Shown: piece after piece, positions 1 to 64,000 of the stretch
Layout of the letters: every line of letters starts with the position of its first letter
Position numbering within the stretch: the stretch's first letter is position 1
Source: Octopus sinensis
Taxonomy: Eukaryota
Length of the DNA: 64,000 nucleotides
Direction: 5' to 3'
NCBI RefSeq assembly: GCF_006345805.1
Contig: NC_042999.1
Coordinates: 9,424,001-9,488,000 of the forward strand
Notes under the pieces: model-generated
Databases searched by the model: none
Told to the model about the DNA's origin: nothing
Seen by the model: only the letters and a program-made list of their open reading frames with translations
Made by a program: the position numbers and the translations under genes

Positions 1-474
1 GTATGTTATCGGTATTTTATGTTATCGATGATGTTAGGATTAAACAAAGTAGATCACGTCAGATCTTCAGACAAGATTGGACATGAATAAAAAATATCTT
101 TCATGAATTTTATTGTTAAATTAGCAGCCTTGATGAAACAATGATACCAACTTCTTTGTGACGAGATATAAACACCCAAGGTTTAAAAATGAAGGAGAAA
201 ACAATTTTAGGAAAAAACAATGAAGATGAAAACAACTTTGTCAGCTGTTAGCCACGTTAACCTCTATTATAGAGCATCAGCAAAAGAAAGGAAAATTAAA
301 TTATGCGAAGAGGGATTTAAATCACATTCGTCAATTCTGAATCTCTAAAATACTTTATTTTTGCGATATTCAGGGTGTTGATGGAGAATCAAATAATGTT
401 AAATAATTTTCCAAGATGACCGTTTTTGTGATGGAAAGATGGAATCGATTGGAATGAGGACCAAATATTATCTT

Positions 475-2053
475 TTTCTTTACTACCCACAAGGGGCTAA
501 ACACAGAGGGGACAAACAAGGACAGACAAACGGATTAAGTCGATTAAATCGACCCCAATGCGTAACTGGTACTTATTTAGTTGACCCCGAAAGGATGAAA
601 GGCAAAGTCGACCTCGGCGGAATTTGAACTCAGAACGTAATGACAGACAAAATACCTATTTCTTTACTACCCACAAGGGGCTAAACACAGAGGGGACAAA
701 CAAGGACAGAAAAACGAATTAAGTCGATTAAATCGACCCCAATGCGTAACTGGTACTTATTTAGTTGACCCCGAAAGGATGAAAGGCAAAGTCGACCATG
801 GCGGAATTTGAACTCAGAACGTAATGACAGACAAATTACCTATTTCTTTACAAACCACAAGGGGCTAAACATAGAGAGGACAAACAAGGACAGACAAACG
901 AATTAAGTCGATTAAATCGACCCCAATGCGTAACTGGTACTTATTTATTTGAACCCGAAAGGATGAAAGGCAAAGTCGACCTCGGCGGAATTTGAACTCA
1001 GAACGTAATGACAAACAAAATACCTATTTCTTTACAACCCACGAGGGGCTAAACACAGAGAGGACAAACAAGGACAGACAAACGAATTAAGTCGATTAAA
1101 TCGACCCCAATGCGTAACTGGTACTTATTTAGTTGACCCCGAAAGGATGAAAGTCAAAGTCGACCTCGGCGGAATTTGAACTCAGAACGTAATGACAGAC
1201 AAAATACCTATTTCTTTACAACCCACAAGGGGCTAAACATAGAGAGGACAAACAAGGACAGACAAACGAATTAAGTCGATTAAATCGACCCCAATGCGTA
1301 ACTGGTACTTATTTAGTTGACCCCGAAAGGATGAAAGGCAAAGTCGACCTCGGCGGAATTTGAACTCAGAACGTAATGACAAACAAAATACCTATTTCTT
1401 TACAACCCACAAGGGGCTAAACATAGAGAGGACAAACAAGGACAGACAAACGAATTAAGTCGATTAAATCGACCCCAATGCGTAACTGGTACTTATTTAG
1501 TTGACCCCGAAAGGATGAAAGGCAAAGTCGACCTCGGCGGAATTTGAACTCAGAACGTAATGACAAACAAAATACCTATTTTTTTACAACCCACAAGGGG
1601 CTAAACATAGAGAGGACAAACAAGGACAGACAAACGAATTAAGTCGATTAAATCGACCCCAATGCGTAACTGGTACTTATTTAAGGCGGCGAGCTGGCAG
1701 AAACATTAGCACACCGGGCGAAATGCGTAGCTGTATTTTGTCTGCCGTTACGTTCTCAGTTCAAATTCCGCCGAGATCGACTTTGCCTTTCATCCTTTCG
1801 GGGTCGATAAGTTAAGTACCAGTTACGCACTGGGGTCGATATAATCGACTTAATCCGTTTGTTTGTCCTTGTTTGTCTTCTCTGTGTTTAGCCCCTTGTG
1901 GGTAGTAAAGAAATAGGTACTTATTTAATTGATCCCGAAAGGATGAAAGGCAAAGTCGACCTCGGCGGCATTTGAATTCAGAACGTAACTGCAGACGAAA
2001 TACCGCTAAGCATTTCACCCGGCGTCCTAACGTTTCTGCCAGCTCGCCGCCTT
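475..2053 (-). mobile_element. tRNA-derived SINE family A (octopus OK-like): one head plus seven tandem 184-bp 3' units, interrupted by an antisense copy
   Basis: The unit anchor TAC(T/A)A(C/A)CCAC recurs at 481, 665, 849, 1033, 1217, 1401 and 1585 (period exactly 184). The head (rc of GGCGGCGAGCTGGCAGAAACG) lies at about 2030-2053. Confidence 0.9.
1684..1915 (+). mobile_element. Full-length family A SINE nested in the array in opposite orientation
   Basis: Runs from head AGGCGGCGAGCTGGCAGAA to tail GTAGTAAAGAAAT. Flanked by the 12-bp direct repeat GGTACTTATTTA (1672-1683 and 1916-1927). Confidence 0.9.
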
Positions 2054-2074
2054 GAACCAAATAATATCGCTACA

Positions 2075-2446
2075 GGCACAGGCGTGGGGTATGTGGCAAG
2101 GGGTTTACTTCCCAATCACATGGTCCCCCGTGGCACCTTGGGCAAGTGTCTTCTTCTACAGCCTCGGATCGACCAAAGCCTAGAAGGTGGGTTTCGTAGG
2201 CAGAAATTGAAAGAAGCCCGTTGTATGTGTGCGTGTGCGCGCGCGTGTGCGTGTGTGTGTGTGTGCGCGCATGAGTGTGTGTGTATGTGTGTGTCTTCTT
2301 GTGTTTTCCCCCACCATCGACTGACAACCGGTGTTGGCATATTTGCGTCCTCATAGCGGTTCGGCAAAGGTTACTGATAGAATAAGTATCAGTCCCTCAA
2401 GGCGGTTCCCCAGGATGACTGCAGTTTAATGGCTAAAACAAGTAAA
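2075..2446 (+). mobile_element. tRNA-derived CORE-type SINE family B (OR2-like) with internal (TG)n
   Basis: tRNA-like head, GGCACCTTGGGCAAGTGTCTTCT core-like block and AAAGAAGCCCG-microsatellite-GACAACCG layout. Homologous to 16051-16370 and 48046-48455. Confidence 0.85.
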
Positions 2447-3337
2447 TGATGCATATTTGTTGGTGTTGTGCCCTGATTTGAACCTAATCCTGCAAAGACA
2501 CGATGACATGTCGTACTCTGGCCAATGCCTCTGAAAGAGACCCTAGCAACGACCATCATATTTTTGTAGAAAGTGTACTTATGGTAGTGTCCTTGATGGT
2601 TGAGCTATAAGAACTCTGAACGCCTGCAAGTGAAACATATTTTACAGATTTCAATCCCCCATACTCTAAAAACAACCCTCCATAGTCTACCAGGATGCCA
2701 AAGACCAGCATGGAAGCACACTGGGTCAACTCGACATCCGCATTTTATCCAAGCACCCGAAAGACCCAACACCCAGACAAGTACGTCCTCATTAGTGAAA
2801 CATCCCCAGTACTAAATAAGAAATATATATAGGTGTCATACCCCAATACCCACAGTTTATATATATATATATATATATATTTAGCGTTGTTAGAAGGCCA
2901 TTATGCAGGCGTGTGTTTGTATGTGTAAATGAATACGTATATGGACAGGTAGATATACAGATAGATTGGTACATATGTAATACTGACAGACAGGCACACA
3001 CACTTGTACTTACCTACATACAGATGAAGACTGAAACACATGACCATATACATACACGCACACTTCACACAAACACATGGAAAGGCAGAATACATGAATA
3101 TATGTATGCGCGCACACATTGACGCACACGCATGCGCACAAAGAAACAAAGAAAAGACACAACGCTGTTCCAAGAACGGACAGAGTCAATGGATATTAAA
3201 AAGGTTGCAAGGCACAACGAAAGATTTCGTAAAAATTATTAAGGGATTGGGAATCACACCGGTGTGTTAAATTAGTAAGGCGCTAAAAGAGAGTTTGAAA
3301 GATAAAGTTTGAAGGGGTTGATATTGAATTCTGAACA

Positions 3338-3522
3338 TCTATTATATAAAATCGTTCTGTCTGTCGGTGTGTGTGTCTTCTAGGATCTGGGGCATCCTCC
3401 ATCCGATTGCACTTAAATTTGATATGTAGATACTGACGGTATCAGGGCGTGTGTATAAGTCTTGAAAAAATTACAAAAATGGATTCTAGGTAAGAATGCG
3501 ACCGATAAAGCCGTGGGAACGT
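3338..3522 (+). mobile_element. Helitron-like non-autonomous element fragment
   Basis: Starts A|TCTATTATATAAAA followed by CTGTCTGTC and GTGTGTGTC. The end resembles a degenerate AAGCCGTGGG hairpin, but there is no terminal CTAG. Confidence 0.4.
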
Positions 3523-4828
3523 GCTTTTCTTCTGTCAACCTGTACATAACTGCACCTTCCAGTTTTTGTACTCCTTAAAAGCACGTTTCTTCCCTGCCAA
3601 GCTTTCTGTTTAAACCATGTTTCTGTTCTTCCAGTCAACAGCCTTATCATTACTGGTACTTTAAACTCTTCGGTTGCATATTTGCGTGAATAAAATCGTT
3701 TTTCTTTGGAATAGAAAAAGAATCTATCTTTATTTCTTCTTTGGCTGGTGTCTCAAATTTAGGTTAAATCAGTGTTTCTCAAAGGGGAGGCCTATGGGAC
3801 GGTCGGAAAGTTGTTTTGAGAAAATTTGGTTTAAATGTTTGACAACTCAGCACCATCCATTGGACGTGGGGCGTTTTTCTCGTAAATTAATACAACCAAA
3901 TAAAAGATGATGGCTGTTATTGTTGTTCAACAACTCCATATCATTTCTGATTTTGTTGTTCTCTGTTCAAAGACATTCCACTCTTGAACGCCATGACATT
4001 TATATAGGCAATGCCTCTTACGTATTTATTGTAAGACAATAGTGTATGACTATGTGGAATCTATCGACTATGTTTAGCTGACCAAGTGACCACGTGGAGG
4101 TCCCTTCATGCAATCCGATTTCCTACCTATAGTCACAACTTTTAGTACTACGTTAACGATTATTAATTCACAATTTATTCAACATTCCATCAATAATCAT
4201 CTCGAACCGCAGTCAATCCCGATCACATTTTGTGAAATGCAAAACTAAGTGAAATTTCGAAGATAGTTTGTTAATCTAAAACGATGAGATCGAATTATCT
4301 TCCACAAAAATTAATACAATAACTTAACAGATCGTTGTGTTTACGGCTCTCATCGATCGCGGGTGTGGACTTGAATATAATTTAGCTTTTGTATAAATGC
4401 ATTACATCGACAGCCACTGATTGGCGGAAAACGATATCGATTTTAGACAGCTTTGTTCGTTTAAGTTTAATATTCCTTACAAGCTCAAATATAAATTCTG
4501 AAGGAGCATTGACAAGAAATATTATTTCATATCAATTATTTACTTTTCCAATATCTTTGGCCTCTTTCTTTCCTTCTATCTGTCCACATTTCTTTATTTC
4601 TCTGTTTAACAACTCATTCACAAATCTATATTTTCATACTTTCACACAATGGTCACAAGTTTCTTTCAAACTTTTACTCCCACCCACTTCCTCCTCCTTA
4701 TCTCTCCCTCACTTTCACCGAATTTCATTTTATTAATCAAACACTAACCCTTCATTTCTATCGCAATAATACTGGCACATAACACAACGTTCGGGATATT
4801 CTTAAGAAAGAAAGAAAGAAAGAAATAT

Positions 4829-4870
<42 letters not shown>

Positions 4871-4985
4871 CCAAGGAAAGACGTACAGGAAGAAAGTTAG
4901 CATGAATATTTATCACTTTCACGGAAGGTTCCGTACGCTATGAATCTCTATGTAGTCCGGATATTATCTTCTCCATTCCTTAACT

Positions 4986-5021
<36 letters not shown>

Positions 5022-5513
5022 CATGCGGATCTCTCTTTAGCGTAAGGGCGTCCACTTTAGTGGATTCTCTCTCATATGTGTATTAATAATATTTACTGAA
5101 ACTCAGTTTTTTATGCGCTAAAGCACTGGTGTTATTGATGTTATTAAATTAATATACAATTTTTTCACCCTCATTTTGATTATATATATATATATATATT
5201 ATATATATATATATATTATATATATATTCATGCATATACATACATATCATTATGCTTGTCAGAGGGAAAGAGACAATAAACACATAAGGTATTGTATATA
5301 AATAAGAAACCGTTCGAGCTATATGAGCAAAATCGAAAACACATACACAGAGAATGGTAATTGTTAGTTCACGGGTCTGCTACGGTTTTTAGGCGTAAGA
5401 CAATACATTCCCTTACGCCTTAAAACCGCTAAGTTACAGAGACGTAAACACACCAGCACCGGTTGTCAGGCAGTGGTGGGGGACAAATCTACACACAAAG
5501 ACACGCACACACA

Positions 5514-5560
<47 letters not shown>

Positions 5561-5644
5561 ATATACGTGTGTGTTGATGATACTCTTGACCAAGCATTTA
5601 CATATCTTATAAAAACATATTTCAGTCATATCTATATTTATATC

Positions 5645-5803
5645 AGAATGGTTGTATACTGTCAATCTAATACGAACGTGACAGTAGGGGGTACACCACC
5701 GCTGTTTAGCCATCAGGAGGAGTCGATGCTTCCTCGGGCTAAACAGCGGTGGTGTACCCCCAACGGTCACGTTCACGTTAGATTGACAGTATACAACCAT
5801 TCT
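5645..5803. repeat. Fold-back inverted repeat, arms about 67 bp
   Basis: 5645-5711 is the near reverse complement of 5737-5803. The spacer contains a further GAGGA/TCCTC hairpin. Confidence 0.9.
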
Positions 5804-6006
5804 ATCGCCCCACCACCGTACATGTCTCTACGAGAGATTTAGAAATTTAGTATTTCTGATATATTTATATCATTGTAGCGTTATGTTTATCATTTGGTTC
5901 GGGGTTAGACTTGCAATATCCAAGGCCACCTATCACATCAACTGAAGGCATTACCTCTCCATTAAATATGAATATTTGTCTGACATCAATATTATAAAAT
6001 GCAATT

Positions 6007-6236
6007 GGACGGCGAGCTGGCAGAATCGATAACACGCCGAGGTATAATGTTGAGCGGCATTTCGTCCGCCTTTACGATCCGAGGTCAAATTCCATACAGG
6101 TCGACCGACATTGTCTTTTACCCCTTCGAGGTTGATTAAAATAAGTACCAGTTGAACACACGGGTCAATATAGTTGACCTTACCCCTCCCTCGAGCTTGC
6201 TGGCCTTGTGCGAAAATTTGAAATCAATTTTATTAA
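6007..6236 (+). mobile_element. Older family A SINE with the alternative (GGCCTTGTGC...ATT) tail
   Basis: GGCGAGCTGGCAGAATCG head, TAAGTACCAGTTG body and GCTGGCCTTGTGCGAAAATTTGAAA tail. Confidence 0.8.
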
Positions 6237-6517
6237 ACTTGCGTTCAGATGTTAAAATTTTTTGCGTTTGTTTCGTATCTTTCCAACAAGGAAGAGCAGT
6301 GAAAGAGACGAGTAATAAGGATGAATATAAAACCCAGCCTGGCACTTCTGAGCTACCGAAACGTAAAAACTAGATCAAACACTCAGTCTGTAACATTATT
6401 TCTTTTCTCTCCTTAATTTTCTCAACCGTTCTGCTTTTTGTCCACACTCCTTTTAATGATCATATAAATTAATTCTTCTTCATAAGAAAATAAATTTTCT
6501 TACAATTTATGCAAATA

Positions 6518-6677
6518 GGCGCAGGAGTAGCTGTGTGGTAAGAAGCCTGCTTCCCAAACACATGGTTCCTGGTTCAGTCCCACAACGCGGTATTTTGAGC
6601 AAGTGTTTTCTACTATAGCTTCGGGCCGACCAAAGCCTTGTGGGTGGATCTTGTAGACGGAAACTGAAAGAAGCCCG

Positions 6678-6721
<44 letters not shown>

Positions 6722-6943
6722 TATATATATTCAAAGAAATTCCAACTCTGTCTGTTTTTTATGTTTTATTTATATTCTTTATAATATTAATGTAGAATAT
6801 AGAATATATAGTATAAATAATATATATATATAGTAAAATGAAATTAAGTATTGTCTTATTGAATAGATGAAATATTAAGGGACTAGTATACTTTCTTGCA
6901 TTATAGCAGTCTTCAAGGTCCCAGGTTGTGACATGAGTGTTTC

Positions 6944-6985
<42 letters not shown>

Positions 6986-7052
6986 TGTATGTATGTATGT
7001 ATGTATGTATGTATGTATGTATGTATGTATGTGTGTGTGTGTGTATGTGTGT

Positions 7053-7093
<41 letters not shown>

Positions 7094-7390
7094 CGTGCGC
7101 GCGCGCGTGTTAGAGAGAGAGAACAACAAATGAAGGACAGAAGATGGAATATACGAGAATATATTTGAACAAAAAGAGAAATGAACATTTAATCCAGAGA
7201 GAAAAGTATTGGAAAAAATGTGTGTATTTGTGTGTCCATGTTTGTCCCCCTACCCACCATCGCTTGACAACCGATAGAATACGTGCTAGGCTTACAAAGT
7301 AGAAGTGCTGGGGTCGTTTTGTTCGACTAAAGGCTAATGCACCAGCATGGCTTCAACCAAATGACTGAAACAAAAAAAAAAAGAATAGAA
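6518..7390 (+). mobile_element. Family B SINE split by an expanded compound microsatellite (5' half 6518-6685, 3' half about 7225-7390)
   Basis: The head and CORE block end at GAAAGAAGCCCGTC(AT)n. The 3' half resumes with TTTGTCCCCC...GCTTGACAACCGAT...ATGACTGAAACA. The two halves could instead be separate fragments. Confidence 0.7.
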
Positions 7391-8453
7391 GAATAAACTG
7401 CACTGTTTTATACAAGATCATTATGATATTTCTGAACAATATTGCGGAAGTAGTTAGTCCTTTATTATCAAATTTTATACTGTAGTTATTGCAGTATATA
7501 ATCTATTATAGTGTGGTACAGTACACATAGGTGTATGCGTGTTATGATTTATTAGCTTTAAAAATTGGTTTGGCCGTTTATGTGAGATTCCTGAGTTAGA
7601 TGTTCTACCTTCAACATCACTTGAAATAGAGATGTCCTTGGTGCAATAGGAGTGATGGCTTTCTAGTTGTCTGTGGCTGAAGAACGCCGGAGTGTAGTTG
7701 AGGAAAGAGATGGAGTTAGACAAGTGGGTGGCGGAGTCACAGTAGCTGGAAGTCGTTTGTTATTGCTAGCTTTGTAAATAAGATAAGTGATGCAATGAGT
7801 GGAGTTTACATTTATGTAGACGAGTACTGTTAGCGCCAAGTTTAAATAAAGAGCGTACCCGAGATAGCGGAGGCGGGTGTTGGGCAATAAGTTAGGAATT
7901 TGCCTCGCGGAAACAGTCCGCCATTTTGTTAGTCTTAATCTGAGGTCGATAAGGATTACGTTTTGGTATTTTCTTTGCATGATACTATTTATTAAATCTG
8001 AAAGAGATTTTGATGTTTCTTGCGAGGGTCATTTTGCCAATAAGAAACAAGCTCTGGTTACGTTTCGCTTCTTTTATTATTATTGGTCAACCAGTTTACT
8101 AACTAAATGTTTGATATATCGTTACTCAATCAATGAAGCAGTAAGATATCGAGACAGACCCTGAGTAAAAAGGGTTTGTATGAGGTCGCGAATGATGACA
8201 AAAGGAATCTCAGGAGCCCAGCTCATTTATTGATTGACCAAACTATTAAACAGTCGATTAGTTAATCTGTTTACTTGTTCTCAGAGAATAATATTAAAAG
8301 AACTGAACTAGAACCACTGCATGTGTTTTTTATTGGCATAATGACCCTCCAAAGACACTACGAAATAGAATTATTATTTTCTATTTCTTTCTAAACAGCA
8401 CGGAGATAAATTATTTACATTTGATGAATATTTGTCCTTATCTTGTCTGTTAT

Positions 8454-8500
8454 CACAACGTTTCGGCTGTTATACCCTCCAGCCTTCTTCAGGTGTCTTG
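8454..8500 (-). ncRNA. Hammerhead motif in the downstream pLTR (CUGAAGA core, weakened stem I)
   Basis: Reverse complement reads GACAC CTGAAGA A GGCTG...CAGCC GAAACGTT GTGAT. Confidence 0.6.
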
Positions 8501-8671
8501 GGGAAATTTCGAACCCGAGTTCTCATTCCTAAGGTATTTTTCGATGTTATTATTATTATTATTATTATTGTTATTATTATTATCATTCAGGTCACTGCAT
8601 GGAATCGAACTCGGAATCTTGGGGTTAGTAGCCCGTGCTCTTAACCACTACGCCATATGCCCGTGGGCTAA

Positions 8672-8890
8672 ACGGTTGTAATGGATCCTCTCACAGACGA
8701 GGGAATATCCTGCCCTTTCTGCTGCTCTTCTAGCTTTATATGAATCCACTGGGGTCATTATATTCAAGCCAGGTGGTATTAGCGTTGAGTCTCTACATCT
8801 ACACAGGAAAATTAGATGGTTTGAAAGACGAGCTAGTTTTTGATGGAGTTTCTCTATAAGTCTCCATTGAAGTCTAATGTCGGTTCCGAA
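8672..8890 (-). pseudogene. Penelope/Poseidon-type ORF N-terminal fragment (73 codons, no stop)
   Basis: Manual translation: FGTDIRLQWRLIEKLHQKLARLSNHLIFLCRCRDSTLIPPGLNIMTPVDSYKARRAAERAGYSLVCERIHYNR. It fits the PLE N-terminal pattern EK..KLAR..NHL.F..RCR...IP.GL...PV...A....A...L..ERI. It is absent from the ORF track because there is no early start codon. Confidence 0.8.
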
Positions 8891-9287
8891 CCGATTAGAT
8901 AATACAGTTCTATATTTACGAGATGAGGAATTATATACATTATTTACATTTGAAGGATATTTGTCCTCAACTTGTTGTTAACACAACGTTTTGGCTGATA
9001 TACCCTCCACCTTTCATCAGGTGTCTTTGGGAAATTTCGAAACTGGGTTCTCATTCCTAAGGGATTTTTCGATGTTATTATTATTAATATTATTATTCAG
9101 GTCACTGCTTGGAATCGAACTCGGAATCTTGGGTTTAGTAGCCTACGGGCATATGGTGTAGTGGTTAAGAGCTCGGGCTACCTATCCCAAGATTCCGAGT
9201 TCGATTCCAAGCTGGGACCTGAATGATAATAATATTAACATCGAAAAATACCTTAGGAATGAGAACCCAGGTTCGAAATTTCCCCAA

Positions 9288-9333
9288 GACACCTGATGAA
9301 GGCTGGAGGGTATATCAGCCGAAACGTTGTGTT
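9288..9333 (+). ncRNA. Minimal type I hammerhead ribozyme motif with intact core
   Basis: GACAC CTGATGA A GGCTG-gagggtatat-CAGCC GAAA CG T T | GTGTT. Stem I is GACAC/GTGTT, stem II is 5 bp, stem III is the palindrome ACGT. Predicted cleavage after 9328. Confidence 0.75.
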
Positions 9334-9753
9334 AACAACAAACAAGATGAGGACAAATATATGTCAAATGTAAATAATGTAAATAATGTACCTAATTCCT
9401 CATCTCATCGATATAGAACTGCAGTACGATGAGATTTCAGAGAGATTTGACTGCTTCTTCTACCGGTTCGAGTGACCTCATAAAGAGTCTCCCCGTAGGC
9501 TTCTGGCATGTGTGCTTGTAGGAGGAGATGAGGGAAGTCTATACCGGGCAGTTCATGCAGAGACATGGTTTCCATTTTTTACTAGTGCAGTTAGAGACTA
9601 ATAATAACTTTTTGGCAATGAAACAATTCCGTTCCTTTCAGTTCATCTACGTGAGGCATCCAGCAGGTTTTGTCCAATGACATATGTTTCTAATGCGATA
9701 CACGTTAACAATGTCGGTACTACCCTCTAAGGAATATTAATTATATACATATA

Positions 9754-10124
9754 CTAGCAGTATCGCCCGGCGTTGCTCGGGTTTGAATTGGAATTTTTGA
9801 AAAGTAAAAATTTTGCGTTATGTTGCTTGTTATTCTCTTTAAGTGAACATTTTTCTGGTTGAAATACACCGAAAAATGGCGACACAGCAGTCAAAGAATC
9901 GTACAAAACGGATTTTCATAGAAAAAAAGCACCTTTTTGATGTAAATAATTTTTGGTGTTAACATGGTCCGATTTGAATTTTTTTCTTCTACGGAAGGAA
10001 GAGCAAGCCTTCTTCTATCATACTCTCAATTTTGGTCAACTTGCGCCGCAGGGTCTCGGAGGACATAGTGTTAGTTGAAGGCTACCAAACCTGCCATACA
10101 CAGACAACTTCAGCTCTATATAGA
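9754..10124 (-). mobile_element. Non-autonomous Helitron-type element
   Basis: On the minus strand it begins TCTATATAGAG and ends with the hairpin CCCGAGCAACGCCGGG followed by CGATACTGCTAG|T. This matches the canonical TC...hairpin-CTAG termini. Confidence 0.75.
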
Positions 10125-10717
10125 GAGGTGTGTGTGTGTGCGTGTGTGTGTGTGTGTGTGTGCGTGTGTGTGTGTGCGTGTGTGTGTGTGTGCGTGCGTG
10201 TGTGTGTGCGTGCGTGCGTGTGTAAAGAACGATAGGATGTATATGTTCATGTATGTGTATTTTGTGCATATTCAAACTAGTACGGAAGTAATAACAGGTG
10301 GATATAAAAAATAGGTTTATTGATACTTGTTATAAATATGGAAATTATTATTAGATCAATCACCTTTTGAACACTATCAAAGCTATTTTGTACAACAGCT
10401 GATTATAATCGATAATAATGCACTAGAAATGACCCTGGAGTTAGTAACAGAAAACTATATTTGAGTTTTTCAATGAAGATTAGAAGTTAGTGTACTGCAC
10501 TTTCTTAATTAACCACCCCGAAATGTACGAAATTTCTAAAAGTCTAAGGAACTTCATATATTCCCTTTGCTCTTTACACAACACTATATATATAAAATTA
10601 AAATGAGGGCGAAAAAATTGGATATTAATTTGATAACATCAATTTTAATACCAGTGGTCTAGCTAATATATATATATAGATATATATATATATAGATATA
10701 TATATATATATATATAT

Positions 10718-11052
10718 GAGACCCCCTTCGGTATTGACTGACCATGGGATTGCACCTAGAAAGTTCCCCTCTCAGGCACAAGTCCGAGCAAGGTTGTTTA
10801 TGGAAGACCAGCAGTCGCCCATGCATTCCAGCTCCCCTCTCCACGCCACCAGTGTTATCCAAGGGAAAGGCAAAGAGGCCGATACAGCTTGGCACCAGTG
10901 ATGTCGCAACTCATTTCTACAGCTGAGTGAACTGGAGCAACGTGAAATAAAGTGTCTTGCTCAAGAACACAACACGCAGGCCGGTCCGGGATTCGAGCTC
11001 ACAACCTCACGATCGTAAGCTCCGCGCTCTAACCGCTGAGCCATGCGCCTTC
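10718..11052 (-). mobile_element. tRNA-derived CORE-type SINE family C
   Basis: rc head GAAGGCGCATGGCTCAGCGGTTAGAGC...CTCGAATCCC and core-like GTGTTCTTGAGCAAGACACTT. Homologous to 51362-51733. Confidence 0.85.
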
Positions 11053-11147
11053 ACACACAAACACACACACATATATATATATGGGCAAGTGTCTTCTACT
11101 ATAGCCCCGGGACAACCAAAGCCTTGTGAGTATATATACATATATAT

Positions 11148-11420
11148 CACGTGATCACGTTACCGACCAGACCATCAGATGTTGTTACACATCGCTGTTC
11201 ACAATGCGTTCGCATTGTTTTAGCAGGCCAACAGAAGAAAGAGTGAGAGAAAGAGTGGTGAAAGAGTACAGCTGGGATCACCCCCCCCCCCGCCGGAGCC
11301 TCGTGGAGCTTTTAGGCGTTTTCGCCCAATAAACACACACAACGCCCGGTCTGGGAATCGAAACTGCGATCCTGCGACCGCGGGTCCGCTGCCCTAACCA
11401 CTAGGCCATTGCGCCTCCAC
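11148..11420 (-). mobile_element. tRNA-derived SINE family D (OR1-like head) with a variant tail
   Basis: rc head GTGGAGGCGCAATGGCCTAGTGGTTAGGGCAGCGG is shared with 37565-37952 and 62206-62425. Confidence 0.85.
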
Positions 11421-11424
11421 ACAC

Positions 11425-11515
<91 letters not shown>

Positions 11516-11993
11516 TGTGTGTGTGTGTCCGACATCGCTTGACAACCGATGCTGGTGTGCTTACGTCTCCGTAACCTAGCGGTTCGGCAACAGGGCTCGA
11601 TAGAATAAGTACTAGGCTTACAAAGAATATGTCCTAGGTCGATTTGCTCGACTACAGGCGATGCTGCAGCATGGCCCCAGTCAAATGGCTGAAACAAGTA
11701 AAAGAATACGTGCGTCAATAATAGCGAAGAGAGGATAAAGAAGAACTCAATACATGTCGTAGAGAGTGTAATCATTAAAACTGAAGCTGAAAGTTTGTCC
11801 TGCGACTCCAGGTTCACGTCAGTGACATCATCAGGTGAAACTAACTCCATTTGGTACCATTAAGTGTATACACACACACACACACACACACACAGGCACA
11901 CACACACGAGCAAACACATAAATGCAATACAAAATGGAAAAACAACTAGTACTCGAATAATGAAGGTAGAGTAATATGCATTTTTCAAATTAA

Positions 11994-12136
11994 AGCTGCA
12001 AAAATATCACCAAAAAACCTGCTACTCAGAGTTCCACGTTCGTCGGGCATTGTGATGTAGATTCTGTATCGCAACTGCTCGACAAACGGCAACGTGGAAC
12101 TCTGAGTAACAGATTTTTTGTGATGTTTTTGCAGCT
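11994..12136. mobile_element. MITE with ~47-bp TIRs, Kolobok-like (TTAA|AG...CT|TTAA)
   Basis: 11994-12040 is the near reverse complement of 12091-12136. TTAA lies at 11990-11993 and 12137-12140. Confidence 0.6.
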
Positions 12137-12165
12137 TTAATAAAAAGAAAGTGTGCATATATATT

Positions 12166-12383
12166 CTCAATCGAAGGAGAGGGGCTTTCTCCGTCCGGGT
12201 TGCGGATCCGTGGAATAAGCTGCCGGACGAGATAGTGAAGATGCCGACGACCGCTCGGTTCAAAGTCTCCCTTGACCACAAGTGACCTGAACTCTTTACA
12301 TGAACACCACCCTGTACATAACTCCATGTCCCCCGACATGGTCTTGCTTTTTGCTTTTTGAGCCAAAAAATTAACTAACTAAC
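12166..12383 (+). mobile_element. CR1/L2-type LINE 3' end
   Basis: Translates LNRRRGAFSVRVADPWNKLPDEIVKMPTTARFKVSLDHK, matching the FS.RV...WN.LP....FK..LD C-terminal motif. Followed by a short 3' UTR and a (TAAC)n tail. Confidence 0.8.
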
Positions 12384-12401
12384 ACACACATATATATATA
12401 T

Positions 12402-13003
12402 ATATTAGAGGGAAACCACTATGTGGACACCCTTATGCTAGAAATAGATCCGCTCTAGCCTTACCATTAAGAAATGTTCTTAAGAAAAATTTAGCAAAAC
12501 AACCAAAACGTAATCGAGCAAGACAAAAAAAGCAATAAAAATATGGATTATTTACATACATGTTTCACTATCACCATATTACATAATTTTAATTACGTAA
12601 GATGTCCGCAGATCTTCGGTGTGATTAAGTTATTTTGTGCAGCATCATTTTTTTCCAGTAATTTAGCGCGCCAAAACGAGGAATAGTAACCACGAGTGTA
12701 ATGGGTAGAACTGTTTACAAATCTGACTTTGTGCGGACGTCCTAGTATGCAGTTCTGCAAATTATATTCATTTGGACGGTCACACCGAAGATCTACGGAC
12801 ATCTTACGCAAATAAAATTATGTAATATGGTGATTGTGAAACATGTATGTGAATAATCCGTATTTTTATTGCTTTTCTTTTATCTTGCTTGATTACGTTT
12901 TGGTTGTTTTACTAAATTTTTTTTGAGAACATTTCTTAGAGGTCAGACCATAGCGGATCTATTTCTAGCATAAGGGTGTCCACTAGTGGTTTCCCTCTAA
13001 TAT
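12402..13003. repeat. Fold-back with ~220-bp arms from a dispersed repeat family also seen at 5019-5185, 10595-10665 and 13540-13655
   Basis: 12402-12624 is the near reverse complement of 12780-13003. The right arm continues into the family's ...CACCCTCATTTT end at about 13090. Confidence 0.85.
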
Positions 13004-13092
13004 GTATATAATACAATTTTACTGCTAGACTACTGGTGTGAAATCGATGTTAATTAAATTAATATCTAATTTCTCACCCTCATTTTAAATTT

Positions 13093-13127
<35 letters not shown>

Positions 13128-13198
13128 TGTGACCGCGTGTGTACCGTTGGCGATTTTTTTCCTCTGTCTTCCCTTCTCTGGATCTTTCCTTCTTCTAT

Positions 13199-13233
13199 GT
13201 TTCCGACGAAGAGCTCCGCTCGAAACGTTAAAC
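13199..13233 (+). ncRNA. Minimal hammerhead motif with a U4C change, in a PLE-like tail repeat
   Basis: GTTT CCGACGA A GAGC-tcc-GCTC GAAA CG T T AAAC. Confidence 0.5.
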
Positions 13234-13433
13234 CCTCCTTCTTCCCTTCCTTCCTGAGCGTCCAATAATACTATATTTGTTCCAAGTCCTCGCGTTGTTG
13301 TGTTTTCTCTTTGTGTTTTCATGTTTGGATTAACTTTATATATATATATATATATATTAGATAATATGAGATAACAAAACCAAGGCTGAGAGGAATTTTC
13401 AGGATATTTATAAGGGAAAAGATATAGATATAT

Positions 13434-13479
13434 TCTTACAACTGTTTTGGGACATTATGCATAACCCTTCATCAGAGAC
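13434..13479 (-). ncRNA. Decayed hammerhead motif with an ACAG(C/T)TGT palindromic stem III
   Basis: rc GTCT CTGATGA A GGG...CCC AAAA CAGTTG T A AGA. G12 has changed to A, consistent with CpG decay. Confidence 0.45.
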
Positions 13480-13511
13480 GATGTGAGGTGGTTAACAGAG
13501 GTAATATTTCA

Positions 13512-13547
<36 letters not shown>

Positions 13548-13672
13548 TAAAGGACTGACCACTAAAAGTGGACGGTCAACATTTTTTTTAATATGCTAGG
13601 CCACTGGTTTAAATTGATTAATATCAATTTCTACCCTTATTCAATTTTATAATATATATATTTATATATATA

Positions 13673-13715
<43 letters not shown>

Positions 13716-14319
13716 TGATGCATGTGGGTGATCTGCTACATGTGATATTTCATGGTTGAATATTGTGTCTATGGTTTGGTGCTTATATTTCATGTAATTG
13801 TAGGTGGGAGAGGGGATCTTATTAATTTGTTTATGGTAAATTGGTTGGTTGGTTGATTGGTGGCAAATGTTTCCCATTATTTGCATTAATTTTATTTTAT
13901 GATACTTTTTTATTTAGCTGAGTGAATTTATCCTGTGCGTATGTATGTATGGAGTATCGATTGTTTTGAAGGCGTTAATTTGAAGAAAGGGTGTGTTTTA
14001 TTTCTAATGAATGTTGTGTCACCCGTGGATGTCATTATAGGTGAGAAAATGTGTGCAATGGACGTGGGTGTAATACAATCCTTTAAACAAAATGCCAACT
14101 CAGCCATTCATTAAATTCTTCGATTTAGACATAAAATATTATATAGCTGTGACAATCCACTAAGATCGTCGTAAACTCCTTAACCATTTTACTTTGTCTC
14201 TTCAACACTGACCCAAATCTATACAATTAAACATACTGCGCATGCTCGAAACACACGCACACTCTCATACTACAGTAAATAAATACACAAAATAATAATA
14301 AAAAAATAAACATAAACAC

Positions 14320-14353
<34 letters not shown>

Positions 14354-14356
<3 letters not shown>

Positions 14357-15130
14357 GCCCTGATGCAGTACCAGGCAGTGGCTTTCATGGCTTCTGATCT
14401 TAACTGATTGGAAGTGTTATCATATATTGTTTTGTCTCGGTATAAAAGGCCGGATATAGTTGTCAGAGATCACCAAGGAAAGCATGCTTTTTAATCGATG
14501 TATCAATACCAACAGATGACAATGTTTCTCTAAAAGAAATGGAGAAACTTTCAAAATACAAAAATCTGGAAATAGGGGTAACTCGAAAGTGGAATCTAAA
14601 AACAGAAACAATTCCTATCTTAGTAGGTGCATTAGGTATTCTTTTATTTTATTTCAGTCTTTAATCGAGCAAATCGATCCCAGGACTTATCCTTTGTAAG
14701 ACTAGTAATTATTCTATCGGTCTCTTTTGCCGAACCGCTACGTTATAGGGAAGTAAACACACCAACATCGGTTGTCAAGCACAGACACACATATAGGTGA
14801 CGGGCATCTTTCAGTTTCTCTATATCAAATCCACTCACAAGGCTTTGGTCGGCCCGGGGATATAGTAGAAGGCTCTTGCCCAAGGTGCTACGCAACGGGA
14901 CTGGATAAAAAATATTCAAACAAATATATAACAAAAACACCAAGAATAACAAGTATATATAACATACAGAAAATAGCGCTACTAGGCACTGTACACATCC
15001 TACGCAAAACAATTTCAATACAGTGAAAATAAGAGCATCACAGCAAACCACAGCACACAAAGCCTCGCTCGGTAGTGAAGTGAAAACACGTTATAAAAAT
15101 AAGACTACTGAATAATAGAAATAATAATAG
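14354..15130 (+). mobile_element. Dong/R4-clade LINE deletion derivative in (AAT)n: REL endonuclease C-terminus interrupted by an antisense family B SINE (about 14645-14905)
   Basis: 14447-14640 reads RPDIVVRD...(frameshift) CFLIDVSIPTDDNVSLKEMEKLSKYKNLEIGVTRKWNLKTETIPILVGALG. It resumes after the SINE as KKYSNKYITKTPRITSIYNIQKIALLGTVHILRKTISIQ* (stop 15024-15026). (AAT)n on both sides. Confidence 0.85.
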
Positions 15131-15267
15131 CTACAACATCTACGACCAACTTTCAAATTGACGGTAAGCAAATATTAAATAAACCCTGCCTACAACTGCA
15201 TGAAATATGAACATCATCCCATAGACACAACATACGACCAATGAAATAACACAAAGTGCAAGACTGC

Positions 15268-15381
<114 letters not shown>

Positions 15382-15580
15382 ACTTTCATACGAATATTTC
15401 CGTGATACATCGCAGCCGTTTTACAGTTACGACATCCAATGATCAACTGAGATGTCTTCCCACGAAACCCTATCGTTCACTAAAAAAGTGTGCAGCATAA
15501 TAATAATAATAAGGGAAAATACTTACTCCCATGGTTCGGTTTGATATTGAACCTATATAACTATAGAGAGTCAAGTGGCA

Positions 15581-15624
<44 letters not shown>

Positions 15625-16050
15625 ATTCAATACGTTCGAGTGTAATCGGGCGTGATAAGACCAACCGCTGCAGAAATAGCTTCTGGGTTAAAATTCTCCT
15701 CTCTTGACTTGTGTAAATACACATTTTATTTTGGGGCTATGAATGACAGCATTAGATCGCAGGACGCATGCGTTTCTGCGTCGTTCTGCTTCGTTAAATA
15801 CTCAATCGCTCACAGGTAGGTAAATATAGAATTATTCTTACGACAAAGTCAAAATGGATAGTTTCTTCATGTGCAAACCGCTTAACTGAGCTGGAATTGA
15901 ATAATTAATGTCGCACAAAGCTGTGCAGATTAAGATGTATTCGTCTAAAGTCTTACTTCCCGTGGAATTACACATGATGATGCCACCACTTGGTGCAAGA
16001 ATAGTTGCAGGGGATAATACTTCGTTTAGACTTGTGTGTTGGCATGTGTA

Positions 16051-16370
16051 GGGGCAGGCGTGGCTGTGGGATAAGAAGTTTGCTTCCCAGCCACACGATT
16101 CCGAGTTCAATCTCACTGCGTGTCAACATGGACAAGTGCCTTCTCCAAAAAGCCTGGGCCAACCAAAACCTTTTGAGCGGATTTGGTAGACGGAAACTAA
16201 GAGAAGCCCGTCGTGTAAGCGGGTGTCTCCTTGTGCTTTTGTTTGTCACCCATCACTGATTTACAACCGGTCAAGCAAGTCCTGACGTCTATTCGTCCGA
16301 CTAAAAGTCTTCAAGGTGGTGCCCCATCATGGCCGCAGTCCAATGACGAAAACAAGTAAAAGATAAAAGA
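16051..16370 (+). mobile_element. Family B SINE
   Basis: Head, CORE block, GGAAACTAAGAGAAGCCCGTCG and tail GGTGCCCCATCATGGCCGCAGTC...AAGTAAAAGATAAAAG. Confidence 0.85.
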
Positions 16371-16957
16371 TACACCCTTATGACTGTAACTGGAGGTTAA
16401 ACATAGAAAATCCACTCCACTGCATCTCTAGACATTGGCTAAATCATTAGCAGACCGGACAAAATACGTGGCGGCATTTTGTCCGTTTTTACGTTCAGAA
16501 TTCAATTTCTGCCGACGTTGACTTTGCCTTTCATCCCTTCACGGTCGATAAAATAAGTACCAGTTGAGTACTGGGGTAACTGTAATCGACTTACCCCTTT
16601 CCTCGAAATTTGAAACCACTATCTGCAGACTGGCACCAATGTAATTTTTCTTTTGTGAAACCAGACTTTTGATTTGGATGGAACTGGTTTGTTGACATCG
16701 GTTTATATGAAATGCTTCTGGGGCTGCGGCCGTCAAAACAGCCTGTATTAAATCCAGCACGCAGTTTCTTAGAAGATCTTTGCAACGAAGTGCGTCTTTC
16801 ATATCAATTGTCTGCTACGAAGAGTATAACCCTTAAATGGACCAATAACTAATTGTTATCAGGAGTTTGTACGTTTTTATCCTCCTGTAATTGTTTTGGT
16901 TAGCCAGAGATCGTTAGCCACTACACATTTTTTTCTCTCCTTGTTTTTTCTGTGTCC

Positions 16958-16993
16958 CTTTCTGTAGAAGAGCATAGGCTCGAAACGTAAAAG
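16958..16993 (+). ncRNA. Minimal hammerhead-like motif with an A6U variant core
   Basis: CTTT CTGTAGA A GAGC-atag-GCTC GAAA CG T A AAAG. All three stems pair. Confidence 0.5.
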
Positions 16994-17377
16994 ACTTTCT
17001 ATTCCTGAGCGTTATACTAATACATCTGTTTATTTTGTACACCACCTGTCTTCGTCTTTTGTTTTTTCGTAAACTCTTCCTTTATTCATACGTAATTACA
17101 TGGATAACTGATTCTCAATGTAATTATATAACTTTAGGGATCTAGAGACCAATATCATTTAAGGAATAGTGCTCTGAATATAAATCTGTAGGATATGCGG
17201 AATGGTAGAAATCTGTGTTCATTTACGCTCGCAAAAGTGAACTATGAATCTTGCTTCTTAGGATCCAGCTTTCAAACGACGGCCACCAGAGCCATCCCGC
17301 TTTTCCTCATGTCTATATTTCTCTTGATAGTTATCCCTAATTATCTGTGACCCTCTATGCTACTCAGTGAGAAGAAG

Positions 17378-17812
17378 AAGAAGAAAAGAAGAAGAAGAAA
17401 AAGAAGAAAAAGAAACAGAAAAAGAAAAAGAAGGAAAAGAAGAAAAAGAAAAAGAAGAAGAAAAAGAAACAGAAGAAGAAAAGAAGAAAAAGAAAAAGAA
17501 GAAGAAGAAAAAGAAACAGAAGAAGAAAAGAAGAAAAAGAAGAAAAAGAAGAAAAAAGAAAGAAAAGAAGAAAAAGAAGAAGAAAAGAAGAAGAAAAAGA
17601 AACAGAAGAAGAAAAGAAGAAGAAAAAGAAGAAACAGAAGAAGAAAAGAAAAAGAAACAGAAGAAAAAGAAGAAGAAAAAGAAGAAACAGAAGAAAAAAA
17701 AAAGAAGAAGCAGAAGAAAAAAGAAGAAGAAAGAAAAGAAAAAAGAAGAAGAAAAAAGAAGAAGAAAAAGAAAAAGAAAAAGAAAAAGAAGAAAAGAAGA
17801 AGAGAAAGAGAC
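17378..17812. repeat. Degenerate (GAA)n/(GAAAAA)n polypurine tract, about 435 bp
   Basis: Almost entirely A/G, with occasional AAACAG units. It accounts for the K/R/E-rich and F/S/L-rich pseudo-ORFs. Confidence 0.95.
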
Positions 17813-18754
17813 TCAGCAAAACAGAGAAAGATACAGATTAATGGGAGACTGAACGAGTAAGAAAAACACTTTCACGTCAAACAAACGTACTGCTGCCATC
17901 ATTGAGATTTTTCTTCGACTCCTTCTCCTTCTTCTCTCTGTCTATATTACATTTTTTGATGGGTGCTTTTCATCCTTTATCTCTCTTCAGCTTTCCCAAT
18001 ATGCAGAGAGTCACAGAAAGAGCATAGAGGGAAAATTATATAAAGATTTAAAAGAGACTTAACGACGAAGGAACACAGAATATGACGACACACTTATTTT
18101 ACACCATCATTGGTCAACGCGCCTCTGTTTATAGCTACCTTTTCTTTCGTCTCGCATTCTCTATCTAACTCTGTTCTCTATTCGAGAGAGAGAGGAGGAA
18201 GAGGAGGAGAGCAGGGACAGAGAAAGACATGCAGAGAAAAAGAGGAAGAAGGAAAAGTGACATTACAACCTCATTTAAGCTTTCTGTCTCTCTACATTTG
18301 CGTGCTTTGAAGAATTTTTACTATTTCTCAAAATTAATGTTATACAAAATTCAGGAGACGAATAATAATAATATAATAATAATACGTAGGATTCTGTAAC
18401 TTTGTAGTTTCGGAATACGAGGTGGTCAAACAGAGAAATCTCACACATACACACAAACACAGAGTCATAATTAAGGAAATAAATCTCTCTCTCAGAGTGT
18501 TTATGGGTAAGTATGTGTGTATGTATGCATCTGTGTGTAGACATGAATTATTAGTGCTTCCACGCGCAAAATCAGCGGACTCAGTAGATATGAAACTGAA
18601 ATATATGTGAAATGATATAGCACGTTATTGGTAAGACATCATCATAAAGAGATCTCGTGTTCTTAATATGTCTGGAATGCATCTGGGTTGTTATACAGAG
18701 TTTCCAAAATTCCATTTTAGGTGAAGAAAGTTTTAAGTGACTTAACTCCTCCAC

Positions 18755-18785
<31 letters not shown>

Positions 18786-19970
18786 CTCTCTGGCGAAGGC
18801 TAGCCACTAGATTTGGTTAAAAAGAGACGATGAGCAATGGCTAGAAGAATATTGAGCTTTATTTGATAACCAGTTAATCTAGCAAGCGGGGCCTCATATC
18901 AGTGAGGGGGATGCGCATTGATGCCGTCGAGAGGTAGGGCCCCGAAACGGCGCGCATTCTCTCCTGATGGTCCCATACACTTGCTGGTTTCCGGTATGCG
19001 GAGTTTTTGACTGGTAGCACTTGCATGTGCAAGTTGTTTGCAAGACATCTGATATAACTCTTCCACCTCTCTCTCTTTCACTGTTTTTCTCCGTTCATAT
19101 TGACAAACACACATACACATTGTCATAGATACGTATATATACAAAGAAAGAAAGAAAGAAAGAAAGAAGTAACGAAATATACTTAGTCGTCAGAAGAGAC
19201 GAATTTTGCTTGTATGTGTATCTACGTTTATTCGTCTCTGTAATGAAGCATCTAACTACATTTTGATGTGCACAGCACTATGGTTATCTACTAAATTTCC
19301 AATCCTAAATATATCCCGCGGCAAATTCTAGGTTAAGTTGGTTTAAAGTATCCACCCATTGCTTCGACTCTTTAGATGTTTTATCTCTTCATATTGATAA
19401 CTAATCATCTATGTAGTCACACGATTCTGCATCCATCCGGTAATTTAAAATCGATATCAAATTGCATAATATTATCTTAGTTATGCATCTGCTGCTCCAC
19501 AAATTATATATTTTATAGATTATTTACTAATTAATCGCAACCGTCCAAGCATCTCTTCTTCTTGATGAGAAATATAAACTAATGTATTTACATTAGTATA
19601 TCCGGGATCCATTTCTTTTTAACAAGATATTCTTTTGATCTCGGTTTATATTCTAAATAAATTACTCTTATCACAATGCATGAGGATCCAAATCTGTTTT
19701 CTATCCGTTTAAAGTAATAATTTTGTAGACTTGTGGCGAGTGGACTTCGAAGATAACATTTCCGAGGTTCTCAGGTCGATGTCCTTGCAAAGCAACTTGC
19801 ATTGTAAAATGTCATGACGAGCATAGCATCGGGTTGGCCAAAACCTCGGAGTTGTGGTCTGCGTGCGTGCGTGCGTGTAGCTGAATGCATGCATATGAAT
19901 GGGTGTGTGTGTGTAGAAAGAGAGAGATTTATCTATGTGTATATATATATATTATATATGAATGTGTATA

Positions 19971-20002
<32 letters not shown>

Positions 20003-20709
20003 AAGAGATTTATCTGAGTATGTACATATATATGAATGTGTGTATATATGTGTGTGTGTGCGTGTGTAGATAGATAGATAGAGAGAGATTTATGTATGTA
20101 TGTGTACGTATATATGAATGTGTGTGTGTGTGTGTGTTTGATGTTATGTCAAACTACATACAAAGCTGACATTAAACGGAAGGATTATCCGATATATTGA
20201 TTGGAGGACATGTTTATTAATCTTTTACAAAGAAAAGGTTGAAAATGACTTCCAAATTTTGGATTGTTTTACTTCTTCTATGTGCGCATGCGTAGGCGTT
20301 TGTGTGTATGTGATGCGGGGGGTGAGGATTGATTTGATATCAAATTTACTCAGAAGATAAAAAAAACTGATTATCTTTTGGATGTTCGGTTCTGAGTGAA
20401 AAGTTTTTACAAAATCTATTTATGAATGGTTGGCATTTTATGTGAAAGTCAAGTTCGCTCTGAATGATAAAGATTGCGTAGGAGAATTCAGCAAGCAGAG
20501 ATTGCTACTCACTTCTTTTTCGCGGTGGCAACTGACACAGAATGGTCCTATTTTAGATGCTCCTAGTTCGGATGGAATCAGAGGCTAGAATCACTTGCAG
20601 TTTCTCTGCTTCCTTTCTTCCGATATGAGATTCCAATATTAAAAGGGAAAAACTATCGAGGAATGCGTATGATTTTACATTATATATATATAAATGTAAA
20701 ATCATACGC

Positions 20710-20742
<33 letters not shown>

Positions 20743-21094
20743 ATCTTTATCTTTTATTAAGCTTTTAATACTTTTGATATTAATAAAAAAAAATTAATTA
20801 ATTAATTAATTAATTAATAAAATATATAAATATAAAAATATACATACATACATATATATATTTGTATATATATATAAAATTTATAAGTTTAAATTATTTA
20901 AATAATTTTTATTTTTAACTTTTATATTTTTAAATTAATTTTATGTATTGGCTTGTGTTTTTCACTGTTTGATTTGCCTAATAGTGGTTTTATCTCTAAT
21001 TTAATATAATATATATATTTATACTATAAAATTGGATTTAATCCTAAATCTAATTTTTCCCTGTAAGTTTGGATTTATTCCCTAATATTATTAT

Positions 21095-21130
<36 letters not shown>

Positions 21131-21768
21131 AAAAAATGTCAAAGTAGTAAATGCTAAAATAATTTTATAAAAAGCATTTCAATACCGGTTTCAGTTATTG
21201 AGACTTTTGCAACTGTAAGCATAGAAAATAATTAAATTTTGGAAAAGTTTAAAAGTTTTTGAAAAGAATATTTGCATAGTATTCAAATACAAGGGACATT
21301 TTACTTGTTTCTGCCTCTCTTTTTACTCTTGTGGGTTCGAGGTCGTTGTCAATTCTTGGTAGAGAAGAAGAAGAAGAAAAAGAAGAAGAAGAAGAAGAAG
21401 ACTGCGGGAGTGCCATGATAGTAGTATGTTAATCCGTCAAGTGTCCTGAAAGTGACCCGTTGTGGATGGTAGTAGTGATTGAATTCATGAAATATCTCTT
21501 GAATTTTTTGTTTATAAAATTTGCATGTTATTTTAAACAGCAATAGTAATAAAGTTAGGAAGGAGGTAGCGAAGAGGAGGAGGAAGAAGAAGAAGGGAGA
21601 AGAAGAAGGAATGTAGGTAGTATGATAGTAGTAAGATGTTAAATGGTCAAGTGACCTAAAAGTGACTCGTTATGGATTATAGCTGTGATTGGGGCTGTTT
21701 TTTTAATGAATTCTTGGGAATCTCTTGAGTGTATCATTTTTAATATTTGCGTGTGTGTTTGTGTTATT

Positions 21769-22240
21769 CTAAGGCCGTGGTGGATATGTCGTTGTAGGCG
21801 CGTTCAGAAGCGGTCTGTATTTTGTAATAAAGAGAGTCTCTTTACTAATTCGTTGGCTACAGGTTGTATCGTCCCTGAATTTGTAGAGGGAAAAAATTCT
21901 GAAGCTTGGATTTTTGTTATTGGCGCAAATGTCTACGTTTTGGCTGAATGCTATTTTTTCTGCTTTGGGGAATTTCGATCTGGGATATGTGTAGAGCCAT
22001 TCTTTTACGTAGACTGTTTTTTATCTGGCGTATGTATTACTCTTGACACCCAGAGCAGGTTAGTGTGTATATCAGGTTCTCCGAAGCACATGTGAAGTTG
22101 CTTTTCACTGTGAAACGTTGTCCCTGTTTGAAGGAGATCTCTGATCTCTCAATTAAATTGACGCATATCCCACAGTCGGATCTTCCGCAATTTTTTACTG
22201 GCGGCTTCTGTGTTGCTGCTGAGCGTATATACTATAAGCA
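21769..22240 (-). pseudogene. Penelope-like element GIY-YIG endonuclease fragment with a Cys-rich linker
   Basis: Manual translation: NCGRSDCGICVNLIERSEISFKQGQRFTVKSNFTCASENLIYTLTCSGCQE*YIRQIKNSLRKRMALHISQI... then a frameshift, then AFSQNVDICA...KETLFITKYRPLLN. One stop and one frameshift. Confidence 0.85.
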
Positions 22241-23721
22241 TACGGACTCCATGCAATATCTACCGTTCCACTCATGCCACCTCTGAGTAATTAATAGTAT
22301 TGATTACTGATTGATTATAGAACTAAACCGTAAAAGTCAAGCAATTAACTCGATTCATTGCAGGGACACGTGATGAAATTTGTTTTTCTCGTCTGATAAA
22401 AATATTTTACTTAAAAACAAATTTCAATATTCTGCATAATTCTCATAACGTGCAACAGCAAAGAATTCCTGAATAATTAAAATATTTAATGCAAAACTTT
22501 AATTATTTTGCTGTAAGTACTGCTTTCTCTCTTTCTTTTAATTAAAAATAACAGGTCGTCAAATTGGTCTTCAACCGCCTGTATTAATTTGTAGTCTGAT
22601 TGAAATTAATTTAGCGAAGATGTGGAAGAATGTAGGAAGGAAGAATCTAGGAAGGATTAGACGTTTAAGTTTATTAGCAAAATTAAATGATTTGTTAATG
22701 AAGTCTTGAGTTACGAGAGAGTAACCTTTATTGGAACGGGTTATTCTCTGAGTGTACCCAGTAGATTGATAGATGGGGAAAAGAAGGTACATGGCCTTCT
22801 GGTTAGGGCATCGCACTCCCGACTGCATGGCTGTCGTTTCGACTCCCGGACTGGGCGATACGTTTTTTTCTTGAGGAAAACACTTCATTTACATTGCTGC
22901 AGTTCACTCCGCTGTAAACTTGTGATGGACCAGAACCCTGTGGCTAAATGCCATCCTGTTCAGAGGCAATTTTGATCACTCACCCACCTTGGAACGGGAT
23001 AATCTATGAGTGCTAAGACGGAGAAAGAGAAGGAAACAAAGAGAGATGATGATATTAAACTAGAAAGAGAGGAAGGGAAACAGCCTATCCAGCCATGAGG
23101 TGGTTCGTAAAAAGGCTGGCAATCTGCAATGTAAAATGACAAATTTGAAAAAAGAAGGGTAAAATAATAACACAAAAAAATAGTCTATTATCCCCCCACC
23201 ACCGTATCAACCTGTTTTGTCTTCTGGCATGTTTCTGCCATATTTGTTGTTTATTTTTTTCTCCTGTCTCCCCCTTTTTGTAGTTCTGGTAATTGCTCAT
23301 TATATAAATAGATTGGTTGCTTATATCTCTAGGATTGATCAAATTGATGAAGACGCTTCTGATGCGAATCCAATAAAATTTGAAAATCGAATAATGTTGT
23401 TCATCATTTTATCAATCGACAGAGAAAAAAGCTAAATTAACTCCGTCTATATATGTACGATAGGTTACATATGCTTATATCGTACCTCCAGACTGTGTGG
23501 CAGGTCTGTTAATATTCAATTAAGTATTAACATGGTATGTAAATTAGTAACTACAGGTTTCTGCATGAACAGATTGGCTACTCATTGCTCTAGGATCGGT
23601 GGAATTGATGGAGGCACCAATGATGAGAATCCAATAAGATTCCAAAATCGATTAAGGTTGTTCATAATTGTTTCAAGCTACGGAAAAACAGCTAAATTAT
23701 CCTTCTTTATATTCCTATGCG

Positions 23722-23759
<38 letters not shown>

Positions 23760-23803
23760 CCACATATACACACACGCAAACAAACATAAACATATATATA
23801 TAT

Positions 23804-23845
<42 letters not shown>

Positions 23846-24404
23846 CACGCACACATATATTTTTCTCTTCCAACCAATTCATTCGGTCCATCAATAAATA
23901 TTACATTCCAACGAATTGTCCCACTGGAAGCATCAGATTCTTACCTCTTCCTCGCGGTAGACCAATTCATTCCCCTTTTCGCACCATTTATCCTCCCTAA
24001 TTTCCGTCGCAGACTATCAACGGTCTCCTTATATTTCACTGTTTGCTTTATAAATTGCACTCTCCGCTTACAAGATGGCCGCTGCCGTATAAGATTTCGT
24101 TGTAAATGTTTGCCTTAGTAACAGCCAGCCGATGCCCGTGTGTTGTTTTATCTGATCCGCTAAATTGCACCAAACACAGATATTAACTGTAATTTTTCTC
24201 ATGGAAGCGTAGTATTAACAACTTCCTCTGCTGCTTATTATTAGAACTATTAAAATGAGAAATAGGATCGGCAACGAGGTTTATGAAATGGCAAACAACC
24301 GTTATGTATTTCAAAACGCGTTTCATGGTTTCTAGCATCGCTATGATGATGATGATGATGATCATCATCATCATCCTCACCACGGCGACGACGACAACAA
24401 CATT

Positions 24405-25085
24405 ACTTCTTTTCAATTTTGGCACAAGGCCAGCAATTTTGAGCAGAACGGGCAAGTTGATTTATCAACCCAAGTACTTGACTGGAACTTTATTTTATCG
24501 TCCCCCCGAAAGGATGAGAAGCAAAATTGACCTTGGTTGGATTTGAACTCAAAAGGAAAAGAGTCACAAGAAATGCCTCTAAGCGTTTTGTCCAAAGCGC
24601 TAACGGTTCTGCTGCAAGAACAACGATAACAATCATCATCATCATTATTATTATTATTATCTTCAGGCAGCGAGCTAGCAAACTCGTTAGCACGCCGGGC
24701 GAACTGCTTAGTGATATTTCGTCTGCCGCTACGTTCTGAGTTCAAATTCCACCGAGGTCGACTTTACTTTTCCTCCTTTCGGGATCGATAAATTAAGTAC
24801 CAGTTGAATACTGGGCTCGATGTAATCGACTGGCCCCCTTCCATCAAAATTGCTGCCCTTGTGGCAAAATTTGAAACCATTATTATTATTATTATTATTA
24901 TTATATTTTTTATAAAAGGCGGCGAGCTTGCAGAATCGTTGGGAGTTTAAATTCCACCGACGCCAAATTTGCCTTTCATCCTTTCGGTGTTCATAAATTA
25001 AAGTAGCAGCCAAGTACTGCGGTCGACGTAATCGACTTGCCCGGTCCGCTCAAACTGCTGGCCTTGTGCTAAAATTAGAAAGAAA
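24405..25085. mobile_element. Cluster of three older family A SINEs (24405-24613 minus; 24666-24902 plus; 24917-25085 plus)
   Basis: Each has the GGCGAGCT head and/or the GGCCTTGTGC tail ending in (ATT)n-type repeats. The first two are head to head. Confidence 0.8.
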
Positions 25086-25436
25086 CAAAGATCATTACCC
25101 TTCTTCCTCAGTATGAATGGGTAACCACATAAAACGCTCACGTCAGGTGCAAACGATATAAGTAGCACAAAATGCCAAGGTAAACCACATCCTTTTAGTA
25201 TGTCCAGTTATTTTAAAGTCAGAAAATATCCACAAAAGCGATAGAGTCAGCAGCCACGTTCACTGGACGATATGTGGAAACGCCGAAAACGAAAACTGAG
25301 AAAAAGTAGCGCTAATTTGTCTCAATCAATACATATTGGGACTCGGATAAAAAAAAACTTGGATATACTCGTGCAGACTGACATAGAATAGTCTTTTCAA
25401 ATGGCTAATAATGTGTGCGCGCGCCACTACTACACA

Positions 25437-25595
25437 CATTGGAGAGGGCGCACACTCTCCTACCCTGATGTAATCTCCAGGGATACAGGCATCCAGCAAC
25501 CGGACCTCCGTAATGCCATGATGGACCGTGAAGTCTGGCGTAGCATGGTAAATTCCATTGTCTCGACCACGGTCGAACAATGATGATGATGATGA
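25437..25595 (+). mobile_element. 5'-truncated RTE-clade LINE 3' end
   Basis: RGRTLSYPDVISRDTGIQQPDLRNAMMDREVWRSMVNSIVSTTVEQ* followed by a (TGA)n tail. Fits the RTE C-terminal GR...Y.D.L..DTG....L..AM.DR..WR pattern. Confidence 0.75.
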
Positions 25596-25934
25596 CATAG
25601 AAACCATGTCGACATAATTAACGAAAATAGGAACGAAAATCGCAGGACTCTAAAAGATCTGCCTAAAACATCGCCCGAGAAGGAGTTTGAAAACTTAAAG
25701 TAGAAATATCTTAAAATCGAAATAAACAAGATGTGAATGAAAGTGAATATTAGGAGAAGCACAATATTGGTAATGGCTCTGGTAAAGAAAGATTATGGAC
25801 AAATACATAAAGTATATCATAATTTACAATTCTATACACGTTCCAATAAATAAGCAATTTGTCAGAAAACCCGACGTGAAACAACCCATGCCGCTGGCAC
25901 AATGCGCCATAAATACATTCACCACTCAATACTA

Positions 25935-27207
25935 TTAGGTCATCCCATAAATAATGCGGTTGTTTATACATTTTTTATTTTTCAAAATTAAGATAAAGTT
26001 ATTTTTTAATCTAAAATATACTCTCCTTCATGTTCTACAGTGCTCTTCCGTCTATCTGGTAAATTTGCTAGGCCCTCTTTTCTAAAATTCACTTGTCCGT
26101 GACGAAAAAATACTCTTCCAGTACTGTTCTGACATCGTCTACAGAATTCATATTTTTTTTCCCTCCAAATGATTTTGAAGACTACGGAATAAATGATAAT
26201 TAGATGGGGCAATGTCTGACGAATATGGTGGGTGAGGTATCGTTTTCCATTCAAACTGCTCCAGCTTTTCGAATGTCATCCTCGCTCTATGTAACCGAGC
26301 ATTATTCTCATGGGAGAACACCTTTCGTCTTCAAACCAAAATTGGTCGTTTTTCCTCTAGTGCTGATTAAAGCCACTCTAGCTGCTTACAGTAGATCTCC
26401 TTTGTTATTGTTTGGTTTAGGTTTAAAAGTTCTAAGTGAACTAAACCTTTCATATTTCCCCAAACAGATAACAGTACCTTACGTGGGTGAAGACCTTCTG
26501 TAGTCTGGGGTGCCAGTGTTTCTCCTTTCTCCACCCACTGTCTTCGGCGCTTGACATTTTAATATAGATTCCATTTCTCGTTATCAGTCACTATTTGGTC
26601 CAAAGAAGGTTCATTCGTGAGATATGGCAGCAAAGAAGAGCACATATTCACTCTGCGCGTGATAAGACCCGCAAAGTTTGTGAGGAACCCATTGACCCAA
26701 TTTGCTGACATTTCCGATGGCTAGCAGGTGTCGGTGAATGGTTGAATGACCAAATCCAAACTTCTCTGCTAGTTCCTCAACAGTTACAATAGGATTTTGT
26801 TCCATCAGGGTTTGCAGGATGTCCTCGTCGAACTCTACGGATCTTCCAGGACGAGGCTCGTCTTCTAGGTTGTAGTTTCCACCTCGGAATTTCTGGAACC
26901 ACCGTTGACAGAGGTTTACGCTTATTGTCCGATCCCCATATACTGCATTAATATTCCTCGCACTTTCCGTTGTGTTGAACTCATAAAGCAAAATATGTCG
27001 AATATGCCCCTTTGTCACTTCCATTATAACATTGATAATATAACTATTAAAATCAAACCACACTCTTCGAAACTTGCACTAAGAATAAATACAAGGTGAA
27101 ATTACTACCTGCTTTTATAGCAAGTCAATGCAGGTCGTTGATCCTGTCCTCCTCCGGTTCTTAGTTCAGGCAATTGAAAAAACTGCATTATTTATGGGAT
27201 GACCCAG
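25935..27207 (-). mobile_element. Full-length mariner (DD34D-type) transposon with a decayed transposase (27024 to 26006)
   Basis: 25-bp TIRs (TTAGGTCATCCCATAAATAATGCGG and counterpart, 3 mismatches). TA on the left, CA on the right. Motifs MEVTKGHIRHILLYEF, PRPGRS, WVPHKL, HPPYSSDIAPSNYHLFRSLQ and EGEYILD. Several stops and frameshifts. Confidence 0.95.
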
Positions 27208-27671
27208 CACAACTCAACAACAGTTCAACAACACAATCACTACATGACCACCGCTAACAGAATTAAACACACACAAGTACAATCAAACTCTAATTTGCTA
27301 TCAGCAGCAGACGCCACACAGCGAGGGATTACAATTCCACTGTTTATACACAGACCCATATAAGTGGTATCTGAATAAGTATATATGTCTGTGAGTAAAT
27401 ACGGTGGCCATTTTAGCTTCATGTGAGCGTATCAGGTCGGCTAAATAGCAGTCTAATGAGTAGCAAATGATTTATATGCTATTCATTTTGGATTCTGTGT
27501 AACAGAATATATGTTATCACTAAACTGCTACAAGTTTCAACGCAAACTGCTGCAGTTTTATAAACATCAATCTCAGCAGGTAAATAGAAAACAGCGCTCC
27601 ACGGGGTATCCTTACGTCTACGTTCATTTATCAAATAAACACACACACATATATACATGAATGTTTATATA

Positions 27672-28895
27672 CAGGGATTGGACAAAATAATGGAAACACC
27701 TAGCATCATAGCATCATAATTTTGAAATATCCATAAAACGTTAAAAGCTTGTTTACTTTTATGCTTTTTGATTTATTGTTAGTGTTGCTTAATATGTTTT
27801 GCTACAATTGCTGTTTCTTTTCAGATCTCATCAGAAAATGGTAATTAAAATTCATTAAGACTTTCAAACAGGTCAAATTATTCGTGCTCGTATGGCAGGC
27901 GCTAGCGTAACGAAAACAGCCGAAATGTTTGGTGTATCAAAGAAGTACTGTTTCATAAGTAATGACAGCCTTTGAGAAAGAGGGGGAAACCTCCACGTCG
28001 AAACAAAACTTCAGAAGAAAACCAAAACTTTCAGATAGGGACCGTCGGACTCTTACACGAATTTTTAGAAACGATCACAAAGTACAGCTCCCAAAATTAC
28101 TGCAGAGCTCAATGACCACTTCGAGAACCTAGTTTCCACAAAAACTGTTCGCCGGGAGCTACACAAAGCCAGATATCACAGGAGGGATACAATCAGAAAA
28201 CCACTAGTTTCAAAAACAAACATTGCAAAGCGTTTAGAGTGGAGTAAAAACCTACAGAATTGGTCCCTCGAGCAGTGGAAGAATGTTATTTTCTCGGACG
28301 AGTCATCCTTTACCTTATTTCCGACCACCGGCCAAGTATACGTGTGGAGATAGCCAAAAGAAGCATTTGACCCAGACCGTCTTCTCCAAACATGGAGATG
28401 ATCTGCTGGGGCTATATCTTGGAAATCCGCCGGCACAATGGTTTCCCTTCATGGCAGAATTAATAGTCAAGACTATTTAAGCATTTTATCTGATCGAATT
28501 CATCCTATGGTTTCGGAACTGTTTCCGGAGGCGAATGCAATATTTCAAGATGATAATGCACCAATTCACACAGCTAAAGTTGTTACTGAATGGCACGAGG
28601 AACATTCTAGTGAAGTTGAACATCCTATCGGACCACCACAGTTACCAAATCTTAATATTATCGAACATTTATGGTGCATTTTAGAAAACAAGGAGTCGAT
28701 ATCCTCCACTACAAGAACTGGAGACTGTTTTAGCTGAAGAATGGACAAAAATTCCTTTAGAAACAATTCAAACTTTGTACGAGTCCATACCTCTTAGAAT
28801 TCAAGCTTTAATTACTGACAAAGACGGTCCTACATCATATTAAAATAAATTTGTTTGAAATGTTAAGGTGTTTCCATTAGTTTGTCCAACCCCTG
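27672..28895 (+). mobile_element. Full-length Tc1-like (DD34E-type) transposon, decayed
   Basis: 30-bp TIRs, 28/30 identical (CAGGGATTGGACAAAATAATGGAAACACCT), with TA on both sides. Motifs GQII.ARMAGASVTKTAEMFGVS, VIFSDESSF, FQDDNAPIHTA and NLNIIEHLW. Confidence 0.95.
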
Positions 28896-29150
28896 TATGT
28901 ATATATATATATATATACACACGAAGAAATCTGTTAGATATATATAGAGAGAGACATGCACACACATTACACACTGTCACGCATACACATTTTGTACCAT
29001 CTGTATGTGGTATATCGTGTACAGGTCCAAACATACACACACACACGTTATGGATAAATTTTATGACTTATTTTTTTTCAGAGACAGTGGAACAGTCAAG
29101 CGTCGGAGAGCATAAAGATCAAAGTTGTAACTTAGAAGAAGGCAGCTGAC

Positions 29151-29745
29151 TTGGAGGATTGGAAGCCATCTGAATATTTGAAAAGAGTTAACTGTATCAT
29201 GAGAATTGACGTCGGGTATCAAAATGCCGACATAAGGATTGCAGCGCAATGCTTTGTAGACACTGTAAAGGCTGGAAGATATGAGGTGGACAGCTGCAGC
29301 AAAAACCACGAAGCCGTGGCCAGCAGGACAGGTTTTGACTGCGTCCGCACTCCGGTATTATTCCCGCATCTTTCAACAGGGCCTTAGACGCAATTTGCTG
29401 CACCAGGCGGTCAAACCCCGGCTGGAGAAGTTTGCTGCTGCAGGCCATATGTGTGGCAGCAGGATTTAGCTGCTTGCCATACCTCCGAAAAGAGTCACAA
29501 GTGATTGTCGGTGAATTTCTATGACTTCAACAGAAGGCCTCCAATTACCTGATTGTTATCCCACGGACTAATGTGTGTGAGGGAAGCGGTTGAGAAAGAC
29601 ATCAGCCATTCTTCCCACGACATCTCGGCTGAGCTGGTGGCCAAGAGGAAGATCGTCATAAGGACTCAGTGAGGAACGCATGCGTTAGGTGTCGGAGCCG
29701 TTTTGGGGTGGTGGCGGAAGCTGAGGGCGGCTGCTTTGAGCAAAC
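29151..29745 (+). mobile_element. Internally deleted maT/DD37D-type transposase relic
   Basis: N-terminus EDWKPSEYLKRV, then PYVWQQDLAACHTS..LSVNFYDF and C-terminal VRNAC.RCRSRF..VAEAEGGCFE. No TIRs recognised. Confidence 0.7.
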
Positions 29746-29829
29746 TTTTAACTCGTGGCCATATTCTAGTTTCTTAAAGATACATTTAACCTTGGATGAG
29801 GTATTGTTTTCTTTTCCTTTTATTTCAAA

Positions 29830-30476
29830 CTTAGCCCGAATACCTTATATCTACATCTTTGTCGTTACAAGGAATTCTGTTGGTCTCTCACTCAACTGCA
29901 CCCCACACAAAATAATCAAGGGGATTGCAGTCTGGGGAGTTAGGTGGCCAGATGTTAGGAGTGATGTGGTCGAAGAAATTGTCTGACAACTATGGCTGGG
30001 TTCTCCTGCATGCGTGGCGTGGTGCAGAATTCTGTTGCCAGACATAGAGTGTTCTAGCAGTCCCCCTCTTGACTCTATCTCCACCAGGCACTATCTCCAC
30101 CAGGCACTTGATGTAGGCTTCCGTGTTGAGTGTGAGGCCGTGTGGGAAGATGAATGGAGGCATAACATCGCCATCACTAGTGATCGCTCCAAACACCATG
30201 ATGTGGAATGGATGTTTGCTTTTTCTCACTCCCGGTACATCTCCTCAGATTGACTCCCAAATGTTGGTATTGAAACTTCCGGCGCGAATGCCAAACAGCA
30301 CAGCATGTCGTCTCCAAATTTCTGGCAGAGTGAATTGCATCTTGGTGCTGTTTTACTCACAGACAGTGCTGAATTGTTACTACTATACTGTGTAGTCAAC
30401 AAAATCAAAACTATGCAACTCGCATGCGCGGAATAAAAAATATGAAATGGTAACAATTTACTCATCGCACTGTGTA
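29830..30476 (-). mobile_element. Internally deleted maT/DD37D transposon (5' TIR at about 30450-30476)
   Basis: MQFTLPEIWRRHAVLFGIRAG is fused to KHPFHIMVFGAITSDGDVMPPFIFPHG...YVWQQNSAP...WPPNSPDCNPLDYFVWGAVE. There are 37 residues between the second (D>N) and third catalytic positions. Ends CACTGTG|TA. Confidence 0.85.
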
Positions 30477-30743
30477 TATACTGATGCATCTAGTCCGAAA
30501 CCCAGCACCCATCACCACCACCAACACATGAGAAAACTTGGTAATTCTTTGTTTCATCGCTACGGATGTTTCAGCATTCAGCAACACATGACGTCATAAT
30601 ACAGATGCAAGCACTGGCCAGTGTGGAGCAAATACGTTGCCAGACAGTTGAAGAGGAGCTACATGTATGTGACCAGTAACAGCAACCAAATTAAAGCAGA
30701 CATGAGATACAGGCCAGTTGTGGGGGAGTAAATAAAAGAGATA

Positions 30744-30970
30744 TATTTCTTTACTACCCACAAGGGGCTAAACACAGAGGGGACAAACAAGGACAGATCA
30801 ACGGATTAAGTCAATTACATCGATCCCAGTGCGTAACTGGTACTTTCGACCCCGAAAGGATGAAAGGCAAAGTCGACCTCAGCGGAATTTGAAATCAGAA
30901 CGTAGCAGCAGACGAAATACGGCTACGCATTTCGCCCGGCGTGCTAACGTTTCTGCCAGCTCACCGCCTT
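30744..30970 (-). mobile_element. Full-length family A SINE monomer
   Basis: Complete head and tail. TSD ATAAAAGAGATA at 30732-30743 and 30975-30986. Confidence 0.9.
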
Positions 30971-33597
30971 TCATATAAAAGAGATAGTTTGGGAAACCGA
31001 TTGACACAACCACAGACTGGACTGATGTTTGTAAGGGCAGAGGTTAAAGTGCATAGAACAGGGACTTTGGTCACTTTTACTTGACCTTATGATAGGAGAG
31101 TGAGGCGCAAATAACTGCCGGGAGCTAATGGCGCCGCCACAAACTCTACCGTAACCCAGCACCTACCACCACAAACACACAGACATACGTGCGCGCGCAT
31201 ACACACGCAAAGATACAAGTCGAAGCATATACACATACATAGAGAGTGTGTTTGTGCGCATACACACGGATACATTGCACACACACACAGAGACGCGCAT
31301 TGCAAATAAATGAAACATAAATAAACCCAGCGTGTGAATAGTCTACGTAAATATTTCCAACCAGGTTACTACATATATTACTTTTATTATGAATTCCACT
31401 CTTATGTGAAGTGTCCTACAATAACACGATCCTGGCACTTAAGCCTGAATCTCAAGTGATGCAGCTTAACAATAAATTATGTTTAAGGCTATGTACGATA
31501 GTTAAAATATTTCATATCGGATAATTTTAGAAATGGAATTTCTGAAACATTAAGTATAACTGCGGATGCAAAATGTAAGGCGGCCAACGATAATGTCTTG
31601 TTGAATGTAAATGTTAGCATTCTCATCGGTATTGTATTTAGAGAGGCGAAATTAAACAATGCCGTGATCCATTCTCCATAAGTACGTTGCTGTATGTATT
31701 TGTGTGTGTATGCGTGTCTATATAGATTGTGCAATTCCTCAATGTAATTTTGTCAGCTGTGTGTTGTCTCGTTGGCGTAAGAACCGTGCTTGTTCGGTAC
31801 TCTGCTAATGTGTGGTTCGATTACCGTAGAGGAAAATTTCTGGGGGGTTTTTTTTCGCACTTATCAAAGGGGATTTTAACTGATATATAAAGGGCAGTAG
31901 GCTGACAGAATCGTTAACACGCCGAACCAAATACTTAGCAGCATTTCTTCCGGGCTGATTCCGTGTTCGGATTTGCCTTTCATAATTTCTTTGTCGCTAA
32001 AATAAGTACCAGTTGAAAACTAGAGTCGATCTAATCGACTTGTCCCTCTCCTGAAATTGCTGGCCTTGTGCAAAAATGAGAACGAAATAACAATTCTAAT
32101 TGCCTTATCGCAGCTCCGTCAAGTACCTTTCTACTGCTGAAGTGGATCAATATAAATAAAAATCAATAAAAACCATTGGTGAATCAAACCCCCGTTGGAA
32201 AGGTTACTTCAAATACTTTTAATCGAAACCTCAAAGATGATGGAATTTTCGGTGATGTCAACATGGTATATACTTTTTGACTTATGTACGATGCACTAAC
32301 CGTTTACAATATCCAATAGTTCTAGCCACAAAAGTCAAACTAGTATGTCTGGTTATCATGTCTATCATATTGGTCATATATTTTAAGGAATGCAAATATA
32401 ACTAACCTGACCGTCACATATCTTTTAACTTTTACTTGTTTCAGTCATTGGTCTGAAACTCTGACGAGGCAGCCACCTTGTGACTGCTTGCTCATGGCGT
32501 CAATGCGCACGTGGTTGAACACTCCAGAAACACGCTTAGCCTTAGCGTCGTTCTCGGAGACATTCAGCAAGACACGGCAGAGTGTGGCATGGCTGGCCTT
32601 TTGTATTACAGGTATAACCCCTTTGTGCCAGCTGAGTGGGCTGGAGCAATCTTTCTATAATTCTGGGGTGTTGCATTAGCCCTTAAAATTGTCAATAGGT
32701 TCACCATCATCATCATAACCATCAGAGAATCAGCATCATCGTTTTCCTCATTATTTGATTTAACACCATCACGCGATCGTTTGGTGCAATTAGTCGAATA
32801 ATCATTCTTGTAAATAATCGGGGAGGTACTTCTAGCTGTGTGTACTTTCTTCTCACCAGTTACGGGCCCTTAAAAAGGGCAATGGATACTTTCTCTCTTT
32901 TACCTAAGCCTTAAGAAAAGCAATCGCCCTTATTATCATCGCCATTGTCAACATTATGTTTTTCATTTTCCTTTCTCTTCTTCAAGTTTCATTTTCTTCT
33001 TCTTCTTCTTCTTCTTCTCCCTTCGCTTTAGATGATCTTTAATAGAGGTTTATCTTTAATCAAATTAAATGTTATTGCGTCACAGATAATCAATTAGTTG
33101 CTTTCGTCAGACAAACTAACGAAGGCACCTAAACTCAAAACTTCGAAATCACTCAACATTTCCCCATGCCGTTTCCCTTCCCCCACCGTCTTAAATATAT
33201 GCTAAGTCATTGCCTTGTGTGTGAGTGTGTTTTGTGGTTTCTTCTTAAATTATTTTGTTCCGGAATTTAGATTCACTGTCCATTCTTTTGTATTCGTACT
33301 TTTACAAAGTTGTGTTGTTTGCAAGTAAGAGCATCGTGTTGGGCATTATCCCAACCAGCTGCAACAAACAGAAATGGAAGCAGTTTGGCAAACAACGTTT
33401 ACTCTTCAACTGCACATTCATTGAATTTATTTTTTGGTTCAGATGCGTTTTATTTTATGTGTGTGTTTTCTTTAATCGCTTAAATTCCGGTAATGTACCG
33501 AAAGAACGAATAGGAGAGATTTATAAAGAATGCAAGATGGAGTCGGAGACGGGGAACGCAAGAAAGACACAAGGAGAAAGGTAGGTATACAGAAAGA

Positions 33598-34010
33598 AAG
33601 GCGGTGAGCTGGTGGAATCGGTAGCACGCCGGGCGAAATGCCTAGCAGTATTTTGTCTGCCGTTACGTTCTGAGTTCAAATTCCGCCGAGGTCGACTTTG
33701 CCTTTCACTTTTCGGGGTCGATAAATTAAGTACCAGTTACGCACTGGGGTCGATATAATCGACTTCATCCGTTTGTCTGTCCTTGTTTGTCCATTCTGTG
33801 TTTAGCCCCTTGTGGCTAGTAAAGAAATAGGTATTTCGTCTGCCGCTACGTTCTGAGTTCAAATTCCGCCGAGGTCGACTTTGCCTTTCACCTTTCGGGG
33901 TCGATAAATTACGTACCAGTTACGCACTGGGGTCGATATAATCGACTTCATCCGTTTGTCTGTCCTTGTTTGTCCATTCTGTGTTTAGCCCCTTGTGGCT
34001 AGTAAAGAAA
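33598..34010 (+). mobile_element. Family A SINE dimer (head plus two 184-bp units)
   Basis: Internal junction AAAGAAATA|GGTATTTCGTC. A 16-bp TSD TAGGTATACAGAAAGA lies at 33582-33597 and 34011-34026. Confidence 0.92.
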
Positions 34011-35833
34011 TAGGTATACAGAAAGAGAGGTAAAAGGAGAGAAGGAAAAGTGAGAGATGGTGTAAAAGTGTAGAAGCTGTTTGGATATAAAGAGTAGAAA
34101 TAAAATGAAGGGAGTTATAGGAGGAAATAAAAGAATCATTAAGGAATTACTAAACAGATCCCTCAAATCACACTCGACCATCATATATGTGTATGAGCTA
34201 AGGCTGAAGACCACTACATCGTAGCTAGATGTAGTAGTAATAACAACCAAATATCCCTCAAATCTCATACTATGTGTAAGAGCCAATGAGGGAAGAAGAC
34301 GGGATGAAGAGGACAATGATACAGAGAATGACAGATCGGTCATAGCTGCAGCGATTTTGATTATAAGTGCAATGTGTTAGATTGGCCTAGGGTTAAACAA
34401 CAAAGAGCTGTTATTCGTGAGAAAAGAGTTTTAGAAGAGAGAAATAAGAAATAAGCGTAAAAGGTTTGTTGTTTTCATATCTAACTGAAAGTTACTCTCA
34501 AACTGAATCCACAAAGCGGCAATCCACCTAATACAGTTGAGGATAAAAATAATACACAGCATAGAGATGCTCCAGCATGACCGCGGCAGCATGGCTGAAA
34601 TGAGTAAAAGAGTATATGCACGAAACTCACAGCAACATGTACGTTCGCAAAAACTGTACACTGTCTTGGGATAGACACCATTACACTCTGATGCGAAATA
34701 ATAGCCAGATGGGCCCCTGGCAGAGAGCACATCACACACCATCTGCTTGACAGGTAAAACCAACGAGATAAGCATAGAATACAGCGGTTTTAGATACTTA
34801 ACTCAAACTATATATATATAAATACAACCAGTACAAGAATATGTGTGTGTGTGTGTGTGAAAAGGCTGAATTATATTTCGTCCTTTAATTTAGAGGATTT
34901 AAAAAAAAAAATAATAAAACAGATTTCTAATATAGATTCTTCATATTTTGCTGGTAGCTTACTGGTGTAAGTTTGCGAATACGAAAAGAATAACTTGTAT
35001 AATGGTGTGTTGCGAATTTATGGAAAGGAATCCCATAAAACTCAAGAAATTTGTTAAAAATGGAGGAGAGATATTAAAATTTAAAAGAATTTTCATCCAT
35101 GCATACGATCGTTTCAAACAGCAATATTAAAACATGCAAATTCATGGTAGAATAGAAATAATTAAATTAATTTGATTAAATTAAATTAATTATATATCAC
35201 TGTTCTCAGTGCAAGAAGTATAAACTGAAAATTATTATTACAGAGGAATTGATAAATAAAATAGCTGAGAATGATTTGGGGGTATATTCATATTTATCTT
35301 TGAGAAAGACGGGCATCATAATAAAGAATGCGAGTCTAGTTAGGTATCAACTAAAACTATATATGTGTGTGGTGGGAAGAGAGAGAGATGATGCTCTTGT
35401 GAAAACAAAGCGGTTCTCTATATTAGTAATGCTTCACCAAGTGGAGCGGGAGCGAATCTAGAAAAAAAACTGGTTACAAAAAGAAATTCTTAATCGTACA
35501 TGCATGCGTGCTCCTGCATATAAATATAGACTTATTTTATTTAATAATCAAAATCATTCTGAAGAATCTGCATTAATTCTGCACCGGTAGAGTGGGATGA
35601 TATCTCGGTGTTATATTAATATCTATATGGGAGGGTTTTTTGTGTGCTTGTGTGTGTGTGTTGTGTGTGTGCGCGTTCATGCGTATAGGCTCCAAAACCA
35701 AGTGTGTACTCTTTATGTATCCCTTTCTGTTCTGTAAATCCCATGGTCTTTCGTGACCGAAGGGGTATGCATATATATATATATTATATATATATATATA
35801 TGGTTATTCTTGACCGAAGGGGTATGCATATAT

Positions 35834-35927
<94 letters not shown>

Positions 35928-37564
35928 GCGCACACATATTCGTACATATATTTATATGCATAAATACACGATACACGTTAGTGTGAGTGGAGGAAGAAAC
36001 GCTAGGAAGTGTAACTCACTTTATGTTGTACAAATTATTCTAAGAAATTGATGAATTAGAGACACTTAATGCAAGTTAATGTGCTTACACTCATTCTAAT
36101 TCAGAAATAGAATTAGTTCGACCTCTCGGTATAAATATACCTAGAAATTAATGAACAGTGGAATCCAATATAATTCAATGATATAGTGTATTTTAATGGA
36201 ACAAAAAGATATGATTACAGAGGATCCGAATCAAAAAACAAATCTTGACACATCTATACAAACAAATAAGAAATCCTGAGGTTAAGTCTCTGTGCTGGCA
36301 GAAGAAGAAATTCTTATCGCCGTCAGTCAAGATGCAGATAAGACAACCTTTCTTGTTATAGGTCTTTCAGTTGCAATCTTCTGTGCATAATAGTAATTTC
36401 TCCGACTGTTATATTTACAGAGTTCTCCTCAAATCCTAATTGGTAATAATGAACACACTGTAGTTTCTCAGCTGACTACATCTTCCCTCCAATGGCCATC
36501 TACATATGTGTTGTGCCTTATTACCCGGTACCAAGCATCGTTCAATCTTTTTTTTTCCGTCTGAACGTAGGAAATAAATGCCGAGAAAAGACGGAAGAAA
36601 AGCGTGGTGAGATCGTTTAACGTCGAAGTCGTTAACGAATGAAATGAAAGTCGAAAGCAAGTAGTTGACCGGAATCAGAACTGTTTTGCAGTCTCGTTTA
36701 TTAGATTGGTTCACGTCCGACGAATGAAAGACGGTTGACAAAATCTGTGCAGATGCCGATTGGATGGATTGTCTCTGTAATTGAAACGGTCTGTCATGTC
36801 AAATATTGTGTCATATTTTTCTGTAGAGGTTTAAAGGAAGGATACAATCGTCTCTGGAATACTTGGCAACTCAAACGATAATAGCATTAAGGATTTTACT
36901 CCTTTCTTATCAATGAACGCCAAAATGGGTGGAGAAAAGAACTATTTTAAAGGGAAACTTTATTTTCAGCAGTGAAAAGGGGCGATAAAATATGTGAACT
37001 TAGTCTGCATTCTGCCGTGTCGACATTTTGCTCGAAAATTTAAATATAAGGCCAGAAATATTTTAGAAGGGTTTGATACAGACCCACAACCTGACTAGTA
37101 TTATATTTTATCAACCTCGAAAGGATTAAAGGCAAAGATGACGTTGGTCGCATTTGAACGTAAAATCTAAAGAGTTTGAAGAAACACTACAAAGCTTCTG
37201 CGACTGACTTTAAAAATGAAAGAAATATTCCTTTCTAAAAATTGACCTTCTGTGAACTCCATCAAAACTAATGAATGAATATATACAAAACGACGATCCA
37301 TAAAATATTCTATAATATCTTATATTATGGAATTAATAACATAGACTATTAAGACAAGAATAAAACATGTCGATAACTAATTTTGCAGTTGTTATTACAA
37401 TTGTGTCCTGTAGTTAGAACGATACTAAGAAAAACCATTGTGTTTTTGTAAACAGTAAGTTTAGATTATATCAACCAAAATTTGTAAATTAAATTAAATT
37501 TATAAACAATAGAATAAATGTTTCGTAGTCATAACACAGATCCTTAACTGTAGTCGGGGAATTA

Positions 37565-37952
37565 GGAGGAAGCACTCCGTCGGTTACGACGACGTGGGTT
37601 CCGGTTGATCCGAATCAACGGAACAGCCTGCTCGTGAAATTAACGTGTAAGTGGCTGAGCACTCCACAGACACGTGTATCCTTAACGTAGTTCTCGGGGA
37701 TATTCAGCGTGACACAGAGAGTGACAAGGCCGGCCCTTTGAAGTGCAGGTACAACAGAAACAGGAAGTAAGAGTGAGAGAAAGTTGTGGTGAAAGAGTAC
37801 AGCAGGGATCACCACCATCCCCTGCCGGAGCTTCGTGGAACTTTTAGGTGTTTTCGCTCAATAAACACTCACAACGCCCGGTCTGGGAATCGAAACCGCG
37901 ATCCTATGACCGCGAGTCCGCTGCCCTAACCACTGGGCAATTGCGCCTCCAC
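37565..37952 (-). mobile_element. Full-length family D (OR1-like) SINE
   Basis: tRNA-like head with A and B boxes. 13-bp TSD AGTCGGGGAATTA at 37552-37564 and 37953-37965. Confidence 0.92.
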
Positions 37953-38516
37953 AGTCGGGGAATTATCATCTCACTATCTCTGGAATGAAACTGCCATTAT
38001 TTTTAAACATTCCGCAATAGGAAATTCTGCAAAATGTTTTTCATAAACCAGAAATATTTCAGCAAAATCTTTAAGTATTAATTTCGTTAAAAGTTGAGAA
38101 TTCATTAAACGCACATTGATTCCTCTATTCTAAAGTGTTCCCTCGCGTTAGATGTGCATAAATAAATGTTCCAAACAAACATTACAAATATATTAAAGAA
38201 TATAATCGCGAACTGTTAGAATTAAATACTAGAAACTATTCAGACCTCCGCATTATTACAGAAATATTCGATAGTGTCCGAAACATAAATAACATCTTCA
38301 TTTATCTAAGAATAACTAATCGTTGAGTTACGTAAATACCACCACAAATAAGACTTTGGGTTCAATATTAAAAGAGATAAATCGATTACTAGAGACTTTC
38401 TTGATTCGTTCGAAACTGATAATTAATTTCCATTTTTACTCAAAGATATTCACCCTCTGTGACCCTACGGGTACCCAGTAAAGAGTCAGTTTCATCTTAT
38501 ATCTATTGTTTAGCAC

Positions 38517-38593
<77 letters not shown>

Positions 38594-38722
38594 GATAGAT
38601 ACATAGATAGATACATAGATACATACATACATACATACATACATAGATACATACATAGATACATACATAGATACATACATAGATACATACATACATACAT
38701 ACATACATACATACATACATAA

Positions 38723-40240
38723 ATTTCTTTATTGGCCACGCAGGGTTGAACACAGAAGGGACAAAATACAAAGTAGAGCTTTTCTTTTGGGAAGAAGAGG
38801 GGAAGAAAAAAAGGTCGAAATCCGATCAACAGGGATCGTGAAAATAAAAGAAAAAAAGGTGGGGCCGATCAATAGGGATCGCGTATCACAGAAATGTCAA
38901 TGTAAAAAGGGAAAACAGATTAGGTTTGTCCGTGGATAGAAAAGCCTACGGAAAAGACGACGGAAACCTTGGGCAATAGAGTCATTCAAAAGGAAAACAC
39001 ATTACAGTAAGTGGGTTTCTTTTTTCCTTTCGTTTTTTTTTTCTTTTGGTTCATAGGATTATGGTCAAGGTGGCTCCGTCATTCTCACGTGGTATCCTTG
39101 CTACATTCACCCATCATTTTTTGAAACATTCACTTGAGGAAAATGTTTGTCTCTAGACCTTTCGGACACGTCCACCAGATACATTCTTTCGCCATAGCCA
39201 CAAGTACGATGAAAATGGCTCTTCCTTCCCGTTTGAAGGAAGGAGGCGTGACGATATTAACAACAGACTCGGCTGATAAACCAACTCATCACACACGTGA
39301 TAGCAGTCATTCGACATAGGCCCACAGGTCCGAAATGGTTGGACATTGTACGAGTGCATGCAGGACGGTTTTGTCGCTCGAGAAACAGGTGTTTCTCGAG
39401 CCATGCCTGTAGAGCTTATTCCGAACGGGTAGCGCTTCTTGATAGAACTGCCAGACCAGGGATCTCTGGCAATTGTCCAAGGTCCCAGCCCGAAAGTCGT
39501 CTTGAACAGGCGGGTCAGATATTCCTTGTCGACGCCCATGTTCGCCCCGAGATCGTAGACTGCTTTGGTTGTATTGAAGTCGCTCAAGGTCGACCCGGGA
39601 TGGCATAGTTACTTGAGAGCAACGCGACACTCGCAGTGCCATTCGCCCTTCCTCGGCCTCTTTTTGATCCACGACTGCAGTTCGGTCATGGAAACGAGTT
39701 GCGGGAGAGCGTGCCTCACAAACGGCGACCATACCTGTTCACCGTCGTCTACATAGAGCCGGAGATGTCGCACCTCAGCGCGTGTCTGCGCATCATCAAC
39801 CACGACATGCCCAGCCCTCCTTTTAACGGGTGTTGTCAGCAAACGGATCACCTGACCATCGGGACGCATCCTTTCCACAAGAAGCGGAAGGGAATGCGTT
39901 CTAGTTTGGTGATGGTAGGGTCGGGACAAGGCACGACGGTCAGGCGGTAGTAGATGACGGACGCGATGTACGTGTTCACCATCTCCGCCCGACCTTTTAG
40001 AGAGAGCTTCCTCTAGGTCCAATGCCGGGCGAGAGTGACCACACTACTCGTTATCTCGTCCCAGTTCTTCTCCATTTAGAGGTCTGGACCAAACCAGACC
40101 CCGTGCAGCTCGACCGGACCGTTGGTCCAGCGTCCGACGACGGAGGCGCTGTTGGACGGCATGGGCTTGCTTCTCCAGGTGCCGAGCCGCACGCCCACTG
40201 ACGTTTCTCGGTTGATTTTCGCTCCTGTTACCGCTTCGTA
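38723..40240 (-). mobile_element. 5'-truncated Tx1/L1-clade LINE (end of RT, thumb, C-terminal Cys/His region, 3' UTR)
   Basis: YEAVTGAKINRETS...GVWFGPDL*MEKNW...RKLSLKGRAEMVNTYIASVIYY...HPLKGGLGM and later LDNCQRSLVWQF..EALPVRNKLYRHG...TVLHALVQCP...LW. AATAAA near the 3' end. Several stops. Confidence 0.9.
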
Positions 40241-40584
40241 GGATGGATAGATAGACAGACTGACTTAAACGCTGGTGTTATTCAAATCTTTATATTTCCG
40301 ACATATGTTTCGAAGAAAACATTGGTATTATAGGCTGTTACATCTTTGGTGCTTCTGCGTACTTTTGCTACCCTGGTAACTATTTATTTTTTCCGTGTTA
40401 TTTGTAAACATTGAAAAAATGCACATACATTTATATTATATATATATATATCGAGAGAGAGAGAGGGGGAGAGAGAGAGGGGAGAGAAAGAAAGAGAGAA
40501 ATTAGAACTTGGGCAGGTAGAGGAATAAATGTAAGGACAAGGAAGTTAGTCAAGTCGATATACAAAAAATACATTTAATACAAT

Positions 40585-40854
40585 GAATGTAGATATGTAT
40601 ACATATAAAAGAAGTCCGACTTGCACAGAATGGAAATGGTATCAGGACTTAAGGGGTTGGGTAGAAGCTTTACGAGTCCAACAGCTGTTTCTGGTGCTTG
40701 GTAGTCCAAAACAATGTTTGTAACTTGATTTTATCATCGGATACCAGAGACAGCTGTTGGACTCGCAAAACTCCTACCCAACCCCCTTAATTCCTGATAT
40801 CATTTCCATTCTGTGTAAGTTGGACTTCTTTTACATGTATACATATCTACATTC
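40585..40854. repeat. Fold-back with ~110-bp arms carrying GAAACAGCTGTTGGACT (hammerhead-like 3' half)
   Basis: 40585-40695 is the near reverse complement of 40743-40854. Confidence 0.88.
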
Positions 40855-40956
40855 TTTCTATTAAACGTATTTAACACTTTTTTATATATATCGACTTGAC
40901 TAACTTGCTTGTCCTTTCATTTACCCGTGTGTGTATATATATACATATATATACAC

Positions 40957-41014
<58 letters not shown>

Positions 41015-41016
41015 TT

Positions 41017-41057
<41 letters not shown>

Positions 41058-41202
41058 CATATACATTTTTGACAGCCTTCAGGCAGCTTTTGACGTCTTC
41101 TATTCAATGATTTTATTGTAACACAATATTTACACGCATCTTCAGAGCGTCAGCTAATTCGATTTCTGCCGGCGAAAGACAAAATTCTACACATATACAC
41201 GC

Positions 41203-41247
<45 letters not shown>

Positions 41248-41313
41248 ACAAAATAATATATATATTATTTTGTTATATGATCGAACGCCACGCATCCACT
41301 TCCAAGTAAGTTT

Positions 41314-41370
<57 letters not shown>

Positions 41371-42664
41371 AGTATATGTATGTATATAAGGATTACTCAG
41401 TACATTTTAAGAGTACATATTTATTACATTTTTACCAGGAGAATTGTCACAGTGACTGAAGTTTCGATCTACTAGGCTTCATCTAACTGTGGTACACCCG
41501 GGTTCGTTTTATCCATATATAGTGACTTGTGTGATTTTTCTCGGGTAGATGGAGCTATTTCGCATGATAATTAGGTTGTCGTGTAAGTTCTGAAGGAAAG
41601 ATATTGCGAGGGGTTTCTTTATTAATAAAGTTGGATTTGTTTTATGCTTCAGAGTTCGGTCATGCGTGTACAACCTTTTAATCAAGTGTGTCTATGTAGG
41701 TGTGTCAGTTTCCGATATTGAGCTTATTTTTCAGGGTTTGCTAAAGAATGTGAAGGTGAAAAAATTAGTTGGCCAGCAGATGTGTAACTGGCTTTAATTA
41801 TTAATGACGTTTGAACACTGGGAGATTTAAGCTGTTTGTTTTGGGAAGATGAGGGATTATTGTATAGAGTTCAGACAAGGTTTTGGTAGGCCCAGAACTA
41901 TCGTAGAAGATTCTTGGCCAAGGTGCCGAGCATTGAGATTGAACGCGAAACTATGTGGCAGTAAAACGGGTTTCTTAACCACACAGTCATGGTCACGTCT
42001 ATAGGATCCCGTATTATATAATCAGTCGCTAGAGTGCGTTAAAAATAACGATTGAACGCATGTTCGTATCAGATACACATGAGTCAAACTAGTTTGACTA
42101 AGTGTTAATATGTATACACTAAACGTATCTATCAACGAACAATCTTTCTTCTTCTGTCCGAAAACAAAGAGTAAAAAAATACTGAACTGTAACTATTGTT
42201 TACTTTTCAAAGTTAGTCGAGCTTTCGTTTCGGAATATATTTCCTCTCAGAAATGGTCTCCTTCTGAAATCAAGAACTGAAATTGAAGTATCATCGTGAA
42301 GGATAATTAATCCCTTATCTAAAACTGTACTTTGTTGTTTTTCATTTGAAAACATTAAAAAGAAATACATCTTAAAAAAGATACCATTCATGTGATTCTA
42401 AATACCACTGCATTTCTTTCATCTTTTCTCATATTTCTGCCACAGCCTTCTCTCATCCGAACTTACATGTTGCATCACTCATCAAAAACACTCAGGCAGT
42501 TGTTAGGGCAATTTTCACATCAAAACTCTGTAAACGTTTGTCTGGAATCCGAGCGAACTTCTACAGGTAATAAAAATGACGTCTATTTCAATCATTTTAA
42601 AATCTTTTCATTCTTATCACAAGATCTAAAATTGAAATCTTGCGATAAGGAGACACACGCTTGA

Positions 42665-42667
<3 letters not shown>

Positions 42668-42735
<68 letters not shown>

Positions 42736-42737
42736 CT

Positions 42738-42781
<44 letters not shown>

Positions 42782-42785
42782 CTAT

Positions 42786-42816
<31 letters not shown>

Positions 42817-42913
42817 CAGAGCTATAGATAGAGAGAGAGAGATAGAGAGAGAGAACTATAGATAGATAGATAGAGAGAGAGAGCTATAGATAGATAGATA
42901 GAGAGAGAGAGCT

Positions 42914-42993
<80 letters not shown>

Positions 42994-43042
42994 ACAGACA
43001 GACAGACAGACAGGTAGATAGATAGAGAGAGAGAGAGAGAGA
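42668..43042. repeat. Compound microsatellite (AT)/(GA)/(GATA)/(GACA) with a higher-order GAGAGCTATAGATAGATA unit
   Basis: The interrupting motif GCTATAGATAG (one variant ACTATAG) recurs about six times. Confidence 0.9.
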
Positions 43043-45179
43043 AATCTGTGGTTTTCTTACGTACGTGCCTCTACTGCATATTAAATATCTCCAACTCTAG
43101 TTTCAGAGGTGCACTGATAAATTGCAACCTGGAGACTTATTCTAATAGGGAGACAATAGGAACATTTTATTGTAACTCTGAAACAATCATGTTTCGTTGA
43201 ATTTTATATATACAGATTTAAATGCCTTTCGAAATAAGAACACACTTCATAATAGTGGCTCCGAAGAACCTGTTTGATGTTGCACGAGCACACAGCTCTC
43301 GGTGTATTGATTCTCATGGCAGAAACAGTTGTAAGTTAATGTAGACGATTACGTAATTTCTATTCTCTTGTCATTAATTAGCAGATATATGCGTGTATGC
43401 ACGTATGCAATGTATGCTTGCTTTAATTAACGGTGCATATGCTTGGACACTTTTGTTATTCACTGACTCACCTTCACTCAGTCATTTCCTACACACTTGG
43501 CCCTCCTTCGCCTCTTATAACCATTCTTATCATAGATCCCACATCAATCACTACAGTTCCTAGTTCTTTCTTTACGTGTAATAAAAGCATCTGATGCAGA
43601 GGTATGCGAGGAAGAGAGGGGTTCAAATAGTAGATTTCATAGAAAACGAGAGGAGATTTCTTGGGTTCAGTGTTGGCCTTTCCCGGAGAATTGACAAATA
43701 TGTTCCGATCTCACTAATTGCATGATAGCAACAAAATAAAAATACTACGGAACTATAGAACACAAGAACGAAACAAAGAAGTAAAGCTTTCAAAGAGAAA
43801 GAGAAGTAATATTACAACAAAAAAACTTATGGAAACCATTATACCACCCACTCATTCAAGAGAACACACAGCCACAACAGATGTATAAACATATAGCTGG
43901 AGCACCACACCTATCAACAAACAGAATAAAAACATATTCGAGTTTGCATTGAGTAAAGAAAATAGGTGAACAAAATCAATGAACAAGGATCAATGTCAAT
44001 ATCTACATAAACTACAAAACGAATAAACTGTTCTGTAAAAGAATAAATAAATACAAAGTTCCCTGCGAAAACATCAGAGCACAGCAACGAGTTTCAGCAA
44101 ATATCGACAGATTGAATAACTCGATTTATTCCGTCGCTGTATTTAGTATCCAAGGAAATCGGGTTTGATCCAAATAGAGTTTGATCCTCAAACAAACAGC
44201 CCCCAAACTCGTCAAATGGAAAGAAAGTGTTATACAGAATACTGAGGAAAAGAGAAGACATCGGCAGAAATAACAAAAATGTACAGCATCGATAAGAAAC
44301 ACTGTCTGGAAACCAAAGAAAATCTTAAAGAAATCCTAACTGCAAAACATGGAATACGAAAAATAAAAATCTCGATCTCTCCTGCTGTGATAATGAAGTG
44401 CTTCTATCAGATACATCGACAATAGAAACACAAGAATGGAGGTCAGTGAAACAACCAATGAAAATTAAGACATGCTAAGAATGGAAATAGACTTCAAGCA
44501 ATCACCATGCTACAAAAATATAATGGTCCAAAAAGGAAGAGAAAAACTGCATGGATAGCGAACCATAGATGACAAGGAACTTCTCAATACACTGACCACT
44601 GCAACCAACTAGAACACCGAAGAGTTTAATTTCTATAAAGCCGAGGTTTGATAAAGATCTAAATTTGTGTCTTCGGCACGTGATCACAACCCGTTATGTC
44701 GTAGCAGCTACATAATAAATTAATCAGAACGATCCATAATAAATTAATCAGAACTGACAGCTGAAGTGGAAAAATAAAAAAAAAATACACGACACCTAAT
44801 CAAATTATAGTCTTCTCACATATTTACCCACAACATACACAACTCTTACATTAATTGTCTACAACAGACTGGTTACTCACCTAGAGAGAAATATTATAGA
44901 TTACGAGAAGAGAAGAGATTCTGCTGGGAAAACATGCATGGTTATAAACAGAAGCCATTTGTGGATCTTGTTTTTAGAGAAGACCATGAAAATAAAATGA
45001 ATTTTAGCAGAGCCTGGGTTGACAGCAGAAAAGTATTTTATTTTGAGAGAATTTCACGCATATGGATGGTGAAAATACTCTAGATTCCCTATTAACGAGA
45101 CACGTCAGCCATGACATATCAAAATGGAAGACAACAATAGCACTACAAAGTATCAAAAAGTACTTGATATCATCCCTAT

Positions 45180-45740
45180 CTTTTAAGTGCCATGTCCAAA
45201 ATATAGAATACAAGCGATCATGTCCTGTCACAATTCTCTGGTCTTTTATTTTTCTGTAACAGTTCCACTTCCTGATGTTTTGATGCCTCTTTCTTCCAAC
45301 CAATTCATCAATCTTGACATCCATATCATTCTTCTCCTTCCTCAGCTTCTTGTCCATTCAATATTTCCAATCATCACTAAATTCTCCAAGCCCGCTTCCA
45401 TTAATTAAGAAATTTTAGTTACTTGACCCTTAACTCACGAAGCAGTTTCTTATTTACCGAAATCTAGGTCATCACTACTTCATTAGACACTTTGTCCATG
45501 CTCTCCTCAATATTCTCCTTAAGAACCTCATTTCACAGTTCTCGAAGTGCTTTCATTTGTAATGTTATAGACCATACTTCACTTCCATACATTAACATTC
45601 CATTAGAAAAAGAATGTTCCATAGATTCTAAATATTCAACAACTATTTTACCTAACTCTCAAGCCATTAAAATCTCTGTTGAATGAAACTGCCACAAGTT
45701 ATAGATGCTATGGACAAATTGTCAACCATTTCCTCTTTAT
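45180..45740 (-). mobile_element. Old RTE-clade LINE fragment (RT C-terminal region)
   Basis: Frameshifted motifs EMVDKF, LMYGSEVWSI, MRFLRRIL, DKVSNEVV and GLENLVMIGNIE. Confidence 0.7.
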
Positions 45741-45948
45741 ATTTACAAGGGGAAATTATTTTTAATTGTTCATAAATTCAGCAAGGAATACTTGATTAGA
45801 TTTAAGAGGCAAATTAACTAAAACTGGAAACATTGAAATATGAAAAGATATCGAAATCATACAAATACTCAGAACTGGACGAAGCTGATTATATGAACTC
45901 AAAGGAAAAATCAGCGTTCAAACTTCTAATGTTTGAATGACGTACGTA

Positions 45949-46794
45949 CGGTGTACGTTCAAAAATTATCCGAACTTTGGGCATAAAAAGAAATAATTCT
46001 AGTTAATCACCTTCAAAATATTTTCCTTGGGTGTTCCCACATTTCTTCCAGCGGTTCAACGACAGCTGGTAACAACTCTGGGACTCCTTCTCTGGAATGT
46101 TATGGAGCTCCGTCGTTGCTTTTCTCATAATTTCCTCGTGCCACTCAAATTGCTTCACCTTCAATGTGGTTTTCAGTTTAAGGAAGAGCCAGAAATCGCA
46201 CGGTGCCCATTTGGGAGAGTGGGAAAACCTGTCGAACAAGTGGTGTGTTGTTCTTGACCGGGAACACTTGGATTATGTGGTGCGTTGAAAAAAATCACGG
46301 CTTTATTTTTCCGCCGACAATCCCCGCAGCACAGATATACCGTTAAAATGGAATGTGATTATTCCCACTTTGGGACTAATTTCGTGAATTGTTACACGAC
46401 TATTCACCGAACCTTCTTAATTAGTTCCTCGCTTCGGCTTGTGGATGGCCTGGCCTGAGCATGCATCGCCCTCCAATGAGGTGCGGCCATGTTTGAAGTG
46501 GTTGTACCACTCCTTGATTTGAGGTGGCCACGGCATGAATGCCAAAGGCAGTGGATGCTTTGAGCTTGAATATCACCAAGCATTTGGCAAAACTTGATGC
46601 AATATCTCTGTTCCATGCGTTCGCTCATCTTTGGTGAAAATCCGATGAATGTGCAATACACGTCTGTACTCTGGGCTTAACAGCCGATAAGTGGCGCACT
46701 CTGCCGGCGTGAAGACTTCCTTGCATGCGCAGGAAGAGTGTTGTATTAGTTTTGGCGGAAAGAATAAAGTCCGGTACTTTTTGAACGTACCTCG
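45949..46794 (-). mobile_element. Internally deleted mariner transposon
   Basis: ~30-bp TIRs (CG..GTACGTTCAAAAA.TA.CC.GACTTT) with TA on both sides. N-terminus MEQRYCIKFC and C-terminus APCDFWLFLKLK...RWKKC..QGKYFEGD. Confidence 0.9.
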
Positions 46795-47528
46795 TAACAT
46801 TGGATGCTTAAATACCTCGGCTACCATCATTATTTCAACTGTTTGTTTCGTTTTTACTGCTGTTATAACTGGTGTCGTCCAAGATATTCCTTAAATTATT
46901 CGAAATAATGTATTTTTCCTTTTAATGCTCATTTTATATTATTTAAATCATTTTAATTATAGTTTTGCTGCAAGTGTTAGTTCTGTGATGCAATACTCTT
47001 TATGCATTGCTGCAAGATTTTAGCTTGTTTCTTTTTGTTTTCTTGTTTGAGCGGCGTATCATGTTTGCCTGTTGGATATTTTGATGTGAACTGTTAACAA
47101 GTGACAATAATATTTTAAATTTGTAAAGACAAACTTTATTGCCTACACTCGATTCTTGGGAGCAGATATTAAGGCCTAGCTAAAATCGTTATTTTCCAAA
47201 GAAAAAACACAAGAATATTTTTAGAAGTGCTTGAAATAAGTCTTGGTCTGAGTGAAGAAAATTAAACATCCACAGGGCGACGGGCAATTCTGCCGCTGCT
47301 GCTGCTACTACTACTACTACTACTATGACGACGACGACGACACTTAATGCTAATGATAATTTATTGCAGCGTTGGCCTTTTAATGAACATCATAACAAAG
47401 GTGTACAGAGAAATTACAAAAGCGTGCTGAAATGGACAAAGCAAATTCATATCAAAGCGACGGGGTAGGATCACACAGGTTATACAACACACACACACAC
47501 ACACATTATATATATATATAATATATAT

Positions 47529-47571
<43 letters not shown>

Positions 47572-48045
47572 TATATATAATGTGTGTGGTCTTGTAGTTC
47601 GTTTGGAACGATAAAGCTCCTAAATTAATCTTTACTTTCAAGCAATCTCAAGCTCGCCTTCAAGATGTGGAATTGAGATGACCTTACACTGCCTCTTTTA
47701 TAATGGGCTGCTTACGTTTATTAAGACTCACCTGCCAGAGTTTGACCGTTGTTGTACATGAGTTCTTTGTCATCGGAATTGCAGCAATGACGTATACAAG
47801 TTGTGTATTAGTTTTAGCCTCGAGTTGCTTACTTGATATAGCAACACACAGCTACAGTTCACATACGTCATATACACGTCACAGCTTCGAGACGATGACG
47901 CGGAACATTAACTCTCTGCCATCAAATTGCCATCATAGCGCAGGACCTGAAGACCATTCTACATGTGGAAGATATCTCTGGAACAGCTTGGAAACATTGA
48001 TAAAGATGAATTTGAAAACTTTATTCTTCCAAAAGAAATATAACC

Positions 48046-48455
48046 CCGCAAGAGTGGCTGTGTGATAAGTAGCTTGCATACCTACCACATGGTTCCAGGT
48101 TCAGTCCCGCTGCGTGACACCTTGGGCAAGTGTCTTCTACTATAGCCTCGGGCCGACCAAAGCCTTGTGAGTGGATTTGGTAGACGGAAACTGAAAGAAG
48201 CCCGTCGTATATATGTATATATATATGTATGTGCGTGTATGTTTGTGTGTCTGTGTTTGTCCCCCTAGCATTGCTTGACAACCGATGCTGGTGTGTTTAC
48301 GTCCCCGTTACTTAGCGGTTCGGCAAAAGAGACCGATAGAATAAGTACTAGGCTTACGAAGAATAAGTCTCGGGGTCGAGTTGCTCGATTAAAGGAGGTG
48401 CACCAGCATGGCCGCAGTCAAAATGACTGAAACAAGTAAAAAGAGAGAAAAGAGA
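48046..48455 (+). mobile_element. Near-complete family B SINE
   Basis: Best-preserved copy, with head, CORE block, internal microsatellite and the tail GGTGCACCAGCATGGCCGCAGTC...AAGTAAAAAGAG. Confidence 0.92.
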
Positions 48456-49882
48456 TAACCGTCTGATGCGCTGACATGAAAAACCATAGAGTTTAACCCA
48501 TCAGCTACTCATCGTACTTGGATCATTGTTACACCCAAGGGCATTTTTTGCATCCTTCAGGACAAAAATATATCCAGTGTCTTTTGTTTTTGTGCAAGGC
48601 CATTGTTCTGATATTCAATATCTTCGTAAAAGTTGCGCTTCGTGTAATACATCATCGTTATTTGTTACATTCTAGAGCATCAAGTTTTTGATTTTAGGCC
48701 TGCATTGCTTCATGACACACTTATAATCCTCATGTCACCCCGTGTAGGGGGAGTCTTGTCTCCATTTATCAAGATGTCCATCTTGACCACTTCCGCATAC
48801 ATAGTTTTAGTTCCTCCTGCAGCCATCGCCTAGCAAGGTTTTCTTACAAAGGTGACCACACGGTAAGAATCCATATCACTGCAAATAGCTCTGACAATGA
48901 GCTTTGTTCTTTTTTGGTCCATCGATTTCGATGGATCAATTCGCCCCGGGGGCTCAATTTATTCTGCCTTTTGATAAACTGACACTGCGCTAAATTGTGC
49001 TACGAAAGATGGAAATCAGGTCATCCTAGGCATTAGTAGGGCCTCCTTTAATTTTTAAGCCACACTGAATATTTCTCCACTTTTTCCACCGCATTTTCTT
49101 AGCTGCCATGCCTCCTTCTCAGATTGGATCTGCTCCAAGAGCAAAACCCGCCTGTAACAAGCAACATCAATAAAACAACTGCTACTGTTATTAAAACTAT
49201 TTTGCATATTTTTGCTTGGAAAAATATATTTGAGAGTTTGTTATTGTTGCTGCTGTTGTTGATATCAAATGTAACAAGAATTTTTCACAGTGATTCTATG
49301 GCAATGTTGCATAGAAAAAAGTGTTATGGATTTTTTTCCTTCGAAAGCGCGTGTCTTGCAGCAATATTGTTTTGTTTATTTTTGCAGCTTTTTTCTCAGA
49401 AACTGAGTTCATTCACATATTTTTAGACGGTTTTGTCTCTAAGTCTCGAAGCCATTTTTAGTGAAGGCAAAACAGAAAACAATACTTCATATCAAAAATA
49501 TTACTAACACACAAGGAAAAACACACACACACGTGTGTGTGTGTGTGTGTGGTCGGGGCGCTCTTGAGTGCTACTGATAACATGAAACTGAGTAACACTT
49601 GCTGGATCAGCACGTCGGCGGCCACTAAACCACCAACACCACCAGGCCTTCCTGGTGAGTAGGGTGGGTTGTGAAATTCCTGCGGGATAAAAATAAAACA
49701 TAATCCACCAAAGATCGGAAGAGCTCCTATGAGTCAACGACCGTGAAATTACATAAGAAGCTTAAAATGCGATTGAAAGAAATGAAAGTGAAACTATACA
49801 CGATGAAAGAAAACAGAAACTAACACATTATCTACTGCGATAATATTATAAACAGGCAGCCAGATACCTCCATAGAGCATAT

Positions 49883-50117
49883 GTTTCTTTACTACCCACA
49901 AGGGGCTAAACACAGAGGGGACAAACAAGGACAGACAAACGGATTAAGTCGATTATATCGACCCCAGTGCGTAACTGGTACATAATTTATCGACCCCGGA
50001 AGAATGAAAGGCAAAGTCGACCTCGGCGGAATTTGAACTCAGAACGTAACGGCAGACGAAATACTGCTAAGCATTTCGCCCGTCATACTAACGTTTCTGC
50101 CAGCTCCTCGCCGCCTT
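49883..50117 (-). mobile_element. Full-length family A SINE monomer
   Basis: 19-bp TSD with two transitions: ATACCTCCA(T/C)AGAG(C/T)ATAT at 49864-49882 and 50118-50136. Confidence 0.9.
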
Positions 50118-50573
50118 ATACCTCCACAGAGTATATCAATAGTCACCAGGAATAGGATAAACTGAGACTTTAGTAAGAAACCTGAACCAAAATGGCGCGT
50201 GGTTGACACAAACATACGTGAAGCAAGGTTCTTAAACACACAACAGCTTTTCATAGTCGGTGCCTATGTATATCTGTTGCCTGTGTTTGTGCATATTTCT
50301 GCATATACATGCATAAATACATGTACTTTGTATTGTTGATACTTAAATAAGATTTCTCTCTCCGTCTCTTCCATTTTCTCTCACTCTTTCCCCCCCCCCC
50401 ACACACACACACAGGTGTTTGTGTGTGCCTAAACTATACGTTGTAACAGTAATTATTGTCAATCTTTTTTTCTCTTTTTTTTTTCAATTACTCATGCGTT
50501 TTTATTTCGCTATTTTCGATATTTATCGATTATCTTCCCACTCTTTATTTCTCTGTCACTTCCATTTCTCCCG

Positions 50574-50629
<56 letters not shown>

Positions 50630-51361
50630 ATTTAGCTACGAAGCCAACAAAATTAAGGTAAACTATAATTTCTAGATGTAATACAGCATTTGCTAAAATG
50701 AATGCTTTCAGGCAAGAGTGTGGTTGTACAGGTCAACAGTATAAATAGAACATTACAAAAGACTGTCGTTGTAGTCAATTCAAACTAGTTGTGTCTATAA
50801 ATAATCTACTTCATCATTTATTAAACGAAGATAAACACACAGAGATACCGGTTCTACTTTACATTTTCTCTGCTAATAGAAATGTTTGAACTGAGATTAG
50901 GGAATCGTGTTGAAGTTGTACATTTAACACGTTGTATTTGTTGACAGTGGTGATGAGACGTTCGGGTGCTTATCTTCAGCTCGTAGCGCCACCTGCCTAG
51001 TATTTGTGAGCGAAGAGGAGATAACTACTCCAAAATGCTAGCATCTCACAGTCCGGGTAGGTGGCGCTGCATGCTGATCTAGGTGTATACACACCATTTG
51101 ACAACAAACGGGATTTATTTTCGTGACAAAACGCAGTGAGTAGCTTGTTACCCAGTTCCAACGTGCATCAAGTATATTTGGACTGGTAAGAACAGCATAG
51201 GGAGTGTTCGTAGAGAAAGGATAGGAATTTATGAGAATTCGACTTCTTCTGGAAATCGGTCCACTACCTCCATCGAATCCTCCATAGGAAAGACATGACA
51301 CTCGTTAAACCATCAGATTCAATATCTCGTCTGAAATATCAGTCGCTTGTTGGTGATAATA

Positions 51362-51733
51362 AACTCGCCTTCGTCGGTCACGAGTGGCCATGGGTGCACC
51401 CAAGAGGTTGCCCGCCGGGGTACAAATCTGGGCAGAATGTCGCCTTACCGGCGAAGGCACAACCTAGGGTTGTATTTATGGAAAACCAGCAGTCACCCAT
51501 GCATACCAACGTCCGCTCTCCACACTCCACAGCTGTTAACCACGGGAAAGGCAAAGGGGCCGATACAACTTGGTACCAGTGACGTCGCAACTCATTTCTA
51601 CAGATGAGTGAACTGGAGCAACGTGAATTAAAGTGTCTTGCTCAAGAACACTGCACGCAGCCCGATCCGTGAATCGAACTCACAACCTCACAATTGTAAG
51701 CTCGACGCTCTAACCACTGAGCCATGCGCCTTC
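51362..51733 (-). mobile_element. Family C SINE
   Basis: Homologous to 10718-11052. TSD GTTGGTGATAATA at 51349-51361 and 51737-51749. Confidence 0.88.
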
Positions 51734-52124
51734 GCTGTTGGTGATAATACTAACACCAAAAAGGTGTATTAATAGATTATCTGATTCGAAAAGGCTGGTT
51801 TTATTAGCTTCTATAATTATATGGATTTCGGTTTCAACGTGGACAGGACAACGTTTCGGTTATTTAATATGTGAATCTTCAATGATAGAGAAATAAGTCT
51901 TTAATGTCGAACAGTAGGAATTTAGAATTTGATTTATTAAGAATAGATTAGAAGTAATTTTATAACAGCATGTGGTTTGTAGTAAAGATTGTTTGGCAAC
52001 ATAAAATGGCAGTCCTGGTTTAGGACGAATGTTGCTGTAATTTAGCCCCAGGAGACAGCGTCTCGTGAGATTTCAAAATAGTAAGCATGTGGATTGTTTC
52101 ATGAGTTAATCATTTGTTAAAATA

Positions 52125-52521
52125 TTCTTTTCTACTCTCGGCACAAGGCCCGAAATTTTGGGGGAGGAGGCCAGTCGATTAGATCGACCGCAGTACGCAA
52201 CCAGTACTTAATTAATTTATCGACCCCGAAACGATGAAAGGCAAAGTCGACCTCGGCGAAATTTGAACTCAGACCGTAAAAACAGATGAACTATTTGTTT
52301 CTTTATTACCCACATGGGGCTAAACACAAAAGGGACAAACAAGGACAGACAAACGGATTAAGTCGATTACAACGACCTCAGTTCGTAACTGGTACTTATT
52401 TAATCGACCCCGAAAAGATGAAGTCGACCTCGGCGGAATTTGAACTCAGAACGTAGCGGCAGACGAACTACTGCTAAGCATTTCGCCCGGCCTGCTAACG
52501 ATTCTGCCAGCTTGCCGTCTT
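52125..52521 (-). mobile_element. Family A heterodimer (unit with LINE-like tail, then unit with GGCCTTGTGC tail)
   Basis: Two bodies and one head, with different 3' tails. Confidence 0.85.
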
Positions 52522-53408
52522 AGGATCTTATTTAAATATTCTTACTGATAACAATTTTGTAAGCAAACATTGACGCACCGATTATGTTTGAGTTTAAGAA
52601 ATGAAGGAAATCTCGAAAGCAGAAGAATAGTCGTGAAAACAGATATGAGGATCAGGTGAAATGCCCTTGTAGACGGAAGAAAGCGGCCAGCGAGCGGATA
52701 CGGAGAGATACAAAGTTTGACTCCAAGCAGTGACTCGCTGGCCACTTTTTCCCATCTATAAGGGCATTTTATCCAATCCTTTAATCTGTTTTCACAGCCC
52801 TTCTGCATTCGAGATTTCATTTCTAAAATTCGTTCTGATAGTAAAACTGAATGATTTAATTGGAATTAGAAGTTTTATAGAAAGATTACAAAAAATAGGA
52901 GCTTAAGGGTCTTCGAAACCCCATGTGCCTATAATCAAGTACTTCTGTTCTATCATTAATGTCCAAGTTGGAAGTAATCCTCCGCCCATTGGTATTAATG
53001 CAATTCAACGCATTCCAAAAGATTTGTAGTTGCTTCTGATGATATTTAAAAACTACAACTGTACACGTTTCCTTTTTACCAAATTGGTATAATTCCCCAG
53101 TTTTCTTTCAACAAGTGTTGCTGCATCGCAACCCAAACGAATTGAAAATCATTTTATCCCTGCTCTTGTTTTCTGCTTTATTTTGAAATTGTCATCGAAG
53201 AAACGCATTTGTGTTTGGTACATTTGAAAATTAAATTACTGTCATTTTGGTTTTATAGAAAATATTCTGCATTGACACGCCTTCCTCCCCTTTTATACGA
53301 ATTCAATTTTACAACGATACAAACGCAAATTTTGTTACACAGCACTTTAACACAAACCTCTCTCCGCCCTTCAATCATACTGAAACTTTTACCATACATA
53401 CACGCACA

Positions 53409-53480
<72 letters not shown>

Positions 53481-54210
53481 TACATAACTTATCTAGATAG
53501 ATCGATAGCGAGAGAGAGGGGTACGTATAGATCTTCTCTACAATTTCTTTAAAGCAGCCAAATTGAATGTCTTGTACTATTTGTTGCGACTGTCAGCATA
53601 ATTACTTTGCATACTGCCGTAGATAACTTTCATGGTTTCGGTGTCAATAGTCAAAGCTAAAATAATAGTCCTGACTGGCAAGAGAGTAAAAGAGGGTCTC
53701 TTGAGTATCTGTATCGCTCATCCGTCCTTGGTTTAAATTCTGCTTTCTTTTAGAAGGGAAAACGCTGATTATATTGAAAGCGTCTTTAATCAGGTGCCCA
53801 AGAATTTCAGTGTGGAAACTGGTAGGAAAGGAGACAAGGGCACAAGCGCACAAAGTAAAGGAGAGGAATTCAAGGAGACATCCAAGACTTGTGTATTTAA
53901 CAAACGGACGAATGAATGCGAGTGTCTGAGCGTGAGCGAATATTTGTGCGAATATTTGCATTTGCATGCGTGCGCTTGTGTGTATGCTCGTGTTTATGGC
54001 TGGCAGTGTATATGTGGGTATATATTTATATGTGTGGGAATTCTGGTGATTTTGTTTCCTGTTTGAGAAACGAGATTTTTATTTTTCATATATTTCTTTG
54101 CAATCTAAATATAACAGTGTGAATGAATAAGCTTTCTATTTCTGAAATCGTTTGTCAAATATTACGGAAGTATCCAGCCACTAAGCTCACACACAGAAAG
54201 TCATTGTGGC

Positions 54211-54273
<63 letters not shown>

Positions 54274-54850
54274 ATGTGTGTTGTTGTTGTTGTTGTTCGT
54301 GGCAATGTGAATAGAGCATCAGCGTAGATTTGTTACAGTGTTTGCTCTAAAAGAAAAGCGCAAACAAATTTCTCTCTTGCCTGATTGTTAAGTGTTTCAA
54401 TAAAATCGGTGTGGAGTATTTTAAGGAATCGATAATAATGGTTGCTGATTATTGGAGCGATCGTTCCCGAATCTTCCATTTTTATTTCCTATTCAGTTTT
54501 CATTTTAGTTTTATTGAGGAATTACGTATCTTTTGTGTTGATTGCAAAACAATGAATGCTAATTAATCTTGTTTTTATTTGGCGGAATCTTCGATTTGAT
54601 ATCCGCAGAAATAATACTGATGATGATGATGACGATGATCTTTTTAAATTTTGGCACAAGACCAGCAAGTTCGGGGGTGGGATAAGTCGATAGCCGAGTC
54701 CCCAGTATTCAACTGGTACTTCTGGCCAGAACCATCAGGAAAGTATTGGGTGGTTGATGAGAACAAATAGCACGGTGACGCTGGCCGCAGCTAGCAAGCC
54801 CGCTAATCATGCAAGATTCTAGGAGTTCCAAAAAAAAAACCGGAGTTGTT

Positions 54851-54881
<31 letters not shown>

Positions 54882-54919
54882 TAATAATAATAATGATGAT
54901 GATGATAATAATAATAATA

Positions 54920-55514
54920 AATGCCCTGATGCAGTACCAGGCAGTGGCTCTCATGGCTTTTGATCTTAACTGATTGGAAGTGTTATCATGTACAATTTTT
55001 CGTCTTGGTATAAAATATGGGCTACAGCAAATATTCTGCCAGTAAGGGACATGCTCAACAGATTATGGTCAAACAACTGACAAGTAATTCCACAGATTTA
55101 CTTGTCAGTTGTTTGACCATAACCTGTTGAGCATGTCCCTTACTGGCTGACGATATGTGCATCTCTGATCACGAGCACAAGTAGTTGGGGAGCATCATAG
55201 CCATGTGTTGAGAGGGATTCTTTGGGGTTTGAATTCACCTCTGAAAGCATGGGTGGCTTCTTCATCATCCTTAAACAAAACTTATTCAGGAACCTTTTGA
55301 GCGGGATGAGCAACTCGACGAGAAGAAAATTCTAATTGGGCCCCACCTGCAAGGTCATGCACTGTTTCTCTTGACATAGGATCACCATGTGGCGCACATG
55401 TGGTTTTGATGCATGTACCTGGTGCATCCTTATCAGACGGGTAGCCATGATGGATATACTGGGCTTTGTATATTTTACCTCAGTGTCACTTTGATGGCAT
55501 GAACTGCTCTCTCA
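54920..55514 (+). mobile_element. ~600-bp element starting in (AAT)n, sharing its first ~94 bp with the Dong derivative at 14354
   Basis: AATGCCCTGATGCAGTACCAGGCAGTGGCT...GGTATAAAA is nearly identical at 14354-14447 and 54920-55015. Confidence 0.7.
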
Positions 55515-56434
55515 ATTTTAATGATAAATCTTTCAATTTTTGGCAGAGGTCCAGCAATTTAGAGGGAGGATGTTAGTCGATAACACCGAGTCCATTATGT
55601 GACTGGTACTTTATTTCATCGACCTAATGACAGAATCAAATTTGGTTTCAGTGGGGTTTGAACTTAGAATATATAGAGCCAGAAGACCTATCGCAAAGCA
55701 TTTTTTCCAACATTTTAACTATTCTGCCAAACCGCTGCGTTATAACGTTACTATATGTCTTCCATCTCCAAACGTTTTTAATTTAGACAAAAGGCCAACG
55801 ACATCGAGAAGAGATTTTATCAGAATCAGTATTTGACTGGGATTTTCTTTTATTCCTAATTAAATGCGTAACTAATAATACGCAAATCTAGTGGTTCTGC
55901 CCGCCCAACGCTTAATACAATAGCAACAAGAAATTCGATGGAAATAAAGATTAAGAAAAGTCGGTCATTGGGCAAACGCAGAATCTGTTGAAAAGAAGAG
56001 GAAAGTTTTGACCAACTCATAATTGAACACAGAAGACTAGCATAAGAAAAATGAAAAATTAAAGAATATCTAATATCAGATATGACAATGCCCCAGTATG
56101 GCATTAGCCGTGATATCTGCAATAACCTGGTGAACTAAGTTGAGATAGGTTCGGTATCAAAGTCAGACTGAATTTGTACCGGTAATCAACAGTCAGCAAT
56201 TCTAGAAAATCTGCGATCTTCACATGATACAGCATGGAAAATGTCTTGCACTGAAATGCCATTTTCAGTGATAGACTCTCGAACGAAAGAAAAAGAAAAA
56301 TCTAATCCTTGCTGTTCTTTTCCTTAGTATCAACTTCATTGATCTCTACCAAAATATTGCCATTTATTAATTTTATTTCGGTGTTTACTGTGGAATAAAC
56401 GATACACGTTTTTCTGTTCAACAATACTTGTTTT

Positions 56435-56923
56435 ACAGTTCTATATTTAAGAGATGAGGTATTATTTACATTTGACGGATATTTGTCCTCATCTTGTTTG
56501 TTGTTAACACAACGTGTTAGCTGATATACCCTCCAGCCGTCATCAGGTGTCTTGGCGAAATTTTGAACCTGGGTTCTCATTCCTAAGGTATTTTTTGATG
56601 TTATTATTGTGATTATCATTATTATTCAGGTCACTGCCTGGAATCGAACTCGGAATCTTGGGGTTCGCAGCCCGCGATCTTAACCACTACAGGCATATGG
56701 CGCAGTGGTTAAGAGAGTGTGCTACTAACCCCAAGATTCTGAGTTCGATTCCAGTCAGTGACCTCAACAACAACAACATCGAAAAATACCTTAGGAATGA
56801 GACCCAGTTCGAGATTTCCCCAAGACACCTGAAGGAGGCTGGATGGTACATCAGCCGAAACGTTGTTTTAACAACAAACAAGATGGGGACAGATACCCAT
56901 CAAATGTAAATAATGTAAACAAC
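56435..56923. mobile_element. Head-to-head pair of tRNA-headed PLE pLTRs, inserted as one unit
   Basis: Minus arm 56435-56690 and plus arm 56691-56917 are homologous to the 8411-9421 units. Flanked by the direct repeat TACTTGTTTT (56425-56434 and 56924-56933). Both hammerhead cores are mutated. Confidence 0.88.
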
Positions 56924-57593
56924 TACTTGTTTTCTTTAATAGATAAAATCTACCCAAATCTTGCCTAATGACTTTAAAACTCCCCCGACAGCCTAATTCT
57001 AATTCAATTAAACGAAAGATTCTTGTGAAGAAAATAAAAATAAAACAGTTATTTATACGTTATTCCCTACTATTGTATCCCATTTACCATGTATCTGCTT
57101 ACCTCAACTTACGTCGGTAATTAATTCCAAGACATACAATTTAACACGAAACACGTCATAACACGAAAACTTTACTTTTAAAAATTTATTAGTTGTTTTA
57201 ATAAACAGTTTGTAAATCTGTTTAAATAAATGATTTTTACATATTTTCACATTGGCTTTGATTATCCACATGCGTACTGTTGCTTGCTTTGTTCTCGATT
57301 TTTAGGCAGTTTTAACTCTCACCAGCCTTCCTGGTGAGTGTCATTATTGAGTTTTCCCAAAACTAGTGTGAAAAACCGTTAGCTAAAATCGGCTGAAATA
57401 CTTTCCTCGGACTCTTCTTCCTTTTCCCTTCTCTTTGAAGTTTTCCTCCCTCCGACAAAGAGCCATGCTCGAAACGTCACACTCATTTTCCCAATTAAAT
57501 CGTTCACTTGGCGTCAATCAAATATATTTACAGGGTACGTGATGCTCCTTTTTCCTGTTGTTTTTATTCCTGATTTAACCTCTGTGTATATAA

Positions 57594-57875
57594 GAAAATG
57601 AGATTATAAAGGAATAGACGATTATCTTATGAATTTCATTAGGTTACAGCTGTTTCTGCTATAGGTACAGTGTACTCATAGTTGAGTGCTTGAGTAACAT
57701 CTTATAGCTCCATCAGAGCCTAGAATATGAAGTGCAGTTTATTAATAAATTGCAATTCATAATCGAGGCTCCGACGAAATTATACGATGTAATTCAGGCA
57801 CTCAACTATGAGTCCAGAAACAGCTGTAAGCTAATGAAGTTCATAAGATAATCATTTATTCCTTTCTCATTTCTC
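57594..57875. repeat. Near loop-less fold-back whose arms each contain a decayed hammerhead
   Basis: Arms 57594-57722 and 57766-57875. The centre ATGAAGTGCAGTTTATT|AATAAATTGCAATTCAT is itself palindromic (15/17). Confidence 0.85.
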
Positions 57876-57972
57876 TTTCTCATTACTCCTCTACACTTGA
57901 CTAAGGCTTCGTTCTGAGGCATAAATATACAGAGTTCTACACCAGGTTACTAGTCACGCAATGCCTAAGCGA

Positions 57973-58013
<41 letters not shown>

Positions 58014-58402
58014 GCAAAATAAAAGCAACAGGTTATCAAGTAGTGGTACAGTACGACCGTTTCAAGCGGCTTCAATTTAATTGAACAATGCAATCATTAC
58101 ATCAAATTAAATGCAGTGCCATCTTCAGATCTTCAGCTCCACGAATAAATAGAATTTTTACCAGTCGGACATATAAATATAATTTTTCTCAAATATATTA
58201 ACTGAGCCAGAAGATGGAAGAAATTCATCTTGTCGCTATTGTAGCTAAGAATAGACTACACTTCGAAGAATGGCATGAAGCCTATTGGTGTCATAGTGTT
58301 GGAAAGGATTGTAATTCATTCATGTACTTATCGACTATTAAATCTAAGACTAAAAGACTGTCTATTTTGAATAAAAGATAAAAGTGAGTTGATAGCTCAT
58401 AG

Positions 58403-58465
<63 letters not shown>

Positions 58466-58485
58466 CGCGCGCGCGCGCGTATATA

Positions 58486-58519
<34 letters not shown>

Positions 58520-59289
58520 ATATATATATATATATAAATATATATAATAGATAATAACGTGTTGTTTCCTGTTATTATGTCTCAGTTTTTATTTATATGT
58601 TGAACCCCACAGCTAAATCTCATTTGCTATTGTCAATTCAGCCCTAAAAGGAAATCCCATTCGGCAGGTGGAAGTTTCCGGAATGCTGAGTTATTAACAC
58701 GAATTATACATAAACAGAGACCAAATAAACGATAATTATTGAACCGCCAACAGCAGAAAACTGCATACTCCAATCTGCCACTCTGCTGTCTCCAGTGTCT
58801 TTCACAGAGATATAAATATCAGATAATAAATATATTTTCCTCGTTTTGATCTTTTCAGTCCTTGTATCTAAGCAAACGATGTTACAACAAAATTAGCAAC
58901 AAAGGCGATTATACCAATTCCACGTCTCCACGGGGTTCCATTTGATTATATCAGGCAAAGGGCAAAGTATTCACGTATCTTCGACATTAATGCTAAGATC
59001 CATAGATTCATTGCTCTACGTTAGTAAAAGAAAAAAATTGCATTAATCTTCCTAGCCCCTCTGCAGAACTCTAAAAAGGAGTTACGCCGATAGAAGACCA
59101 TAAAGAGCCCGGCAAAATTGTCAAGGCTTTAAACATCCAGATAAATTTAGTTCAAGACCATTGAGAGACGACAAATGTGTGAACTGTTTCTCTATAGAGT
59201 TGAAAAAACTCTGTTCAAAGTTATTAGGGTAGGAAAATTTAGTTGTGTTACGTGGGGTGAGGGATAAATATATTTTAAGGCTATAAAAA

Positions 59290-59670
59290 GTGCTTAGCGC
59301 TATTTCGTCTGCCGTTACCTTCTGAGTTCAAATCCGCTGAGGTAACTTTGCCTTTCATCCTTCCTGGGTTGATTAAATAAGTACCAGTTACGCACTGGGG
59401 GGTCGATATAATCGATTTAATCCGTTTGTCTGTCCTTGTTTGTCCTCTCTGTGTGTTTAGCGTCTTGTGGGTAGTAAAAGAAATAGGTATTTCGTCTGCC
59501 GCTACGTTCTGAGTTCAAAATCCAACGAGGCCAACTTTACCCTTTATCATTTTGTAGTCGATAAAGTAAGTACCAGTAGGGGCACAGGGATCGATTTAAT
59601 CGATTTAAACCCTCCTACAAACTTGCTCGCATTCTGCCAAATTTTAAAACTGCTATTATAATTATTATTA
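59290..59670 (+). mobile_element. Family A heterodimer with truncated head
   Basis: Junction AAAAGAAATA|GGTATTTCGTC at about 59480-59495. The second unit ends in an (ATT)n-type tail. Confidence 0.8.
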
Positions 59671-61690
59671 TCACCATCATCATCATCATCATCACGTCGG
59701 CGACCGTTGCGTTTTCGCAATTCATGTTTTTTTTTCCAGTGATAATGTTGGTTAATCTTTTCCTGGCTCTCATACAACATATTTTAAGCTCTATGGGGTG
59801 GGATATGATGAAAATATTTGAGAGGGAGGCGCAGCAAGCATCTCAACCGATTAATGCAACATATATACATATTTATTCCACATCACCAAGTGCATATCAA
59901 GCAGCAGCAGCAACAACAACCACCACAGCAACTATAATCACTTCTTCCTAAGTTATATTTCTTCCACAGGTAACCATTAGAATATAATCCCAACACGCCA
60001 CCACAACCATCGTCATCAAGGGTGTGGGGGCTAACAGTATTTCAGTTGCTTTATCACTGGTAAACTTCCGACTGAGAACCCGTTTAATCGCGGCTACAAT
60101 CACCATTAGCGTTGCCATGAGGAATACATCCCGCCCGGTAAGAAGAGGAGGAGATAGAATTAAAAGATACATATTTTGGGCGGAGGGAAAAACATTATGA
60201 GAATACATGTTACATGTTTATTTTGAAGAGTTATTATCGTTTCCATACACACCTAAAAATGTTTAACCCACCCAGCCCCCACCCCCACCCCCGCTTACCT
60301 AACTCCTTTTCTTTCTCTTTACACTGCTTCTCTCTTTTCCTCAGTCATTTTCCCTCGTCTCCCTTTCGTACACAATTTATTCCTTTTAAGCATATTGCGT
60401 TCATTTTCCCCTGATTCCATTACTCAATTCCCTAAGTACGAGACCCTTATCCACGCATCTACAGACAGATACGCATCCCACAAATCAGATATTCCGAGCT
60501 GTTTTATATACAAACAGCATCAACATAACCTCGTGAATATTTCAATCCATCAACGTGTTTAAATCTCCGTATCCCTTATCTCTCTACATCGCATCCTATT
60601 ATTGATTTAACTAATGAACTATCTCTACAATCATCGTTCATTCAGATCTATGGATTTATCTATAGTATCGATCTGTATTTCAATTGAACTGCCAGTCGAA
60701 ACCCCAGCATGTATATTTAACTTTAATAATTAACAGTCTATCAGTTTACGTGCGGGTGGAGTGTTATCGATATTTACCCTAATCTTTAATTATTTCCCAT
60801 TTTCTAAGCACGCCAGCATATTTCCTCTAACTTTCTGCCGAAACAACCTAGTCTCTATCCAATTACTTCACAACTCGTTCTATCCAAAAACCCTCGCTTT
60901 TTGAAAGGATACACAGTATCTATAAACATAATTTACTGGTTGAAGATTCGCTTAAATTTCTCGACATCTCGTATCTGCACAGAGTTTAAATATAAATACT
61001 TGCTTCAACGTTTCTAAATCAATTTCTTATCATAAATACGATGGCCTGCGTGGGCGTATGTAGGTGGAAAGATTTTAGATTGAACAGTTCAAAATATTCC
61101 GTTCGTATCACTATTCGTATTGTTCTGCATTAAAAAATAATTGGCTTCATGAAAACGTGGCATCTTTAGCACAGTTTTACCTCTAACTTTTTCTTCTTTC
61201 AAGGCTGTATTTTTGAATAAATATTACACGTGATTCAATAATATAATTGAAGGTATCTATTTATGTTGTTATGAAGGTAGATGTTTCTATGCAGACGTGG
61301 AAGAAATATAGAAAAAGGTTTCGCCGTCATTTCAATGACTGAAATTTTAAGCAGTTCTAAGCGACCAACATAACATTTGAAAGATTACTCCTACTCAATA
61401 TATATATATCAACAATTCTTTTCAAAACATGTTGGCATCTTACCTTTTATTTATTTCTCCATCTATTCACATGTTTTATATAATCATATTCTTACGACAA
61501 CAACAACTGCTGCTGCTAACACCCATTACATGTTTAGTTACTTTTGCTTCTGCCATTCTTCACGATAGCATCATGGGTAATTTGAAATCATTTTAGATGG
61601 TGTGCACGTGTGTATGTATATTGAAGTGTATATGTGAATATATACGGACGTATATATATATATATATATATAATATATATATATATATAT

Positions 61691-61787
<97 letters not shown>

Positions 61788-62087
61788 ATATGTGTGTGTG
61801 TATAATAAGTGTATACGAGTGGGTATATATTTATAAAAAAGAAGTTTGAAAACGCCACTATATAAGATAAATTTTAATTTTCTTAGAAATTTTACGTTTC
61901 GGTTCTTCTTGAAAAAACGAACCGTATCAAAAATATTTTTAAAAGTGTAATAAAAGAAGTTCATAATTGTTTCTTACTAGTCTCAACAGAATCCACGGGT
62001 GGTTTTTGTTGTGGAGAGCATAATAGCTGTCTTGTGTGTTGATTAAAGTTGGGCAAGTGACCAGTGGCCGAAATAGCAGTAGTGTGT

Positions 62088-62198
62088 ATATCACGTTGAA
62101 AGCACCGGTTCTCGTCCGATCACCGAAGTTAAGCAACATCGAGCCTAGTTAGTACTTAGATGGGTGACCGCTTGGGAACCCTAGGTGCCGTAAGCATT
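62088..62198 (+). rRNA. 5S: 5S rRNA copy lacking the first ~10 nt (probable pseudogene)
   Basis: ATATCACGTTGAAAGCACCGGTTCTCGTCCGATCACCGAAGTTAAGCAAC...TAGTACTTAGATGGGTGACCGCTTGGGAA...GGTGCCGTAAGC matches invertebrate 5S. The CCTAG/CTAGG helix pairs. There is no T-run terminator. Confidence 0.93.
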
Positions 62199-62205
62199 AC
62201 CTGTT

Positions 62206-62425
62206 GTGGAGGCGCAATGGCCTAGTGGTTAGGGCAGCGGACTCGCGGTCGCAGGATCGCGGTTTCGATTCTCAGACCGGGCGTTGTGTGTGTTTATTGA
62301 GCGAAAACACCTAAAAAGCTCTACGAGGCTCCGGCAGGGGGTGGTGATCCCTGCTGTACTCTTTCACCACAATGGCGGTGCCCCAGCATGGCCACAGCTC
62401 AAGAGCTGAAACTGGAAAAACAAAA
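62206..62425 (+). mobile_element. Family D head joined to a family B-like tail
   Basis: GTGGAGGCGCAATGG...CTTTCACCACAA is followed directly by TGGCGGTGCCCCAGCATGGCCACAGCTC...GCTGAAAC. Confidence 0.85.
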
Positions 62426-62789
62426 ATATATATATATATATATATATACTTGTAAATAAATCCGGAGGCGATTAAAGCCACATTTATCTAAATAATTGAC
62501 TGAAAACTAATGAACTAACTCTAGCTAGAATCGAACCCACAAATCAACGCTAACACAGCTCCTTGCGCATCCGACTCAGCCAGAACACTCATCCATAAAT
62601 ATATATTCCGCCAAATTTTATGTATAGATACTTAACTCATATATTACATGTATAGACATGCAAACACACACACATGCATAATCTATACAAATATACATAT
62701 AGGCACAGGCGTGGCTGTGTGGTAAGTAGCTTGTTTCTCAACTAAATGGTTCTGGTTTCAGTCCCACTGCGTAGCCTCGGACCGCTGTT

Positions 62790-63800
62790 AATGAACGACG
62801 TCATTTTTAACAAGAGTAAAAAAACGCCCAACTGCTCTCATACTGGAGTCATTGATGATGTTGTGGAAGAGCACACGAATTGATGCTATGTGAATTACTG
62901 GAATGTTAATACCTTCAGACAAGCAGCTGCTTTCACTCTTAAAGTACATCGAAGAGAAATCTAAAGTATTGGTAACGAAATTACTATACGGAAGTAACAA
63001 GGAAGGAAAATAAAACTTGAAGAAACCATCAACATGCTGCACCGCCATATTGGATGATTCACTGACGAAATAAAATGTAAGGAGAATAATGACGTCACAC
63101 GTCCCCAGTTACATCTTAAGCAAAAAAATATAACACTCTACGGCGAACCTTCACTCCAGGTTGTTAGTTTAATGCACAAACATAGGACGTTGAGAGAAAA
63201 ACATTTTCACGGTCGAAAGTTTCTGACCAGTATAAAGTATAAGTTTGCTTCCAGTCGACAGGAATTATAACGGGAGAAAGGAAATATTGCCGTTAAGAAG
63301 GGACATTCTCAAGAGCAATCATTTGGGTTTAAGATCTGGAATACACTGTGGCTAAATTCAATTACGAAAGAATAGTGAACCAGCATCGACAGTAAAAAGT
63401 ATACAATCGACCCTGAAAATTTCATCATAGCTGTAGGCAAACTGGATAATGAGAAGGCACCCAGAAGGGACCTAATAGTTGGATATTGATAAAAGGCAAA
63501 CTTTTAACAGAATGCCTCTAATAAGTGTATTTGAAGCACTGTGGAAGCCCAGACTGACATATCAGATTGTTTGCTGTAACACGGACGAGTCTTGTAGCAA
63601 AGAATGAATATGTCACCTTCGTAGAAAATCATTGCATGCCTAAGTATTGTATACAAATTGTGCACAAACTGCAAAAACTATTTCTCCGGGATAATTGCGA
63701 GTCCAACAACATAGCGACTGATAAGCAGGAAGATTGAAAGAAGAGAGTGTGGAGATGTACTGAACAACGTTTTGATAACTAAAGCTGTGATGTCCGAACT
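62790..63800 (+). mobile_element. Heavily decayed Dong/R4-type LINE (pre-RT region and RT domains 0-2)
   Basis: Frameshifted motifs INMLHRHIG, KLDNEKAPRRDLIVGY, AKNE, IIACLSIVYKLCT and LITKAVM. Confidence 0.65.
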
Positions 63801-64000
63801 AATAAAACGCCTCAGAATCCTTATAACAATTTGTGTGATGAAGACAAACAAACCGAAACGTCAAAGTCAATGTCAAGCTTTTCTTTGTAAAAGTTAACAT
63901 TATATATATATTTATTATTCGTATAACTAGCTTAATTATTTATTCATCTCTATGCACACACGCACACACATAGCGTAGGTGTGCATGTGAAGGAAGGGTG

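What the first reader, a model, noticed from the sequence alone, without database searches (positions are those of the whole stretch)
8411..9421. Penelope-like element whose pseudo-LTR begins with a tRNA-derived Pol III promoter
Seen: the same ~260-bp unit occurs three times here and twice at 56.4-56.9 kb. It consists of a tRNA-like head (A box TGGCGTAGTGG, B box GAGTTCGATTCC, resembling tRNA-Arg(ACG) in GGGC..TGGCG, CTAC, AAGATTCC and GTTCGA), then (AAT)n, a hammerhead, and an end at ATAGAACTG. The copy ending at 8904 runs in frame into a 73-codon PLE N-terminal ORF, then jumps to another full unit. The sense strand of the 9144-9421 copy has no TTTT run. Known: PLEs have direct and 5'-inverted pLTRs, and these carry minimal hammerheads. 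Inference: this family captured a tRNA head into its pLTR, giving a Pol III-transcribable, self-cleaving, PLE-mobilised SINE-like unit. SINEs are normally paired with LINEs, and I do not know of a described PLE case. A weak possible TSD is CAGCACGGAGAT (8396-8407) versus CAGTACGATGAGAT (9422-9435).
Basis: partly seen in the sequence, partly recalled or inferred. Interest (0 to 1): 0.92.

Follow-up and report, generated by a model that had tools for sequence, protein, structure and literature searches.

The report
tRNA-headed hammerhead unit of a Penelope element
Five old copies of a ~260-base mobile unit join a tRNA-like promoter head to the ribozyme-bearing start of a Penelope-like retrotransposon gene, and the same layout occurs in intact Penelope elements elsewhere, so this class of retrotransposon may use a tRNA-type promoter and make its own SINE-like short copies.

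Summary
Five copies of one ~230-278-nt unit lie in two loci (8408-9421 and 56436-56917). Each is a 72-nt tRNA-related head with consensus A and B boxes in tRNA register, an AAT-type repeat, a Penelope-type minimal hammerhead, and one of two fixed 3' ends ~34 nt apart.

The 8672-8992(-) peptide is homologous to N-termini of RT + GIY-YIG Penelope-like element (PLE) proteins. The hammerhead sits inside that reading frame and shows covariation.

The copies carry PLE insertion marks: the optional 30-40-nt "tail", head-to-head pairs with an inverted 5'-truncated arm, and a 15-16-bp target duplication at 56.4 kb.

New here: a tRNA-like head sits just upstream of the hammerhead and ORF start in three distant PLE lineages from other samples. 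In one of them (L003) it lies between tandem intact ORFs. So the head is part of the PLE itself, not a chance SINE neighbour.

Full copies begin 0-5 nt upstream of head +1, which fits an RNA that starts at the head. Pol III transcription and self-cleavage remain untested.

The closest precedents are the schistosome Sm-alpha SINE-like ribozyme elements and retrozymes. I found no paper describing a tRNA-like module in a PLE pLTR. Verdict: real, a new variant of a known kind, fairly interesting.

The parts
8408..8662 (-). Copy c1. It is full at the 5' end (head +1 at 8662) and has the short 3' end without a tail. A box 8645-8655, B box 8601-8611, hammerhead segment 8444-8502 with an intact core (CUGAAGA...GAAA).
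8663..8895 (-). Continuation of c2 into the PLE ORF N-terminus (about 73 further codons, ...LSNRFGTDIRLQWRLIEKLHQKLARLSNHLIFLCRCRDSTLIPPGL...ERIHYNR). It ends in a short junction (8663-8671) onto the head of c1.
   Evidence: tblastn 8672-8992, E 2e-29 to P0001; E 2e-12 to the 825-aa PLE protein P0018
8896..9143 (-). Copy c2. It is 5'-truncated at about head position 30 and forms the inverted arm next to c3. Its 3' end passes the ATAGAACTG point (8896-8904) and reads on into the ORF. Hammerhead segment 8972-9030, with a damaged core (G12 to A).
9144..9146 (+). A 3-nt filler (TAC) between the inverted arm c2 and the 5' end of c3.
9147..9421 (+). Copy c3, the complete unit. tRNA-related head 9147-9218 (A box 9154-9164, B box 9198-9208). 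AAT-type repeat at about 9223-9240. Likely ORF start ATG at about 9261. Minimal hammerhead 9283-9341, with the predicted cleavage after 9328. The 34-nt tail is at about 9388-9421 and ends ATAGAACTG. There is no T4 run on the sense strand.
56420..56434 (.). Left target-site duplication of the 56.4-kb insertion (AACAATACTTGTTTT).
56436..56690 (-). Copy c4, the inverted arm. It is 5'-truncated at head position 13 and has the long 3' end with tail (CAGTTCTAT at 56436-56444). Hammerhead segment 56498-56556, with a damaged core.
56691..56917 (+). Copy c5. It is full at the 5' end (head +1 at 56691) and has the short 3' end without a tail. A box 56698-56708, B box 56742-56752, hammerhead segment 56819-56877 (A9 to G).
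56918..56933 (.). Right target-site duplication (AACAACTACTTGTTTT).

Best explanation
**What it is.** The five units are old insertions of a short, non-autonomous form of a canonical (RT + GIY-YIG) Penelope-like element.

**Layout, 5' to 3'.**
1. A 72-nt tRNA-related head that no longer folds as a tRNA but keeps consensus Pol III A and B boxes in tRNA register.
2. An AAT-type repeat.
3. The PLE leader and the first ~55 codons of the PLE ORF, with a PLE-type minimal hammerhead written into those codons (CCUGAUGAAGG reads P-D-E-G; CCGAAACGU reads P-K-R).
4. One of two fixed 3' ends 34 nt apart inside the ORF.

**Shown.**
- The unit is homologous to the pLTR/ORF-start part of PLEs.
- Its 3' ends, inverted pairing and TSD are the marks of PLE target-primed reverse transcription: two internal RT start sites (the 'tail') and priming from both nicked strands, so two cDNAs meet head to head.
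- The tRNA-like head belongs to the PLE. It lies between tandem intact ORFs in L003 and upstream of the hammerhead/ORF start in L007 and L008.

**Inferred.**
- The head acts as an internal Pol III promoter. It would produce a short RNA that starts at or a few nt before head +1 and contains every cis signal the PLE RT needs, namely the ORF-start region with the RT initiation sites.
- The PLE protein would then copy this RNA in trans, as a LINE copies a SINE.
- The hammerhead needs a second copy to form helix III (palindrome ACGU). A monomeric short transcript would therefore stay uncleaved and keep its head.
For: **Repeat family and constant junction.**

**PLE homology.**
- HMMER finds 220 proteins at E <= 0.001.
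- tblastn places the match at 8672-8992(-).

**Hammerhead.**
- It has every feature Cervera & de la Pena 2014 list for PLE min-HHRs. [quoted passage not shown]
- On 11 sequences, 84.5% of cells pair against 20-58% when partners are slid. Seven of 10 pairs change on both sides, and 0 of 500 shuffles reach the observed score.
- Helix II compensatory changes alter the encoded residues (W to H, Q to W in L001).

**Tail.**
- c2, c3 and c4 end at ATAGAACTG, while c1 and c5 end about 34 nt earlier.
- This matches the optional 30-40-bp tail between two RT start sites (PMC11167929; PMC8557442).

**Insertion structure.** An inverted 5'-truncated arm sits beside a full copy at both loci, with the tail at one end only. 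The TSD at locus B is significant.

**Head.**
- A and B boxes lie 44 nt apart.
- The head aligns end to end with tRNAs at 65-73% identity, scoring 20 against a shuffle maximum of 9.
- A head profile also finds L003 254-338, L007 137-209 and L008 487-561, each at E about 1e-15.
- In L003 the head sits between tandem copies that are 97% identical.
- Across the four lineages the B box is invariant in 8 of 11 columns and the A box in 5 of 12, against 10 of 50 elsewhere.

**5' ends.** c1, c3, c5 and the L007 copy all start 0-5 nt upstream of head +1.

**T-run avoidance.**
- No T4 run occurs in c1, c3 or c4.
- L003 has no T4+ run in 2633 nt (4.5 expected, P 0.006).
- Its Phe codons are TTT/TTC = 1/24, yet it has 18 A4+ runs.
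- Headless PLEs L004, L006 and L009 have 18, 4 and 8 T4+ runs in their ORFs.
Against: - No transcript data exist, so Pol III use is inferred from sequence alone.
- The head has no cloverleaf, and neither ARAGORN nor Rfam reports it.
- The window holds no full-length PLE, and the source genome could not be searched. The copy-number excess of short units over full elements, which defines a SINE-like lifestyle, is therefore not measured. Five short copies against zero RT fragments in 64 kb is only a hint.
- c2 shows that some template RNAs ran at least ~480 nt from the head into the ORF, so not all templates were short.
- Three related PLEs with enough upstream DNA (L002, L005, L006) and L009 have no head, so the module is not universal.
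- T-run depletion rests on one full-length element. It is weaker under codon-order shuffling (P 0.07) and could reflect host codon bias.
- Box conservation would also appear if the heads were captured independently from different tRNAs.
- The locus A TSD is not significant.
Confidence: 0.72

Rival explanations
1. These are ordinary PLE pLTR-plus-tail fragments. The element is transcribed by Pol II from a pLTR promoter whose start happens to lie at the tRNA-like module. The module is then a relic, a TFIIIC-binding or chromatin element, or part of a Pol II promoter, and there is no separate SINE-like short RNA.
For: - PLE pLTRs are known to hold promoters, and insertions are normally 5'-truncated and tandem or inverted.
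- c2 shows a template that reached ORF codon ~130.
- The head has no tRNA fold.
- Translating the 825-aa ORF of L003 would normally need a Pol II mRNA.
Against: - Consensus A and B boxes at exact tRNA spacing are kept in four lineages whose proteins are only 35-44% identical, while the rest of the head drifts.
- Four independent 5' ends lie within 5 nt of head +1, where a tRNA-type promoter would start.
- L003 shows strand-specific purging of T runs.
Confidence: 0.2
2. The tRNA-like module is an RNA processing signal rather than a promoter. [quoted passage not shown]
For: A fixed 5' end at head +1 is also what RNase P cleavage of a longer transcript would give.
Against: - The acceptor and T stems do not pair. 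For example, only 3 of the 5 T-stem positions (49-53 with 61-65) pair.
- ARAGORN finds nothing at 90% thresholds. At 70-80% thresholds it calls shuffled sequences at 6-31%.
- Rfam tRNA gives no hit.
Confidence: 0.05
3. The association is by chance or secondary. Either an unrelated tRNA-derived SINE inserted next to PLE fragments, or these PLEs target tRNA genes, so the head is flanking DNA and not part of the element.
For: The window is rich in other tRNA-like SINE heads, so nested insertions are plausible in principle.
Against: - The junction is the same in five copies from two insertion events.
- The locus B TSD encloses both heads.
- The head diverges in step with the body.
- The same order is found in L003, L007 and L008 from unrelated samples. 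In L003 the head lies between tandem ORFs.
Confidence: 0.02

Closest known systems
Penelope-like elements (canonical EN+ clades) with minimal type I hammerheads in their pLTRs (Cervera & de la Pena 2014; Craig et al. 2021; Frangieh et al. 2024)
   Same: - The N-terminal ORF is homologous.
- The min-HHR has the bulged nucleotide, the G10.1-C11.1 pair and the palindromic helix III.
- The hammerhead overlaps the ORF start, as in the Anolis element PAc.
- There are two 3' ends 30-40 nt apart (the tail).
- An inverted 5'-truncated copy sits next to a full copy.
- TSDs are present.
   Different: - The window copies have no RT or EN.
- A tRNA-related module with A and B boxes sits upstream of the hammerhead.
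- The core PLE papers I could read mention no such module. 'tRNA' occurs 0 times in PMC3846280 and PMC4209133, and once in PMC8557442, where it refers to the Sec tRNA.
Sm-alpha / Sj-alpha SINE-like retroposons of Schistosoma (Ferbeyre 1998; Laha 2000)
   Same: A short non-coding repeat with a Pol III-type promoter followed by a type I hammerhead, and regarded as SINE-like.
   Different: - As described in the papers I read, Sm-alpha has a canonical hammerhead and occurs largely in tandem arrays that cleave to unit length.
- Those descriptions report no continuity with a PLE ORF.
- Here the hammerhead is the minimal PLE type, the copies are dispersed inverted pairs, and the unit runs in frame into a PLE ORF.
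- I could not compare the sequences, because none was available.
Metazoan non-LTR retrozymes (Cervera & de la Pena 2020; Li, Clavereau & Pollet, bioRxiv 2026)
   Same: They are non-autonomous hammerhead-bearing repeats argued to derive from PLE pLTRs and to be mobilised by PLEs. Goubert et al. [quoted passage not shown]
   Different: - Retrozymes are tandem repeats with classical type I hammerheads that are expressed as circRNAs, and no promoter head has been described for them.
- The units here are not tandem, and they carry a tRNA-like head and a defined linear 5' end.
TRIMp3: Cassandra, Helenus, Ajax (Kojima 2024, PMC10886601)
   Same: A small-RNA-gene-derived Pol III promoter is built into the terminal repeat of a retroelement class that is not LINE-dependent. 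The promoter boxes are conserved and the RNA fold is lost.
   Different: - Those are LTR-retrotransposon derivatives with PBS/PPT and 4-5-bp TSDs.
- Their autonomous partners do not carry the promoter.
- Here the partner class is PLE, and an apparently autonomous PLE (L003) carries the module itself.
Classical tRNA-derived SINEs (SINE2)
   Same: - A tRNA-related head with A and B boxes.
- A length of 230-280 nt.
- A 3' part shared with an autonomous retroelement.
- TSDs.
   Different: - The 3' part comes from the 5' end of the partner's ORF region, where the PLE RT initiates, not from a LINE 3' tail.
- There is no A-rich or simple-repeat 3' end.
- The unit carries an internal ribozyme.
- Insertions form inverted dimers.

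Membership tests
Penelope-like element (product of PLE retrotransposition) | ORF with a PLE-type RT (DKG motif) and a GIY-YIG endonuclease | tested here: not met
   The window has only the N-terminal ~130 codons (8672-8992-) and no RT/EN fragment anywhere in the 64 kb. Homologues of that N-terminus do carry DKG, RVT_1 and GIY-YIG. The copies are therefore derivatives, not autonomous members.
Penelope-like element (product of PLE retrotransposition) | Minimal type I hammerhead in the pLTR / ORF-start region | tested here: met
   The core is CUGAUGA...GAAA with the bulged nucleotide, G10.1-C11.1 and the ACGU palindrome. Covariation supports helices I and II (criteria).
Penelope-like element (product of PLE retrotransposition) | Optional 30-40-bp tail, that is two alternative 3' ends inside the ORF start | tested here: met
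   Three copies end at ATAGAACTG and two end about 34 nt earlier. Definition.
Penelope-like element (product of PLE retrotransposition) | Inverted 5'-truncated copy next to the 5' end of a full copy, with a TSD | tested here: met
   The c2/c3 and c4/c5 pairs show it. The TSD at locus B has P < 0.001, while the one at locus A is not significant.
tRNA-derived SINE (SINE2) | 5' head derived from a tRNA, with internal A and B boxes | tested here: met
   The boxes are at tRNA positions 8 and 52. The source tRNA cannot be assigned.
tRNA-derived SINE (SINE2) | Transcription by RNA polymerase III | not testable with these tools
   Only indirect evidence exists: 5' ends at head +1 and no T4 run in c1, c3 or c4.
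tRNA-derived SINE (SINE2) | 3' tail shared with, and mobilisation by, a LINE | tested here: not met
   The 3' part is the ORF-start region of a PLE, not a LINE tail, and there is no A-rich end.
Functional tRNA gene | Cloverleaf detectable by tRNA finders | tested here: not met
   ARAGORN gives 0 genes at default and at 90% thresholds. Rfam gives no tRNA hit at E <= 10.
Hammerhead ribozyme, type I | Conserved core plus helices I and II, with helix III in cis or by dimerisation | tested here: met
   The core is intact in c1 and c3 and mutated in c2, c4 and c5. The helices covary. The AACGUU palindrome gives a 6-bp trans duplex of -5.7 kcal/mol. Rfam hammerhead models do not score it, as expected without a cis helix III.
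Hammerhead ribozyme, type I | Self-cleavage activity | not testable with these tools
   This needs in vitro transcription of monomer and dimer constructs, with and without the PLE protein.
Non-LTR retrozyme / Sm-alpha-type tandem ribozyme repeat | Head-to-tail tandem units, each with a hammerhead, processed to unit length or to circles | tested here: not met
   The copies are dispersed and inverted, not tandem. c2 and c1 are in direct orientation but separated by an ORF fragment.

The most novel reading that the evidence does not exclude
A subset of autonomous Penelope-like elements is itself driven by a tRNA-derived internal Pol III promoter in the pLTR. The whole 2.7-kb element would then be purged of T-run terminators, as in L003, and the same promoter would spin off short head-plus-hammerhead-plus-RT-start RNAs that amplify as the first tRNA-SINEs partnered with PLEs rather than LINEs. 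That would make these the first autonomous protein-coding retrotransposons transcribed by Pol III.
Probability: 0.15. Interest if true: 0.9.

Novelty: new variant of a known kind. Interest (0 to 1): 0.7.

Why it matters
**Extends a rule.** SINEs are defined as Pol III-promoted parasites of LINEs. LTR elements have an analogue in TRIMp3/Cassandra. A tRNA-headed short element built from, and marked by the integration signatures of, a Penelope-like element would extend the rule to the third retrotransposon class.

**Bears on open PLE questions.**
- What promotes PLE transcription.
- How dispersed minimal hammerheads, thousands per invertebrate genome and mostly not inside full PLEs, were spread.

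**Gives a concrete link.** It provides a sequence-level connection between Sm-alpha-type ribozyme SINEs, retrozymes and PLEs.

**Practical value.** Such units are likely annotated as tRNA-SINEs of unknown partner or as 'unknown' repeats. Recognising the PLE tail signature would improve annotation.

Tried and rejected
- **Rfam.** The gathering scan of the whole window and the E <= 10 scan of 8300-9550 gave no tRNA or hammerhead. A MIR2606 'hit' at 9038-9275 is just the inverted c2/c3 hairpin. An E <= 1 scan of six related loci also gave no tRNA.
- **ARAGORN.** It found nothing at default or 90% thresholds. At 70-80% thresholds it calls shuffles at 6-31%, so those calls were discarded.
- **Word-indexed protein search.** The search with the peptide found nothing. 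The exhaustive HMMER search did.
- **Metagenome scans.** Both came back empty: a head-plus-body DNA pattern and an N-terminal protein alignment. A first alignment was too diverse to use. I therefore could not collect more copies of this family, or a full-length element of the same genome.
- **Exact-protein look-ups.** Look-ups of two window ORFs, meant to identify the source genome, found nothing. The organism stays unidentified. My guess of a cephalopod or mollusc rests only on repeat flavour and is not evidence.
- **L002.** An apparent head remnant (z 3.6) was rejected. That stretch is homologous to the coding leader of the unit (S-R-V-R-Q-K-P versus T-Q-V-R-N-F-P), not to the head, and the head profile does not hit L002.
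- **Assignment to tRNA-Arg(ACG).** Not supported as unique.
- **Common versus independent origin of the four heads.** Unresolved, because they are as similar to each other as to generic tRNAs or to an unrelated SINE head in the window.
- **Literature.** Searches for a described tRNA-like or Pol III module in PLEs, and for the unit's own sequence strings, found nothing. The library lacks Ferbeyre 1998 and Lunse 2017, and Repbase and Dfam could not be consulted.
Full report
**1. What is in the sequence**

The window is eukaryotic in character: 37.7% G+C, a 5S rRNA gene and many microsatellites. blastn of 9144-9421 against the window finds five copies and nothing else of note. After alignment and reading the junctions, the copies are as follows.

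| Copy | Coordinates | Strand |
|---|---|---|
| c1 | 8408-8662 | - |
| c2 | 8896-9143 | - |
| c3 | 9147-9421 | + |
| c4 | 56436-56690 | - |
| c5 | 56691-56917 | + |

The order of modules is the same in every copy:
- a 72-nt head;
- an AAT-type repeat of variable length;
- a conserved leader (ACATCGAAAAATACCTTAGGAATGAGAACCCAGGTTCGAAATTTCCCCAAGACAC);
- the hammerhead region;
- a 3' segment.

**2. The head**

- c1, c3 and c5 carry an A box (TGGCGTAGTGG, or a one-base variant). The B box (AGTTCGATTCC) follows exactly 44 nt later. These are tRNA positions 8 and 52.
- In that register TTCGA falls at 54-58 and a CTACTAA loop at 32-38.
- The head does not fold as a tRNA.
  - ARAGORN finds nothing at default or 90% thresholds. 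Its calls at lower thresholds are no better than on shuffles.
  - Rfam's tRNA model gives no hit at E <= 10.
- The head does align end to end with real tRNA sequences at 65-68% identity. The global score is 20, against a shuffle mean of 4.8 and maximum of 9.
- The head is best described as a tRNA-related module that keeps the promoter boxes and has lost the fold. Old SINE heads look the same.

**3. The hammerhead**

Rfam reports none. That is expected for a motif without a cis helix III. By sequence, c3 reads:

GACAC-CUGAUGA-A-GGCUG-(10-nt loop)-CAGCC-GAA-ACGU-U|GUGUU

It has the traits Cervera & de la Pena (2014, PMC4209133) list as diagnostic of PLE minimal hammerheads:
- the G10.1-C11.1 pair;
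- a short helix I;
- a palindromic 15.2-16.2 stretch, so that helix III forms only between two copies.

I aligned the five window copies with the same region of six related loci (A6) and counted pairs.
- 84.5% of cells pair, against 20-58% when the 3' partners are slid.
- Seven of ten pairs show changes on both sides.
- 13 cells show double changes, against 4.4 in shuffles.
- 0 of 500 shuffles reach the observed score.

In L001 two helix II pairs are changed compensatorily (GGCUG/CAGCC to GGCCA/UGGCC), at the cost of changing the encoded residues (W to H, Q to W). That argues for selection on the RNA. The AACGUU palindrome can form a 6-bp trans duplex.

Only c1 and c3 keep an intact core. c2, c4 and c5 have inactivating changes. 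Cleavage itself is untested.

**4. The peptide**

- On the minus strand, c2 does not stop at ATAGAACTG. It reads on in the same frame to 8651.
- An exhaustive HMMER search with window:8651-8977(-) finds 220 proteins at E <= 0.001 and 16 at E <= 1e-10.
- The long hits are canonical PLE proteins. [quoted passage not shown]
- tblastn places the homology at 8672-8992(-), with E 2e-29 to P0001 and about 1e-12 to the full-length proteins. The window holds no other PLE coding fragment.
- The hammerhead lies inside this frame: CCUGAUGAAGG encodes P-D-E-G and CCGAAACGU encodes P-K-R. Many homologues have the matching PEEG/PDDG...PKR(C) motif.
- This mirrors the Anolis element PAc, whose ORF starts within the hammerhead (PMC11167929).

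**5. Marks of PLE integration**

- **Tail.** c2, c3 and c4 end at ...ATATAGAACTG. c1 and c5 end about 34 nt earlier, at ...AAATGTAAATAAT(GTAAA). Both points lie inside the ORF. Two alternative ends 30-40 bp apart are the PLE 'tail'. Frangieh et al. 2024 explain it by two internal RT initiation sites about 110 nt into the ORF and call it unique to PLEs. Craig et al. 2021 add that the tail is often present at one end only. The spacing here, about 60 and 94 nt downstream of the hammerhead cut site, is close to that in PAc.
- **Inverted arm.** Both loci are head-to-head pairs in which an inverted 5'-truncated arm abuts a copy that is complete at its 5' end. c2 is cut at head position ~30 and c4 at position 13. 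This is the arrangement drawn for PLEs in Craig et al.. Each arm has its own 3' end at the outer edge of the insertion. That fits the finding that the PLE protein nicks and extends both DNA strands.
- **TSD.** The 56.4-kb pair is flanked by AACAATACTTGTTTT / AACAACTACTTGTTTT. None of 2000 shuffles reach this score, and for random window pairs P < 0.001. Whether that complex is one event stays open.

**6. Is the head part of the PLE?**

The source genome could not be searched. Both metagenome scans were empty, and the window's ORFs are not on record. I therefore fetched DNA for homologues of the peptide.

- **L003** (JGI metagenome contig, 2886 bp) holds tandem copies of an intact PLE. The overlap regions are 97% identical, not identical, so this is a true tandem.
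  - The previous ORF ends at about 140.
  - Then comes a 212-nt spacer.
  - The 825-aa ORF starts at 353, inside CCUGAUGA.
  - Within the spacer, 254-338 is a tRNA-like module. Its A box is TAGCTCAGTTGG and its B box is GAGTTCGAATC. It lies about 30 nt upstream of the hammerhead.
- **L007** and **L008** come from two other ENA samples. Each has a tRNA-like module (137-209 and 487-561) upstream of a PDDG-type hammerhead and ORF start. L008 also has an A-rich repeat between head and leader, as the window family does.
- A profile built from the four heads scores each at E about 1e-15. It finds none in L001, L002, L004, L005, L006 or L009. L001 and L004 have too little upstream DNA to judge.
- The proteins of the head-bearing loci are only 35-44% identical to the window peptide. 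The layout is therefore either old, with losses, or acquired repeatedly. The heads are as similar to one another (63-73%) as to generic tRNAs or to an unrelated SINE head in the window, so I cannot decide between these.
- Across the four lineages the B box is invariant in 8 of 11 columns and the A box in 5 of 12, against 10 of 50 elsewhere. This fits selection on the boxes, but independent capture would give the same pattern.

**7. Where the template RNA starts**

- c1, c3 and c5 begin at GGGCATATGG or AGGCATATGG, with at most 3 extra nucleotides. This holds whether the upstream neighbour is an inverted arm (c3, c5) or an ORF fragment (c1).
- In L007 an inverted arm (3-132) abuts a copy that starts 5 nt before head +1.
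- That makes four independent 5' ends within 0-5 nt of head +1, and none runs back into PLE 3'UTR or C-terminal coding sequence. A transcript initiated by a tRNA-type internal promoter would look like this.
- c1, c3 and c4 have no T4 run on the sense strand. The single T4 in the c2 ORF extension sits in an ATT-TTC (I-F) pair where relatives have T-F, so it is probably a later mutation.

**8. A further hint**

In L003 the 2633 nt from the head onward contain no T4+ run.

| Locus | Head | T4+ runs | Other |
|---|---|---|---|
| L003 | yes | 0 in 2633 nt (4.5 expected; P 0.006 by base shuffle, P 0.07 by codon shuffle of its ORF) | Phe TTT/TTC 1/24; 3 TTT triplets in the 2478-nt ORF; 18 A4+ runs |
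| L004 | no | 18 in ORF | |
| L006 | no | 4 in ORF | |
| L009 | no | 8 in ORF | |

Strand-specific purging of Pol III terminators over a whole autonomous element would be remarkable. It rests on one element, and host codon bias is not excluded.

**9. Mechanism proposed**

*Shown:*
- The units are the head plus the pLTR/ORF-start part of a PLE.
- They were integrated by PLE machinery.

*Inferred:*
- The head is an internal Pol III promoter.
- Its short transcript contains the region that PLE RT needs. Frangieh et al. place the required RNA within the first ~170 nt of the ORF, with initiation inside it.
- The PLE protein therefore copies it in trans, like a SINE.
- Because the hammerhead needs two copies, a monomeric transcript keeps its head. 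Kojima (PMC5786205) noted that a ribozyme downstream of a SINE head would otherwise cut the head off.
- The complex at 8.4-9.4 kb is best read as cDNAs from both nicks plus a template switch. The switch went from the 5' end of one RNA (c1) onto a longer RNA that carried head through ORF codon ~130 (c2).

**10. Comparison with what is known, and novelty**

Known:
- PLE pLTR hammerheads, tails and inverted copies.
- Sm-alpha/Sj-alpha SINE-like elements with a Pol III promoter and a hammerhead.
- Retrozymes as likely PLE-dependent non-autonomous elements.
- Pol III promoters inside LTRs of TRIMs.

Not found in any paper I could search or read: a tRNA-like A/B-box module as a constituent of PLE pLTRs, or a tRNA-headed unit running in frame into a PLE ORF.

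The library is limited, and Repbase and Dfam could not be checked. I therefore rate this a new variant of a known kind, real, and of fairly high interest (0.7). The untested Pol III step is the main uncertainty.

Noticed in passing
window 62078-62196 (+) and 62213-62274 (+): A full-length 5S rRNA match (87.8 bits) is followed 16 nt later by a tRNA-like head (GGCGCAATGGCCTAGTGGTTAGGG...GGTTTCGATTCTC, E 8e-6; sequence). This may be a 5S gene or pseudogene next to a SINE, or a composite element.
   Followed up: partly
window 51668-51727 (-), 10987-11045 (-), 11352-11412 (-), 37884-37945 (-), 62537-62582 (-): There are at least five further tRNA-like heads of other SINE families. The one at 51.7 kb continues into a body with ...CTTGAGCAAGACACTT...CCAGTTCACTCATCTGTAGAAATGAGTTGCGACGTCACTGG. 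None has a hammerhead core downstream. The window is SINE-rich.
   Followed up: partly
L003 254-2886: This full-length tandem PLE with a tRNA-like head has no T4+ run in 2633 nt. Its Phe codons are TTT/TTC = 1/24, and its 2478-nt ORF holds only 3 TTT triplets, yet 18 A4+ runs. Headless relatives L004, L006 and L009 have 18, 4 and 8 T4+ runs in their ORFs.
   Followed up: partly
L001 97-155 and L006 9-63: Two related PLEs have CAGAGGA / CAGAAGA in place of CUGANGA (U4 to A), while helices I and II stay well paired. L006 uses an AGCU palindrome instead of ACGU. This could be a core variant or inactive copies.
   Followed up: no
L005 3353-3408 (-) and 6517-6572 (+): Identical hammerhead segments in inverted orientation flank a PLE ORF in an NCBI genome assembly (GCA_029955175.1). 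This is an example of inverted pLTRs. The locus has no tRNA-like head.
   Followed up: no
L007 3-132 vs 285-412: An inverted arm, 5'-truncated inside hammerhead helix II, abuts a head-bearing copy 5 nt upstream of head +1 (91.5% identity between arms). This is the same architecture as both window loci, in an unrelated sample.
   Followed up: yes
window 26611-27063 (-): A 150-aa ORF (…HIRHILLYEFN…AVYGDRTISVNLCQRWFQKFRGGNYNLEDEPRPGRS…) reads like the N-terminal HTH part of a mariner-type transposase. This is judged by eye from memory and was not scanned.
   Followed up: no
window 9038-9275: Rfam lists a sub-threshold 'MIR2606' match (50 bits against a gathering score of 140). It is only the long hairpin formed by the inverted c2/c3 arms, not a microRNA gene.
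   Followed up: yes
window 17357-17860: Overlapping 150-167-aa 'ORFs' on both strands are made of K/E/R or S/F/L runs. This is a purine-rich simple repeat, not a gene.
   Followed up: no
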